Source: Alphaproteobacteria bacterium
GTDB lineage: Bacteria; Pseudomonadota; Alphaproteobacteria; UBA2966; CAIVPW01
NCBI GenBank assembly: GCA_947481575.1
Contig: CANKGV010000007.1
Location: 11,504-75,503 of the forward strand
Reading direction: 5' to 3'
Length of the DNA stretch: 64,000 nt
Under the pieces are notes generated by a model, which had not been told where the DNA came from, searched no databases, and saw nothing but the letters and a program-made list of their open reading frames with translations. The translations under genes were made by a program, and so were the position numbers. How positions within the stretch are numbered: the first letter of the stretch is position 1; the number at the start of each line of letters is the position of its first letter. Shown here in pieces: positions 1-64,000 of this stretch.

Positions 1-2091
<2,091 letters not shown>

Positions 2092-2120
2092 GGGCTGCTT
2101 TCGCTCGCTCCGCGCTGGCC

Positions 2121-4213
<2,093 letters not shown>

Positions 4214-4410
4214 CGGAACCTGTCCTGGGAGTTGCCCTGATGGACGGCGCGAAGCAAACCACTGCGCACCGTAACGAATTGAAACTCAATGATAATTTCG
4301 ACAGGCACCAAGCCTGCCGGAAAGTTGGCGGATAGCTAACACATTCGACGCCAGGGGCGCAACGCTTGTCCCGGTGGTTGGGAGCTTTTGTCGCCCCTGT
4401 TTGGGGGTGC

Positions 4411-6510
4411 CTAGGCAGGCAATGGCGCCCGTGCGTCCCGGCGTTTGCGGCGGGCGATCAGTGGCGGGCATTTGCGCTCGTCGTAGTAATCGACTTGGCA
4501 GTCCAGGCACTGCAGGCATTCGTTGGGGTTGATTGCCCCAGTAGGCGAAATGGCCCCAATCGGACAATCGGCCTCGCAAATGCGGCATTCGGTGCCGCAC
4601 TGCGGTTTGCGGCGCAGCCAAGTGAACATATGGACCCGCCCGAACACCGCCAGGGAGCCACCCAACGGGCACAGGAACCGGCAGTAGAACCGCTCGACGA
4701 ACAACCCGGCACCCAGGAGCACCGCGGCGTAGACGACGTACGGCCATTCGCGGGCAAAATGCGCAGTGATCACGGTCTTGAACGGCTCCACCTCGGCGGC
4801 GCTTTCCGACCAGTCGAGCGAGACGAAGGCGAGGCCGAGTGTGGCGGCCGCGGCGATGTATTTAAGCGCCCACAGGCGTTCCTGGACGCCGGACGGCACG
4901 GTGAACTGGCGCACGCCAAGCAGCACCGCGGCCTTGTTGAGCAGCTCCTGCAATGCGCCGAACGGGCACAGCCAACCGCAGAACACCCCGCGGCCGAGCA
5001 CGAACAGCGATAGCGCGACGTAGACCGACAGGATGAACAACAGCGGATCGAGCAGGAAGCTGGTCAGGGGGATGTGGCTGAACGGCGCCTGCAGGTAGGA
5101 CATGACGTTCACCACTGAGAGCTGGGCGCCGGCATAGAGGCCGAGCCAACCTAGGACGAACGTGAGCACCGCGACGCGCACGCCGGTGTAGAGGCCGCGG
5201 TAGCGTACCAAGATGTTCTGGAACACGAACACCAGGGTCACCACGGTAAGAAGCGCACCCAGCACGGCGATGCGGCCGGAGCGTTCGCGCCACAACTGCA
5301 CCCAGGCGGGAACGGGCACTTCCTCGACCTGGGGCAGCAGGATTAGCGCGGCCGGCAGGCGGTAGGCGACCGGCAGAGCGACGGCCATGACCTTGCCGTC
5401 CGCGGCTTTGCCGGGCACGACGACTTCCAGCGTCCACGGTTTGATCGGGTCGAGGCCGGCGGTGGGCGGCAGGAAGATCGCGGCGGCCTCGATGCGGTCG
5501 ATCGGCGCGCCGGTTTCTTCTTCCGGGATCGGCACCGTGCGCAGCATGCCTTCAATGAACGGGATGACCTTGGCGTCCTGGACGATGCGCAGGGTGTCGA
5601 AGAAGAACCCGGTGGCGGTCTTGTTGTGATGGGTGTTGGCGCGGTCGAACGCGCCGTCATTGGCCATCCATACGATGAGGCCGCCGGGGCCTTGGCGGTT
5701 GGCGAGTTCGTTGTAGCGCTCGTCGCCGAGCAAGTTGACGCCGATGGTGGGCGGCGAGAGCAACCCCACGTACAGGTTCAGGAACGCCGCTGTCGTGTCG
5801 GCCGGCAACGCTTGGTCCGGCTTCGCGCCGGCGCCACCGGCCTTGGTGAATGCGGCGAGCACATCAGCGATCGGCACCTGCCGATGCACGATCGCGCCCA
5901 TGGCGAGCAATTCGTCGAATGTGTGCTTGGTGAAGCTGTCGCGGTCGAGGGCGGGCTCGGTGACGACACGGCCGCCGGCGGCAAGCACGTGGGCGTTGAA
6001 TACCTTGCGCGACGAACTCTGCATGCCGTCTTTCAGCAAGCGCGCAGTCACCGACGCGCCCTGCACCCAATCCGGCACCACCGAGCGCCAGTCCTGGAGC
6101 GTTGCGGCGGCGAACCCGGCAATGAAGTCGTCGAGCTTTTCGCGCTTCACGCCGCGGTCAACGATCGACTCGTGCTCTTCGATCAGCGCCGCCCCGGTGA
6201 TTTTGCCCTCGACAGTCATGCCGCCGATCATGTCGAGCGGAGCGCCGGTGTAGCCGGTGGCTTTGACGATGTCGTAGGTCGAAAAGATGAACCCGGCGAG
6301 TTTGCCGCCAATGGTAACGGAGAGCGCGGGCGGCGTGCCTTCGGCGGGCGCGACCTGTTCGGCGCCGGGGAATACCTGCTGAATCATCTGCGGCGTAAGG
6401 CGCGCCGCGAGATCGGGATTATCGGCGGCAAGCGCAACGGCCGCGCCGATCACCAGGGCGATCGCAGCGGCGGCACCCGTCTGGGGCAGGCGGAGGGGGG
6501 GCAAGCGCAC
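4411..6510 (-). CDS. NosR/NirI-family membrane flavo-iron-sulfur protein (periplasmic FMN-binding domain, TM helices, two 4Fe-4S motifs)
   Basis: Signal-like N-terminus; GYTGAPLDMIGG; DWVQGASVT flavinylation-like motif; CGWLCPFG and CRFLCPLG; CxxxCxxCxxxCP and CxxCxxC...CPP. Confidence 0.85.
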   Translation of the reverse strand: MRLPPLRLPQTGAAAAIALVIGAAVALAADNPDLAARLTPQMIQQVFPGAEQVAPAEGTPPALSVTIGGKLAGFIFSTYDIVKATGYTGAPLDMIGGMTVEGKITGAALIEEHESIVDRGVKREKLDDFIAGFAAATLQDWRSVVPDWVQGASVTARLLKDGMQSSSRKVFNAHVLAAGGRVVTEPALDRDSFTKHTFDELLAMGAIVHRQVPIADVLAAFTKAGGAGAKPDQALPADTTAAFLNLYVGLLSPPTIGVNLLGDERYNELANRQGPGGLIVWMANDGAFDRANTHHNKTATGFFFDTLRIVQDAKVIPFIEGMLRTVPIPEEETGAPIDRIEAAAIFLPPTAGLDPIKPWTLEVVVPGKAADGKVMAVALPVAYRLPAALILLPQVEEVPVPAWVQLWRERSGRIAVLGALLTVVTLVFVFQNILVRYRGLYTGVRVAVLTFVLGWLGLYAGAQLSVVNVMSYLQAPFSHIPLTSFLLDPLLFILSVYVALSLFVLGRGVFCGWLCPFGALQELLNKAAVLLGVRQFTVPSGVQERLWALKYIAAAATLGLAFVSLDWSESAAEVEPFKTVITAHFAREWPYVVYAAVLLGAGLFVERFYCRFLCPLGGSLAVFGRVHMFTWLRRKPQCGTECRICEADCPIGAISPTGAINPNECLQCLDCQVDYYDERKCPPLIARRKRRDARAPLPA

Positions 6511-6589
6511 CGCCGGACCGTAGGGCCCACCTGCCCCCGGTTCAACCTATGACGCCAATTCGAACAACCCAGCGACGGAAGCCGCCGAG

Positions 6590-8797
6590 CTACAGGAAGC
6601 TGTAGGGATCCACGTCGACCGCAAGGTGAACGCCGCCCGGCACCGGGACCGCCCCGAGCCAGCGGCGCAGGTAGTCCTGCACATTTACGGCGCGGGTCGC
6701 TTTGACCAGCAAACGGTGACGGTGACGCCCGCGCAGGACCGCGAGGGGCGCGGGCGCCGGACCGAGCACGTGGACATCCGGCACGGCTGGCGCCGCGCGG
6801 GCAAGCGCCCGGACGAACTGGGCCACGCGGTCGGGGTCGGTGCCGGAGGCGATCAGCGCGACCATGCGGCCGAATGGCGGCAGATCGTGGTCGCGGCGTT
6901 CGGTGGCTTCGCGGGCGATGAACGCGTCGCGGTCGCCCGACAGCAGCGCCTCCATGACGGGATGTTCCGGCGCGTAGGTCTGCAGGAACACACGGCCGGG
7001 ACGCTCGGCGCGGCCGGCGCGGCCGGCGACCTGGCTGAGTAGCTGGTAGGTGCGCTCGGCGGCGCGCAAGTCGCCACCGGCAAGGCCGAGGTCGGCATCC
7101 ACCACAGCGACAACGGTAAGGAGCGGGAAGTGGTGGCCCTTGGCGACGATCTGGGTACCGATCAGGACATCGACGCGATGTTCCGCCACCGCACGCACGA
7201 GATCGGCGGCGGCGGTGGGGCCGGCGATCGTATCGCTGGCCATGACGGCGGCGCGCGCTTCGGGGAATAGGCGCGCGACTTCTTCGGCGACACGCTCCAC
7301 GCCGGGCCCGCAGGCGGCAAAGCTGTTGGGCGCCGTGCAGTTCGGGCACTTTTCTGGAATCGCGGCGTGGAAGCCGCAGTGATGGCATTCGAGGCGGCCG
7401 GCATGGCGATGTTCCACCAGCCACGCCTGGCAGTTCGGGCACTCCATGCGGTGGCCGCACGAGCGGCACAGCGTGAGCGGCGCGTAGCCACGCCGGTTCA
7501 GAAACAGCATCGCCTGGCTGCCGGCGGCGAGCGCCTCGCCGACTGCCTTCACCACCGTCGGCGACAGCCAGTGGCCGCGCGGCGGCGGATCCGTGCGTAA
7601 GTCCACCGCGGAGATCGTAGGCAGTTCCGCACCGCCGAACCGGTCCGGCAACTGCAGGTGCCGGTAGCGCCCGGACTGCACGTTCACGACGGTTTCCAGC
7701 GACGGTGTCGCCGACACCAGTACAACAGGAATATGCGCAAGGCGCCCGAGCACGACGGCCATGTCGCGGGCGTTGTAGATCACACCTTCTTCCTGCTTGT
7801 AGGACCCGTCGTGCTCCTCGTCGACGACCACCAGACCGAGGTCCGCATACGGCAGGAACAACGCGGAGCGCGCACCAACCACCACCGGCGCGGTGCCATC
7901 GGCCACCGCTCGCCACGTGGCGCGGCGACGTGCCATCGGCAGTTCGGAATGCCATTCGGCGGGCGCCACGCCGAAACGCGCGTGGAAGCGCTCCAGCCAT
8001 TGCGCCGTAAGCGCGATCTCCGGGACCATGACGAGGGCCTGGCGGCCGCGCGCCAATGCTTCGGCGACCGCGGCGAAGTACACCTCCGTCTTGCCAGACC
8101 CGGTGACACCTTCGAGCAGGGTGACGGAGAAATCCCCGGCGCCGGCCGCAGCGCGTAGTTCAGCCGCTGCCTGCCCCTGGGCACCCGACAAGGCGAGGCC
8201 CGTGTGGTGCGGGTCTGGGCGCGTGAAACCTTCCTCCGCGGCGAGACGAACCGGAACCAGCGCGCCGGCATCGGCCAGGGCGCGCACGACGCCCGCCCCG
8301 ACACCCGCCGCTTCCGCAAGGTCGGCCGCCGACCGGGGCGAGCCACCGGCGGCCACTTCGAGCACCCGGCGGCGCTGCGCAGTCAGCTTGGCGGGCGGAT
8401 TGGCGGCGGCCACATAGCCGACGCGGAACCGTGGTTCGCTCAGTGCCGCTGGGACACTCATGGCGAGGCGCAGGGCGGCGCCAACCGGCGACACGGTGTA
8501 GTTCGCCAGCCAGCCCAGAAACTCGCGCCGGTACCTTGGCATCGGCGGTACCGGCAGCTTGGCCGCGATGGAGCGAAGCTTCGCAGGCGGCACGTCCCCC
8601 TGCCCCGCACCCCAAACAACCCCGGCCACTTGGCGCGGACCCAGCGGCACAGAGACAAAATCCCCCGGCGCGACGGCCATTCCGGCGGGTACGCGGTAGT
8701 CGTAGGGCCCCCGCAAGGGCAACGGCAGCAGCACGCCAACCGTGCCGGCGCCTGTGGTCCCAACGGGTTGGGGTGAGGTGGCAGTGGTGCTTGCCAT
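6590..8797 (-). CDS. priA: Primosomal protein N' (replication restart helicase)
   Basis: [21 protein letters not shown], four CxxC zinc motifs, DVDPYSFL C-terminus. Confidence 0.97.
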
Positions 8798-8890
8798 CGT
8801 CTACACTGTGTCCATTGGAGCGGGGCGTAACAAGCGCACCGCACTCTCCGCTAGAGGAAATCGCGTGCACAACCTTCGTGAGAACGGACG

Positions 8891-9610
8891 GTGAGCGCGA
8901 AACTGGGCCACGCGGCCGATGACGGCGCGTTCGGGTTCTCGGACAGCGACGTGCTGGAATTCCTTGCGCGCAACCCATCGTTTCTGGCTGACCACCCCGA
9001 AATCCTGGAAGTGCTGACACCGCCATCGCTGCGCACCGGGCGCCGCGTGCTAGACATGCAGCAATTCACCATCGAGCGGTTGCAGACCACCCTGGGCAAG
9101 ATGCGCGCCCACGAGGGGGATCTGTCGCTCGCGGTCCACGACAACCGGTCGAGCCTGTCGCGCGTTCATGCGGCGATCCTGGCGCTGTGCGAGCCGGGTG
9201 CGCTGGACGACCTGGTAGCGGTGATCACCGACGAGCTGCCTGCGATTCTGGAAGCGGATGCGGTGGCGATCTGCGTTGAGGGCGACGAGACCCAGTTGGG
9301 CCCCCTACCCGCCGCACCCGGTGTGTGCCTAGTGGCAACCGGCACCGCCGACGCAGTAATGGGCAAGGATGAGGTGCGGTTGGTCAACGACCCCACCGCA
9401 GCCAACACGGCGTTCGGGGTGATCGCCGCGTCCATTCAATCCAGCGCCCTGCTACGCCTGCAATTGGGGCGCCCGCGCCGCTCGGCATTTGTGGCGCTGG
9501 GCAGCCGGGACGCGGCACGCTTCGAGCCCGGCCAGGGCACCGAGTTGCTGGCGTTCTTGGGCGAGGCTTTGAGCCGGCGCCTGCGCGAATGGCTGGACCG
9601 GGCGCCCTGA
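8891..9610 (+). CDS. DUF484 family protein (GAF-like)
   Basis: FLARNPSFLADHPE, VLDMQQFTIERL, RFEPGQGTELLAFL; usual position upstream of xerC. Confidence 0.85.
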   Translation: MSAKLGHAADDGAFGFSDSDVLEFLARNPSFLADHPEILEVLTPPSLRTGRRVLDMQQFTIERLQTTLGKMRAHEGDLSLAVHDNRSSLSRVHAAILALCEPGALDDLVAVITDELPAILEADAVAICVEGDETQLGPLPAAPGVCLVATGTADAVMGKDEVRLVNDPTAANTAFGVIAASIQSSALLRLQLGRPRRSAFVALGSRDAARFEPGQGTELLAFLGEALSRRLREWLDRAP

Positions 9611-10557
9611 CGCCAGAGTTTGCCGGCGACGCAGCGGTCGCCGCTGCTGCCGCCGATTGGCTGGACTGGTTGCGCCGCGAACGCCGCGCCTCCCCTCACA
9701 CCGTTGCCGCCTATCGCCGGGACCTTGGCGCGTTTCTGATGTTCCTGGGCGAACATCTGGGCGGACCGGCGACGATGACCAGCCTCGCCACACTGCGCGC
9801 GAGCGATTTCCGCAGCTATCTGGTGGCGCGCCAAGGCGAAGGCTTGGTGGCCGCATCGCGGGCACGGGCGCTTTCGACCGTGCGCAGCTTCTACCGGTTC
9901 CTGGCGCGGCAGGGCGTGATCGAGAACCCGGCCCTGGCAGTGGTGCGGGCGCCGAAGTTGCCCCATGCGGTGCCGAAGCCGCTGACGGTGACCGACGCGA
10001 AGGCGGCGCTGACCATGGCCGGCGAGCCGACCGGCGAGCCGTGGATCGCAGCGCGCGACGCCGCGGTGCTGTCGCTGCTGTACGGCTGCGGCCTGCGCAT
10101 CGCCGAGGCGCTATCGCTGAACCGGCGCGCGGCGCCGTTCGGGCCGACCATGATTGTCACGGGCAAAGGCAACAAGCAGCGCATGGTGCCGGTGCTGCCG
10201 GTAGTGAAGGCGGCAACGGAGGCGTACTTGCTGGCCGTGCCGTTCGCGCTAGCCGCCGACGGCCCCCTATTCGTAGGCGCCCACGGCGCGCGGTTGCGGG
10301 CCGAGATCGTGCAGGCGCGGATGCGCGCGGTACGCCGCGCTCTGGGGTTGCCCGAGACCGCGACGCCCCACGCACTGCGTCACAGCTTCGCCACCCACCT
10401 CCTGGCGGCAGGCGGCGACCTGCGGTCGATTCAAGAGCTCCTAGGCCACGCTTCGTTGTCGACGACGCAACGTTATACCGAGGTCGACTCGGCCAGCCTG
10501 TTGCGCACGTACGACAACGCCCACCCGCGCGCACGGATGGAAAAGCGCCGCGCCTAG
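9589..10557 (+). CDS. xerC: Tyrosine recombinase XerC
   Basis: LYGCGLRIAEA, GKGNKQR, TPHALRHSFATHLL, LGHASLSTTQRY; DUF484-xerC synteny. Confidence 0.93.
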   Translation: MAGPGALTPEFAGDAAVAAAAADWLDWLRRERRASPHTVAAYRRDLGAFLMFLGEHLGGPATMTSLATLRASDFRSYLVARQGEGLVAASRARALSTVRSFYRFLARQGVIENPALAVVRAPKLPHAVPKPLTVTDAKAALTMAGEPTGEPWIAARDAAVLSLLYGCGLRIAEALSLNRRAAPFGPTMIVTGKGNKQRMVPVLPVVKAATEAYLLAVPFALAADGPLFVGAHGARLRAEIVQARMRAVRRALGLPETATPHALRHSFATHLLAAGGDLRSIQELLGHASLSTTQRYTEVDSASLLRTYDNAHPRARMEKRRA

Positions 10558-11966
10558 ATGTGGATGGCGCGGCCGATCGCGCCGAGTGCCGCTTCCTTCA
10601 CGGCCTCGGCCAGGGTCGGGTGTGCGTGGCAGGTGCGCGCGACGTGTTCGGCGGTACCGCCGTACCCCATGGCCACCACCACTTCGTGGATCAGCGTCCC
10701 CGCCTCGGGCCCAAGAATGTGGGCGCCGAGAATCGTACCGCTGCCCTTTTCGGCCAGAATCTTCACGAAGCCATCGGTGAAGCCGTTGGCGCGGGCGCGT
10801 CCATTGGCGAGAAACGGAAACTTGCCCACCGCGTATTCGACACCGGCCGCCTTGAGCTGTTGTTCCGTCTGACCGACCGCCGCGGCTTCGGGCCACGTGT
10901 AGACGACACCGGGGACCTGGTTGTAGTCGACGTGCGCGTGCAGACCGGCGATGTTCTCGACGCAGGCAACGCCATCTTCCTCGGCCTTATGGGCAAGCAT
11001 CGGACCGGGAATGCAGTCGCCAATCGCGTAGATGCCGGGGACGCTGGTGGCGAAGTGGGCATCCACTGCGATCATGCCGCGAGCGTCGGTTTTGACACCG
11101 ACCGCTTCCAGACCGACTCCTACAGTGTTGGCCTTGCGGCCAACGGCGACCAACACGACGTCGGCCTCTAGCACCTCTGCGTCGCCGCCTTCGGCAGGCT
11201 GAACCGTCAGAGCCACGGCCTCGCCGCGGACGGTCGCGCCGATGACCTTGGTGCCAAGGCGGAAGGTCAGCTTTTGCCGCCCCAGCAGGCGCTGCAGCGT
11301 GGTGGCGACCTCGTCATCCATGCCCGGCAGGATGCGCGGCAGGTATTCGACAACGGTTACCTCGGAGCCCAAGCGGGCCCATACGGAACCCAACTCCAGC
11401 CCGATGTAGCCGGCGCCGATCACGATCAAGCGCTTCGGCACGGCGGGCAACGCAAGGCCACCAGTCGAGGAGACGATCCGCACTTCATCGACCGGCACGC
11501 CGGCAAGCGGCGTTGGGATCGAGCCGGTAGCGATGATGATGTTCTTCGCGGCGAGAGTCTGCGCGGCACCGCCATCGGCAGGCGTTACGGCGACGCTGGT
11601 GCGGCCCGCGAGCACGCCGGTGCCGCGCACATGGGCGATGTTGTGTTTCTTGAACAGGAACGCAACGCCGCGGGTGTTCTGATCAACGACCTTGTCCTTG
11701 CGCGCCTGCATGGCGGCCAGGTCGAGGGTCACGGTCCCCACGCCGACGCCGTGTTCGGCGAAGTGGGTTTGCGCCTCGGTATACAGATGCGAGGAGGTAA
11801 GCAGCGCCTTGGACGGAATGCACCCAACGTTGACGCAGGTGCCACCCAGACGCTCGCGCGCTTCGACGCACGCGACCTTCATCCCAAGCTGCGCGGCCCG
11901 AATCGCTGCGACGTAGCCGCCAGGACCGCCGCCGATGATGACGAGATCGTGGGTCTGCGCTTCCAT
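10554..11966 (-). CDS. lpdA: Dihydrolipoyl dehydrogenase (E3)
   Basis: GGGPGGY, GGTCVNVGCIPSKAL redox disulfide, HAHPTLAEA. Confidence 0.97.
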   Translation of the reverse strand: MEAQTHDLVIIGGGPGGYVAAIRAAQLGMKVACVEARERLGGTCVNVGCIPSKALLTSSHLYTEAQTHFAEHGVGVGTVTLDLAAMQARKDKVVDQNTRGVAFLFKKHNIAHVRGTGVLAGRTSVAVTPADGGAAQTLAAKNIIIATGSIPTPLAGVPVDEVRIVSSTGGLALPAVPKRLIVIGAGYIGLELGSVWARLGSEVTVVEYLPRILPGMDDEVATTLQRLLGRQKLTFRLGTKVIGATVRGEAVALTVQPAEGGDAEVLEADVVLVAVGRKANTVGVGLEAVGVKTDARGMIAVDAHFATSVPGIYAIGDCIPGPMLAHKAEEDGVACVENIAGLHAHVDYNQVPGVVYTWPEAAAVGQTEQQLKAAGVEYAVGKFPFLANGRARANGFTDGFVKILAEKGSGTILGAHILGPEAGTLIHEVVVAMGYGGTAEHVARTCHAHPTLAEAVKEAALGAIGRAIHI

Positions 11967-12005
11967 CGTGGTCTCCGCCAGAAGAGCCGCAGGTCCGGTG
12001 TAGAA

Positions 12006-12938
12006 CTAGTTGCCGCCTTTGCCGGTCCGCGCGCGCGGACGCGTGGGCCGCGGGGGCGGAAACTTGCCGCGCAACAGATTCACCAAGGTGCTGCCGATCG
12101 CAGCCGGTGAGTCGGCCACGGCAAATCCGGCGCTGCGCATGGCTTCCTTTTTTGCTTCCGCGGTATCCGAACCCGCGGAGATCACGGCCCCGGCGTGGCC
12201 CATACGGCGGCCGGGCGGCGCGGTGGCGCCGGCAATGAAGCCGACGATCGGCTTCTTCACACGGCTGCGGCGATAGAAGGCCGCCGCATCCGCTTCGGCA
12301 GAGCCACCGATTTCGCCGATCATGATGATCGCTTCGGTGCCGGGGTCGGCCAGGAACAACTCCAGCACTTCCAGATAGACGGTACCCGGCACGGGATCGC
12401 CGCCGATGCCGACGCACGTGCTTTGGCCCATGCCGGCGCGGGTGGTTTGTTCCACCGCCTCGTAGGTGAGCGTACCGGAGCGGGACACGATACCGATCTT
12501 GCCCGGCGTGTGAATCTGCGCGGGCATAATGCCGATCTTGCACTGACCCGGCGTGATGATGCCGGCGGTGTTCGGGCCCAACAGGCGTGTGCGCGAACCC
12601 AACAGCGCGCGTTTTACGCGGATTTCGTCGAGCACCGGAATGCCTTCGGTGATGCACACGGCGAGTTCCAGGCCGGCGTCGATCGCCTCAAGAATTGCAT
12701 CGGCCGCGCCGGGCGGCGGCACGTAGATCGCGCTGGCGGTGGCGCCGGTGGCTTCTACCGCTTCGGCAACCGTGTCGAATACCGGCAAGCCGAGGTGTGT
12801 CGTGCCGCCTTTGCCGGGCGTAACGCCGCCAACCACCTTGGTGTTGTAGGCAAGCGCCTGTTCCGTGTGGAACGTGCCCTGGGCGCCGGTGATGCCCTGG
12901 ACGATGACGCGGGTGTCGGAATTGATGAGGACGCTCAT
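12006..12938 (-). CDS. sucD: Succinate/malate--CoA ligase alpha subunit (atypical GPNTAG motif, basic C-terminal extension)
   Basis: [30 protein letters not shown] phospho-His. Confidence 0.93.
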
Positions 12939-14107
12939 TATGCGTTGGCCCGGGTGGCGGCGACGATCTTTTCAGCGGCATCGGTCAGGCCGTCGGCGGA
13001 GATGATGTCCAAGCCCGATTCGGCCAGGATCTTCTTGCCCAATTCGACGTTGGTGCCTTCGAGGCGCGCCACCAGCGGCAGCTTGAGCCCGACTTCGCGG
13101 GCCGCCGCAACCACGCCGTTGGCGATCAGGTCGCAGCGGTTGATACCGGCGAAGATGTTCACGAGGATGCCCTTCACGGCCGGGTCTTCCAGGATGATGC
13201 GGAACGCTTCGGCCACGCGCTCTTTGGGCGCGCCGCCACCGACATCGAGGAAGTTTGCGGGTTCGCCGCCATGGAACTTGATCAGGTCCATGGTTGCCAT
13301 GGCGAGGCCGGCGCCGTTGACCAAGCAGCCGATGTTGCCGTCGAGCTTTACGTAATTCAGGCTGGCCGCCTGGGCGCGGATTTCTGCCGCGTTCTCTTCC
13401 GCTTCGTCGCGCATCTTGGCGACCTCAGGCTGGCGGAAGAGGGCGTTGTCGTCGATCGCCATCTTGGCGTCGAGGGCTAACACCCGGCCGTCCTTGGTGA
13501 CGCATAGCGGGTTGATCTCGATCAGGGCCGCATCGAACGCGTGATAGGCTTGGTAGGCCCCCTGCATCAGCGTCACCGCGGCTTTCACTTCGTTGCCCTT
13601 GAGGCCAAGCGCAAACGCCATCTTGCGGCAATGGAATGGCTGCAGGCCGGTGGCGGGATCGACCACCACACGGATGATCTTGTCGGGGGTGTTGGCAGCG
13701 ACTTCTTCGATATCCATGCCGCCGGCCACGGAGCCCACCAGCATCAGGCGGCTCACCGGGCGGTCGAGCAGAATCGAGAAGTAGAGTTCGCGGGCGATAT
13801 CGACGCCTTGCTCGACGTAGACCTTGGAGACTTTCTTCCCCGCGGCGCCGGTCTGCGGCGTCACCAGGGTCATACCCATGATTTCGCGGATCGCTTTGAC
13901 CGCATCGGCGGCGGTCTTGGCGACTTTGACGCCGCCGGCCTTGCCGCGGCCACCGGCGTGCACCTGGGCTTTGACGACCCAGACCGGGCCGCCGACTTCC
14001 GCCACGGCGGCCTCGGCTTCGGACAGGTTCTGGACCAGAACGCCCTTGGGCGTTGCGACACCGCGGCGCGCGAGCAGCGCCTTGGCCTGATACTCGTGAA
14101 GGTTCAT
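12938..14107 (-). CDS. sucC: Succinate/malate--CoA ligase beta subunit (MtkA-like [10 protein letters not shown] motif)
   Basis: MNLHEYQAK start at 14107, [36 protein letters not shown]. Confidence 0.93.
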
Positions 14108-14170
14108 CGATCCCCGCGTTGCAAGCCGGAGCTGGGGCGCGCAAGCGCCCAAGCGGCGGCAGGGGCGTTT

Positions 14171-14199
14171 CTTATAGGCAGCGCCCGTGATGATGGCAA
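14171..14199 (-). promoter_or_regulatory. Sigma70-like promoter for sucC-sucD-lpdA, located between mdh and sucC
   Basis: Minus strand reads TTGCCA-N17-TATAAG about 65 nt upstream of the sucC ATG. Confidence 0.6.
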
Positions 14200-14239
14200 T
14201 TGGGTGGCCCGCGCGAAGGTGACGCAGCCCGCGCGCACG

Positions 14240-17301
<3,062 letters not shown>

Positions 17302-17305
17302 CGGG

Positions 17306-18061
17306 CTACCAGGCGCCGTTGTTCAGGCGGAACCGCATAGCCCCGATGATCGGCCCTTGGTCCTTGACCTGGACCAGCGCAACGGCGCCATCTGCGCCTT
17401 CCGCGACGATGCCACCCGGCACCGGGAACCGCGTGAGCTGCCCGCGCCATTGGCCGAGGTGAACGATGCTGCGGACCACGTTGGCGTAGCCGACCTTTTG
17501 CCCGGCGTTCTCGCCGCGCTCGATGGTCACCGACGCCCACGACTTGAAGAGCACGATCCACACATCGGCGACGTTCTTGAATTCACCCGTGGCGGCGCCC
17601 ACTCGCAAGAAGGCGCCATCTTCGTCGCGATCAAAGCGCACCTCGGTCGGACCCGTCATCGGGTTTTCACGCGCCGCTTGAATCGCCCCTTCGACAGCCT
17701 TCTTGTCGGCGCCGATTTGCTCGTTCGTGCCGTTGACGATCATCTGCGGCGTGTAGACCGACGATAGTCCCAGTGCCTTCGTGTAGAGCTTCTGGCGCGT
17801 GGTCGCTGCAGCTAGGCCGAACGTGTCCTTCCAACCCAGGTAGTCCCAGTAGTCCACATGGAACCCGAGGACGATGATGTTCTCGTCCTGACGGCGTTGC
17901 AGTTCCTGCAAATACGCGTCGGCCGGCGGGCACGAGTTGCAACCTTGGGATGTAAATAATTCCACGACCACGGGACGGTCGCCAGCAAGCGCGGGCGACC
18001 AAACACCCGCGGCCACCAAGCCACCCACCGCCAACCCGAAAATCCGCAGAACCATGCGCAT
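17306..18061 (-). CDS. DUF1223 thioredoxin-like secreted protein
   Basis: Signal peptide; VVELFTSQGCNSCPPAD, HVDYWDYLGWKD, YTPQMIVNG, GENAG. Confidence 0.9.
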   Translation of the reverse strand: MRMVLRIFGLAVGGLVAAGVWSPALAGDRPVVVELFTSQGCNSCPPADAYLQELQRRQDENIIVLGFHVDYWDYLGWKDTFGLAAATTRQKLYTKALGLSSVYTPQMIVNGTNEQIGADKKAVEGAIQAARENPMTGPTEVRFDRDEDGAFLRVGAATGEFKNVADVWIVLFKSWASVTIERGENAGQKVGYANVVRSIVHLGQWRGQLTRFPVPGGIVAEGADGAVALVQVKDQGPIIGAMRFRLNNGAW

Positions 18062-18116
18062 TCCAACAATGCTGCCGAGCCCATGGCCGGCGGGCCAATC
18101 ACTTGTCGGTGACGCC

Positions 18117-20795
<2,679 letters not shown>

Positions 20796-20929
20796 CCGAA
20801 TCCCCGCCGGTTACCTATTGGACCTCAAGCGATAGCAACGTCGCCGGGCCGAAACAAGGCGGCGCGGCGCCGCAACTTGGTACGGCGCGCCGGGATCGGC
20901 TAGGGTGCCCGCGCCGCGCGCTCTGCGGC

Positions 20930-21565
20930 ATGTGGCAAGCCACCGGATCCCTCCAAGTGCTGTTCAGCGGACGCAAGCTCACCTCGGTACGCGGCGGCCG
21001 CACGGTGTTCGCCGACGTCGAATTCTCTGTTGCCGCCGGCCACGCCCTCGTGCTGCGCGGCCCCAACGGCAGTGGCAAGTCCACCCTGCTACGTCTCGCC
21101 GCCGGGTTTCTGCAGCCAACCGAAGGCACGCTGGAATGGGACGGCACTCCGGTTGCGGCCGACCTGGACGGGCACCGGGCGCGGGTCGCCTACGTGGGTC
21201 ACGTTGACGCGGTAAAAAGCGCGCTGACCGTGGCCGAGAACCTTGGATTCTGGGTGACCTTGAGCGGCGGCAGCGGCGCCGACACCAAGGCTGCGCTCGC
21301 CGCACTCGGGCTGGCCGAGCTGGCGGACGCGCCGGCGGCGTACCTGTCGGCGGGGCAGCGGCGGCGCCTCAACCTCGCCCGGTTGGCGGCAAGCCGAGCG
21401 CCGTTGTGGCTTCTGGATGAGCCGACCGTGTCCTTGGACGCCCCTTCGGTGGCGGCGCTCGTGCAGATCGTCGCCGAACACTGCGCCGGTGGCGGCCAGG
21501 CGATCATCGCAACGCATGACCGTTTGGACCTTCCGGCGGTAGACACCCTGACGTTCGTGCCATGA
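20930..21565 (+). CDS. ccmA: Heme exporter ATP-binding protein CcmA
   Basis: GPNGSGKSTLL, LSAGQRRR, LWLLDEP; first gene of the ccm cluster. Confidence 0.93.
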   Translation: MWQATGSLQVLFSGRKLTSVRGGRTVFADVEFSVAAGHALVLRGPNGSGKSTLLRLAAGFLQPTEGTLEWDGTPVAADLDGHRARVAYVGHVDAVKSALTVAENLGFWVTLSGGSGADTKAALAALGLAELADAPAAYLSAGQRRRLNLARLAASRAPLWLLDEPTVSLDAPSVAALVQIVAEHCAGGGQAIIATHDRLDLPAVDTLTFVP

Positions 21566-22227
21566 GCGCGTTTGGACAAATCGTCGGCCGAGATGTGCGA
21601 CTGGCCCTGCGCCAGGGCGGCGGGTCCTATTGGGCGCTGATTTTCTTCGTGCTCACCGTGACCATGTTCCCGTTGAGCGTGGGGCCGGACATGCAGCTGC
21701 TTGGCCGCATTGCCCCGGGCATTCTTTGGGTCGCAGCGGTGCTGGCGGCGATGCTTTCCCTCGACCGCTTGTTTCAGGCCGATTACGAGGACGGCACCTT
21801 GGAACTGCTCACGCTGGCCCCCCTGTCGCTGGAGCTGACCGTGCTGGCCAAGTGCCTGGCCCACTGGATCACCACCGGACTGCCGCTGGCGATCCTATCG
21901 CCGCTGTTGGGCATCCTCTTGAACCTCGACGCCAGTGCCTACCCGGTGCTGGTGCTCTCGCTGCTGCTCGGCACCCCGGTGCTGAGCATGATCGGCGGAA
22001 TCGGTGCTGCGCTGACGGTGGGCATCCGCCGCGGCGGCGTGTTGCTATCGCTGCTGGTCCTACCATTGTATGTGCCGACCCTCGTGTTTGGCGTGCTGGC
22101 GATCCAGGGCCACATCGACGCCACCGGCGCACGCCCACACCTGTTCCTGCTGTCGGCGGTGTTGTTGGCGGCAACCGCCCTTAGCCCTTGGGCATCCGCC
22201 GCGGCACTGCGCCTCAACATTGAGTGA
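21562..22227 (+). CDS. ccmB: Heme exporter membrane protein CcmB
   Basis: LDRLFQADYEDGTLE, LVLPLYVP. Confidence 0.95.
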   Translation: MSAFGQIVGRDVRLALRQGGGSYWALIFFVLTVTMFPLSVGPDMQLLGRIAPGILWVAAVLAAMLSLDRLFQADYEDGTLELLTLAPLSLELTVLAKCLAHWITTGLPLAILSPLLGILLNLDASAYPVLVLSLLLGTPVLSMIGGIGAALTVGIRRGGVLLSLLVLPLYVPTLVFGVLAIQGHIDATGARPHLFLLSAVLLAATALSPWASAAALRLNIE

Positions 22228-22295
22228 CGCACCGGTTGCGCCAGCGACCGGAGATGCTAAGACTTGGGCCATCTTTCTTGCCCTAGGTAACGGTC

Positions 22296-23024
22296 ATGGC
22301 CGGTCTGCACCGCTTCGCCAACCCCGGTACGTTCGTCCGCATCTCGGCCAAGGTTCTGCCGTGGCTGGCAGGGCTGACTGCGATTCTGATCGGTGTGGGG
22401 CTGTATCAGGCACTGCTCGTCGCACCGCCTGAGGCGTACCAAGGCAATGTGGCGCGCATCATGTACTTGCATGTGCCGAGCGCGTGGAACGCCATGATGA
22501 TCTACGGCGCCATGGCGGTGGCAAGCGCGACGTGGCTGATTTGGAAGCATCCGGTCGCCGACGTTGCAGCGCAAGCCTCCGCGCCAATCGGCGCCATGTT
22601 CACCCTGACTGCCTTGCTGACCGGGTCCCTGTGGGGCAAGCCGACCTGGGGCACGTTCTGGGTGTGGGACGCGCGCATCACGTCGGTCACCATCATGCTG
22701 TTTATCTACTTCGGCTACATCGCGTTGCGCGCGGCGATCGAGGACGGCGAACGCTCGGCCAAGGCGGGCGCAATCCTAGCGCTCGTAGGTTCGGTGAACC
22801 TGCCGATCATTCATTACTCGGTGGTGTGGTGGAACACGTTGCACCAACCGGCGAGCGTGTTGCGCGCAGGTGGGCCGGCAATTGTCGCATCGATGCTTGT
22901 GCCGCTGTTGCTGCTGGCCTGCGGATTCACCACCTATTACCTCACTTTGCTGATCTGGCGCATGCAACGCGAGATCGTCGGGCGCCGCGTGCGCTCGCTG
23001 CGCGTGTTGCAGGCGCAGGGCTAG
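22296..23024 (+). CDS. ccmC: Heme exporter protein CcmC
   Basis: HVPSAW, WWD motif WGKPTWGTFWVWDAR, WWNTLHQ. Confidence 0.96.
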   Translation: MAGLHRFANPGTFVRISAKVLPWLAGLTAILIGVGLYQALLVAPPEAYQGNVARIMYLHVPSAWNAMMIYGAMAVASATWLIWKHPVADVAAQASAPIGAMFTLTALLTGSLWGKPTWGTFWVWDARITSVTIMLFIYFGYIALRAAIEDGERSAKAGAILALVGSVNLPIIHYSVVWWNTLHQPASVLRAGGPAIVASMLVPLLLLACGFTTYYLTLLIWRMQREIVGRRVRSLRVLQAQG

Positions 23025-23073
23025 CTGGAGGGCATGGCCTCGCGCATCGCGCGGTCCAGCCTGAATCGGATTC

Positions 23074-23319
23074 ATGGACGCGATTAGCGACTACCTTGCG
23101 ATGGGTGGCTTTGCCGCATACGTGTGGCCGGCCTATGTCATCACCGTGGGCGCGATGGTCGGCATGATTGTGGTCACGCTGCGCGACCTGCGCCGGGACC
23201 GCAAAGCGTTGGCCGAACTGGAAGCGCAGAACCCGATGCGCAACGCACGGCGGGCCGCCCGCGCCACCCAGACCACCGGGATAGCCGGGCCCGAAGGAGA
23301 TGACCGCATTGACCCGTAA
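23074..23319 (+). CDS. ccmD: Heme exporter protein CcmD
   Basis: MGGFAAYVWPAY plus a single TM helix, between ccmC and ccmE. Confidence 0.9.
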   Translation: MDAISDYLAMGGFAAYVWPAYVITVGAMVGMIVVTLRDLRRDRKALAELEAQNPMRNARRAARATQTTGIAGPEGDDRIDP

Positions 23320-23743
23320 GCGCCAGCGCATGATCTACGTCGTCGCCGGCATGGTCGCGCTCGGATTCGCGACCGGGTTGGTACTGTTCTCGTTGGGCGA
23401 CAACCTCGTGTTCTTCTATAGCCCAACCGACGTCCTGCAAAAGGGCGCGCCGGCGAACCGCACGTTCCGCATCGGCGGACTAGTGGAAATGGGCAGCGTT
23501 GAACATGTCGCGGCGGATCAGGTGCGCTTTGTCGTGACGGATACCGCCAACACCATGAAGGTTAGCTACCAAGGTGTCCTGCCCAGCCTGTTCCGCGAGG
23601 GCCAAGGTGTGGTGGCGGAAGGCCGCGTCGATGCGGCCGGCGTGTTCGTCGCGCAGCAAGTGCTGGCGAAACACGACGAGACTTATATGCCGCCCGAAGT
23701 GGTGGATGCCCTCAAGAAGTCCGGCGAATGGAGGGGCAATTGA
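23300..23743 (+). CDS. ccmE: Heme chaperone CcmE
   Basis: FFYSPT, LPSLFREGQGVVAEG, LAKHDETYMPPEV heme-binding motif. Confidence 0.96.
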   Translation: MTALTRKRQRMIYVVAGMVALGFATGLVLFSLGDNLVFFYSPTDVLQKGAPANRTFRIGGLVEMGSVEHVAADQVRFVVTDTANTMKVSYQGVLPSLFREGQGVVAEGRVDAAGVFVAQQVLAKHDETYMPPEVVDALKKSGEWRGN

Positions 23744-25740
23744 CGGCTGAGCTTGGCCACTTCGCCTTGCTCCTCGCACTCATGATTGCGGCGGTGCAGG
23801 CAGTGGTGCCGTTGATCGGCGCCCAGCGCGATGTTGCGCCGTGGATCGCCGTTGCGCGCCCTGCCGCCTTCGGCCAGTTCCTCATGGTTGCGGTCGCATT
23901 CGCGGCGCTGATGCGCGCATTCCTGATTTCGGACTTCTCAGTGTCGGCGGTCTACCAGAGCTCGCACTCCCAGATGTTCTGGCTCTACAAACTCACCGGC
24001 ACCTGGGGCAATCATGAGGGCTCGCTGCTCTTATGGATCCTGATCCTATCGGGGTTCGGTGCCGCGGTTGCCGCGTTCGGCACCAATCTGCCACCCGCGC
24101 TGCAGGCGCGGGTGTTGGCGGTGCAGGCGATGATCGGCGTCGGGTTTTTGTCGTTCATCGTATTCACGTCGAACCCGCTGGCGCGCGTGATACCGGTGCC
24201 GCCTGAAGGTTTGGGCCTCAACCCGCTACTGCAGGACCCGGGCCTCGCGTTCCATCCGCCGTTCCTGTACCTGGGCTACGTCGGCTTCTCGATGGCGTTC
24301 TCATTCGCGGTTGCCGCGCTTATCGAAGGCCGTGTCGACCCCGCGTGGGCCCGGTGGGTGCGGCCTTGGACGCTGGCCGCGTGGTGTTTCCTCACCATCG
24401 GTATCACCGGCGGTTCGTGGTGGTCGTACTACGAACTCGGGTGGGGCGGCTTCTGGTTCTGGGATCCGGTCGAGAACGCATCGTTCATGCCGTGGCTCGC
24501 CGGCACCGCCCTGCTCCACTCCGCCATCGTGGTAGAGCGCCGCGACACGCTGAAGTCGTGGACCGTGCTGCTCGCGATCCTTACCTTCTCGCTCAGTCTC
24601 CTGGGTACGTTCATCGTGCGCTCCGGCGTGCTGACATCGGTACATGCGTTTGCCACCGATCCCGCGCGCGGCATGTTCATCCTTGGGTTCCTGATCGTCG
24701 TGATCGGCGGGTCCCTGACGCTCTACGCACTCCGGGCACCCGCATTGAAGTCGGGCGGGTTGTTTGCGCCGATCAGCCGCGAAGGTGCCTTGGTGCTGAA
24801 CAACCTGTTGCTCGCCACCGCCTGTGCCTCCGTACTGCTTGGCACCCTGTATCCGCTGCTGCTGGACGCGCTCACTGGCGACAAAGTCACCGTAGGGCCG
24901 CCCTTTTTCGATGCGACGTTCGGCCCGCTCATGGTGCCGTTATTGGCGGCTGTCACGGTCGGGCCGATGCTGCCGTGGAAGCGCGCCGACCTGATGGGTG
25001 CAGCGCAGCGCCTGCGTTTCGTGTTCATTGCAGCAGTGTTGGTCGGCTTCGTTACCTGGATCTTCACGACCGGCATGTCGTGGCCGGCCGCTGTTGGCAT
25101 CGTGCTGTCGGTGTGGCTGGTCGTCGGCTCCCTGGTGCCGCTGGCGGAGCGCGTCAAACTGTTCAGCGTGCCGTTCACCGAATCGCTACAGCGCGCGGCG
25201 GGCATGCCGCGCTCGGTGTGGGGCATGGTGATGGCGCACGCCGGCCTAGGCTTCGTTCTGCTCGGGATCACCGTCTTGCTGACGTGGCAGACTGAGCTAG
25301 GCACGGTGCTGAAGCCGGGCCAGTCCGCGAGCCTAAATGGCTACACGTTCACCTTCGAAGGCGCCGGCAACGTGCGCGGCCCGAACTACACCGCCGTCCG
25401 CGGCGTGTTCAGCGTCACCCGCGACGGGCGCCCGGTCACGACCCTGGCGCCGGAGACCCGCTCCTACGTGGGTTCGGCCATGACGACCACCGAGGCATCG
25501 ATTCGCCCGGTGTGGTTCGGCGATCTGTACGCCGCAATCGGTGAGTCGGATGGGGCCGGTGGTTTTGCCGCGCGCTTCTACTTTAAGCCATTCGTGCAGT
25601 GGATTTGGTTGGGCGCGATGGTGATGGTGGCAGGCGGATTCGTCTCGCTTTCGGACCGCCGTCATCGGGTCGGCGCGCCGGCCCGCCGCGGAGCGCCCGC
25701 GGGTGGCAAGATTCGCACTGAAGCTTCGGCGGCCGAGTAG
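23740..25740 (+). CDS. ccmF: Cytochrome c heme lyase CcmF
   Basis: WGNHEGSLLLW, HPPFLYLGY, WGGFWFWDPVENASF, SVHAFA; TTGA overlap with ccmE. Confidence 0.96.
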   Translation: MTAELGHFALLLALMIAAVQAVVPLIGAQRDVAPWIAVARPAAFGQFLMVAVAFAALMRAFLISDFSVSAVYQSSHSQMFWLYKLTGTWGNHEGSLLLWILILSGFGAAVAAFGTNLPPALQARVLAVQAMIGVGFLSFIVFTSNPLARVIPVPPEGLGLNPLLQDPGLAFHPPFLYLGYVGFSMAFSFAVAALIEGRVDPAWARWVRPWTLAAWCFLTIGITGGSWWSYYELGWGGFWFWDPVENASFMPWLAGTALLHSAIVVERRDTLKSWTVLLAILTFSLSLLGTFIVRSGVLTSVHAFATDPARGMFILGFLIVVIGGSLTLYALRAPALKSGGLFAPISREGALVLNNLLLATACASVLLGTLYPLLLDALTGDKVTVGPPFFDATFGPLMVPLLAAVTVGPMLPWKRADLMGAAQRLRFVFIAAVLVGFVTWIFTTGMSWPAAVGIVLSVWLVVGSLVPLAERVKLFSVPFTESLQRAAGMPRSVWGMVMAHAGLGFVLLGITVLLTWQTELGTVLKPGQSASLNGYTFTFEGAGNVRGPNYTAVRGVFSVTRDGRPVTTLAPETRSYVGSAMTTTEASIRPVWFGDLYAAIGESDGAGGFAARFYFKPFVQWIWLGAMVMVAGGFVSLSDRRHRVGAPARRGAPAGGKIRTEASAAE

Positions 25741-25744
25741 ACGC

Positions 25745-26299
25745 GTGCGCCCGGCGTTCCTGGTTCCGCTGATCATATTCGGCTTAGTGGCGGTCGCCCT
25801 CGGCATTGGCCTCGGGCTGCGGCCGGCGGAAATTCCGTCGGCGCTGATCGGTCAGCCGGTCCCGACCTTTGCGCTGCCTGGCGTGCCTAGCACGGCCCCG
25901 GGTTTGAGCTCCGCCGATCTCAAAGGCCAAGTGTCGATCGTCAACGTGTTCGCCTCGTGGTGCATCCCGTGTCGCGAGGAGCATCCACTGTGGATGGATG
26001 TGGCGAAATCCGGCAGCGTTGTACTCTATGGCTTGAACTATAAGGACACGCCGGAGAATGCAGCGCAGTGGTTGCAGACCTACGGCAACCCGTTCAAGCG
26101 CGTTGGCGGCGACTTCGGTGGACGGGTGGGTATCGACTTCGGCGTTTACGGGGTTCCAGAGACGTTCGTCATCGATGGCAACGGAGTCATTCGCATGAAG
26201 CATATTGGGCCGATTGACCGCGCCGCCCTCGACAACGAGATCCTCCCCAAGGTCCGCGAGCTGCAAGCCGCGGCCCAGGCAGCGGCAAAGGCGCAGTAG
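25745..26299 (+). CDS. ccmG: Thiol:disulfide interchange protein CcmG/DsbE
   Basis: FASWCIPCREEHP, GVYGVPETFVID; GTG start inferred. Confidence 0.93.
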   Translation: MRPAFLVPLIIFGLVAVALGIGLGLRPAEIPSALIGQPVPTFALPGVPSTAPGLSSADLKGQVSIVNVFASWCIPCREEHPLWMDVAKSGSVVLYGLNYKDTPENAAQWLQTYGNPFKRVGGDFGGRVGIDFGVYGVPETFVIDGNGVIRMKHIGPIDRAALDNEILPKVRELQAAAQAAAKAQ

Positions 26300-26306
26300 G
26301 TCCAAC

Positions 26307-26789
26307 ATGAACCGAATCCGTTCCGCGGCGCTCGCCGCGCTGATGGCGCTGGCGGCACTGACCGGCGCACCAGCGTTGGCGCAAACCACCATCGACGAGG
26401 TGCTGCCCGATCCGGCGATGGAGCAGCGCGCCATTGCGATCCACAAGCAACTGCGCTGCTTGGTGTGCCAGAACCAATCGATCCACGAGTCGAACGCCAC
26501 CCTCGCTCACGATCTGCGCATGCTGGTGCGCGAGCGGTTGGCGGTCGGCGACACCGACGAACAAGCGATCCAGTACCTGGTTACTCGCTACGGCGACTGG
26601 GTTCTGCTGAAGCCGCCCATGAAGCCGGAGACGCTGGCGTTGTGGCTTGGGCCCCCGATCATCCTGATCGTCGGCGGCGTCGGCGCATTCGTGTATTTCC
26701 GCCGTGCGCGGCGCCGTGCGCCGGAGGCTCCGCTGAGCGAAGCCGAACAGCAGAGGGCGCGGCGCATGCTCGCCGACCCGGCCGACTGA
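26307..26789 (+). CDS. ccmH: Cytochrome c biogenesis protein CcmH (CycL)
   Basis: LRCLVCQNQSI, RYGDWVLLKPP. Confidence 0.95.
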   Translation: MNRIRSAALAALMALAALTGAPALAQTTIDEVLPDPAMEQRAIAIHKQLRCLVCQNQSIHESNATLAHDLRMLVRERLAVGDTDEQAIQYLVTRYGDWVLLKPPMKPETLALWLGPPIILIVGGVGAFVYFRRARRRAPEAPLSEAEQQRARRMLADPAD

Positions 26790-26818
26790 CGCGGAACTAG
26801 GGCACCAGGAGCAGTCGC

Positions 26819-28177
26819 GTGATTTGGATCCCGTTCATCGTGCTTGCAGCTCTGGCGGCGGCGTTCATCGTCGTGCCGCTGGTGCGCAAGGCGAAGCCAC
26901 CGGCTGATCGCGTCGATCACGACTTGCAGGTCTATCGCGACCAACTACGCGAACTGGAACATGACGTCGCGATGGGGCTGGTCAGCCCTGCGGAGGAAGC
27001 TGCGGCGCGCCAAGAGATCGACCGGCGCGTTCTAGGCCTCTCCACCAAAGGCTATCGCCGCGCCGGTGGCGGCAAGATCCCGACATGGCGTGCGGCGCTG
27101 GCACTAGCGATCCTGATCCCGCTGATTGCCGGCACGCTGTACTTCGTATTGGGCTCGCCCGGCGTGGGCGACAAGCCGATCGCCAGCCGCACCGACCTGA
27201 TCAGGCCGGTCGACGATCCCGATTTGGTTGCATTCATCAAGGATCAGGAAGCGGCGCTCAAGGCGAAGCCAGACGACGGCCAGGGTTGGGTGAACCTGGG
27301 CCGCGCGTATCTGATCAACGGCCGGTTCCAGGACGCCGTGGATGCGGTCCGCAAGGGCATCGCCGCGGGCGCCAATGGCCCGGACGAGCAAATGGACCTG
27401 GCTGAGGCACTCGTGAATGTGGCCGGCGGCGTGATCACGCCGGCGGCGCAAGAGGCGGTGGATGCTGCACTCAAGGGCGACCCAAGCCATCCGGCAGCCC
27501 GCTACTACGTGGGCCTGGCCCGCGCGCAAGCAGGACGGACTCAGGAGGCGTTCGACATTTGGCTGAAGCTGGCCGGCGATACCCCGGCGGAAGCGCCGTG
27601 GATGCCGATGCTGAAGCGGCAGCTGGAAGGCGCGGCCAAGACCCTGAAGGTGGACCTAGCCAAGGTGATGCCGCCGCCGCCCGACGCCGGACCGTTCGCT
27701 GGCATGAACCAGGAACAGCAGGTGGCGATGATCGGCCAGATGGTCGACCGCCTCGCCGAGCGCATGGTGACCACCCCTGATGACGCCCAGGGATGGCTGC
27801 GGTTGGCGCAGTCGTACCGGGTGTTGGCGCGCTACCCTGAGGCGCTCGACGCAGTCGGCAAGGCGGTGAAGCTGCTGCCGGACGATGTGGAAACGTTGGC
27901 GGAGCAGGCCGGCATCCTGCTTGCGGCCACGCCGCCCAATGCCCCGTTCCCGGACGCCGCCAAGCCGGTGCTACAGAAGATCCTGACCCTCGACCCGGAC
28001 CAGGCCGAGGCGCTGTACTACACAGGCATGGCCGAGGCCGAAGCAGGTCACACGGACGCCGCCGAGGTTGCCTGGACGCGCCTGTTGAAGCAGCTAAAGC
28101 CCGACACTGGCGCCTACGCTGAGGTCAAAGGCCGCATCGACAAGCTCCACACACCGGCACCGGCGGCGCGCCCGTAA
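26819..28177 (+). CDS. ccmI: Cytochrome c biogenesis protein CcmI (CycH), TPR-containing
   Basis: VYRDQLRELEHD, YFVLGSPG, repeated PDDxQGW TPR blocks. Confidence 0.9.
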   Translation: MIWIPFIVLAALAAAFIVVPLVRKAKPPADRVDHDLQVYRDQLRELEHDVAMGLVSPAEEAAARQEIDRRVLGLSTKGYRRAGGGKIPTWRAALALAILIPLIAGTLYFVLGSPGVGDKPIASRTDLIRPVDDPDLVAFIKDQEAALKAKPDDGQGWVNLGRAYLINGRFQDAVDAVRKGIAAGANGPDEQMDLAEALVNVAGGVITPAAQEAVDAALKGDPSHPAARYYVGLARAQAGRTQEAFDIWLKLAGDTPAEAPWMPMLKRQLEGAAKTLKVDLAKVMPPPPDAGPFAGMNQEQQVAMIGQMVDRLAERMVTTPDDAQGWLRLAQSYRVLARYPEALDAVGKAVKLLPDDVETLAEQAGILLAATPPNAPFPDAAKPVLQKILTLDPDQAEALYYTGMAEAEAGHTDAAEVAWTRLLKQLKPDTGAYAEVKGRIDKLHTPAPAARP

Positions 28178-28240
28178 GGGTCGGCAAGCGGCCTGCCCGC
28201 CTTGACTCCCAGGGTTCAGGGGCCAAATATGGTTAATACC

Positions 28241-28519
28241 ATGGCCGAAGTCTCAGCAGGTTCTTTCATCCCGCCCAACGCGGTCACGCCGCCGGCGCAG
28301 CCGTTGCCGCCGCCAGGGTTGGATTCGACCGTGCGTGTGGAGCGTGCGGCCAAGCGTTCCAAGGAGAACGAGGAACAGCGCGACGAGCAGAGCCGCGCGC
28401 GGGTCGATGCCCGCCGGGCGCAGACCGACGCCAGCCGGGAACGGCGCGAGGCGGACCAAGCCGACACCGAAGCCCGTTCGGACCAGCGCCGCGGCAACAA
28501 GCTCGATATTCGCGCCTGA
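28241..28519 (+). CDS. Small disordered, charged hypothetical protein ending RGNKLDIRA
   Basis: GC-type codon use; promoter-like CTTGAC...CCAAAT immediately upstream; intrinsic terminator immediately downstream; start could be 28229 or 28241. Confidence 0.65.
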   Translation: MAEVSAGSFIPPNAVTPPAQPLPPPGLDSTVRVERAAKRSKENEEQRDEQSRARVDARRAQTDASRERREADQADTEARSDQRRGNKLDIRA

Positions 28520-28539
28520 ATCGGCGCTGGCGACCAATC

Positions 28540-28564
28540 AAGGCCCGCTTGCGCGGGCCTTTTT
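28540..28564 (+). terminator. Rho-independent terminator between convergent genes
   Basis: AAGGCCCGC-TTGC-GCGGGCCTT followed by a T run. Confidence 0.85.
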
Positions 28565-28572
28565 CGTTGGGG

Positions 28573-29190
28573 CTAGGCGCCCTCGTTCGGCGCCGCGCCC
28601 GGCGGCGGATTGCCGTGGCGCGTTAGCAACGGCACCTGGGCCAAGCTGAACGCAAATGTCAGCGGCATGATGCCGAAGACCTTGAAGTCGACCCAAACGT
28701 CCGTACTGAAGTTGCGCCAGACGACTTCGTTCACGATGGCGAGCACAACGAAGAACGCGCCCCAACGAATGGCCAGCACCCGCCAGCCCTCGTCGGTCAG
28801 TTGAAACGCCGGTCCCAGTACGACGCGCACAAAGTTCCGGCCGATTGCCAGCCCGACAAAAATGAACGCCGCGAACAGACTGTTCACGATGGTCGGCTTG
28901 AGTTTGATGAACGTGTCGTCGTGCAGGTACAGCGTGAGCGAGCCGAACACGAGCACGACCACCGCCGTGACCATCGGCATGGCGGGGATGCGCCGCTCGC
29001 GCACCAGCGAGACGATCAGCGACAGGGTGATGGCGACCATGAATAGGCCGGTACCCCAATAGATTCCGGCGCGGGCGTTGGCGATGAAGAACACCGCCAG
29101 CGGCCCCGCCTCGATCACCAGGCGGACCAAGGCCGCGCCGCCGCTCGGCGGCGGTGCGCCCGGTGCCGACGGGGGCATCGCTTCGTTCAC
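28573..29190 (-). CDS. ispZ: Septation protein A (IspZ/YciB)
   Basis: EAGPLAVFF, FGSLTLYLHDDTFIKLKPT, WVDFKVFG. Confidence 0.93.
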   Translation of the reverse strand: MNEAMPPSAPGAPPPSGGAALVRLVIEAGPLAVFFIANARAGIYWGTGLFMVAITLSLIVSLVRERRIPAMPMVTAVVVLVFGSLTLYLHDDTFIKLKPTIVNSLFAAFIFVGLAIGRNFVRVVLGPAFQLTDEGWRVLAIRWGAFFVVLAIVNEVVWRNFSTDVWVDFKVFGIMPLTFAFSLAQVPLLTRHGNPPPGAAPNEGA

Positions 29191-29489
29191 TTACGCTTCT
29201 TCGTGGCCGCCTTGATACGGTCGCGGGCCTGCTTGATCTCAGCGCCGGAGAACGCCGGCAGGGTCAGGATGCTGCCGAAGCCTTCGGCGGCATACCAGAT
29301 CGAGTAGGCCAGTACCGCTTGCGGGTCCTTGCAGTCGACGAAGTCGATAAAGTCGTATTCGCCTTGGGTGTAACCACCCGCGTCGACGGTGATACCGAGG
29401 TCCTTCATCTTTGCGACCGCGGCCTTCACCCGCTCGTCCCAGCGGCGGGTCCATTCGGGACTGATCTTTGCCAACAACACGTATTTCAT
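29187..29489 (-). CDS. GYD-domain protein
   Basis: MKYVLL..., TQGEYDFI, G...TLPAF signature; GGAGG SD. Confidence 0.8.
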   Translation of the reverse strand: MKYVLLAKISPEWTRRWDERVKAAVAKMKDLGITVDAGGYTQGEYDFIDFVDCKDPQAVLAYSIWYAAEGFGSILTLPAFSGAEIKQARDRIKAATKKRK

Positions 29490-29621
29490 AGGTGCCTCCG
29501 TAGCGGGGCGGCCACTCTAACCCCGTTGCCGCCGCCTACGCTCGCGAAAACCCGACTAGGATTGCTGGAGGGCGGACAGCTGCGGTGGTCCGACCCATGC
29601 GGGGCAGTAAGCGCACCCCAC

Positions 29622-29656
29622 AAACGAAGCGGGCGCCGGAATTACCCGGCGCCCGC
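29622..29656 (-). terminator. Intrinsic terminator of the small-peptide transcript
   Basis: 11-bp stem GCGGGCGCCGG-N6-CCGGCGCCCGC followed on the minus strand by TTCGTTT. Confidence 0.7.
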
Positions 29657-29679
29657 ATTCTCACTCGCCAGAGGCGAGT

Positions 29680-29745
29680 TTACTTCTTGGTCGGCTTGCC
29701 GGCCGGTTTCGCACCGGGCTTCGGCTTGCTGGGCGCAGTGGCCAT
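29680..29745 (-). CDS. 21-aa Lys/Pro-rich small protein MATAPSKPKPGAKPAGKPTKK (not in ORF track)
   Basis: CAGGAG SD 9 nt before ATG; mostly G/C-ending codons; TAA stop; terminator downstream. Confidence 0.7.
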   Translation of the reverse strand: MATAPSKPKPGAKPAGKPTKK

Positions 29746-29988
29746 GTTGGTAGTCTCCTGACAGGCATTGCGAAACGGGTTTTTCACCCGGTGAACCTCG
29801 CGAATTGCGTCGCGCGGTTCACAATTCCTATCTTCTCCATTCACTTGGGGAAATCAAGAGCAAACTACCGTTTTGCAAGAAAACGAGGCCGGTTTTCGCA
29901 TCATTCGATGGATTTACCCCCTCGGCTTGTCTTTGGACGCGACTTTGGGTGACTCAGTCCCCGCAGTATTCACGGGGCACGAGTCCAA

Positions 29989-30936
29989 TCACGGCTCTAG
30001 GCCCACAAGCGAACGAGCGAACTCCGTAGCGCGGAATGGCTGCAGGTCATCGACCCCTTCGCCAACTCCAATGAAGTACACGGGCAAACCGAATTCTTCC
30101 GCAATCGCCACCAACATGCCGCCGCGCGCCGTGCCGTCGAGTTTGGCCATGACCAGCCCCGAGACCTCGGCGATCCCGCGGAATACTTCGACCTGCGAAC
30201 GGGCGTTCTGGCCGGTGGTGGCGTCCAAGACCAGCAGCACCGCGTGCGGCGCCGTCGTGTCGAGCTTGTGCAGCACGCGTACGATCTTGGCCAACTCCGC
30301 CATCAGATCCGCCTTGTTCTGCAGGCGCCCGGCGGTGTCGATCAGCAGCACATCGGCCTTGGCCTCGCGGGCCTTTTGTAAGGCCGTGAAAGCCAAGCCG
30401 GCGGCGTCAGCGCCGGGCGCATCCGCCACTACTTCGGCACCGGCGCGCTCACCCCACACGCGCAATTGCTCGATGGCAGCGGCCCGGAACGTGTCACCGG
30501 CCGCAATCATGACTTTGCGTCCTTCACCCCGCATGCGGGCGGCGAGCTTGCCGATCGTGGTGGTCTTGCCAGTGCCGTTCACGCCCACGACCAGCAGCAC
30601 AAACGGCTTGGCGGCGGTCAGGTCCAGGGCTCGCTCGGCCGGGGCCAAGACCCCCGCGATTTCTTCGGCCAGCGCCTCGCGCAGTTCCACCGGCGTGAGC
30701 TCACGCCCCATGCGGGTGTCGCCAAGGCGCTTGGTGATACGACCCGCAACCCGCACTCCCAGGTCGGCAGCGACCAGTTGATCTTCGAGTTCTTGGAGTG
30801 TGGCGCGGTCAATCTTGCGGCCGCCCAGTAGACCGGCGATGCCACCGCCCAGGGCCCCCGCTGTCTTGCTTAGGCCGGTGCGGAGCCGCGCCAGCCACCC
30901 CAGTGCCGGCGCAGACCCCGTCGTGCTGCCGGTCAT
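29989..30936 (-). CDS. ftsY: SRP receptor FtsY
   Basis: GVNGTGKTTTIGK, DTFRAAA, DTAGRLQ, KLDGTARGG; ATGA overlap with mtaB. Confidence 0.96.
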   Translation of the reverse strand: MTGSTTGSAPALGWLARLRTGLSKTAGALGGGIAGLLGGRKIDRATLQELEDQLVAADLGVRVAGRITKRLGDTRMGRELTPVELREALAEEIAGVLAPAERALDLTAAKPFVLLVVGVNGTGKTTTIGKLAARMRGEGRKVMIAAGDTFRAAAIEQLRVWGERAGAEVVADAPGADAAGLAFTALQKAREAKADVLLIDTAGRLQNKADLMAELAKIVRVLHKLDTTAPHAVLLVLDATTGQNARSQVEVFRGIAEVSGLVMAKLDGTARGGMLVAIAEEFGLPVYFIGVGEGVDDLQPFRATEFARSLVGLEP

Positions 30937-32222
30937 GCCGCGCGGCCGATCAGCCGCTTGGCCTCGGCGCCCGTGTACGTTGCTGCGATTACTTGGCCGA
31001 CTAGCGGGCCCGCAGCCAGCAGAACCGGCGCGTAGTCGTCGGCCCGGCCGCACGCGCCTTCTGACGTGATCTGTTCCACCAGCACGGTCGAGTGCCTGCC
31101 TATCTGCGCCGCCAGCTGCGCGGCCAGCGCCCGGTCGCCCTTGGCGCGCAGGCGCGCTGCGCGTTCCTTGCGCACCGCTGTGGGAACCTGGGGCATGCGC
31201 GCAGCAGCGGTACCTTGACGCGCCGAATACGGGAATACGTGGAGGTACGACAGCCCGCAGTCATCGACCATCGCCAGAGTGTTAGTGAATGCCTCTTCGG
31301 TTTCGGTCGGAAATCCCGCGATCAGGTCCGCACCGAACGCAACGTCTGGGCGCAAATCGCGGGCCCGGCGGCAGAATTCGATGGCGTCCACGCGGCTGTG
31401 GCGGCGTTTCATGCGCTTCAGCACCAGGTCATCGCCGGCCTGCAAGCTCAGGTGCAGGTGCGGCAGCAGGCGTGGCTCTTCGGCCAGTAGGTACCAGAGG
31501 TCGTCGTCGGCCTCCGCCGGGTCGATGGAGGTGAGGCGCAAGCGATCCAGTTCAGGCACGGCGGCCAACAGGCGCCGCACCAACTGACCGAGCCGCGGAT
31601 GGCCGGGCAGATCGGCGCCATACGCAGTCACGTCGACGCCGGTCAGCACAACTTCGCGAAAGCCGTTTTCGACCAAACGCCGAACCTGGGCGACGATCTC
31701 GCCCATCGCCACGCTGCGGGACGGCCCACGGCCCTGGGGAATGATGCAAAAGGTGCAGGAATGGTCGCAGCCGTTCTGTACCTGCACGAACGCTCGCACC
31801 CGGCCTTCGAAGCCTTCGACCAAGTGCGATGCAGTCTCGCGGATCGACTTGATGTCGTTGACCTGGACCCGTTCGCCGCGATCGAACGAGAGCGGATTGA
31901 GCTTTTCCGCGTTGCCGAGGACTTGGTCCACTTCCGGCATGGCCGCGAATTGGCCGGGGGTGATCTGGGCGGCGCAGCCGGTGACGACGATGCGGGTATT
32001 CGGGCGCTCGCGGCGCAGGCGGCGGATCGCTTGGCGCGCCTGGCGCTCGGCCTCGGCAGTGACGGCGCAGGTGTTGACGATGACGGTATCGGTGAGCCCG
32101 GCACCGACCGCGTTGCGGCGCAGCACCTCGGACTCAAGCGCGTTCAGGCGGCAGCCGAAGGTAACGACTTCCGGCGCAGACCCGGCCGCACCCGGGGCGG
32201 AAACGCTAGTGTTTGTGCCCAT
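30933..32222 (-). CDS. mtaB: tRNA t6A37 methylthiotransferase MtaB
   Basis: TFGCRLNALES, NTCAVT, VTGCAAQ, radical SAM CDHSCTFC, HVFPYSAR. Confidence 0.93.
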   Translation of the reverse strand: MGTNTSVSAPGAAGSAPEVVTFGCRLNALESEVLRRNAVGAGLTDTVIVNTCAVTAEAERQARQAIRRLRRERPNTRIVVTGCAAQITPGQFAAMPEVDQVLGNAEKLNPLSFDRGERVQVNDIKSIRETASHLVEGFEGRVRAFVQVQNGCDHSCTFCIIPQGRGPSRSVAMGEIVAQVRRLVENGFREVVLTGVDVTAYGADLPGHPRLGQLVRRLLAAVPELDRLRLTSIDPAEADDDLWYLLAEEPRLLPHLHLSLQAGDDLVLKRMKRRHSRVDAIEFCRRARDLRPDVAFGADLIAGFPTETEEAFTNTLAMVDDCGLSYLHVFPYSARQGTAAARMPQVPTAVRKERAARLRAKGDRALAAQLAAQIGRHSTVLVEQITSEGACGRADDYAPVLLAAGPLVGQVIAATYTGAEAKRLIGRAA

Positions 32223-33237
32223 GGCCGTGATCGTGGCCGTGGCCGTGGTGGTCATGGTCATGATCGTGGTCATGACCATCGTCCTGCAGCGGGGCCACGG
32301 CCGACTTAGGAGCGTGGCCAGCGCCGCCCTGGGCGCGCTGGCGTTCGTTGGTCTCTTCGGCGCGCATGCTCGCCATCAGACCGCGCACGATGTCGTGCAT
32401 GTCATACGTGCCGGCATAGGCAAACGTCGCCGGGCCGGTGAGCAGGATGTGGTTGTCCTCGCGCCACAGCACGCCGAGCGCGCCGCCGGCCAGTTCGACC
32501 ACCGCCGACCGGCCCATCGCGCCGCTCCGGTTGGCTGCCACCAGGGCGGCACACGCGGCAGTGCCGCAGGCCTTGGTTTCGCCCGCGCCGCGTTCCCATA
32601 CGCGCAACTGAATTTCGTCTGGGCCGGTAATCTTGGCTAGGCTCACGTTGGTGCGTTCCGGGAACAGCGGGTGGTTTTCCAGCATGGGGCCGATCGTAGC
32701 CAGATCGACCGCCCATGGGTTCTTCACCAGAAACACAATGTGCGGGTTACCGACGTTGACCCCCACGGCACCCCACAGCAGCGGGTCGCCGTTGGGGTCG
32801 TTGGGATTGGCCACCTCAAGCTTGAGGTCGAGAGTGTCGCGCTCTTCCGATAGCGGAATGTCGCGCCAGCCGGTGCGGACCTCACCCATATCGACGGTGA
32901 TCATGCCGCCGCCGCCATCGAAGGCGCCCAGCACACCGGCCTTGGTTTCGATGGTGCACTTGCTGGTCTTCCGCTCGTGCATGATCAGCTGGCCGACGCA
33001 GCGCGAGGCGTTGCCGCAGGCGGAAATCTCGCTGCCGTCCTGGTTGAAGAGCTGCATGAAGACGTCCGCCTTGGTCGAAGGCTTCATGACTACGATCTGG
33101 TCGCAGCCGATGCCGACGTGGCGGTCGCCCACCGCGCGGACCTCGATCGGGTCCAGGTCGAGGGGAGTCTGGCGGGCGTCGAACACGACAAAGTCGTTGC
33201 CGAGGCCGTGCATCTTCATGAATACGCGATCGGTCAT
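32206..33237 (-). CDS. dapF: Diaminopimelate epimerase with long His-rich C-terminal extension
   Basis: KMHGLGNDF, ACGNASRC, VGNPH, WERGAGETKACGT. Confidence 0.95.
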   Translation of the reverse strand: MTDRVFMKMHGLGNDFVVFDARQTPLDLDPIEVRAVGDRHVGIGCDQIVVMKPSTKADVFMQLFNQDGSEISACGNASRCVGQLIMHERKTSKCTIETKAGVLGAFDGGGGMITVDMGEVRTGWRDIPLSEERDTLDLKLEVANPNDPNGDPLLWGAVGVNVGNPHIVFLVKNPWAVDLATIGPMLENHPLFPERTNVSLAKITGPDEIQLRVWERGAGETKACGTAACAALVAANRSGAMGRSAVVELAGGALGVLWREDNHILLTGPATFAYAGTYDMHDIVRGLMASMRAEETNERQRAQGGAGHAPKSAVAPLQDDGHDHDHDHDHHGHGHDHGHGHKH

Positions 33238-33244
33238 GGTGGGC

Positions 33245-33275
33245 GTTATATAGGGGTGACCGGGTATCCCGTAAA
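33245..33275 (-). promoter_or_regulatory. Sigma70-like promoter of dapF-mtaB-ftsY (probably a leaderless mRNA)
   Basis: TTTACG-N17-TATATA ending 9 nt before the dapF ATG; no SD visible. Confidence 0.5.
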
Positions 33276-33284
33276 GCGCTGCGG

Positions 33285-33315
33285 CTTGACCCTTGGGCTT
33301 GGGCGCGCCTACATT
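33285..33315 (+). promoter_or_regulatory. Promoter of the ffh-rpsP operon
   Basis: CTTGAC-N18-CTACAT, close to the alphaproteobacterial housekeeping consensus. Confidence 0.55.
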
Positions 33316-33329
33316 CCCGCCGATTTCGG

Positions 33330-33418
33330 TACGCTTTTGTGCCTGATGCCCCGAGGGGCGCCGCCAGTCCGCGAGTATTCGCGCGCTGGCGCTTCAATCG
33401 TTTGGGAAGCCGCAACCC
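33330..33418 (+). ncRNA. Probable ffh leader RNA (alphaproteobacterial ffh 5'-UTR motif)
   Basis: GC-rich hairpins GCCCC-GA-GGGGC and GCCAG..CGCGA-GTAT-TCGCG..CTGGC in the ffh 5' UTR. A conserved ffh leader motif is known at this position; the match was not computed. Confidence 0.5.
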
Positions 33419-34786
33419 TTGTTCGACACGCTAAGCGCCCGTCTGGGTCAGGTCTTCGACAAGCTGCGCGGGCGCGGTGCGCTCAGCGAAGGCGACGTCG
33501 ACGAGGCCCTGCGTGAAGTGCGGGTGGCGCTGCTGGAAGCCGACGTTGCGCTGCCGGTTGTGAAGGATTTCTTGGCGCAGGTCCGCGAGCACGCGGTTGG
33601 CCAGGAAGTGATCCGTTCGGTCGCCCCGGCGCAGATGGTCATCAAGATCGTCTACGACCATCTGGTGAGTACCCTCGGCAGCGAAGCCGCGGGCATCAAC
33701 TTGGCGGCGCAACCGCCGGTGCCCGTATTGATGGTTGGCTTGCAGGGTTCCGGCAAGACCACGACCACCGCCAAGCTCGCGCTGCGTTTGCAGAACGAGA
33801 ACAAGAAGAAGGTGATGATGGCGTCGCTCGACGTCCATCGCCCCGCCGCCCAGGAGCAGTTGCGTGTCCTTGGCGAGCAGGCCGGCGTTGTCACCCTGCC
33901 GGTGATCGCCGGTCAGCAGCCGGTCGACATCGCCAAGCGTGCCATGGACGCTGCCCGTCTGCGCGGGTTCGACGTGGTGCTGCTAGATACCGCCGGGCGC
34001 CTCTCGATCGACGAAGCGTTGATGGCGGAAGCTTCGCTGGTGCGCACGGCCGTTCGCCCGTCTGAAGTATTGCTGGTCGCGGATGCGCTGACCGGCCAGG
34101 ACGCTGTCACTACCGCGAAGGCATTCCACGCCCGGCTCGGCGTCACCGGCATCGTGCTGACCCGCGTCGATGGCGACTCCCGCGGCGGCGCCGCGCTGTC
34201 GATGCGCGCGGTTACCGGCGTGCCGATCAAGTTCCTCGGCGCCGGTGAAAAGCTGGATGCGCTGGAGCCGTTCTACCCGGACCGCATCGCCTCCCGCATT
34301 TTGGGGATGGGCGACATCGTCAGCCTGGTCGAAAAGGCCAAGGCAACGATCGACGAAGACGACGCGAAGAAGATGGAAGCCAAGCTGCTTGCCGGCAGCT
34401 TCGACATGGACGACTACGCCTCGCAAATCAAACAGATGCGCAAGATGGGCGGCCTCGACGGCGTGATGGCGATGTTGCCCGGCGTTGCCAAGGCCAAGGC
34501 GCAACTCGCCGCCGCCAACATCGACGACAAGCTGCTGGCGCGCCAGTTGGCGATCATCCAATCGATGACCAAGGAAGAACGCCGCAAGGTGAAGATCCTC
34601 GACGCCTCGCGCCGCCGCCGCATCGCCGAAGGCTCCGGCACCTCGGTGCCGGAAGTGAACAAGGTGCTGAAGCAGCATCGGACCATGGCCGACATGGTGA
34701 AGAAGATTGGCAAGCTGGGCCCCAAGGGATTGGCGCGCCACGGCTTGCCCGGGTTCCCCGGCACTGCCGGGTTCGGACGTAACTAG
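33419..34786 (+). CDS. ffh: Signal recognition particle protein Ffh
   Basis: ALLEADVALPVV, GLQGSGKTTT, DTAGRL, SMTKEER; TTG start. Confidence 0.97.
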   Translation: MFDTLSARLGQVFDKLRGRGALSEGDVDEALREVRVALLEADVALPVVKDFLAQVREHAVGQEVIRSVAPAQMVIKIVYDHLVSTLGSEAAGINLAAQPPVPVLMVGLQGSGKTTTTAKLALRLQNENKKKVMMASLDVHRPAAQEQLRVLGEQAGVVTLPVIAGQQPVDIAKRAMDAARLRGFDVVLLDTAGRLSIDEALMAEASLVRTAVRPSEVLLVADALTGQDAVTTAKAFHARLGVTGIVLTRVDGDSRGGAALSMRAVTGVPIKFLGAGEKLDALEPFYPDRIASRILGMGDIVSLVEKAKATIDEDDAKKMEAKLLAGSFDMDDYASQIKQMRKMGGLDGVMAMLPGVAKAKAQLAAANIDDKLLARQLAIIQSMTKEERRKVKILDASRRRRIAEGSGTSVPEVNKVLKQHRTMADMVKKIGKLGPKGLARHGLPGFPGTAGFGRN

Positions 34787-34801
34787 GAGAAGGAAGACGA
34801 C

Positions 34802-35173
34802 ATGGCGTTGAAGATCCGGATGTCGCGCGTCGGCGCGAAGAAGCGGCCGCAGTACCGCATCGTGGTGGCGGACGCTCGTTCGCCCCGCGACGGCAAGTTC
34901 CTGGAAAAGGTCGGGACCTACAACCCGATGCTGAAGGCAGATGACGCTGGCCGCGTGCTGCTCAACGAAGAGCGCATCAAGTACTGGCTGTCGAACGGGG
35001 CGACCCCGTCTGAGCGCGTAGCGAAGTTCCTCGGCGCGGCCAAGATCATCGCCATGCCGGAGAACCGCAAGAGCGTCCAAAAGGCCCAGCCCAAGGCGAA
35101 GGCCCAGGAGCGCGCCAAGGCCGCAGCCGATGCCGCCGCCAAGGCGTCGGCCGAGCCGCCCGCCCAGAGCTAA
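34802..35173 (+). CDS. rpsP: 30S ribosomal protein S16
   Basis: [39 protein letters not shown]. Confidence 0.98.
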
Positions 35174-35191
35174 CCTCTGCCCTCTCCGGCG

Positions 35192-35698
35192 ATGACAGGG
35201 CGTGGGCGCCGGGTGTGCTTGGCTCGCATCGCCGGTTCACACGGGCTGCGCGGCGAGGTGCGCATCGACTCGTTCACGGAGGTGCCGGAGGACTTCGCGT
35301 CCTACGGCACCCTCACCGATGCGTCGGGCGCCATCGAATACAAGGTTAAAGGCCTGCGCGATGGAACGCGCGGGCTGATCGCCCGGATCGATGGCGTGAA
35401 CGACCGCACCCAGGCCGACCTGATGCGCGGCACTGAGTTGTTCGTGCTGCGCGAACAGCTGCCGGAGCCGGACGAGGACGGCGAGTACTACCATGAAGAC
35501 CTGATCGGCCTGCGCGTAGACCGCCCGGACGGTACCCAAGAAGGCACGGTCCATGCGGTCCACAACTTCGGCGCCGGCGACCTGCTCGAGATTGCTCGCC
35601 CGGGCACGAGTTCACGGCTTGTTCCCTTTACCGATGAAGCCGTGCCGGTCGTGGACCTAGCCGGTCGCCGGGTCGTGGTGGACTACCCCGATGACTGA
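35192..35698 (+). CDS. rimM: Ribosome maturation factor RimM
   Basis: [32 protein letters not shown]. Confidence 0.95.
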
Positions 35699-36404
35699 GC
35701 CCTGGGCGGCGACCGTTCTCACGCTGTTTCCGGAGATGTTTCCGGGTCCGCTGGGCCTCTCGTTGGCCGGAACGGCCCTGGCGAACCGCCTGTGGGCATT
35801 GGAAACGGTGGACATCCGGGCGTTCGCGAGCGATAAACACGCCACCGTCGATGATGCGCCGTTTGGTGGCGGTCCCGGCATGGTAATGCGTGCGGACGTG
35901 CTGGCGGCAGCGTTGGATGCCGTGCAGGCGCGATCGAAGGTGAGTGTGCCGGCGATTTATCTGTCGCCCCGCGGTCCGCGTCTGGACCAGCGCCGGGTGC
36001 AATCGTTGGCGGAAGGCCCAGGCGTAACCCTGGTCTGCGGGCGGTTTGAGGGCGTCGACGAGCGCGTCCTTGCGGCCCGGGGGCTGGAGGAGTTGAGCCT
36101 CGGCGATTTTGTTTTGTCCGGCGGCGAACCCGCTGCGATCGCAACGCTAGACGCGGTCGTGCGCTTGCTACCGGGAGTGATGGGCGACGCGGCCTCGCCG
36201 GTGGAAGAAAGTTTCGAACGGGGGTTGTTGGAATACCCCCACTACACCCGGCCGCGGGTGTGGGAAGGCCGCGAAGTTCCGGAGGTCCTGCTGTCGGGCA
36301 ACCACCAGCAGATTCGAAACTGGCGCCAGTCGGAAGCAGAACGGGTTACGCGCGAACGCAGGGATGATCTCTGGCGCGCTTATCAGTCGAAGGCCAAGCA
36401 GTAA
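35691..36404 (+). CDS. trmD: tRNA (guanine37-N1)-methyltransferase
   Basis: [40 protein letters not shown]. Confidence 0.97.
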
Positions 36405-36415
36405 GGAACAAGTCG

Positions 36416-36805
36416 ATGAACGTCCTGGAAGAGTTCAACAAGCGCCAAACCGACAAGCTGGTGGCCGCGCGCGCCGTGCCGGAGTTCGCTCCTGGCGACA
36501 CCCTGCGCGTCAGCGTCCGCATCGTCGAAGGCGAGCGCGAGCGTACCCAGGCGTTTGAAGGCGTGTGCATCCTGCGCCGCAACCGCGGCCTGCACTCCTC
36601 GTTCGCGGTGCGCAAGATTTCGTACGGCGAAGGCGTGGAACGCAACTTCCCGCTGTACTCGCCGGCACTCGCCGGGATCGAAGTTGTCCGCCGCGGCGAA
36701 GTCCGCCGCGCCAAGCTCTATTACCTCCGCGGCCTGTCCGGCAAACGCGCCCGTATTCGCGAGAAGCAGGACAACCGCGACGAAGGCACTACCGCCCAGG
36801 AGTAA
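36416..36805 (+). CDS. rplS: 50S ribosomal protein L19
   Basis: [29 protein letters not shown]. Confidence 0.98.
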
Positions 36806-36879
36806 CCCCCGGGCCCCAGTAACCGTCGAACCCAATCGGGAGCGGTCCACAGGGGCCCGCCACCCGAGAGTTGGCCGCC

Positions 36880-38301
36880 ATGGCACAGAATCGCCCGTTG
36901 GCCCGCACGTTGTTCGACAAGATCTGGGACAGTCACGTCGTCTCTGCGGCGGCGGACGGGACCACGGTCCTGTACGTCGACCGCCATCTGGTCCACGAAG
37001 TCACCAGCCCGCAGGCGTTTGAAGGCCTGCGGCTGGCGGGGCGCAACGTACGCCGCCCCGACGCGACGCTCGCCGTCGCCGACCACAACGTCCCGACCAC
37101 CGACCGCGCCCACGGCATCAAAGATCCGGAATCGCGGATCCAGGTCCAGACGCTCGCCGACAACTGCGCCGAATTCGGCATCGAGTACTTCTCGATGGCC
37201 GATGTGCGGCAAGGGATCGTCCACATTGTCGGGCCTGAGCAGGGGATGACCCAGCCGGGCATGACCATCGTGTGCGGCGATTCCCACACCGCGACCCATG
37301 GCGCGTTCGGCGCGCTGGCGTTCGGCATCGGCACGTCGGAAGTCGAGCACACCCTGGCGACCCAAACGCTGGTGCAGAAGCGCGCGAAGACGCTGCGCAT
37401 CTCGGTCGATGGCGCCCTCGGCACCGGTGTCACGGCGAAGGATGTGATCCTCGCGATCATCGGCCGCATCGGCACCGCTGGTGCCACCGGCCACGTCATC
37501 GAATACGCCGGCTCGGTATTCCGCGGCCTCTCCATGGCCGGCCGCATGACCGTCTGCAATATGTCGATCGAGGCGGGCGCCCGCGCCGGCCTGATCGCGC
37601 CCGACGACACGACCTTCCAGTACCTGTCCGGCCGCCCGATGGCGCCCCAGGGCGCCGCGTTCGACCGCGCCGTGTCCTATTGGCGCACCCTGCCGTCCGA
37701 CGCGGATGCCAAGTTCGACCGCGACGTGTCGCTCACCGCCGCCGACATCGCACCGCAGGTCACTTGGGGTACCAGTCCCGAAGACGTGGTAGCGATCACC
37801 GGCGCCGTGCCGGATCCGTCCAAGGAAGCGGACGCCGGCAAACGCGCCAAGATGATCCGCTCGCTGGAATACATGGACCTCAAGCCCGGCACGGCGATGA
37901 CGGCGATTCCGGTGAGCCGGGTATTCATTGGCAGTTGCACCAACGCGCGCATCGAAGACCTGCGCGCCGCCGCCGCCGTCGCCAAGGACCGCCGAGTCGC
38001 CAACGGCGTCAGCGCCATGGTGGTACCCGGGTCCGGTCTAGTGAAGGCCCAGGCGGAAGCTGAAGGCTTGGACAAGATTTTCCTGGCCGCCGGCTTCGAA
38101 TGGCGCGAGCCCGGGTGCTCCATGTGCCTAGCAATGAACGCCGATCGTTTGGAGCCGGGCGAACGCTGCGCGTCCACCTCCAACCGCAACTTCGAAGGCC
38201 GCCAGGGCCGCGGCGGCCGCACCCACCTGATGGGTCCGGAAATGGCCACGGCCGCTGCCGTAACCGGCACGCTCGCCGACGTTCGCGCGCTGCGCCGCTA
38301 A
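36880..38301 (+). CDS. leuC: 3-isopropylmalate dehydratase large subunit
   Basis: [43 protein letters not shown]. Confidence 0.97.
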
Positions 38302-38310
38302 GGAACCGCT

Positions 38311-38919
38311 ATGGACAAGTTCACCACCCTGAGCGGCCCCGCCGCACCGCTGGCGATGGTCAATGTCGACACCGACATGATCATCCCGAAGCAGTTCTTG
38401 AAGACGATCAAGCGCACGGGCTTAGGGGTCCATCTGTTCGAAGAAATGCGCCGCACGCCGGACGGCAAGGAAATCCCCGGCTTCGTGCTGAACCGCGACC
38501 CGTGGCGCAACGCGAAGATCCTGATCGCCGGCCGCAACTTCGGCTGCGGGTCATCGCGCGAGCACGCGCCGTGGGCCCTGCGCGACTTCGGCATTCGCTG
38601 CATCATCGCGCCGTCGTTCGCCGACATCTTCTTCAACAACTGCTTCCTCAACGGAATGCTGCCGATCATCCTGCCCGAGGAAGAAATCGAGAAGCTGATG
38701 AAGGACGCCGAGCGTCCTGACTCCTGGTTTACCGTCGATCTGCCCAACCAGCGCATCGTGCGGTCGAACATCGCGGTGCCGTTCACCGTCGATCCGTTCC
38801 GCAAGGATTGCTTGATCAACGGATTGGACGAGATCGGCCAGACCCTGCAGCAGGCCGCCGCTATCGGCACGTTCGAGGCGGGCCAGAAGCAAACCCAGCC
38901 CTGGTTGTACCGGGCATGA
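38311..38919 (+). CDS. leuD: 3-isopropylmalate dehydratase small subunit
   Basis: [28 protein letters not shown]. Confidence 0.97.
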
Positions 38920-40052
38920 GTGCGGCGAACTCCAAGTCCGCGTTAGGCACGATCCTGGCGCTGCCCGGCGACGGCATCGGCCCCGAAGTGGTGGCGGAAG
39001 CGCGCCGCGTCGCCGCGTGGCTGGCCGATACGCGCAGTGTCGCGTTCCAATTCATCGATGGCCTGGTGGGCGGCGCGTCCTATGAGGCGCACGGCGTCCC
39101 CCTGACCGACGAAACCATGCGCGTTGCGATGGAAGCCGATGCCGTGCTGTTGGGCGCGGTCGGCGGCCCCAAGTGGGACAAGCTGGAATTCAAGTTCAAG
39201 CCGGAGCGCGGCCTGCTGCGCCTGCGCAAGGACATGGACCTGTTCGCCAACCTGCGCCCGGCGATGGTCTACCCGGCGCTGGCCGAGGCTTCCACGTTGA
39301 AGCCCGAGATCGTCGCCGGCCTCGACATCATGATCGTCCGCGAACTCACCGGCGGGGTGTACTTCGGCGAACCGCGCGGCATCACCGACATCGGCGGCGG
39401 CAACCGCCGTGGGATCAACACCCAGGTCTACACCACCCAGGAGATTCACCGGGTGGGACGCGTCGCGTTCGACATCGCCCGTGCCCGCGGCCGCAAGGTC
39501 TGTTCGGTTGAAAAGGCCAACGTGATGGAATCGGGTCTGTTGTGGCGCGAGGAAATCACCAAGCTGCACGCGGCCGAGTTTGCCGACGTAGCCCTCAGCC
39601 ACATGTACGCGGACAACTGCGCCATGCAGCTTGTGCGCAACCCCAAGCAGTTCGACGTGATCGTCACGGACAACCTGTTCGGCGACATGCTGTCGGATGA
39701 AGCGGCACAGCTCACCGGCTCTCTCGGTATGCTGCCGTCGGCATCGCTTGGCGCCACGGACTCGTCGGGCAAGCGACGCGCCCTATACGAGCCCATCCAC
39801 GGCAGCGCGCCGGATATTGCCGGTCAAGGCATGGCCAACCCGCTGGCGACGATCCTGAGCTTCGCGATGCTGCTGCGCTATTCGTTCAACCGCGCGGTGG
39901 AAGCCGATTTGGTCGAGCAGGCGGTCGGCAACGTGCTGGAGCACGGCGTGCGCACGCGCGACATTCTGCAGCCCGGCAAGACGCTCGTGTCCACCAAGGC
40001 GATGGGCGATGCGGTGCTGGCGGAGCTGGAACGCCTGACTAAGACGCGCTGA
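38916..40052 (+). CDS. leuB: 3-isopropylmalate dehydrogenase
   Basis: [39 protein letters not shown]; ATGA overlap with leuD. Confidence 0.97.
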
Positions 40053-40143
40053 GTTCGAGCCGGCGCTGCCGCACGGACGGCCGCCGGGGACCAAGATTGC
40101 CGCGCGTGCGCGGTTTGCGCCGTACCAACGGCAGGAGAGTGCT

Positions 40144-41175
40144 ATGGGTTATCGGGTAGTGGTCGTCGGTGCGACCGGCAACGTTGGACGCGAGATGCTG
40201 AGCGTCCTGGATGAGCGCAAGTTCGAGGTATCGGACATCGCTGCGGTCGCGTCCTCGCGCTCCGTCGGCAAGGAAGTCTCGTTCGGCGATCACACCCTCA
40301 AGGTCAAAGCGCTCGACGACTTTGACTTCAAGGGCTGGGACATCGGCCTGTTCTCGCCGGGGGCATCTGTTTCCGCGATCCACGGGCCGCGCGCCGCGGC
40401 GGCGGGGTGCGTGGTGATCGACAACACGTCCCACTTCCGCATGGACCCGGACATTCCCCTGGTGGTGCCGGAAGTGAACGCGGACGCCGTAAAGATGGTC
40501 ACCAAGCGCGGCATCATCGCGAACCCGAACTGCTCCACCATCCAGATGGTAGTGGCGCTGAAGCCCCTGCACGATAAGGCCAAGATCCGCCGCATCGTCG
40601 TGTCGACGTACCAGTCCACCTCGGGCGCCGGCAACGAGGCCATGGATGAGCTGTTCAGCCAGACCAAGGGCATTTACGTCAACGACCCGATCGAGCCGAA
40701 GAAGTTCCCGAAGCAGATCGCGTTCAACGTGATTCCCCAGATCGACAAGTTTCTGGACGACGGCTACACGAAGGAAGAGTGGAAGATGGAGGTCGAGACC
40801 AAGAAGATCTTGGACCCCAAGATTCTGGTGACCGCCACGTGCGTGCGCGTACCCACGTTCATCAGCCACGCCGAGTCGATCAATGTCGAATTCCACAGCC
40901 CAATGTCGGCCGCCGACGCTCGCGCGATTCTGCGCGAGGCCCCCGGCGTCATGGTGTTGGACGAGCACGAGCCCGGCGGCTATGCCACGCCGGTGGACGC
41001 CGCGGGTGAATCCGCAACATTCGTGAGCCGCATCCGCGACGACCACACGGTCGAGAACGGCCTCAACCTGTGGGTGGTCGCCGACAACCTGCGCAAGGGC
41101 GCCGCTCTCAACGCAGTGCAGATCGCCGAGCTGCTGGTCAACCGCAAGTTGCTCAAGTCGCAGCGGGCCGCATAG
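40144..41175 (+). CDS. asd: Aspartate-semialdehyde dehydrogenase
   Basis: VGATGNVG, ANPNCSTIQ, STYQSTSGAG, DNLRKGAALNAVQIAE. Confidence 0.97.
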   Translation: MGYRVVVVGATGNVGREMLSVLDERKFEVSDIAAVASSRSVGKEVSFGDHTLKVKALDDFDFKGWDIGLFSPGASVSAIHGPRAAAAGCVVIDNTSHFRMDPDIPLVVPEVNADAVKMVTKRGIIANPNCSTIQMVVALKPLHDKAKIRRIVVSTYQSTSGAGNEAMDELFSQTKGIYVNDPIEPKKFPKQIAFNVIPQIDKFLDDGYTKEEWKMEVETKKILDPKILVTATCVRVPTFISHAESINVEFHSPMSAADARAILREAPGVMVLDEHEPGGYATPVDAAGESATFVSRIRDDHTVENGLNLWVVADNLRKGAALNAVQIAELLVNRKLLKSQRAA

Positions 41176-41189
41176 CCGAAACGCCGGCG

Positions 41190-42413
41190 CTATTGGCCGC
41201 GCGGCGCTGCGGCCATGTGCGGCAGGATCACCTGGCGCAATAGGTAGTCGGTCAGTTTGAGACCGCCGTCCCAGTTCAGGTGCCCGACATCCCAGTAGCG
41301 GGTTGGACCGATGACGTAGTCACGATCATCAGCTCCCAGGGTCGCCGGATCTTCCAGGTCAACCAACCGGAACCGGAGCCCCGTTGACGCAAGCTGTGCC
41401 AACGCGGTGTCGGCAATCTCCTGTTAGCGGCCCGGCAGGCGTTCAGCGTAGCGGACCGGACTTGCCATGGGCAGGCGCACCAGCACGACATCGGCACCGG
41501 CTTCGCTCAAGCGGCCGATGACCCCGCGCATGGCCTCGACCGCGTCGGCGCACAGGGCCGGGGTATTCACGAGAAGGCCGGGGACGACGGTACTGATTCC
41601 CCAGGCGCGGAGCCCATCCACATCGGCGACGATCGCCGCCGGGACGATGAGCGGATCATGGCGGCCCAGCACAACGCGCTGCACAAAGGAAGTCTCCACA
41701 ACCTTGATCAGGTGGGCGCGGAAGTTGGACAGCTGGACCGCACCTGCAAACCGCTCTCGTATGGTCTTCGTCGGTTGCTGACCGGCGACCTGGCCGAACG
41801 CGCGGGTCATGTGCTCGGCGATCGGGGCGCAAAAGCGCTGATCGAATTCGTAATTCCCGAACCCGTAGAGGACCAACATGCCGGGCTCGATCCGCAGGGC
41901 GGCATCGCTCAGGCGGTCGAGCAGGAAGTTGGCAACACCAGGATTGTTGTTGCCCATGGTGAAGTCGATCAGCCGAACCTGGTTGTTGGTGGCGTCGAAG
42001 AACCGTTGGCGGTTCATCCCCATGAAGAACATCGAACTGCCGAGCATGACGACTTGGGGCGAGCGCTCTTGCCACAGATTCAGGCGCAGCCCCGGGGCCT
42101 CGCGCAACAGCACGCGCCGGGACCCCGTGTCGATGCGGGGCAGGGTGAACTCCGCTTCCTCGCTGTACGACAGCAGGTACCGGCCTGTTGCAAGGACAGG
42201 GGCATAGGGGCCGTAGGCGTGGCTCAAGATGGCTTGGCCCTCGGGGGTCGCCGGGGCCACCAGGCCGTAGCGGTCGGTCTCGTATTCGATGACCGATAGC
42301 TTGGCCGGACCCAAGGGTATCTGCCACTGCAAGAGACGCTCGGCGGTCAGCAGCGATCCGACCGCCAGCCCGCTGAGCAGCACGAATAGGAGAATGAACA
42401 GCCGCGGTCCCAT
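41190..42413 (-). pseudogene. Membrane-anchored SGNH/AlgJ-DltD-like acyl-transfer partner interrupted by an in-frame TAA
   Basis: ORFs 41424..42434 and 41190..41402 are in the same frame, separated only by TAA at 41424-41426. GSS motif (VVMLGSS) lies before the stop and DxxH (DVGHLNWDG) after it. Confidence 0.7.
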
Positions 42414-42421
42414 GGCCCAGT

Positions 42422-43885
42422 CTAAAACTGCCAATACAGGAACGAACTAGGCCGTCCCATGAAGACGTAGGAGGCCACGAACAAAGCACAGCATGCAGCC
42501 AGCCTGCCCCATCCGTGGGCCCGCCGGGCCGCTAGGTCCATGGAATTGGGGAACCCGAATGCGATGACCGCGCTGATTGCGAGCGTAAGAACCGCTTCGC
42601 CGGACAACAGGTTGTCGAACGGCGTCAGCCACTTGCCGAACCCAAATGGCCCCGCCAAACCATGCAGCATTGGCTCCAGGCGCGCCGGCAAGACGATCCC
42701 GTTCACGCCGGATAGTGCCGCGACGATGGCCTTCACGCCGTCCCAACTCGTCGCGCGAAACGGGATCCAGGTCAGGCTAACGAAGGTGAAGGTGAGCGCC
42801 CATCCGGCCCAGCGCGGCATACGGTACTCGGTCGCGGTCCACAGGCGGTGCACCACCATTGCCGCACCGTGGAGCGAGCCCCACAAGACAAACAGCCACG
42901 ATGCTCCGTGCCACAACCCGCCTACCAGGAAGGTGACGAACAGATTCAGGAGCGTTGCCGGCAAGGCCCCGCGACTGCCACCGAGCGGGATAAACACATA
43001 GTCGCGCAAGAACCGCCCCAGCGTGATGTGCCAGCGCCGCCAGAACTCTTGGATCGATACCGCGCGGTACGGTGACCGGAAGTTGGCGGGAAGTTCGATG
43101 TTGAACATCAGCGCCGACCCCAGCGCCATGTCGATGTAGCCAGAGAAATCGAAGTACAGCTGGAAGGTGTACGCCAGGGTGGTAACCCAGGCGCTGAAGA
43201 AGGTGAGGTCTCCGTACGAGTGGTGCCCGAGATCGGCAAACACAGCGAGCGAGTCCGCCAACAGCACCTTCTTGAAGAGCCCAACGCTGATCAGGAATAG
43301 GCCGCGAGCAATGTTTTCGAAATTCGGCCCGGTGTGCCGTACAGCGGCGAACTGGGGCATCACCTCGGCGTGGTGGACAATCGGCCCCGCGATCAGCTGC
43401 GGGAAAAACGTCACGAACAGTCCGTAGTCCAGCAGATTCGCTGACGCGACCTTGCGCTTGTAGCAGTCCACCAGGAACGCGATTTTTTGGAACGTAAAGA
43501 AGCTGATTCCCAGCGGCAGGGCCAAGTGCAGGGCCGGAAACTCGCGTCCCAATGCCGTGCCGATGTTGGCCAGAAAAAAGTCTGCGTACTTGAAGTAGCC
43601 GAGTAGCCCGACATTGAACGCCAGTCCGCCGAACAACACGGCGCGGCGGCGGGCTTCGCTGCCGGTGTGGCGGCTTGCCACGAGCCAGCGCGCGGCAGCG
43701 AAGTTCACGGTCACCGAAAACAGCAGAATCGGAATGAACCGGAGCGACCAATAGCCGTAGAAGAACAGCGACGCCACGACCAGCGCCACGGCGGCGATCC
43801 GCGGATTCCAACCCGCCAGGGCCCAGTACAGGCAGACAACGAGAGGGAGAAAGAGCAGCAGATACTCAAAACTATTGAACAGCAC
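42422..43885 (-). CDS. MBOAT family O-acyltransferase (AlgI/DltB-like)
   Basis: LPLGISFFTFQ, FFPQLIAGPI, QLYFDFSGY, FWRRWHITL, GLWHGA. Confidence 0.93.
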   Translation of the reverse strand: MLFNSFEYLLLFLPLVVCLYWALAGWNPRIAAVALVVASLFFYGYWSLRFIPILLFSVTVNFAAARWLVASRHTGSEARRRAVLFGGLAFNVGLLGYFKYADFFLANIGTALGREFPALHLALPLGISFFTFQKIAFLVDCYKRKVASANLLDYGLFVTFFPQLIAGPIVHHAEVMPQFAAVRHTGPNFENIARGLFLISVGLFKKVLLADSLAVFADLGHHSYGDLTFFSAWVTTLAYTFQLYFDFSGYIDMALGSALMFNIELPANFRSPYRAVSIQEFWRRWHITLGRFLRDYVFIPLGGSRGALPATLLNLFVTFLVGGLWHGASWLFVLWGSLHGAAMVVHRLWTATEYRMPRWAGWALTFTFVSLTWIPFRATSWDGVKAIVAALSGVNGIVLPARLEPMLHGLAGPFGFGKWLTPFDNLLSGEAVLTLAISAVIAFGFPNSMDLAARRAHGWGRLAACCALFVASYVFMGRPSSFLYWQF

Positions 43886-44096
43886 TGCGGTCTCCGTCGT
43901 CAGCTGGGCGCGCATCGCAAATGTGCGCCCCGCGGCCAAGCCGCATAGTCAGCCAACCTCAGGTTTGATAGGTGCTGAATCCCCACCCGTCAACGTTGCG
44001 GGTAGTCCGGGTGCGGGGTCAAAGCGCCAAGTCGCCATTTGACCCGTGCCCAGGGGCACCCCAAGTTACGCCATCGTCCGATGAGAGCAGGAGTCC

Positions 44097-44762
44097 ATGC
44101 GTATTCGAGTCTTTTCCGACACGGTTTGTCCGTGGTGCTACATCGGCAAGCGCCGTCTTGCGGCGGCGCTAAAGCAGCGCCCGGACGTGGCGTTTGAGTT
44201 GGTTTGGCACCCGTTCCAGCTCAACCCGGAAATGTCGCCCGGCGGCACCGACCGGATCGCCTACCTCGCCGCCAAGTTCGGCAGCCGCGCCAAGGTCGAA
44301 CAGTCCGACAAGCAATTGCGCGAGCTCGGGGCCGGCGTGGGCATCGACTTCACCGGCCGCGACAACCGCATTCCTAACACCCTGGATTCGCACCGCTTGG
44401 TCATGTGGGCCCAGGAGCTCGGTAAGCAGGAACTGATGGCGGATATCCTCTACCGCCGTTACTTCACCGAAGGCCAAGACCTGGGCAACCACCTCGTGTT
44501 GACCCAGGCCGCCGGCGAAGCAGGCCTGGATGCCGCCGAGGTCTCCGACCGCCTCGCCACCGACGCCGACCTGGATGAGGTCCGCGAACTCGACGCCCAA
44601 GCCCGCCAAGCCGGCGTCAGCGGTGTCCCCACGTTCTTGTTCGACGACCGCTATGCGGTCGTCGGCGCCCACGAGCCCGAAGTACTGCTGGAAGTGGTCG
44701 ATGCGGTGCTGGCCGAGGAAAAGGCAGCAAAGAAGCCCGCCGCCAAGGCGCGTGGCGCATGA
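44097..44762 (+). CDS. DsbA-family (FrnE-like) dithiol oxidoreductase
   Basis: FSDTVCPWCYIGKRRL, PFQLNP, GVSGVPTF; AGGAG SD. Confidence 0.9.
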   Translation: MRIRVFSDTVCPWCYIGKRRLAAALKQRPDVAFELVWHPFQLNPEMSPGGTDRIAYLAAKFGSRAKVEQSDKQLRELGAGVGIDFTGRDNRIPNTLDSHRLVMWAQELGKQELMADILYRRYFTEGQDLGNHLVLTQAAGEAGLDAAEVSDRLATDADLDEVRELDAQARQAGVSGVPTFLFDDRYAVVGAHEPEVLLEVVDAVLAEEKAAKKPAAKARGA

Positions 44763-45110
44763 GCTTGGGCGTGAAGCCCGACGATAAGCGCGCAGCCAAG
44801 GCCGCGTACAAGGAACGCAAAGCCACGCCCGGCATTTACGCCGTCCGCTGCACGCCCACCGGACAGGTCTGAGTCGGCGCCACCCCCGAACTCACCGCCG
44901 TGCCGAACCCCATGTGGCTCACCCTGCGCCTCGGCAATCACCCCGATGGCCGGGCTGACCGCGGCATGGAAGGCGCACGGCGCCGAAGGCTGCGTGTTTA
45001 AGGAGCTGGAACGCATCGAACCCGAAGACGACCCCTACCTGCGGCACGCCGCCCTGAAGGCGCGGCTGGCGCACTGGCAAGGGAAACTCGCGGCGACTGC
45101 CCTCCCCTAG
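44759..45110 (+). pseudogene. Small GIY-YIG nuclease-family pseudogene (nonsense codon plus frameshift)
   Basis: Manual translation: ...KAAYKERKATPGIYAVRCTPTGQV*VGATPEL...LRLGNHP, then +1 frame AGLTAAWKAHG..FKELE...HW..TAG. TGA at 44870-44872 occupies a probable Trp position. Confidence 0.75.
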
Positions 45111-45213
45111 AAGGCACCCTGTTTCGTGCGCCCCCACCGGGGCGCCGGACCGAGGCGCGTTCAACGCGCCACCCTTCGCTGCAGCTAGCGGTTCGGCTAG
45201 ACTCCGGCCCCTC

Positions 45214-45612
45214 ATGCCGACCCCGCGCCCCCTATCGCCGCACCTGCAGGTCTACCGTTGGCAGTGGACGATGGTGCTATCCATCCTCCACCGGGTCACC
45301 GGCATCTCGCTCGGCCTCGGCACGGTGCTGCTGGCGTGGTGGCTACTCGCTGCGGCGACCGGCCCGGGCGCGTTTGCCGTGGCCCGCGCGTTCATCGGAT
45401 CCATCCCCGGGCGCTTGGTGCTGCTTAGTTTTACTTTCGCGCTGTTCTTCCACCTTGCCAACGGCGTGCGGCACCTGTTCTGGGACTTCGGGATGGGCCT
45501 GGAGCGGCACACGGCGCGGCGGTCGGGCTGGATCGCGTTTCTCGCCGCGATCGTACTAACGGTCGTCGCCTGGGAATTGGGCTACCTGATGCGCGACGGG
45601 GCGGCCTTATGA
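45214..45612 (+). CDS. sdhC: Succinate dehydrogenase cytochrome b556 subunit
   Basis: RPLSPHLQVY, SILHRVTG, HLANGVRHLFWD. Confidence 0.95.
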   Translation: MPTPRPLSPHLQVYRWQWTMVLSILHRVTGISLGLGTVLLAWWLLAAATGPGAFAVARAFIGSIPGRLVLLSFTFALFFHLANGVRHLFWDFGMGLERHTARRSGWIAFLAAIVLTVVAWELGYLMRDGAAL

Positions 45613-45986
45613 GGTTCCGTTCGCCGCTGCGCACCGCTCGTGGCCTGGGGTCTGCCCGGCACGGAGTAAACGCCTGGTGGGGCCAGCGTGCCTCGGCGCT
45701 CGCACTGGTGCCGCTCAGCATTTGGCTCACGGCTTCGCTGATCTCGCTCGCCGGCGCAACCCATGCGCACTTCAGCGCCTGGGTCGGCACACCGGTCAAC
45801 GCAGTGGCGATGCTGCTGCTGCTTGGGGTTGCGTTCTATCACTTGAAAGGCGGGCTGGACGTGGTGATCGAGGACTATGTCCATACCGAGTGGCGCAAGC
45901 GGATGACTCGCACCGCGTCGACCTTTGCCGTGGTTGCTGCCGCCGCGGCGTCTGGGTTCGCGGTGCTCAAACTCGCGCTGACATAG
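45609..45986 (+). CDS. sdhD: Succinate dehydrogenase hydrophobic anchor
   Basis: RGLGSARHG..WWGQR, H..GLDVVIEDYVH. Confidence 0.95.
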   Translation: MRFRSPLRTARGLGSARHGVNAWWGQRASALALVPLSIWLTASLISLAGATHAHFSAWVGTPVNAVAMLLLLGVAFYHLKGGLDVVIEDYVHTEWRKRMTRTASTFAVVAAAAASGFAVLKLALT

Positions 45987-45989
45987 CCC

Positions 45990-47774
45990 GTGCCGGCGTA
46001 CCCGATCAACGACCACTACTACGACGCAGTCGTAGTGGGCGCCGGTGGCGCTGGCCTGCGCGCGGCCTATGGCCTGGCCCAAGCCGGCTTGCGCACGGCC
46101 TCCATCACCAAGGTATTTCCCACCCGCAGCCACACCGTCGCGGCCCAAGGCGGCATCTCTGCCGCACTCGGCAACATGGGCGAAGACGACTGGCGCTGGC
46201 ACATGTACGACACGGTCAAGGGCTCCGACTGGCTCGGCGACCAGGACGCGATCGAATACATGTGCCGCGAAGGCCCCCAGGCGGTGATCGAACTCGAACA
46301 CTTCGGAGTACCGTTCTCGCGTACCGCGGATGGCCGCATCTACCAGCGCGCGTTCGGCGGCATGACCACGCACTATGGCAAAGGCCAGGCCGAGCGTACG
46401 TGCGCCGCGGCCGACCGTACGGGTCACGCCATTCTTCACGCGCTGTACCAGCAGAGCCTGAAACACGACGCCAAGTTCTTCATCGAGTACTTCGCACTCG
46501 ACCTGATCGTGGACCGGGAAGGCGTCACGCGGGGCGTCATGGCGTGGAACCTCGAAGACGGGTCGATCCACCGTTTCCACGCGCATCTCGTCGTGCTGGC
46601 GACCGGCGGCTATGGCCGCGCCTATGGCCTCACCACCGCCGCCCACACGTGTACGGGCGACGGCGGCGGTATGGTGTTGCGCGCCGGCCTGCCCGTTCAG
46701 GATGCAGAGTTTGTTCAGTTCCACCCAACCGGGCTGTACGGCTCCGGCGTGCTGGTGTCGGAAGCCGCGCGCGGCGAAGGCGGTTATCTGATCAATTCGG
46801 CGGGCGAGCGCTTCATGGAGCGCTACGCGCCCCAGGCACGCGACCTCGCGTCCCGCGACGTAGTGAGCCGCGCAATCACTACCGAAGTGCGCGAGGGCCG
46901 GGGCGTCGGCCCCAAGCGCGACCACATCCACCTGCAAGTGAGCCACCTGGGCAAGGACGTGCTGAACCAACGTGTGCCTGGCGTGGTCGACAACGCCCGC
47001 GTGTTCGCCGGGGTGGACGCGACCCGCGATCCCATCCCGGTGCTGCCCACGTGCCACTACAACATGGGCGGCATTCCCACCAACATTCACGGCGAAGTCG
47101 TGGTGCCCGGCGGGGGCGGGCAGGAATCGGTGGTTCCCGGCCTGATGGCGGTCGGCGAAGGCGCCTGCGTCTCGGTGCACGGCGCCAACCGGCTAGGGTC
47201 GAATTCGCTATTGGACCTGATCGTATTCGGCCGCGCCGCAGCTAAACGCGCAGCGGAGATCATCCGGCCCGGCGCCCCGCACCCCGACCTAGGCCGTAGC
47301 GCCGGCGACGAATCCCTAGCGCGCCTCGACCGCTTCCGCCAAGCAAAGGGCGGCACGCCCACGGCGGCGATCCGGCACCGCATGCAGGACGCGATGCAGA
47401 CCTATTGCGGGGTGTTCCGCGACACCGCCACCCTGGAACGGGGCAAGGCCGAAATCGCCAAGGTGTGGCAGCTGATGGACGACATCCGGGTCAGCGACCG
47501 CTCACTAATTTGGAACACCGATCTCGTCGAGACACTCGAACTCGGCAACCTGTTGCCGCTCGCCGCCGCTACCATCCATGCGGCGGCGGCCCGCACCGAA
47601 AGCCGCGGCGCCCACGCACGCGAGGACTTCAAGGACCGCGACGACACCAACTGGATGAAGCACTCCCTGGCGTGGGTCGATCCGGCAGGCGCGGTGCGCA
47701 TGGACTATCGGCCGGTGCACATGACGACGACCGGCGAGGTCGACGTGATCCAACCGAAGCAACGAGTCTATTGA
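45990..47774 (+). CDS. sdhA: Succinate dehydrogenase flavoprotein
   Basis: [39 protein letters not shown]. Confidence 0.96.
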
Positions 47775-48550
47775 TGGTTCAGTTTACGCTGCCCAAGAAC
47801 TCCAAGATCGGCGCGGGCAAGACCGTGCCCGCGCCGCCCGGAGCGAAAGCGGTGCGCACGTTCCGCATTTACCGCTGGAACCCGGACGAAGGCGGCAACC
47901 CCACGCTCGATGCGTTCGAAGTCGACACCACCGACTGTCCGATGGTCTTGGACGCGCTAATCAAGATCAAGAACGAGACCGACGCGACCCTCACCTTCCG
48001 CCGGTCGTGCCGGGAAGGCATGTGTGGCTCGTGCGCCATGAACGTCGACGGCACCAATACGCTGGCGTGCATCAAGCCGATCGCCGACGTAAGTGGCGAG
48101 ATCCGGGTCTACCCCCTGCCCCATCTGCCGGTGATCAAGGACCTGGTGCCGGACCTCACGACGTTCTTCGCCCAGTACGCATCGATCCAGCCGTGGCTGC
48201 AGTCGGAAACCGCCGCGCCCATGCGGGAACGCCTGCAAAGCCCCGAAGACCGCGCGGCTTTGGACGGGAGTTGGGAGTGCATCCTATGCGCGTGCTGCTC
48301 GACCAGTTGCCCGAGCTATTGGTGGAACGGCGACCGGTTCCTCGGGCCCGCCACCTTGCTGCAGGCGCACCGCTGGCTTACCGACAGCCGCGATGAGCAT
48401 ACCGGCGACCGCCTGGACTACCTGGAAGACCCCCACCGGCTGTACCGGTGCCATACGATCATGAATTGCGTCGCGGCGTGCCCCAAGGGTCTGAACCCCG
48501 CAAAGGCTATCGCCGAGATCAAGAAGATGCTGCTAGAAAGGCAGTCCTGA
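47774..48550 (+). CDS. sdhB: Succinate dehydrogenase iron-sulfur subunit
   Basis: [11 protein letters not shown] start at 47774; [34 protein letters not shown]. Confidence 0.96.
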
Positions 48551-48577
48551 TTTCACGTTGCTTGGGAGTCGACCGTT

Positions 48578-48676
48578 ATGAACATGCACACTTTCATGCT
48601 CATCGTGCTGCCGATCGTTGCGGTGGTCGCGATTCTGTACCTGAACGGCATCTACCGCGGCCTGAGCAAGAACTAG
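48578..48676 (+). CDS. 32-aa single-TM small membrane protein MNMHTFMLIVLPIVAVVAILYLNGIYRGLSKN (not in ORF track)
   Basis: GGGAG SD 9 nt before ATG; 27 nt after the sdhB stop; hydrophobic core with basic C-terminal flank; CTAG stop overlap with the convergent gene. Confidence 0.65.
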   Translation: MNMHTFMLIVLPIVAVVAILYLNGIYRGLSKN

Positions 48677-49074
48677 AACGCTTCGGTCCGGCACCCCATC
48701 AAGCGGTGAAGGGGCTCAGGGGCGATCACTGCGCCCTTGAGCTTCGCGCCGGACACTTCAGCTCCAGCCAGGTCCGCGCCGCGCAAATCGGCGAAGCGTA
48801 GGTCGGCACCGGTCAGGTCCGTATCGCGGACCTTGGCCGCCCGCAGATTCGCGCCCTTTAGCGCCGCCTCGTCCAGTTTGGCTTCCGACAGGTCGGCCTC
48901 GCGCAAGTCGGCGTCGGTGAGATTTGCCTTGGACAGCACGGCCCGCTTCAGGTTCGCGCCGTGAAGCTTGGCGCCCGCTAAGTCCTTACCCGCCAAGCGC
49001 ATTTGTTCCCCGCCGTCATCGGCAAGCCAGCGGGCGTGGTCGCGAACGGCACGATCAACTTCGCTCTGGTCCAT
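48673..49074 (-). CDS. Pentapeptide-repeat protein
   Basis: H.RWL..GGE N-terminus followed by tandem A(D/N/K)Lxx repeats. Confidence 0.9.
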   Translation of the reverse strand: MDQSEVDRAVRDHARWLADDGGEQMRLAGKDLAGAKLHGANLKRAVLSKANLTDADLREADLSEAKLDEAALKGANLRAAKVRDTDLTGADLRFADLRGADLAGAEVSGAKLKGAVIAPEPLHRLMGCRTEAF

Positions 49075-49083
49075 TGCCACAGG

Positions 49084-49935
49084 CTACCACCGGAACGTCG
49101 GGATGGCAGCGGTCGGGGTGATCCCGGTACGGGCGTAGGCCGCAGTGGGATTCCCTTTGATTTCAGAGACATGGATGCCATCCATGACGAACACCGAGTC
49201 GATTCCGGCCCCAACGGCACCCCGGATGTCGGTGGACAACGAGTCCCCGACCGCGAGGATCCGGCTGGGAAGCACCCCCTCTAATAACCGGAAGCATGCG
49301 GCGTAGGCCCCGGCGTGGGGTTTGCCGTGAAAGCAGACATTGCCGCCGATCGCCTGGTACGCCACGGCAATGGCACCAGCGCACGGAATGGAACGATTGC
49401 CGCGCATGACCGAGATATCCGGGTTGGCGCAAATCATCGGAATCGCGCGCTGCCGTGCCGTCTGCAAGAACGGAGCGTAGGTTTCCGCGGTTTCCGTGTC
49501 GTCGTCGAACAACCCCGTATTCAAGATGAAATCGCTACCCGCAACTTCCTGTACGCGCTCGTAGTCGAGACCGTCCAACAGCCCCCAATCGCGCGCCGGC
49601 CCGAGGTGGTAGAAGCGCCGCCCGAGTGCCGCATGCCACGGGTCCACCCGCTGGGCCAGGGCGGCCCGGGTTAGCTCGCCGGAGGTCACCACGTCGTCGT
49701 AGCTGGCGGGCGGGATGCCGAACCCGGCGATCTGGGTGCGAGTCGAGGATGCCGACCGCGGCGCATTCGACAGCAGCACCAAGCGCCAGCCCGCGGCGCG
49801 CAGGCGGGCCAGACAGTCTAGGGCGCCAGGCGTGGGTTTGACGCCGTCGTGGAGCACGCCCCAGACATCGAGCAGCGCAGCGTCATAGCGGCCGGCTAGG
49901 CCTGCCAGCCCGGTCAAAACGGCGGGTTCGGTCAT
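49084..49935 (-). CDS. HAD-IIA hydrolase (TIGR01459-like)
   Basis: LLDVWGVLHDG, LSNAPR, ICANPD, HGKPH, VGDSLSTDIRGA. Confidence 0.9.
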   Translation of the reverse strand: MTEPAVLTGLAGLAGRYDAALLDVWGVLHDGVKPTPGALDCLARLRAAGWRLVLLSNAPRSASSTRTQIAGFGIPPASYDDVVTSGELTRAALAQRVDPWHAALGRRFYHLGPARDWGLLDGLDYERVQEVAGSDFILNTGLFDDDTETAETYAPFLQTARQRAIPMICANPDISVMRGNRSIPCAGAIAVAYQAIGGNVCFHGKPHAGAYAACFRLLEGVLPSRILAVGDSLSTDIRGAVGAGIDSVFVMDGIHVSEIKGNPTAAYARTGITPTAAIPTFRW

Positions 49936-51005
49936 ACGGTGCCTTGGATCGGGCGCGGCTCGCCGAACAGGTGGCCCTGGGCGAGATCGATGTCCATCTC
50001 CAGCAGCGCGAGAACTTGGCTTTCTTCCTCGACCTTTTCGACGATCAGCTTCACTCCGGCGCGTTTCAGGATCTCGCCCAGGTCCGCCATGTGGATGGTC
50101 ATGCGGGACTGCACATCGGCGGACAGCAACTGGGCCGCCTCGATCTTCACGTAGCGGAAGCCGCGGCGAGCGATGTCGTCGAAATCGACGGTAACGAGAT
50201 CGACCTTATCGAGCGAGAACGCGAAGCCCAGGCGGCGCAGCTTGGCTAGGATCGGCACGAGTTCGACCTGACCGGCCTCGGCCTGCGATACCTCGAACAT
50301 CAGCATCTCGGGCAGCTCCGGGTTCTTTTCCAAAAACTCCACGAACTGGTCGAAGAACTCCGGGTCGGCGAGCGATGCGCCGGACAGGTTGCAGAAGAAC
50401 CCGGTTTCCAGCTTGGAGCGGCGCGACTTGCGAATCAGCTGGATGCAGCGGAACAGCAGCAGGTTGTCGATGGTGGTAAGCAGGCCGGCGCTGGCGGCGA
50501 TGTCGACGTACTGCTCGGGCAGGATCACGCTGCCTTCTTCCGTCCGGATGCGGCTGAAGGCTTCGTAGTAGCGGGTGCGGCGCTGCGGCAGCGTAACAAT
50601 CGGCTGGAGGTAGAGGTCGACGCGGTTGTGTTCGAGACCTAGGCGGGTCACGCCGAGGATTTCCTCGTCCGATAGGTCGCCTGCCAGCGCGGCGGCAGGC
50701 GCGCGGGAAATGCCGTCTTCCGCCACCGCTTCGCGTGCCACTGAGGCGCGGTCGGTGAGCTTTTTGAGCAGGCCGCGGATAACCCGCATCTCGCCAACAA
50801 CGTCCGGCGTTTCACCTTCGCCGGTGATGCCGAGCGCGCCCTGAATTTCGGTGATCTGCGCTTTCTGGCCGGATTGCGCCTTGCGCAACTTGGCGACTTC
50901 CGACGCGTCGGCCCGGCGGTCACGGCGGCGAGCAAGAAGCTCCCAGCCGACGACGCCGAGGAGCACGACCACGGCGGCCGACAGAACGGCCTCGACGATG
51001 GTCAT
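49932..51005 (-). CDS. Membrane-anchored degenerate EAL-domain protein (TipF-like c-di-GMP receptor)
   Basis: N-terminal TM and coiled coil; LYLQPIVTLPQRR..YEAFSR; no DDFG motif; AQGHLFGEPRP. Confidence 0.8.
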   Translation of the reverse strand: MTIVEAVLSAAVVVLLGVVGWELLARRRDRRADASEVAKLRKAQSGQKAQITEIQGALGITGEGETPDVVGEMRVIRGLLKKLTDRASVAREAVAEDGISRAPAAALAGDLSDEEILGVTRLGLEHNRVDLYLQPIVTLPQRRTRYYEAFSRIRTEEGSVILPEQYVDIAASAGLLTTIDNLLLFRCIQLIRKSRRSKLETGFFCNLSGASLADPEFFDQFVEFLEKNPELPEMLMFEVSQAEAGQVELVPILAKLRRLGFAFSLDKVDLVTVDFDDIARRGFRYVKIEAAQLLSADVQSRMTIHMADLGEILKRAGVKLIVEKVEEESQVLALLEMDIDLAQGHLFGEPRPIQGTV

Positions 51006-51008
51006 GCC

Positions 51009-52076
51009 CTAGGTACCTGTACCGACGGCATCGGCAACGGACTTGAAGCCATCGCGCGCCAACAAGGCCGCGAGATCAATGTGGATCTGCGGGACAAGTT
51101 CGGGACCGGCATAGACCATGGCGGTGTAAAGCTCGACCAAGTGTGCGCCGGCGCGAATCTTGGCGTAGGCATCGGCTCCGGACGATACGCCCCCGCAGCC
51201 AATCAACACCAGCCGCCCCGCCGCCAAGCGGTGGGCAATGGCGAGCAAGCGCGTAGACAGGCCCAGGAGCGGCGCGCCGCTGAGACCGCCGGGTTGGTGG
51301 CGGTTGGGCGAACGCAACTCTTCGCGCAGGCCGATGCTGGTATTGCCGACGATCAGGCCGGCGATGCCGCGGGAGATGGCGGATTCGACGATAGGCGTGA
51401 GGTCGTATTCGTCGAGGTCCGGGGCAACTTTCAGTACGAGCGGGGTTGTGGGCGATGCAGCGTCGCGCGCGGCGACGGCGCGCTGCAGCAACTCGTCGAT
51501 CCGGCTGCGTTGTTGCAGGCCACGCAGACCCGGCGTGTTGGGCGACGAGACATTGAGCACCAGGAAATCCGCGAGCGGCGCCAACGCGACGATGCCGGCG
51601 ACGAAATCGGCGATGGGATCGGCAGCGTCTTTATTCGGGCCGACGTTGGCGGCAACAATGCCTTTGCGGGAGCGGCTACCGAGGCGCGAGCGGGCGGCGA
51701 ACAAACCGGCCCCATTGAACCCCATACGGTTGATGACCGCGCGATCTTCCGGCAGGCGGAACAAGCGCGGGCGCTGATTGCCGGACTGGGGCTTGGGGGT
51801 GACGGTGCCGACCTCAACGAAGCCGAAGCCGGTCCGCAGCATCGCATCGGGCACGCGCGCGTCCTTGTCGAACCCTGCGGCGAGACCGATGGGTGACGGG
51901 AACTGCAGGCCGAACGCCGTGCTGGCGAGGGATGCGGGCGGCGGCGGCGCGGTCGGGCCGAAGCCCATCTCCAACCCACGGAGCGTGAGTTCGTGGGCGA
52001 GTTCCGGCTCCAGGCGCCGCAGCGCGGCAGTGGCGAGGCTATACAGGCCGGACAAGCGGCGCTCCCGTTGCGGCAT
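51009..52076 (-). CDS. pyrD: Quinone-dependent dihydroorotate dehydrogenase
   Basis: GLAAGFDK, EVGTVTPKPQ, INRMGFN, NVSSPNTPGLR, GGLSGAPL. Confidence 0.95.
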   Translation of the reverse strand: MPQRERRLSGLYSLATAALRRLEPELAHELTLRGLEMGFGPTAPPPPASLASTAFGLQFPSPIGLAAGFDKDARVPDAMLRTGFGFVEVGTVTPKPQSGNQRPRLFRLPEDRAVINRMGFNGAGLFAARSRLGSRSRKGIVAANVGPNKDAADPIADFVAGIVALAPLADFLVLNVSSPNTPGLRGLQQRSRIDELLQRAVAARDAASPTTPLVLKVAPDLDEYDLTPIVESAISRGIAGLIVGNTSIGLREELRSPNRHQPGGLSGAPLLGLSTRLLAIAHRLAAGRLVLIGCGGVSSGADAYAKIRAGAHLVELYTAMVYAGPELVPQIHIDLAALLARDGFKSVADAVGTGT

Positions 52077-52740
52077 CCACCGGTTCGATCACCGATGGAT
52101 CATCGTTCTGGAAAGAGTTTACCCGCTGGGACACGGCAAGCATCTGCCACGCTTCGTCGCCCCCCGGGTGCAACAAGCCGTGGAGCGCGTCGTCGTTGGC
52201 CGGTTCCTGGCCCAGCCACTGCGGCCAATCGGCCGGGGACAGAATCACCGGCATGCGGTCGTGCAGCGGGCGCACCAGATCGCTGGCGGCGGTGGTGAGG
52301 ATCGTGAATGAGTGGACGGGGGGAGCGTCCTTGGCTTCGCGCCAGCGGTCCCACAAGCCGGCGAAGGCGGTCAGGCTTCGGTCCTTGGGCGTAAACAAGA
52401 ATGGCTGGCGGCCGTGTTCGGTGGCGCGCCATTCGAAGTAGCCGTTGGCGGGGACAAGACAGCGGCGCTCGCGAAAGGAATCGCGGAACGACGGCGTCGT
52501 TGCAGCGGACTCCGAACGGGCGTTGAACATCGGCTTGCCCGCGGGGCCTTTGGACCACCACGGCACGAAGCCCCAGCGCATTAGCACTAGGGTGCGGCCA
52601 CCGGCCTTATTGCGCACGACCACCGGCGCGTCCTGGGTGGGAGCGATGTTGTAGCGCGGCGGGAAATTGGGAAAGCCTTCGGTATCGAACAAGCGCCGCA
52701 CCGCTTCGTGCGGGGACGTCATCATGTAGCGGCCGCACAT
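52039..52740 (-). CDS. SOS response-associated peptidase (SRAP/YedK/HMCES)
   Basis: True start MCGRY at 52740; PRYNIAPTQ, NARSE, GYFEW, HDRMPVIL. Confidence 0.93.
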   Translation of the reverse strand: MCGRYMMTSPHEAVRRLFDTEGFPNFPPRYNIAPTQDAPVVVRNKAGGRTLVLMRWGFVPWWSKGPAGKPMFNARSESAATTPSFRDSFRERRCLVPANGYFEWRATEHGRQPFLFTPKDRSLTAFAGLWDRWREAKDAPPVHSFTILTTAASDLVRPLHDRMPVILSPADWPQWLGQEPANDDALHGLLHPGGDEAWQMLAVSQRVNSFQNDDPSVIEPVDAATGAPLVRPV

Positions 52741-52748
52741 AGCGGACC

Positions 52749-54359
52749 CTAGGACACCGCCGCGGGCGCCCCCGATACGAACGCACCGCTGAGCGCTTGG
52801 CGGATCAGGGCGATCGTTTCGTTCACTCCGAACAGGGCGATGAACGACCCCATGCGCGGGCCCTGGCTTTGGCCGAACATCACTTCGTACATGGTGCGGA
52901 ACCAATCGCGCAGGTTTTCGAAGTTGTGGCGCTTGCCGACTTCGTAGACTTGGTTCTGTAGCGCTTCGGCGTCGGCGCCGGCGGGCACCGTGGCGAGCGT
53001 CGCGGCGAGGTCTTCCAGCGCGGCCCGCTCGGCAACCGTGGGCGCGCGGAACTTTTTCTCCGGCAGCACGAAATCCCGGTAGTAGCGCACGGCGTAGTCG
53101 ACCAAGCGATTCAGAATCGGGTTGGCGGTGGGGTTCGCCCCCGGCGCGTAGCGGCTGATGAAGCCCCACACGACCTTGGGGTCTTCGGAATTACACACGC
53201 TGACGAGGTTAAGCAGCATGCCGAAGCTGACCGGCACGTCCTCGTGCGGAACCGTGCCGCGGTGGATGAACCACGCCGGGTTATTGTGCTGCGCCGCGTC
53301 GCCCTGGCTGCGGTAGGCGGCGAGGAACGCGAGGTATTCGTCGACCGCCTTGGGGATCACGTCGAAGTACAGGCGCTTGGCGCGCTGCGGCGCCTGGAAC
53401 ATGTACAGCGCCAGGCTTTCCGGCGAGGCGTAGGACAGCCATTCTTCGATGGTGAGGCCGTTGCCGCGCGACTTGGAAATCTTCTCGCCCTTGTCGTCCA
53501 AGAACAACTCGTAGATGAACGTCTCCGGCGGCGTGCCGTCGAGCGCGCGGCAGATGCGGGTGCTGAGCTTGACCGAGTCGATCAGGTCCTTGCCCGACAT
53601 CTCGTAATCGACCTTGAGCGCGGTCCAGCGCATGGCCCAATCGGCCTTCCACTGCAGCTTGCAGTGGCCGCCGGTGACGGGCACTTCCGTAAGTGTGCCG
53701 TCTTCGTCCTTGAACACGACGGTTCCGGTGGCGAGCTTGCGCTCGATCAGCGGGACCTGGAGCACGCGCCCGCTCTTCGGGCTGATGGGCAGGATCGGAC
53801 TGTAGGTGGCCTGGCGTTCGGCGCCGAGCGTGGGCAGAACGATGGCGGCGATGTCGTCGTGGCGGGCGAGGACGCGCAGCAGCACTTCGTCGAACATGCC
53901 GGCGCGGTAGCACTCGGTCGAAGACCGGAACTCATACTGGATGCCGAAGCCGTCGAGGAACGAGCGCAGCATCGCGTTGTTGTGCTCGCCGAAACTCGGG
54001 AACTTGCCGAACGGATCGGGCACGGAGGTGAGCGGCTTGCCGAGGTGCGGCGCCACCAGTTCCTTGTTCGGAATGTTGTCCGGCACCTTGCGCAGGCCGT
54101 CCATGTCGTCGGAGAACGCGACGAGGCGGGTGGGCAGGTTGGACAGCGTGGCGAACGCTTGCCGCACCATGGAGGTGCGGGCAACCTCGCCGAACGTGCC
54201 GATGTGGGGCAGGCCGGACGGGCCGTAGCCGGTTTCGAACAGGACGATGTCCTTGGGCGCCTTGGCCAGCCGCTCGATCAGGCGCTTGGCCTCCCGGAAC
54301 GGCCACGCCTCGCCGCCTTGCGGCTCGCTCCTAAGCGCGTTGTCCGGCTCTCCCGCCAT
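52749..54359 (-). CDS. lysS: Lysine--tRNA ligase, class I
   Basis: [41 protein letters not shown]. Confidence 0.96.
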
Positions 54360-54442
54360 CGTCCTAACCCCCTGCAATCGTGGCGCGGACCCTAGGGGTT
54401 CCGGGCGGGGGGCGTCAACGAGAGCGTGGTGCCCGAACGCCT

Positions 54443-56161
54443 CTAGCCGGCCCGGATTTCGCGCAGGAATTCGTCCACCTGCCGGCGTAGGTTGGCGCCG
54501 TTCTTGGTGAGGGCGTCGGCGGCGGCGAGGACCTGGGCGGCACCCGCGCCGGTTTGCAGGGACGCCTCGGTAACGCTGGCGATGCTGGTGGAGACATCGG
54601 AGGAACCCGCGGCCGCCTGCTGGGCGCTGCGCGAAATTTCGCGGGTGGCGGCGCCCTGCTCTTCCACCGCCGCGGCGATAGCGGTGGAAATCTCGTCAAC
54701 GCGGTTGATGGTTTGGGCGATGTCGTGAATGCCCTTGGCCGAGGATTCGGTGGACGCCTGGATCGCCTTGATGTGCCCAGCGATATCTTCAGTAGCGCGG
54801 GCGGTTTGGCCGGCGAGCGACTTCACTTCGCTGGCGACGACCGCGAAGCCCTTGCCGGCCTCGCCGGCGCGAGCGGCCTCGATCGTGGCGTTGAGGGCCA
54901 ACAAGTTAGTTTGGTTGGCAACCTCGCTGATCAGGGTGACCACGGAGCCGATCTTGGCGGCGGCCTCGGACAGAGCATTGACCTTCGCGCTGGTCTCGTT
55001 GGCTTGCGTCACGGCGCTGCCGACGATGCGGGCGGATTCCGCCGCTTGGCTGCCGATCTCCTGAATCGACGATGACAGTTCTTCGGTGGCCGCCGCGACC
55101 GTTTGCACGTTTTGCATAGTCTGCTCGGACGCAGTGGCAACGACGCTGGATTGGCGGGTGGTTTCGCCGGCGGTCGATGACAGCGATTGGGCGGTATGCT
55201 GCAACTGTTCGGCGGCTTCGGCCACCGCGGCGACCACGCTGGACACGCGGGATTCGAAGCGGTCGGCGAGTGTGATCATCATCGCGCGCCGTTCTTGCTC
55301 GGTGCGGGTACGCAGCGCGTCTTGTTCGGCGCGCAGCCGGCCGGCGCTGGTCAGTGCCTCTTTGAACACACCCACCGACTTGGCCATGGCGCCGACTTCG
55401 TCCGCCCGGTCGATGCCGGGGATGGCGACGGTGAGATCGCCCGTGGAGAGACGGCCCATGGTGCCAGTCATGGAATCGAGGGCGCGGGCAACGCCGAGCA
55501 CGATCGCGCCGGAGAGCAGCGCCACGATCACGCCCAGCACGACGGGCACGGAGGATAGATTCTGAATCAGGTGGACGTCGGCCGCGCTGGCCTCCGCCCC
55601 CGCCTTGGCATCGGCGATGCTCCGGGCAATGTAGTCTTCGGTTAGGTTGGAAAGCGCCTCCAGACGGTCGCCCATCACCTCGGCAGCCGCATCGAACGAA
55701 CTCATCAGCTTGTTGCCGCCGTCGGGGCCGGTAGCGACGTAGGCCGTAGCCATCTTGATGCCGGTTGCGTAGTACGGCGCGAAATCGGTTTGCATGGCGC
55801 GCAACGCCGCGACGATATCGGCCAAACCGGCGGCTTGCGCCAAGGCGATGGCGGTATCGCTGTCTTCCTTGAAGCGGCCAGCGAATTCCTTGGCGACGTC
55901 GAAGCCATCGCCCAGCCCATCTTTGGCCTGGGTGGCGGAGACATCGGTGAGCCACTGCTGCACCTGGACCACGTCGAAGCGGACGTCCTTGGTAGCGCTG
56001 AGGAGTGGCACCGCTTGCTCCGCGACGCGGTTGCCCGCCTCCTGAGACTCGACACCGGACCGCTCGACCCGCGCGAGAGCCCACAACCCGCCGCCGACCG
56101 TGAGGACCAGCACGGCGGACAACAGGGCAATGGTGGCGAACAATTTGGTGCGTATGGTCAT
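54443..56161 (-). CDS. Methyl-accepting chemotaxis protein (2 TM, HAMP, MA domain)
   Basis: [10 protein letters not shown] periplasmic domain, [44 protein letters not shown]. Confidence 0.95.
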
Positions 56162-56271
56162 GGGTACCTTATTCGCGCTGGAAATGATCGTGCGCGGCGG
56201 ACAGGAATAGAGCGTCTTGACGCGTGAGCGTGCACAGTGGCGCGCTGGCCGCCTTGATCTACCGCAACGGC

Positions 56272-56973
56272 CTAGACGACGTTGCCGACCAGCGCGCCGA
56301 TCCCCGCGGTAAGGGCCATCGCCAACGCGCCCCAAAAGGTGACGCGGATGGTGCCCTTGATCACGCCAGCACCGCCGGTGCGAGCGCCGATGGCACCCAG
56401 GAGCGCCAAGAACCCGAGCGAGGCGATCGACACGGCGGGCACCAGCACGGCCTGGGGTGCCACCACCACCATCAGCAGCGGCATGGCGGCGCCGACGGCA
56501 AACGTGGCCGCCGAGGCCAGCGCCGCTTGGACCGGGCGGGCGGTGGTGATTTCGGAGATGCCTAATTCATCGCGCGCATGGGCGCCTAGCGCGTCTTTCG
56601 CCATCAACTGGATGGCGACCTGGCGGGCGAGTTCCGCATCCAACCCGCGCTGAACGTAGATCTGGGTGAGTTCTTCGGTCTCCAACTCGGGTTGCGTCGC
56701 CAATTCGCCGCGCTCCCGCGCTAGATCGGCGGATTCGGAATCGGATTGCGAGGACACCGAGACATATTCGCCGGCGGCCATCGACATGGCGCCGGCAACC
56801 AGGGCGGCGATGCCGGCGACCAGCACTTCCGACGGGCTGCCCGCGGCGGCGGCAACCCCGACGATCAGGCTGGCCGTGGAGACGATGCCATCGTTGGCGC
56901 CGAGGACGGCGGCGCGCAGCCAGCCGATGCGGGCGACGCGATGGCGTTCGGCGTGGTAACGCACGCTGCGCAT
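56272..56973 (-). CDS. VIT1/CCC1 family Fe/Mn transporter
   Basis: [40 protein letters not shown]. Confidence 0.93.
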
Positions 56974-57470
56974 CACACCACCGGCGTGCGCGGCGGTTCG
57001 GCGATCAGCCTAGTCTCGATTGCTTCCATTTCACCGATGTAGCTGGAGACCGCGAGCTTGAACCGTTCGCGGCCGCGGGGTTGAACGGCTTCGTGCGCAC
57101 CACGGGGCCACACCGTAAGGCGTTCGACCAGATCGCACACGGGCTGATCGGCGAACGAGCGACATTTCGGATTGTGGGCGAATTCGTTGCGGATCCGATT
57201 GACCCGGTACAGATCGTCGTAGGCGCCGTGGCTGATAATGCGCAGCGCGTGAAGCAAGCGAATCTTGGCGCCGAAGTTGCCGAGCGGGCCTTGCTGGCCG
57301 AACAGGTCGGTCAGGACCGCGTGGTCATCCAGCATCTGCGCCTGCAGCACGGCGGTCACGCGATTTTCCAAGATCGCGGCCATAACCACGGCGCGGGCGC
57401 GGTCGGGGCCAGCATCGTAAACCTCGGCGAAGGCACGTTCTTCGTCCTTGTCGCGAAAATTGAGCTGCAT
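56973..57470 (-). CDS. MtlR-family (HEPN-fold) protein with RxxxxH motif
   Basis: DRARAVVMAAILE, LFGQQGPLGNFGAKIRL, RIRNEFAH. Confidence 0.75.
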   Translation of the reverse strand: MQLNFRDKDEERAFAEVYDAGPDRARAVVMAAILENRVTAVLQAQMLDDHAVLTDLFGQQGPLGNFGAKIRLLHALRIISHGAYDDLYRVNRIRNEFAHNPKCRSFADQPVCDLVERLTVWPRGAHEAVQPRGRERFKLAVSSYIGEMEAIETRLIAEPPRTPVV

Positions 57471-57477
57471 GGGGGCC

Positions 57478-57795
57478 TTACGCGCGGGTCTTAGGCTTGG
57501 CTTTGGCTTTGGCGCCGATGGCCTTGGCAACCGGCGGCTTCAGTGCAGGCCTGCCCTTGGCGCTTGCGGCGGTCGGCGAGGCTTTGGCCTTTGCGGCGGA
57601 TACCGCCTTGGCTTTCTTCACCGGCCGTGGCTTGAACGCGGCAGGCGGGCCGTCATCGCTGGAGGCGCGGTTCTTGAAGTATTCGACTTGGGCAAGGCGG
57701 TGTTCCGCTTCGGCGCGGGTGCCGAAAGGACCGCCCAGGTTCTTGCCGGTGGATTCCGAAAGCACGTACCAGCCATCGGGCTTCTGCACGATCAT
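57478..57795 (-). CDS. Small protein: ~45-aa folded N-domain plus histone-H1-like Lys/Ala/Pro tail
   Basis: MIVQKPDGWYVLSESTGKNLGGPFGTRAEAEHRLAQVEYFK followed by KKAKA..AKAKAKPKTRA; GGAG SD. Confidence 0.75.
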   Translation of the reverse strand: MIVQKPDGWYVLSESTGKNLGGPFGTRAEAEHRLAQVEYFKNRASSDDGPPAAFKPRPVKKAKAVSAAKAKASPTAASAKGRPALKPPVAKAIGAKAKAKPKTRA

Positions 57796-57877
57796 GGCGA
57801 CACTCCGGTAACGCAGGCCGTGCACAGCGTATCACCACCGGGCGACAGCGCCGATTACTGCGAGGCATACTCCGGCC

Positions 57878-60685
57878 GTGCCCACCCTTCCTGTCCCCGC
57901 CGCCACCGTCCCCCTGCCCGCGCTCCAGGTCCCCGATGCACCCGCGCTGGTGGCGGGTTTGCGCCATGCCGCATGGGTGACCGCAGAGGGGGAATTCGCT
58001 GAATTGGCGTTCAGTACGGCCGCCCGGCGGGCGGCCGCCGCGCCGCCGATCGTGTGCCATGGGCCGGCCACGGCGGCGCGCCTGGGGGTCAAGCGGTTCG
58101 CCGCCCTGGATACTCTGGAGCTGTTCGCGTTCGTCCGCCCGGGCCAGTTCTGCGTGCCGACACCGGGAGGGCTGGCGGCGGCACTGGGGGTAGCGCCGCC
58201 GTTCGATACCGCCAGCGAGGCGGTGGCGCTGGTGGATGCCACCGCCAAGATGCTGCGCGAATTGCGGGCGCAGGCGGGGGACCGGGACGCGATCGCGGTG
58301 GCCCAATACCTCGGGGCCTCCGACTGGATTTGGGCGCCGTGGGTATTGGGAGCACTGGGCGCGCCGGAAGGCGGCAAGGCGCTACGGCTGGACGTGTGGT
58401 CGCGGCTGCCGGAGTGGGCCGAATTGGCGCCGCCGGACCCGCCCGGCCATGAGCCTGTGGAACGCGAGGAAACACTGGCGCGGCTTGCCAAGCTCTTGGG
58501 CGCCCATGCCGAACCCCGGCTGCAGCAGCGGGTGTTTGCCACGGAAGCCGCCGGCGCATTTGCGCCCCGCGACGCGGCGGGGGAGCCGCGCGTGGTGCTG
58601 GCGGAGGCCGGTACCGGCATCGGCAAGACGCTGGGCTACATCGCGCCGGCCAGCATCTGGGCGGAGAAGAATGGCGCGCCGGTGTGGCTATCCACCTACA
58701 CGCGCAACTTGCAGCGGCAGATCGATACCGAGCTCGACCGGCTGTACCCCGACCCCGCGGTGAAGCGCACCCGCGTGGTAGTGCGTAAGGGGCGCGAGAA
58801 CTATTTGTGCCTGCTGAACCTGGAAGAGGAAGCGGCGCGGGCCTTGGCCGGCGGCGGCGTAGGCGTGGGGCTGACGGCGCGGTGGGTGATGGCGACCCGC
58901 GACGGCGATCTGGGCGGCGACTTTCCAGCGTGGCTGCCAGCACTGGTGGGGCACGAGAACACGACGGGCCTAAGCGACCGGCGCGGCGAGTGCATCTATT
59001 CGGCGTGCCGCCACTACCGGCGCTGCTTCATCGAACGGGCGCAGCGGCGAGCACGGCGCGCCGACCTAGTAATCGCCAACCACGCGCTGGTGCTGGCGAC
59101 GCTGGCCCGCAGCGATGACGCGCGCGACGTGCCGCTGCGGTTCGTGTTCGACGAAGGACACCATATGTTCGACGCGGCGGACTCGGCGTTCTCTGCCCAC
59201 CTGACGGGGCAGGAGGCGGCCGAACTGCGGCGCTGGCTGCGCGGGCCCGAAGGCGCGCGGCGGCGTGGGCGGGGCCTGGCGGACCGGATCGGCGATCTGA
59301 TCGGCGACGACGAGGCGGCACAGAGTGCGCTGACCGCGGCGGTGCGGGCGGCTGGCGCGCTGCCCGCACCGGGGTGGCTGAGCCGGTTGCGGGAACGCAC
59401 CGATGGCTCCACCCAGACGCCGACCGAGGCGTTCCTAGGGGCGGTGCGGGCACAGGTGATCGCAAGGCAGACGCAGCCGGATGCGGGCTATTCGCTGGAG
59501 GCGCCGATCAACGATCCGGTGCCGGGACTGCTGAACGCGGCGGGCGAACTGTTCGACGCGCTGGAGCAATTGGCTCAGCCTCTTGCGGCGCTGGCCAAGA
59601 CCTTCGCCGCGCGGCTGGACGACGAAACCGCGACGCTGGAGGAGGACCTGCGTCAACGGATGGAGGCGGCGGTACGCGGGCTGGCGCGGCGCAGCGCCAC
59701 GGTAGCGGCATGGCGCGGCATGCTGGCCAGCCTCCGCGAGGCGACGCCGGAAGCGTTCGTGGACTGGTTTTCGCTGGAGCGCGAATGGGGCCGTGACCTG
59801 GATGCGGGCATGCACCGGCACTGGATCGACCCCACCGCGCCGTTTGCCGAACACGTGCTGCGCAAGGCGCACGGGGCGCTGATTACGTCGGCGAGTTTGC
59901 GCGACGTTGGTTCGCGCGCGGGCGACAACGATTTCGATGACGTTGCCGATGGCGCGCCTGCGCGCGACGACGACGGCTGGGCCGCGGCCGAGGTGCGTAC
60001 CGGCGCGCTGCATCTGCCGGTGCCGCCGCGGCGCGTGAGCTTGCTCTCGCCGTTCGATTACGCGGCGCAGACGCGGATCATAATCGTGCGCGACGTGAAC
60101 AAGGACGACCCGGATCAGGTGGCCGCCGCCTACCGCGAGCTGTTCCTCGCAGCGGGAGGCGGCGGGCTGGGGCTGTTCACGGCGATCTCGCGCCTGCGGG
60201 CGGTGCACAAGCGCATCGCCGGGCCGCTGGAGGATCAGGGGCTGAAGCTGCTGGCGCAGCACGTGGACGCGATGGACACGGCAACGCTGGTTGACATCTT
60301 CCGCGCCGAAACCGACACGTGTTTGCTGGGCACCGATGCGGTGCGCGATGGCGTGGACGTGCCGGGGGCGAGCCTGCGCCTGATCGTGTTCGACCGGGTG
60401 CCTTGGCCGCGGCCCGATATTCTGCACAAGGCCCGCAAACAGGCGTTTGGCGGCGCGGGCTATGACGACCGCATCGCGCGGCTGCGGTTACGCCAGGCGT
60501 ATGGGCGGCTGGTGCGGCGCGCGGACGACCGCGGCGTGTTCGTGATGCTGGATGCGCGTACGCCCACACGCCTGCTCCCGGCGTTTCCGCCGGGGGTGGC
60601 GGTGGACCGGGTGGGGATCGCCGAGGCGGTGGCGCAGACCAAGGCGTTTCTGGCGGCGGCCCGTGTCGTTGGCCCTGCGACCTAG
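57878..60685 (+). CDS. DinG/YoaA-family ATP-dependent DNA helicase
   Basis: EAGTGIGKTLGY, KGRENYLC, Fe-S cysteines ECIYSAC..RCF, DEGHH, DGVDVPG, QAYGRLVRR. Confidence 0.92.
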   Translation: MPTLPVPAATVPLPALQVPDAPALVAGLRHAAWVTAEGEFAELAFSTAARRAAAAPPIVCHGPATAARLGVKRFAALDTLELFAFVRPGQFCVPTPGGLAAALGVAPPFDTASEAVALVDATAKMLRELRAQAGDRDAIAVAQYLGASDWIWAPWVLGALGAPEGGKALRLDVWSRLPEWAELAPPDPPGHEPVEREETLARLAKLLGAHAEPRLQQRVFATEAAGAFAPRDAAGEPRVVLAEAGTGIGKTLGYIAPASIWAEKNGAPVWLSTYTRNLQRQIDTELDRLYPDPAVKRTRVVVRKGRENYLCLLNLEEEAARALAGGGVGVGLTARWVMATRDGDLGGDFPAWLPALVGHENTTGLSDRRGECIYSACRHYRRCFIERAQRRARRADLVIANHALVLATLARSDDARDVPLRFVFDEGHHMFDAADSAFSAHLTGQEAAELRRWLRGPEGARRRGRGLADRIGDLIGDDEAAQSALTAAVRAAGALPAPGWLSRLRERTDGSTQTPTEAFLGAVRAQVIARQTQPDAGYSLEAPINDPVPGLLNAAGELFDALEQLAQPLAALAKTFAARLDDETATLEEDLRQRMEAAVRGLARRSATVAAWRGMLASLREATPEAFVDWFSLEREWGRDLDAGMHRHWIDPTAPFAEHVLRKAHGALITSASLRDVGSRAGDNDFDDVADGAPARDDDGWAAAEVRTGALHLPVPPRRVSLLSPFDYAAQTRIIIVRDVNKDDPDQVAAAYRELFLAAGGGGLGLFTAISRLRAVHKRIAGPLEDQGLKLLAQHVDAMDTATLVDIFRAETDTCLLGTDAVRDGVDVPGASLRLIVFDRVPWPRPDILHKARKQAFGGAGYDDRIARLRLRQAYGRLVRRADDRGVFVMLDARTPTRLLPAFPPGVAVDRVGIAEAVAQTKAFLAAARVVGPAT

Positions 60686-60717
60686 ACAGGCCGGAACGGC
60701 TTGCCTATGGTCCGCGC

Positions 60718-61116
60718 ATGGAACACACCGCACTGATCTACGTGATGGTGCTGACGGCCGCGGCCGACAGCAAGATGGGCGACGCCGAGCTGGCCATGAT
60801 CGGCGAGATCGTGCGCACCTTGCCGGTGTTCGACGGCTACGACCCAGAGTTACTGCCCCGCACTGCCGAGGACTGCGCCGAAATCCTTTCGGGCAAGAAC
60901 GGGCTCGATACGGTGCTGAAGCTTGTAACCGATTCGCTGCCCGAACCGCTGCGCGAGACCGCCTATGCGCTGGCGTGCGATGTCGCCGCCGCCGATACCA
61001 GCATCAGCCAGGAAGAAGCCCGGCTGCTGCAGATGCTGCGTCACAGCTTAGGGATCGACCACCTGATCGGCGCTGCTATCGAACGCGGCGCCCGGGCGCG
61101 CTTCCAGCGCATCTGA
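60718..61116 (+). CDS. TerB-family protein
   Basis: ALIYVMVLTAAAD, LPEPLRETAYALACDVAAAD, AAIERGARAR. Confidence 0.85.
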   Translation: MEHTALIYVMVLTAAADSKMGDAELAMIGEIVRTLPVFDGYDPELLPRTAEDCAEILSGKNGLDTVLKLVTDSLPEPLRETAYALACDVAAADTSISQEEARLLQMLRHSLGIDHLIGAAIERGARARFQRI

Positions 61117-61127
61117 GCGCTTCGCCG

Positions 61128-61820
61128 CTAGAGGGCGCGCGGGGTCGTTGCGGCCTCGTGCGCGAAGGCGGCTACGGCCGCGATTCCTTCGGCCCATGCT
61201 CCCGCTTCCGAACTGCCCGACAATTTGCGCGGCTTGAGGTTGTGGTCGCCGTCGGCGATCCAGTGGAACCGGATCGCCCGCGATAGCGCGTAGCCCTTCA
61301 CGTCATCGGCCGAACCCAACGCATCGCGGGTGCCCTGCACGAACAACGCGGGGGTAGTCAGCGCCGCCAGGTGCTGCACCCTTTGCACGGCAGGACGGCC
61401 GGCGGGGTGGAACGGATAGCCCAAGCACACCAGGCCCAGCACGCCTTCGTCGTCCGCCACCATGCTGGCGATGCGGCCACCCATCGACTTTCCGCCGATC
61501 AGCAGCGAGCGGCGCGAAATGCCTTCGGCATCCAGCGCGGCGATGACTTCGGCCCAAGTGGCGCGGAGCACCGCGGGTGCATCCGGCGGTCCGGCGCGGC
61601 CCGCGGTGCGCCGGCGCTGCATGTACGGGAACTCGAAGCGCACGACGGGAACGCCGGCGGCGGCGACGCCGGCGGCGAAGGCTGCCATAAACGGGCTGTC
61701 CATCGGGGCGCCGGCGCCGTGGGCCAGCGCCAGCACCGGACCCGGGGCCGCAGGGTCGCGGCGCCCGGTCCAGAGCAGCGGCGGCGCGCTGGCCGCCGCT
61801 GGGTTGGCGATGCCGCTCAG
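61128..61820 (-). CDS. Alpha/beta hydrolase (KANL3/Tex30-like)
   Basis: AHGAGAPMDS, RFEFPYM, GGKSMGGR nucleophile elbow, LGYPFHP, QGTRD, DGDH. The frame stays open to CTG at 61820; the ORF-track start is 61736. Confidence 0.85.
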   Translation of the reverse strand: MSGIANPAAASAPPLLWTGRRDPAAPGPVLALAHGAGAPMDSPFMAAFAAGVAAAGVPVVRFEFPYMQRRRTAGRAGPPDAPAVLRATWAEVIAALDAEGISRRSLLIGGKSMGGRIASMVADDEGVLGLVCLGYPFHPAGRPAVQRVQHLAALTTPALFVQGTRDALGSADDVKGYALSRAIRFHWIADGDHNLKPRKLSGSSEAGAWAEGIAAVAAFAHEAATTPRAL

Positions 61821-62698
61821 CGCGGCGCCGGAACCGGAACCGGCGTGGGCTGGGCCGCGTTAAGATCGCGCGGCGGCGGCAGGGGCGTGCCGTCCATCTG
61901 GAACTTCTTGATCTCCAGGCCGGCGGTGAGGCCGGCATAGAGCTTGTCCAGCACTTCCTTGCCGATTTCGTCGCGAATATCGCCCTTCACCTCGTCGAAG
62001 GTCGGCACAGCGACCGGGCGGCGGGCGGTGACCGTGAGTACGTGGAAGCCGAACTGGGTCTTCAGCGGAGTCGTGGTGTACTCGCCATTGGCGAGCTTAA
62101 ACGCCGCGTCCTCGAACTCCTTGATCACGTCGCCTTTCTTGAACCAGTCGATGTCGCCCGCCTGGACCGTTGGGTTCGGGCCCGTGGTGAGGCGCTGCAC
62201 CAGAGTCTTGAACGGGATGCCGGCGTCGAGCTGCTTGATCGCCGCGATGGCGTCCGCTTCCTTTTGGAACAGCATCTGGCTGACCTGCAATTCGCTTTGG
62301 CCGCGCAGGCCACCGACGGTCGCCTCGTAGCGGTCCTTCATCGCCTGGTCGGTGATGCCGGCTTCGACGCTGCGGTTGATGAACGTCTCTTCCAGGACGC
62401 GCTCGGTCCAGTAGCCGATCTTGCGCAGCACTTCCGGGTCGCGGTCGAGGCCGGTGGCGCGCGCCTTGGCGGCCGCCAGACGGCTTTCGATCACGCCGTC
62501 GAGCAACTGCAGGTACAGCACGTCGAACGGCATCTGCTGCACGTTCGGGCCGAGCGACTCGTAGAGGAACGTGACTTCGCCGGCGTGGATTTCCATGCCG
62601 CCAGCGATGGCGACCACGGGGTCGGCGTTCTGCTCGGCGGCGCCTGCCGTGGCGGCAGCCACGACGATCGCGAGGCAAAGTCCCCACGTTGGTTTCAT
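61817..62698 (-). CDS. PpiC/PrsA-type peptidyl-prolyl isomerase (secreted)
   Basis: Signal peptide, GDIDWFKKG..IKEFEDAAFKL, PLKTQFGFHVL, PTFDEVK. Confidence 0.88.
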   Translation of the reverse strand: MKPTWGLCLAIVVAAATAGAAEQNADPVVAIAGGMEIHAGEVTFLYESLGPNVQQMPFDVLYLQLLDGVIESRLAAAKARATGLDRDPEVLRKIGYWTERVLEETFINRSVEAGITDQAMKDRYEATVGGLRGQSELQVSQMLFQKEADAIAAIKQLDAGIPFKTLVQRLTTGPNPTVQAGDIDWFKKGDVIKEFEDAAFKLANGEYTTTPLKTQFGFHVLTVTARRPVAVPTFDEVKGDIRDEIGKEVLDKLYAGLTAGLEIKKFQMDGTPLPPPRDLNAAQPTPVPVPAPR

Positions 62699-63014
62699 GA
62701 GCGTTGTCCTTTCGGTCCGCGAGCGCCGGACGCTACGTTGGAAGGCTGATTTGAGCGAAGGCGGCATTTTTGCCGGGGAATCGCGCGCGCGGCAAGGGCC
62801 GCGGCCACGATGCCCAGTTCACACCAGCGTGCGCGCCCCCCGCCGCGCCCACGCCGCCAGCGCCCACAGGGCAACCGAGGAGGCGAACACCGCAGCGGCC
62901 AGCTTTCGGGAATGGCGCGCGATCACGCCCGCAGGCCTTGTGCGGGTGAGGGGAATCCAACCCTCGTCGTAGGCTTCGTACGCTTCCGCTCTGCCCTGAA
63001 CGGTACCTCCATTC

Positions 63015-63043
63015 TTGACAATTGCGGACTGCCCCACCATTTC
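63015..63043 (+). promoter_or_regulatory. Promoter of terC
   Basis: Perfect TTGACA -35 at 63015-63020; weak or RpoH-like -10 region CCCCACCAT. Confidence 0.45.
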
Positions 63044-63054
63044 GAGACTGCAAT

Positions 63055-63148
63055 CTGATCCGGGACCCTCTGGCAGCAAGGGCGCTTGCTGCGATGTCGG
63101 ATCTCCTCAGCTACCGCGTTACGCGCGCAACAGCATCTGGAGGTCCCC
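63055..63148 (+). ncRNA. Structured terC 5' leader (candidate terC RNA motif / riboswitch)
   Basis: GATCCG..CGGATC outer stem enclosing a GCAGCAAG-GGCG-CTTGCTGC hairpin; CTCCTCAG is complementary to the CTGGAGG SD. Confidence 0.5.
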
Positions 63149-64000
63149 ATGGGATTCTTGTCCCTCGGCGCTTCGTTTCTCGGTCAACCCGTTTGGGCTT
63201 GGCTAGTGTTTGGCGCGGTCGTGGCCACGCTGCTGACACTCGACCTTGGCATTTTGCACCGCACGTCGCGCGAGATTCCCGTTGGCGAAAGCCTGCTGCT
63301 CTCTGGCGGGTACATTGCCGTCGCGCTGCTGTTTGGCGGTTGGATCTGGTGGTCCCAAGGTGCGCAGCCCGGGATCGATTTCTTGACCGGCTACCTCGTC
63401 GAGAAAAGCCTCTCCCTCGACAACGTATTCGTGATCTCCCTGATCTTCGCGACGCTCGCGATCCCCCGCCCGCTGCAGCATCGCGTGCTGTTCTACGGCA
63501 TCCTTGGCGTCCTGATCATGCGTGCCGTAATCATCGGCTTCGGCACGTCAATCGTGACGCAATTCGCCTGGGTGTTGTTCGTGTTCGGCGGCTTCTTGAT
63601 GTTCACTGGGATCAAGATGCTGTTCGTGGCCGAGAACCCGGCGGCTATGGCCGACAGCCGCGTGCTCCGCTTCCTGCGCAAGCATTTGCGAGTGACCGAC
63701 CAGCTCCGGGGCGAAGCCTTCTTTTGGCGCGAGAGCGGGCCAACGGGCATGGGCACCGCGTGGCATGCGACGCCCCTGTTTCTTGCCCTGGTGATGGTCG
63801 AGACGATCGATCTGGTGTTCGCGGTGGACAGCGTGCCCGCCGTACTCGCAATCACGACCGACCCATACATCGTGTACACGTCAAACATCTTCGCGGTGCT
63901 CGGCCTGCGGGCGCTGTATTTCGCCCTTGCCGCCAGCGTTCACCGTTTCCACTACCTCAAGTACGCGCTTGGACTAGTGCTGGTGTTCATCGGCGCAAAG
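63149..64000 (+). CDS. terC: TerC/Alx-family membrane protein (3' end runs off window)
   Basis: Manual translation: MGFLSLG..LDLGILHR..GYLVEKSLSLDNVFV..QHRVLFYGILG..DLVFAVDSVPA..TSNIFAVLGLRALYF; GGAGG SD. Confidence 0.93.
   Translation, partial: MGFLSLGASFLGQPVWAWLVFGAVVATLLTLDLGILHRTSREIPVGESLLLSGGYIAVALLFGGWIWWSQGAQPGIDFLTGYLVEKSLSLDNVFVISLIFATLAIPRPLQHRVLFYGILGVLIMRAVIIGFGTSIVTQFAWVLFVFGGFLMFTGIKMLFVAENPAAMADSRVLRFLRKHLRVTDQLRGEAFFWRESGPTGMGTAWHATPLFLALVMVETIDLVFAVDSVPAVLAITTDPYIVYTSNIFAVLGLRALYFALAASVHRFHYLKYALGLVLVFIGAK

Follow-up and report, generated by a model that had tools for sequence, protein, structure and literature searches.

A single-copy succinate-CoA ligase with malate-thiokinase-type residues in a family of uncultured alphaproteobacteria, a candidate bifunctional enzyme

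The sucCD locus

The window (that is, the whole stretch of 64,000 nucleotides analysed here) comes from the genome of an uncultured alphaproteobacterium, hereafter G000, and carries the genes for both subunits of a succinate-CoA ligase (SCS), flanked by two further genes on the same strand. The features on which the analysis draws are the following:

10554–11966, minus strand: lpd, dihydrolipoyl dehydrogenase, starting 40 bp past the sucD stop (TIGR01350, 553.4 bits)
12006–12938, minus strand: sucD, 310-aa alpha subunit, its start overlapping the sucC stop by 1 base
12009–12062, minus strand: C-terminal tail of SucD, 18 residues, basic and Pro/Arg-rich
12561–12578, minus strand: alpha motif GPNTAG, with Thr124 for an invariant Cys and Ala125 for Pro
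12900–12902, minus strand: alpha Val13, within VIVQGITG; Cys in ordinary SucD
12938–14107, minus strand: sucC, 389-aa beta subunit of succinate-CoA ligase, with its ATG at 14107 and the N-terminus MNLHEYQ
13130–13159, minus strand: ten-residue beta motif, with Ala320 (13148–13150) and Asn323 (13139–13141) for Gly and Met/Val
13226–13228, minus strand: beta Pro294, within GGGAPKE; Thr in ordinary SucC, Ser/Thr in malate thiokinase (Mtk)
13322–13324, minus strand: beta Leu262, within a ten-residue segment; Met in ordinary SucC, Ile in Mtk and in the mcl-linked type described below
14240–15250, minus strand: mdh, malate dehydrogenase, directly upstream of sucC (NF004863, 450.6 bits)

Both subunits score above the curated equivalog cut-offs of SucCD. 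The window SucC exceeds the cut-off of the SucC model (NF001913, 560.1 bits against 370) and aligns collinearly with the solved E. coli SCS beta subunit (438 bits, residues 1–386 on 1–386), and SucD likewise exceeds its own cut-off (NF004230, 449.8 bits against 336), its translation containing the MGHAGA phosphohistidine loop. On the Mtk model NF010647 the window SucC reaches 558.3 bits, under the cut-off of 604, while reference Mtk sequences reach 618–760 bits. The near-equality of its scores on the two models was considered as a sign of Mtk character and rejected, ordinary alphaproteobacterial SucC scoring higher on the Mtk model (about 570–604 bits) than the window subunit.

The first-pass annotation of this DNA had singled out the beta motif and an eleven-residue alpha motif as Mtk-like departures in an otherwise SucCD-like pair. 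Translation confirmed both: the alpha motif occupies SucD residues 121–131 (window about 12546–12578), a further ten-residue SucD segment being found as well, and a degenerate back-translation of the beta motif matched the window once (13130–13159, minus strand) and none of 100 shuffled versions. The SucCD-like remainder was also seen as described, in the MNLHEYQ start, the lack of the MtkB insertion and the adjacency of mdh.

A residue signature held throughout the family

The window belongs to a family of uncultured, small-genome alphaproteobacteria (f1; ten genomes in genera g1–g4), which we compared with a neighbouring family (f2) and with sets of 60 ordinary SucC, 55 ordinary SucD and 26 high-scoring malate-CoA ligases (MtkAB). 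These sets bear out the motifs that the first-pass annotation had given, namely NIFGGI(M/V)RCD in SucC, GPNCPG in SucD and the distinct beta form of Mtk. Relative to alphaproteobacterial SucCD (NF001913/NF004230; E. coli 1jkj/2scu), which the f1 enzymes resemble in cut-offs, collinearity, phosphohistidine loop, gene arrangement (mdh-sucC-sucD, with sucA-sucB-lpd in some) and clade, the window differs by Gly320Ala, Met323Asn, Met262Leu and Thr294Pro in beta and by Cys13Val, Cys124Thr and Pro125Ala in alpha, as well as by its basic SucD tail and by the missing OGDH genes of G000. At all seven of these positions the ordinary enzymes are at least 85% conserved.

The combination of AGIN in the beta subunit with non-Cys residues in the alpha subunit is a trait of the family, present in the sole SucCD of all ten f1 genomes. 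Beta Ala320 and Asn323 occur together in 10/10 f1 enzymes, in 26/26 Mtk (all of which read AGINRCD) and in none of the 60 ordinary SucC, where position 320 is always Gly and position 323 always Met or Val. In the alpha subunit, Cys124 is invariant among ordinary SucD (55/55) and Thr124 is found in every f1 genome and in no ordinary SucD; alpha 13 is Val throughout f1, Val (20), Ile (5) or Met (1) in Mtk, and Cys in 53/55 ordinary SucD. Ala125, the residue also used by Mtk, is confined within f1 to genera g1 and g4, so that the window reads GPNTAG and genera g2 and g3 read GPNTPG. The signature was therefore rejected as a feature of ordinary alphaproteobacterial SucCD, from whose motifs it is absent (0/60 beta, 0/55 alpha). 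Positions 320 and 323 presumably take part in binding the acid, as is reported for succinate-bound GTP-SCS from pig (Huang and Fraser 2016).

The overlap with Mtk extends beyond the motifs themselves. Ordinary SucCD has 388 columns with a conservation of 85% or more; f1 deviates at 11 of these and Mtk at 35, and the two sets share 6 columns against about 1 expected (hypergeometric P = 1.2e-4), with an identical residue at three of the six. Of the 120 best database matches, 27 carry AGIN and 93 are canonical. A separate motif scan across genomes covered at least 120 loci and is a sample rather than a census.

A third group of ligases, here called TN-type, occurs in Nitrotoga, Gallionellaceae, Methylothermaceae and one actinomycete MAG (loci L132, L207, L193 and L198), for which we found no existing name. 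These lie directly beside an ortholog of malyl-CoA lyase (Mcl) in 4/4 genomes. Like f1 they have AGINRCD (4/4, with Ala320 and Asn323), Thr or Ser in place of the GPNC Cys (4/4) and a non-Cys residue at alpha 13 (Phe/Ile), and genera g2 and g3 match them exactly at GPNTPG, the window itself reading GPNTAG. The earlier view that Thr at this position fits neither known group was thus mistaken, since the mcl-linked ligases read GPN[TS]PG. In contrast to f1, the TN-type is sister to Mtk (100/99) rather than part of alphaproteobacterial SucCD, reads SRSGTLNYE, adjoins mcl and shares its genomes with one or more further SucC-like genes.

The SucD tail is distributed differently, occurring in genera g1 and g4 (6/10 f1 genomes) and being absent from g2, g3 and the f2 and Mtk sequences shown. 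It was considered as a scar of sucAB deletion, an explanation rejected because genus g4, which retains sucAB, also has it.

Ancestry of the ligase

The MtkAB of serine-cycle methylotrophs (NF010647) shares with the window AGINRCD, a non-Cys alpha 13, Ala125 and the presence of the same type of Mcl in the genome. The window enzyme differs from it in scoring below the model's cut-off (558 against 604 bits), in falling outside the Mtk clade (100/100), in lacking the four-residue insertion before GPN (present in the six Mtk alpha subunits shown), in reading SRSGTLTYE for Mtk SRSGTL(G/S)YE, in carrying Thr124 for the Cys of GPNCAG (Cys in 25/26 Mtk alpha partners), and in having a sucCD unlinked to mcl or serine-cycle genes in a genome without a separate SucCD. 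Gene context, examined at six loci, bears out the reference Mtk as genuine. At four of them the ligase genes directly adjoin an HpcH-family (mcl-type) gene, accompanied in two cases by a class V aminotransferase; at the remaining two, genes for aminotransferase, 2-hydroxyacid dehydrogenase, SHMT or PEP carboxylase occur.

Overall similarity places f1 with its organismal relatives: f1 beta subunits are 60–66% identical to ordinary alphaproteobacterial subunits and 48–57% to Mtk, and the alpha subunits 67–75% and 49–59%, respectively. In concatenated maximum-likelihood (ML) trees f1 is nested within the alphaproteobacterial SucCD clade (100/99), with one f2 genus as its sister (90/85; 93/92 without the trait columns; 97/87 with TN-type sequences added), and Mtk is monophyletic with f1 outside it. 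The tree thus has the form that the first-pass annotation had proposed as support, that is, nesting within SucCD with Mtk-type residues at a handful of sites, and the clean grouping with MtkAB that it had named as the opposite outcome was not seen. Synteny agrees: mdh adjoins sucC in f1 (10/10 loci) and mostly in ordinary Alphaproteobacteria (36/43), but not at the Mtk loci (0/27). A relocated mtkAB was accordingly rejected, since the sequence is closer overall to SucCD, no MtkB insertion is present, and both mdh synteny and the placement in the trees are those of SucCD. Judged by similarity, insertion, synteny and trees, the window SucCD is a vertically inherited alphaproteobacterial enzyme, with approximately unbiased (AU) tests leaving a joint clade with Mtk at p = 0.085–0.32.

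Those AU tests bear on whether the Mtk-type residues arose separately. A single clade of f1 and Mtk went unrejected with beta (p = 0.316), with beta and alpha (p = 0.136), after removal of the eight trait columns (p = 0.273) and with TN-type sequences added (p = 0.085), so that an independent origin falls short of formal proof. In the alternative history, Mtk and TN-type ligases would descend from an f1-like alphaproteobacterial SucCD, or f1 would have acquired its operon from that lineage's stem, f1 being a surviving intermediate with no convergence involved. We regard this as improbable. A first quick beta tree found a better likelihood under the joint-clade constraint and could be read in its favour, although that tree was discarded as a poor search and replaced by careful ones. 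In all the careful ML trees, branches with support of 98/98 to 100/100 lie between f1 and Mtk, and f1 groups with its organismal neighbours. The constraint becomes more costly as data and taxa increase, its log-likelihood penalty going from 21 to 59; the mdh synteny is common to f1 and ordinary SucCD but not Mtk; and f1 has neither the MtkB insertion nor further residues that are general in Mtk. Of the proposal that a housekeeping SucCD had shifted independently, the SucCD origin therefore stands, and the independence is favoured rather than established. The question is a historical one, and a single origin would fit a bifunctional enzyme equally well.

Gene content and candidate function

Copy number sets f1 apart from the dedicated malate-CoA ligases. 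One SucC-like gene per genome was found in all ten f1 genomes, and the search for a second canonical sucCD in the window genome, suggested by the first-pass annotation, returned none; another SucC-like gene is present in 8/9 Mtk genomes and 4/4 TN-type genomes. In relatives the ligase genes sit in an mdh-sucCD-sucAB-lpd operon arrangement, with the order sucD-sucA-sucB in G003 and G006 and lpd next in G003. Searches of G000 for sucA, sucB and a POR-type (KOR-type) oxidoreductase found none of them, and its genome encodes an ALA synthase and a glcDEF operon (glycolate oxidase).

A malyl-CoA lyase was also found, as a Methylobacterium-type Mcl in 10/10 f1 genomes; it shares about 70% identity with the Methylobacterium enzyme of known structure (462 bits, 5ugr). 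Malate synthase, ICL, Ccr and a second HpcH-family gene were not found in G000, G006, G001 or G002. Neither the ethylmalonyl-CoA pathway nor the glyoxylate shunt nor a complete serine cycle is hence supported as the home of this Mcl, no Ccr, ICL or malate synthase having been found in the four genomes searched; in G000, moreover, a single-query tblastn search for PEP carboxylase gave no match, and the one class V aminotransferase match has 31% identity. A succinyl-CoA:malate CoA-transferase was likewise considered as the partner of Mcl; no class III enzyme was found in G000, G006 or G001, and G002 has two in tandem. Three observations on Mcl run against a special tie to the f1 ligase: in G000 the mcl gene is on another contig than sucCD, beside accA and a recombinase gene; f2 pairs an Mcl (12/13 genomes) with ordinary SucCD; and 6/29 small Mcl-positive comparator genomes have a single ordinary SucCD and no Ccr, malate synthase or Mtk, so that an unpartnered Mcl is not specific to f1 and Mcl can work without an AGIN-type ligase.

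From the residues and their conservation, copy number, synteny, tree position and gene content, we infer that the f1 SucCD is a housekeeping SCS with a remodelled pocket, most likely a bifunctional succinate/L-malate thiokinase, a reading in which we place moderate confidence. The pocket would have been remodelled by Gly320Ala, Met323Asn and Met262Leu in beta and by Cys13Val and Cys124Thr in alpha, with Pro125Ala added in the window's genus. On the succinate side the enzyme would remain an SCS, serving TCA flux in relatives with sucAB and, in G000 with no sucAB found, feeding ALA synthase and other biosynthetic steps with succinyl-CoA. On the malate side it would partner the family's single Mcl: glycolate would be oxidized to glyoxylate, Mcl would condense glyoxylate with acetyl-CoA to malyl-CoA, and SucCD would convert malyl-CoA, ADP and Pi to malate, ATP and CoA, giving in net terms a substitute for malate synthase in which the thioester energy is saved. 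Somewhat more tentatively, this whole family of streamlined alphaproteobacteria may have fused the SCS and Mtk functions in a single housekeeping enzyme by way of the three to five substitutions characteristic of Mtk, an enzyme that would stand in, jointly with Mcl, for malate synthase and conserve ATP in the use of glycolate-derived glyoxylate. Given glcDEF and the failure to find a malate synthase, the direction from glyoxylate to malate appears likeliest, and flux may thus be the reverse of the OAA->malate->malyl-CoA module suggested at first; the opposite, serine-cycle direction, from malate to acetyl-CoA and glyoxylate, would also be possible.

The nearest described counterpart is the "apparent malate synthase" of Rhodobacter sphaeroides and Methylobacterium extorquens, which, in the available part of the source, combines Mcl1 with the malyl-CoA thioesterase Mcl2 (PMC2948502). 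Common to both schemes are the condensation of glyoxylate and acetyl-CoA by Mcl and the subsequent freeing of malate from malyl-CoA. They differ in that f1 has a single HpcH-family gene, hence no Mcl2, and no Ccr, and in that the release proposed for f1 would be phosphorolytic and ATP-yielding. Release by a thioesterase of another family could be an alternative.

The chief competitor is an ordinary SCS whose acid substrate is unchanged, the substitutions reflecting drift or the tuning of stability, regulation or cysteine content, and Mcl working with another partner. We consider this possible but rather unlikely. Every family model names the proteins SucCD, the operon in relatives is that of the TCA enzyme, f2 and the six comparators combine Mcl with ordinary SucCD, and two of the alpha substitutions remove cysteines, a loss that could confer oxidation resistance. 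Mere drift is harder to reconcile with positions 320 and 323, which show no such variation among the 60 ordinary SucC and bear the exact Mtk residues in 10/10 f1 enzymes, the change from Met to Asn taking two base changes; with the fall of 6/11 f1 deviations on columns where Mtk also deviates; and with the recurrence of the set in the third, mcl-linked group. The bifunctional reading is also favoured by some malate activity of ordinary SCS: the available portion of one report puts its efficiency with malate at only 340- to 540-fold below that with succinate, and with itaconate at 15- to 30-fold below (10.1101/2024.09.25.614871).

That preference of the ordinary enzyme for itaconate over malate suggests a further alternative, in which the substrate would be another substituted C4/C5 dicarboxylate (itaconate, citramalate, methylsuccinate or mesaconate) and Mcl a citramalyl-CoA or beta-methylmalyl-CoA lyase. 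The f1 Mcl does score 177.6 bits on the itaconate-degradation lyase model, below its cut-off, and the tandem CoA-transferases of G002 also count in its favour. The reading is nevertheless very improbable, as the lyase closely resembles a bona fide L-malyl-CoA lyase, Ccr was not found, and the ligase residues are exactly those of enzymes whose gene neighbourhoods link them to malyl-CoA lyase and the serine cycle. Least credible of all is a dedicated malate thiokinase that has lost its SCS role, to which the lack of detectable sucA and sucB in G000 might point; sucAB lie directly downstream in relatives, and ALA synthase requires succinyl-CoA, for which the searches of G000 turned up neither OGDH nor a KOR-type enzyme nor a CoA-transferase of class III. 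With the sole SucCD as the only succinyl-CoA route found for ALA synthase, use of succinate must persist, and bifunctionality is therefore likelier than a full switch. The computational checks proposed in the first-pass annotation all turned out favourable or neutral, and its description of a "re-purposed" SucCD is partly supported; simple re-purposing is ruled out by the single copy, the operon with sucAB in relatives and the lack of any other succinyl-CoA route found in G000.

Literature listings and abstracts yielded no published report of a SucCD with Mtk residues and none of an Mcl/SucCD malate-synthase bypass. Present family models label both the f1 and the TN-type ligases plain SucCD, which is a problem for annotation, and the converse mislabel also arises, six ordinary SucC in our sample narrowly exceeding the Mtk cut-off. 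Mtk is described, in the accessible parts of two sources, as limiting for serine-cycle, reverse-glyoxylate-shunt and malyl-CoA-glycerate pathways, both natural and synthetic (PMC2948502, PMC6966089). If the bifunctional reading is correct, the f1 residues would constitute a natural experiment marking the few positions that split SCS from malate thiokinase, with beta G320A and M323N and alpha C13V and C124T as a minimal succinate-to-malate specificity switch. For the family itself, a central TCA enzyme would have gained a second pathway role amid genome reduction, providing an energy-conserving alternative to malate synthase for the use of glyoxylate and glycolate.

Locus and distribution of the motifs

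The genes considered here lie on the minus strand of the window:

14240-15250, minus strand, mdh
12938-14107, minus strand, sucC, with a translation that starts MNLHEYQ
12006-12938, minus strand, sucD, with a translation that includes the MGHAGA histidine loop
12009-12062, minus strand, the basic Pro/Arg-rich tail of SucD
11967-12005, the sucD-lpd junction (compare loci L061, L062, and L127)
10554-11966, minus strand, lpd, starting 40 bp after sucD

The first-pass annotation had pointed to malate-CoA-ligase-like motifs in this succinyl-CoA synthetase (SCS, SucCD), and the observation is confirmed. The ten-residue SucC motif, which includes AGINRCD, gave a single match in the window by degenerate back-translation (13130-13159; 0 of 100 shuffles matched), and the SucD translation has its eleven-residue motif, which includes GPNT, at residues 121-131, as well as a second motif of ten residues. 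The pair is a synapomorphy of a single uncultured family, the small-genome family f1 (genera g1-g4, with the window in g1), because all ten f1 genomes (1.3-2.5 Mb) carry N[IV]FAGINRCD with GPNT[AP]G, the ordinary beta motif stands at each of 20 loci from other families of the class, the neighbouring family f2 included, with GPNT at none of them, and AGIN is confined to the closest 27 of the best 120 matches in a large protein collection, the other 93 being canonical. Both a quirk of the window's own genome (G000) and a common alphaproteobacterial variant are thereby ruled out. No second, canonical sucCD was found: G000 (2.45 Mb, 47 contigs, 98.7% complete) has one SucC-like gene, as does each f1 genome.

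In g1 and g4 (six of the ten f1 genomes; L002-L006), SucD carries a conserved C-terminal tail, basic, rich in Pro and Arg, and about 15-18 residues long, which is absent from g2, g3, and the f2 and malate thiokinase sequences compared. The tail is not a deletion scar, since genomes that retain sucAB carry it too.

Malate thiokinases and related ligases

Genomes of the class (401) and of the phylum (301) were scored with NF010647, the NCBIfam model for the beta subunit of malate-CoA ligase; the tally includes the unpublished genomes G261 and G062, the former also in the score list, and nothing else reported here depends on either. The scores split in two, one group at about 618-760 bits and the other at 604 bits or less plus a few that barely exceed the cut-off. 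AGINRCD is present in 26/26 extracted high-scoring malate thiokinase (Mtk) beta subunits, Cys occupies the GPNC position in 25 of their 26 alpha partners, and a four-residue insertion precedes GPN in all six partners aligned. This reference set is genuine by gene context: among six loci checked, an HpcH-family (mcl-type) gene directly adjoins the ligase genes in four, two of which also have a class V aminotransferase, and the remaining two have aminotransferase, 2-hydroxyacid dehydrogenase, SHMT, or PEP carboxylase genes. Ordinary SucC has Gly320 and Met or Val at 323 (60/60 each), and ordinary SucD has Cys124 (55/55) and Cys13 (53/55; numbering of the window's subunits), so the Mtk and canonical motifs given in the first-pass annotation hold.

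Six ordinary alphaproteobacterial SucC (L040-L045; NIFGGIMRCD/GPNCPG) score 604.2-610.4 bits on NF010647, whose cut-off is 604, and about six of the 15 genomes over the cut-off among the 401 probably represent ordinary SucC at risk of being named malate-CoA ligase. Misnaming within the family is already known, since the Methylococcus 'sucCD-2', annotated as SCS, is described in a review as an efficient Mtk (PMC6966089).

A scan of species-representative genomes for FAGINRCD-encoding DNA returned at least 120 loci. Among the matches listed, profile score and GPNCAG mark nearly all as Mtk (with Methylobacterium, Hyphomicrobium, Nitrosomonas, Methylococcales, SAR116, and Pelagibacterales among the record titles), and four, from Nitrotoga, Gallionellaceae, Methylothermaceae, and an actinomycete MAG, combine AGINRCD with GPN[TS]PG and SRSGTLNYE. 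These TN-type loci (L132, L207, L193, and L198) form a clade sister to Mtk; each ligase directly adjoins an ortholog of malyl-CoA lyase (Mcl), and each genome has at least one other SucC-like gene. The statement that Thr at the GPNC cysteine position matches neither SucCD nor Mtk therefore needs amending, as it matches this mcl-linked, Mtk-like group: g2 and g3 share the exact GPNTPG form, whereas the GPNTAG of the window and g4 mixes the TN and Mtk forms. The TN type is probably an unrecognised type of malate thiokinase. L132, the one member scanned, scores 565.7 bits, under the Mtk cut-off and over that for SucC, and would thus be named SucCD.

A further SucCD-like type, with NIFGGMMRC(N/D) and GPNC(P/S)G (L249-L254, L264-L268, L100), is the sole SucC-like gene in six small Ccr-positive genomes (G030, G214, G344, G337, G727, and G201) and a second copy in G082, G252, G090, G391, G098, and G039, in the last four of which it lies about 3 kb or less from ordinary sucCD.

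Descent of the window enzyme

Judged by overall similarity, the window enzyme is a SucCD, with identities of 60-66% (beta) and 67-75% (alpha) to ordinary alphaproteobacterial subunits and of 48-57% and 49-59% to Mtk. As had been noted from the sequence, it lacks the MtkB insertion before GPN and keeps the position beside mdh, which adjoins sucC in 10/10 f1, 36/43 ordinary alphaproteobacterial, 0/27 Mtk, and 0/14 other-class loci. The order in relatives G003 and G006 is sucC-sucD-sucA-sucB, with lpd next in G003. The beta subunit scores 560.1 bits on the SucC model and 558.3 on the Mtk model, a near-tie that is uninformative because the latter model gives about 570-604 bits for ordinary alphaproteobacterial SucC; the corresponding pairs are 585.2 and 565.4 for the f2 ortholog L017, 547.8 and 565.7 for the mcl-linked L132, and 555.2 and 759.8 for the true Mtk L031.

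A quick beta tree was discarded as unreliable because a constrained search reached a better likelihood, and careful trees were built with IQ-TREE under LG+G4. The beta-only tree (60 rows) has a 98/98 branch between Mtk and the group containing f1; f1 is sister to genus g7 of f2 (94/81). With beta and alpha together (58 rows, 680 columns), a 100/99 clade unites 28 ordinary alphaproteobacterial rows with 8 from f1, the monophyly of Mtk has 100/100 support, and g7 is again the sister of f1 (90/85), a placement unchanged when the eight trait columns are removed (93/92). Adding the TN type gave Mtk+TN at 100/99, alphaproteobacterial+f1 at 100/99, and f1+g7 at 97/87.

AU tests of f1 and Mtk as one clade (data set; log-likelihood loss under the constraint; p)
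Beta alone; 20.6; 0.316
Beta and alpha; 37.6; 0.136
Eight trait columns removed; 28.9; 0.273
TN type added, f1+Mtk+TN as one clade; 59.0; 0.085

The predicted nesting within alphaproteobacterial SucCD is thus recovered, but the joint clade falls short of rejection in all four tests. A single origin of the trait residues in f1 and Mtk, with which these p values (0.085-0.316) are compatible, is nonetheless improbable given that the careful maximum-likelihood trees place f1 among alphaproteobacterial SucCD with Mtk apart; convergence is the best-supported history.

Residue changes, gene content, and a possible malate role

There are 388 columns in which at least 85% of ordinary SucCD agree; f1 differs consistently from these at 11 and Mtk at 35, and six are common to both (beta 30, 262, 294, 320, and 323; alpha 13) versus about one expected (hypergeometric P = 1.2e-4). 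The f1 residue is the Mtk residue at beta 320 (Ala), beta 323 (Asn), and alpha 13 (Val), and beta Asn264 is conserved in all groups compared. In the complex of pig GTP-specific SCS with succinate (Huang and Fraser 2016), the Gly-Gly backbone of the beta motif and a nearby Asn, which we take to be Asn264 here, reportedly bind the free carboxylate of the substrate; the pig chain has seven extra residues over the aligned span, which would fit the numbering of that complex. This structural rationale for an acid-site role of the changed residues is a lead, and the two alpha cysteine losses could instead serve oxidation resistance.

Mcl was looked for and found in all ten f1 genomes. It is of the Methylobacterium type, about 70% identical to the solved enzyme (462 bits to 5ugr), and in G000 its gene adjoins accA and a recombinase gene on a different contig from sucCD. 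Gene absences in f1 are given as not found in the assemblies, those of the relatives being 91-95% complete. Ccr, malate synthase, isocitrate lyase, and POR-type 2-oxoacid oxidoreductase were not found in G000, G006, G001, or G002, nor class III CoA-transferases in the first three; the f2 genome G013, searched in parallel, has malate synthase, isocitrate lyase, twelve class III CoA-transferases, and a POR-type enzyme. G002, the smallest f1 member, has two tandem class III CoA-transferases (L116, G002:C159:290-2612), which may provide an alternative CoA-ester route in that genus. Outside the window, G000 has a glcD-glcE-glcF glycolate oxidase operon (C1:33150-37131), with GlcE and GlcF above cut-offs and GlcD a full-length match under its own; a GlcD-like gene is present in 4/4 f1 genomes searched.

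G000 has lost sucA and sucB (2-oxoglutarate dehydrogenase E1 and E2): a family search and tblastn with relatives' proteins found neither, the sole match being a 35%-identical E2 that probably belongs to pyruvate dehydrogenase. In G003, sucD-sucA-sucB is followed by lpd about 1 kb further. Since these genes and a POR-type oxidoreductase were not found in a 98.7%-complete assembly, the TCA cycle of G000 is probably branched. In G002, where sucA and sdhA gave no match, xerC and priA come after sucD. G000 and G006 have both ALA synthase and sdhA, and G002 also has ALA synthase.

The window enzyme must still make or use succinyl-CoA, because it is the sole SucCD, stands beside sucAB in relatives, and is the only route found in G000 to the succinyl-CoA required by ALA synthase. 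Given this role, the Mtk/TN residue set at otherwise invariant positions, and an Mcl for which no Mcl2-type thioesterase, Mtk, Ccr pathway, or malate synthase was found as partner in the f1 genomes searched, a bifunctional succinate/malate thiokinase is the simplest reading, and we give it an even chance. Mcl1-type genes are common in the class (138/401 genomes), and among 29 small (2.7 Mb or less) Mcl-positive comparators, 18 have Ccr, 5 malate synthase, and 2 Mtk; six (G043, G222, G140, G205, G714, and G124) have none of these and one ordinary SucCD. AGIN occurs in 0/15 single-copy comparators with motifs read, and f2 has Mcl alongside ordinary SucCD. An unpartnered Mcl thus needs no AGIN-type ligase per se, and the gene-content argument is only suggestive. 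In three of the six (G043, G222, and G714; L255, L256, and L260), Leu at beta 262, rare in ordinary SucC (4/60) and also found in f1, accompanies retained Gly320/Met323.

Malate use by ordinary SCS is reported to be 340- to 540-fold less efficient than succinate use (preprint 10.1101/2024.09.25.614871), so real flux would need a changed pocket. The proposal of an independently re-purposed SucCD is partly supported: the enzyme is a housekeeping SucCD inherited vertically, and throughout the family this single copy matches malate thiokinases in its substrate-site residues, which may have changed its specificity. Among the literature listings and abstracts searched, none described a SucCD carrying Mtk residues or an Mcl/SucCD bypass.

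A bifunctional enzyme would allow glyoxylate and acetyl-CoA to be converted to malyl-CoA, and this to malate with formation of ATP. Malate synthase catalyses a reaction sufficiently exergonic to permit such ATP formation. The 'apparent malate synthase' of Rhodobacter and Methylobacterium, described as Mcl plus a thioesterase, is the known analogue (PMC2948502). Given a glycolate oxidase, and no malate synthase found in the assemblies searched, the malyl-CoA route would replace malate synthase, saving one ATP.
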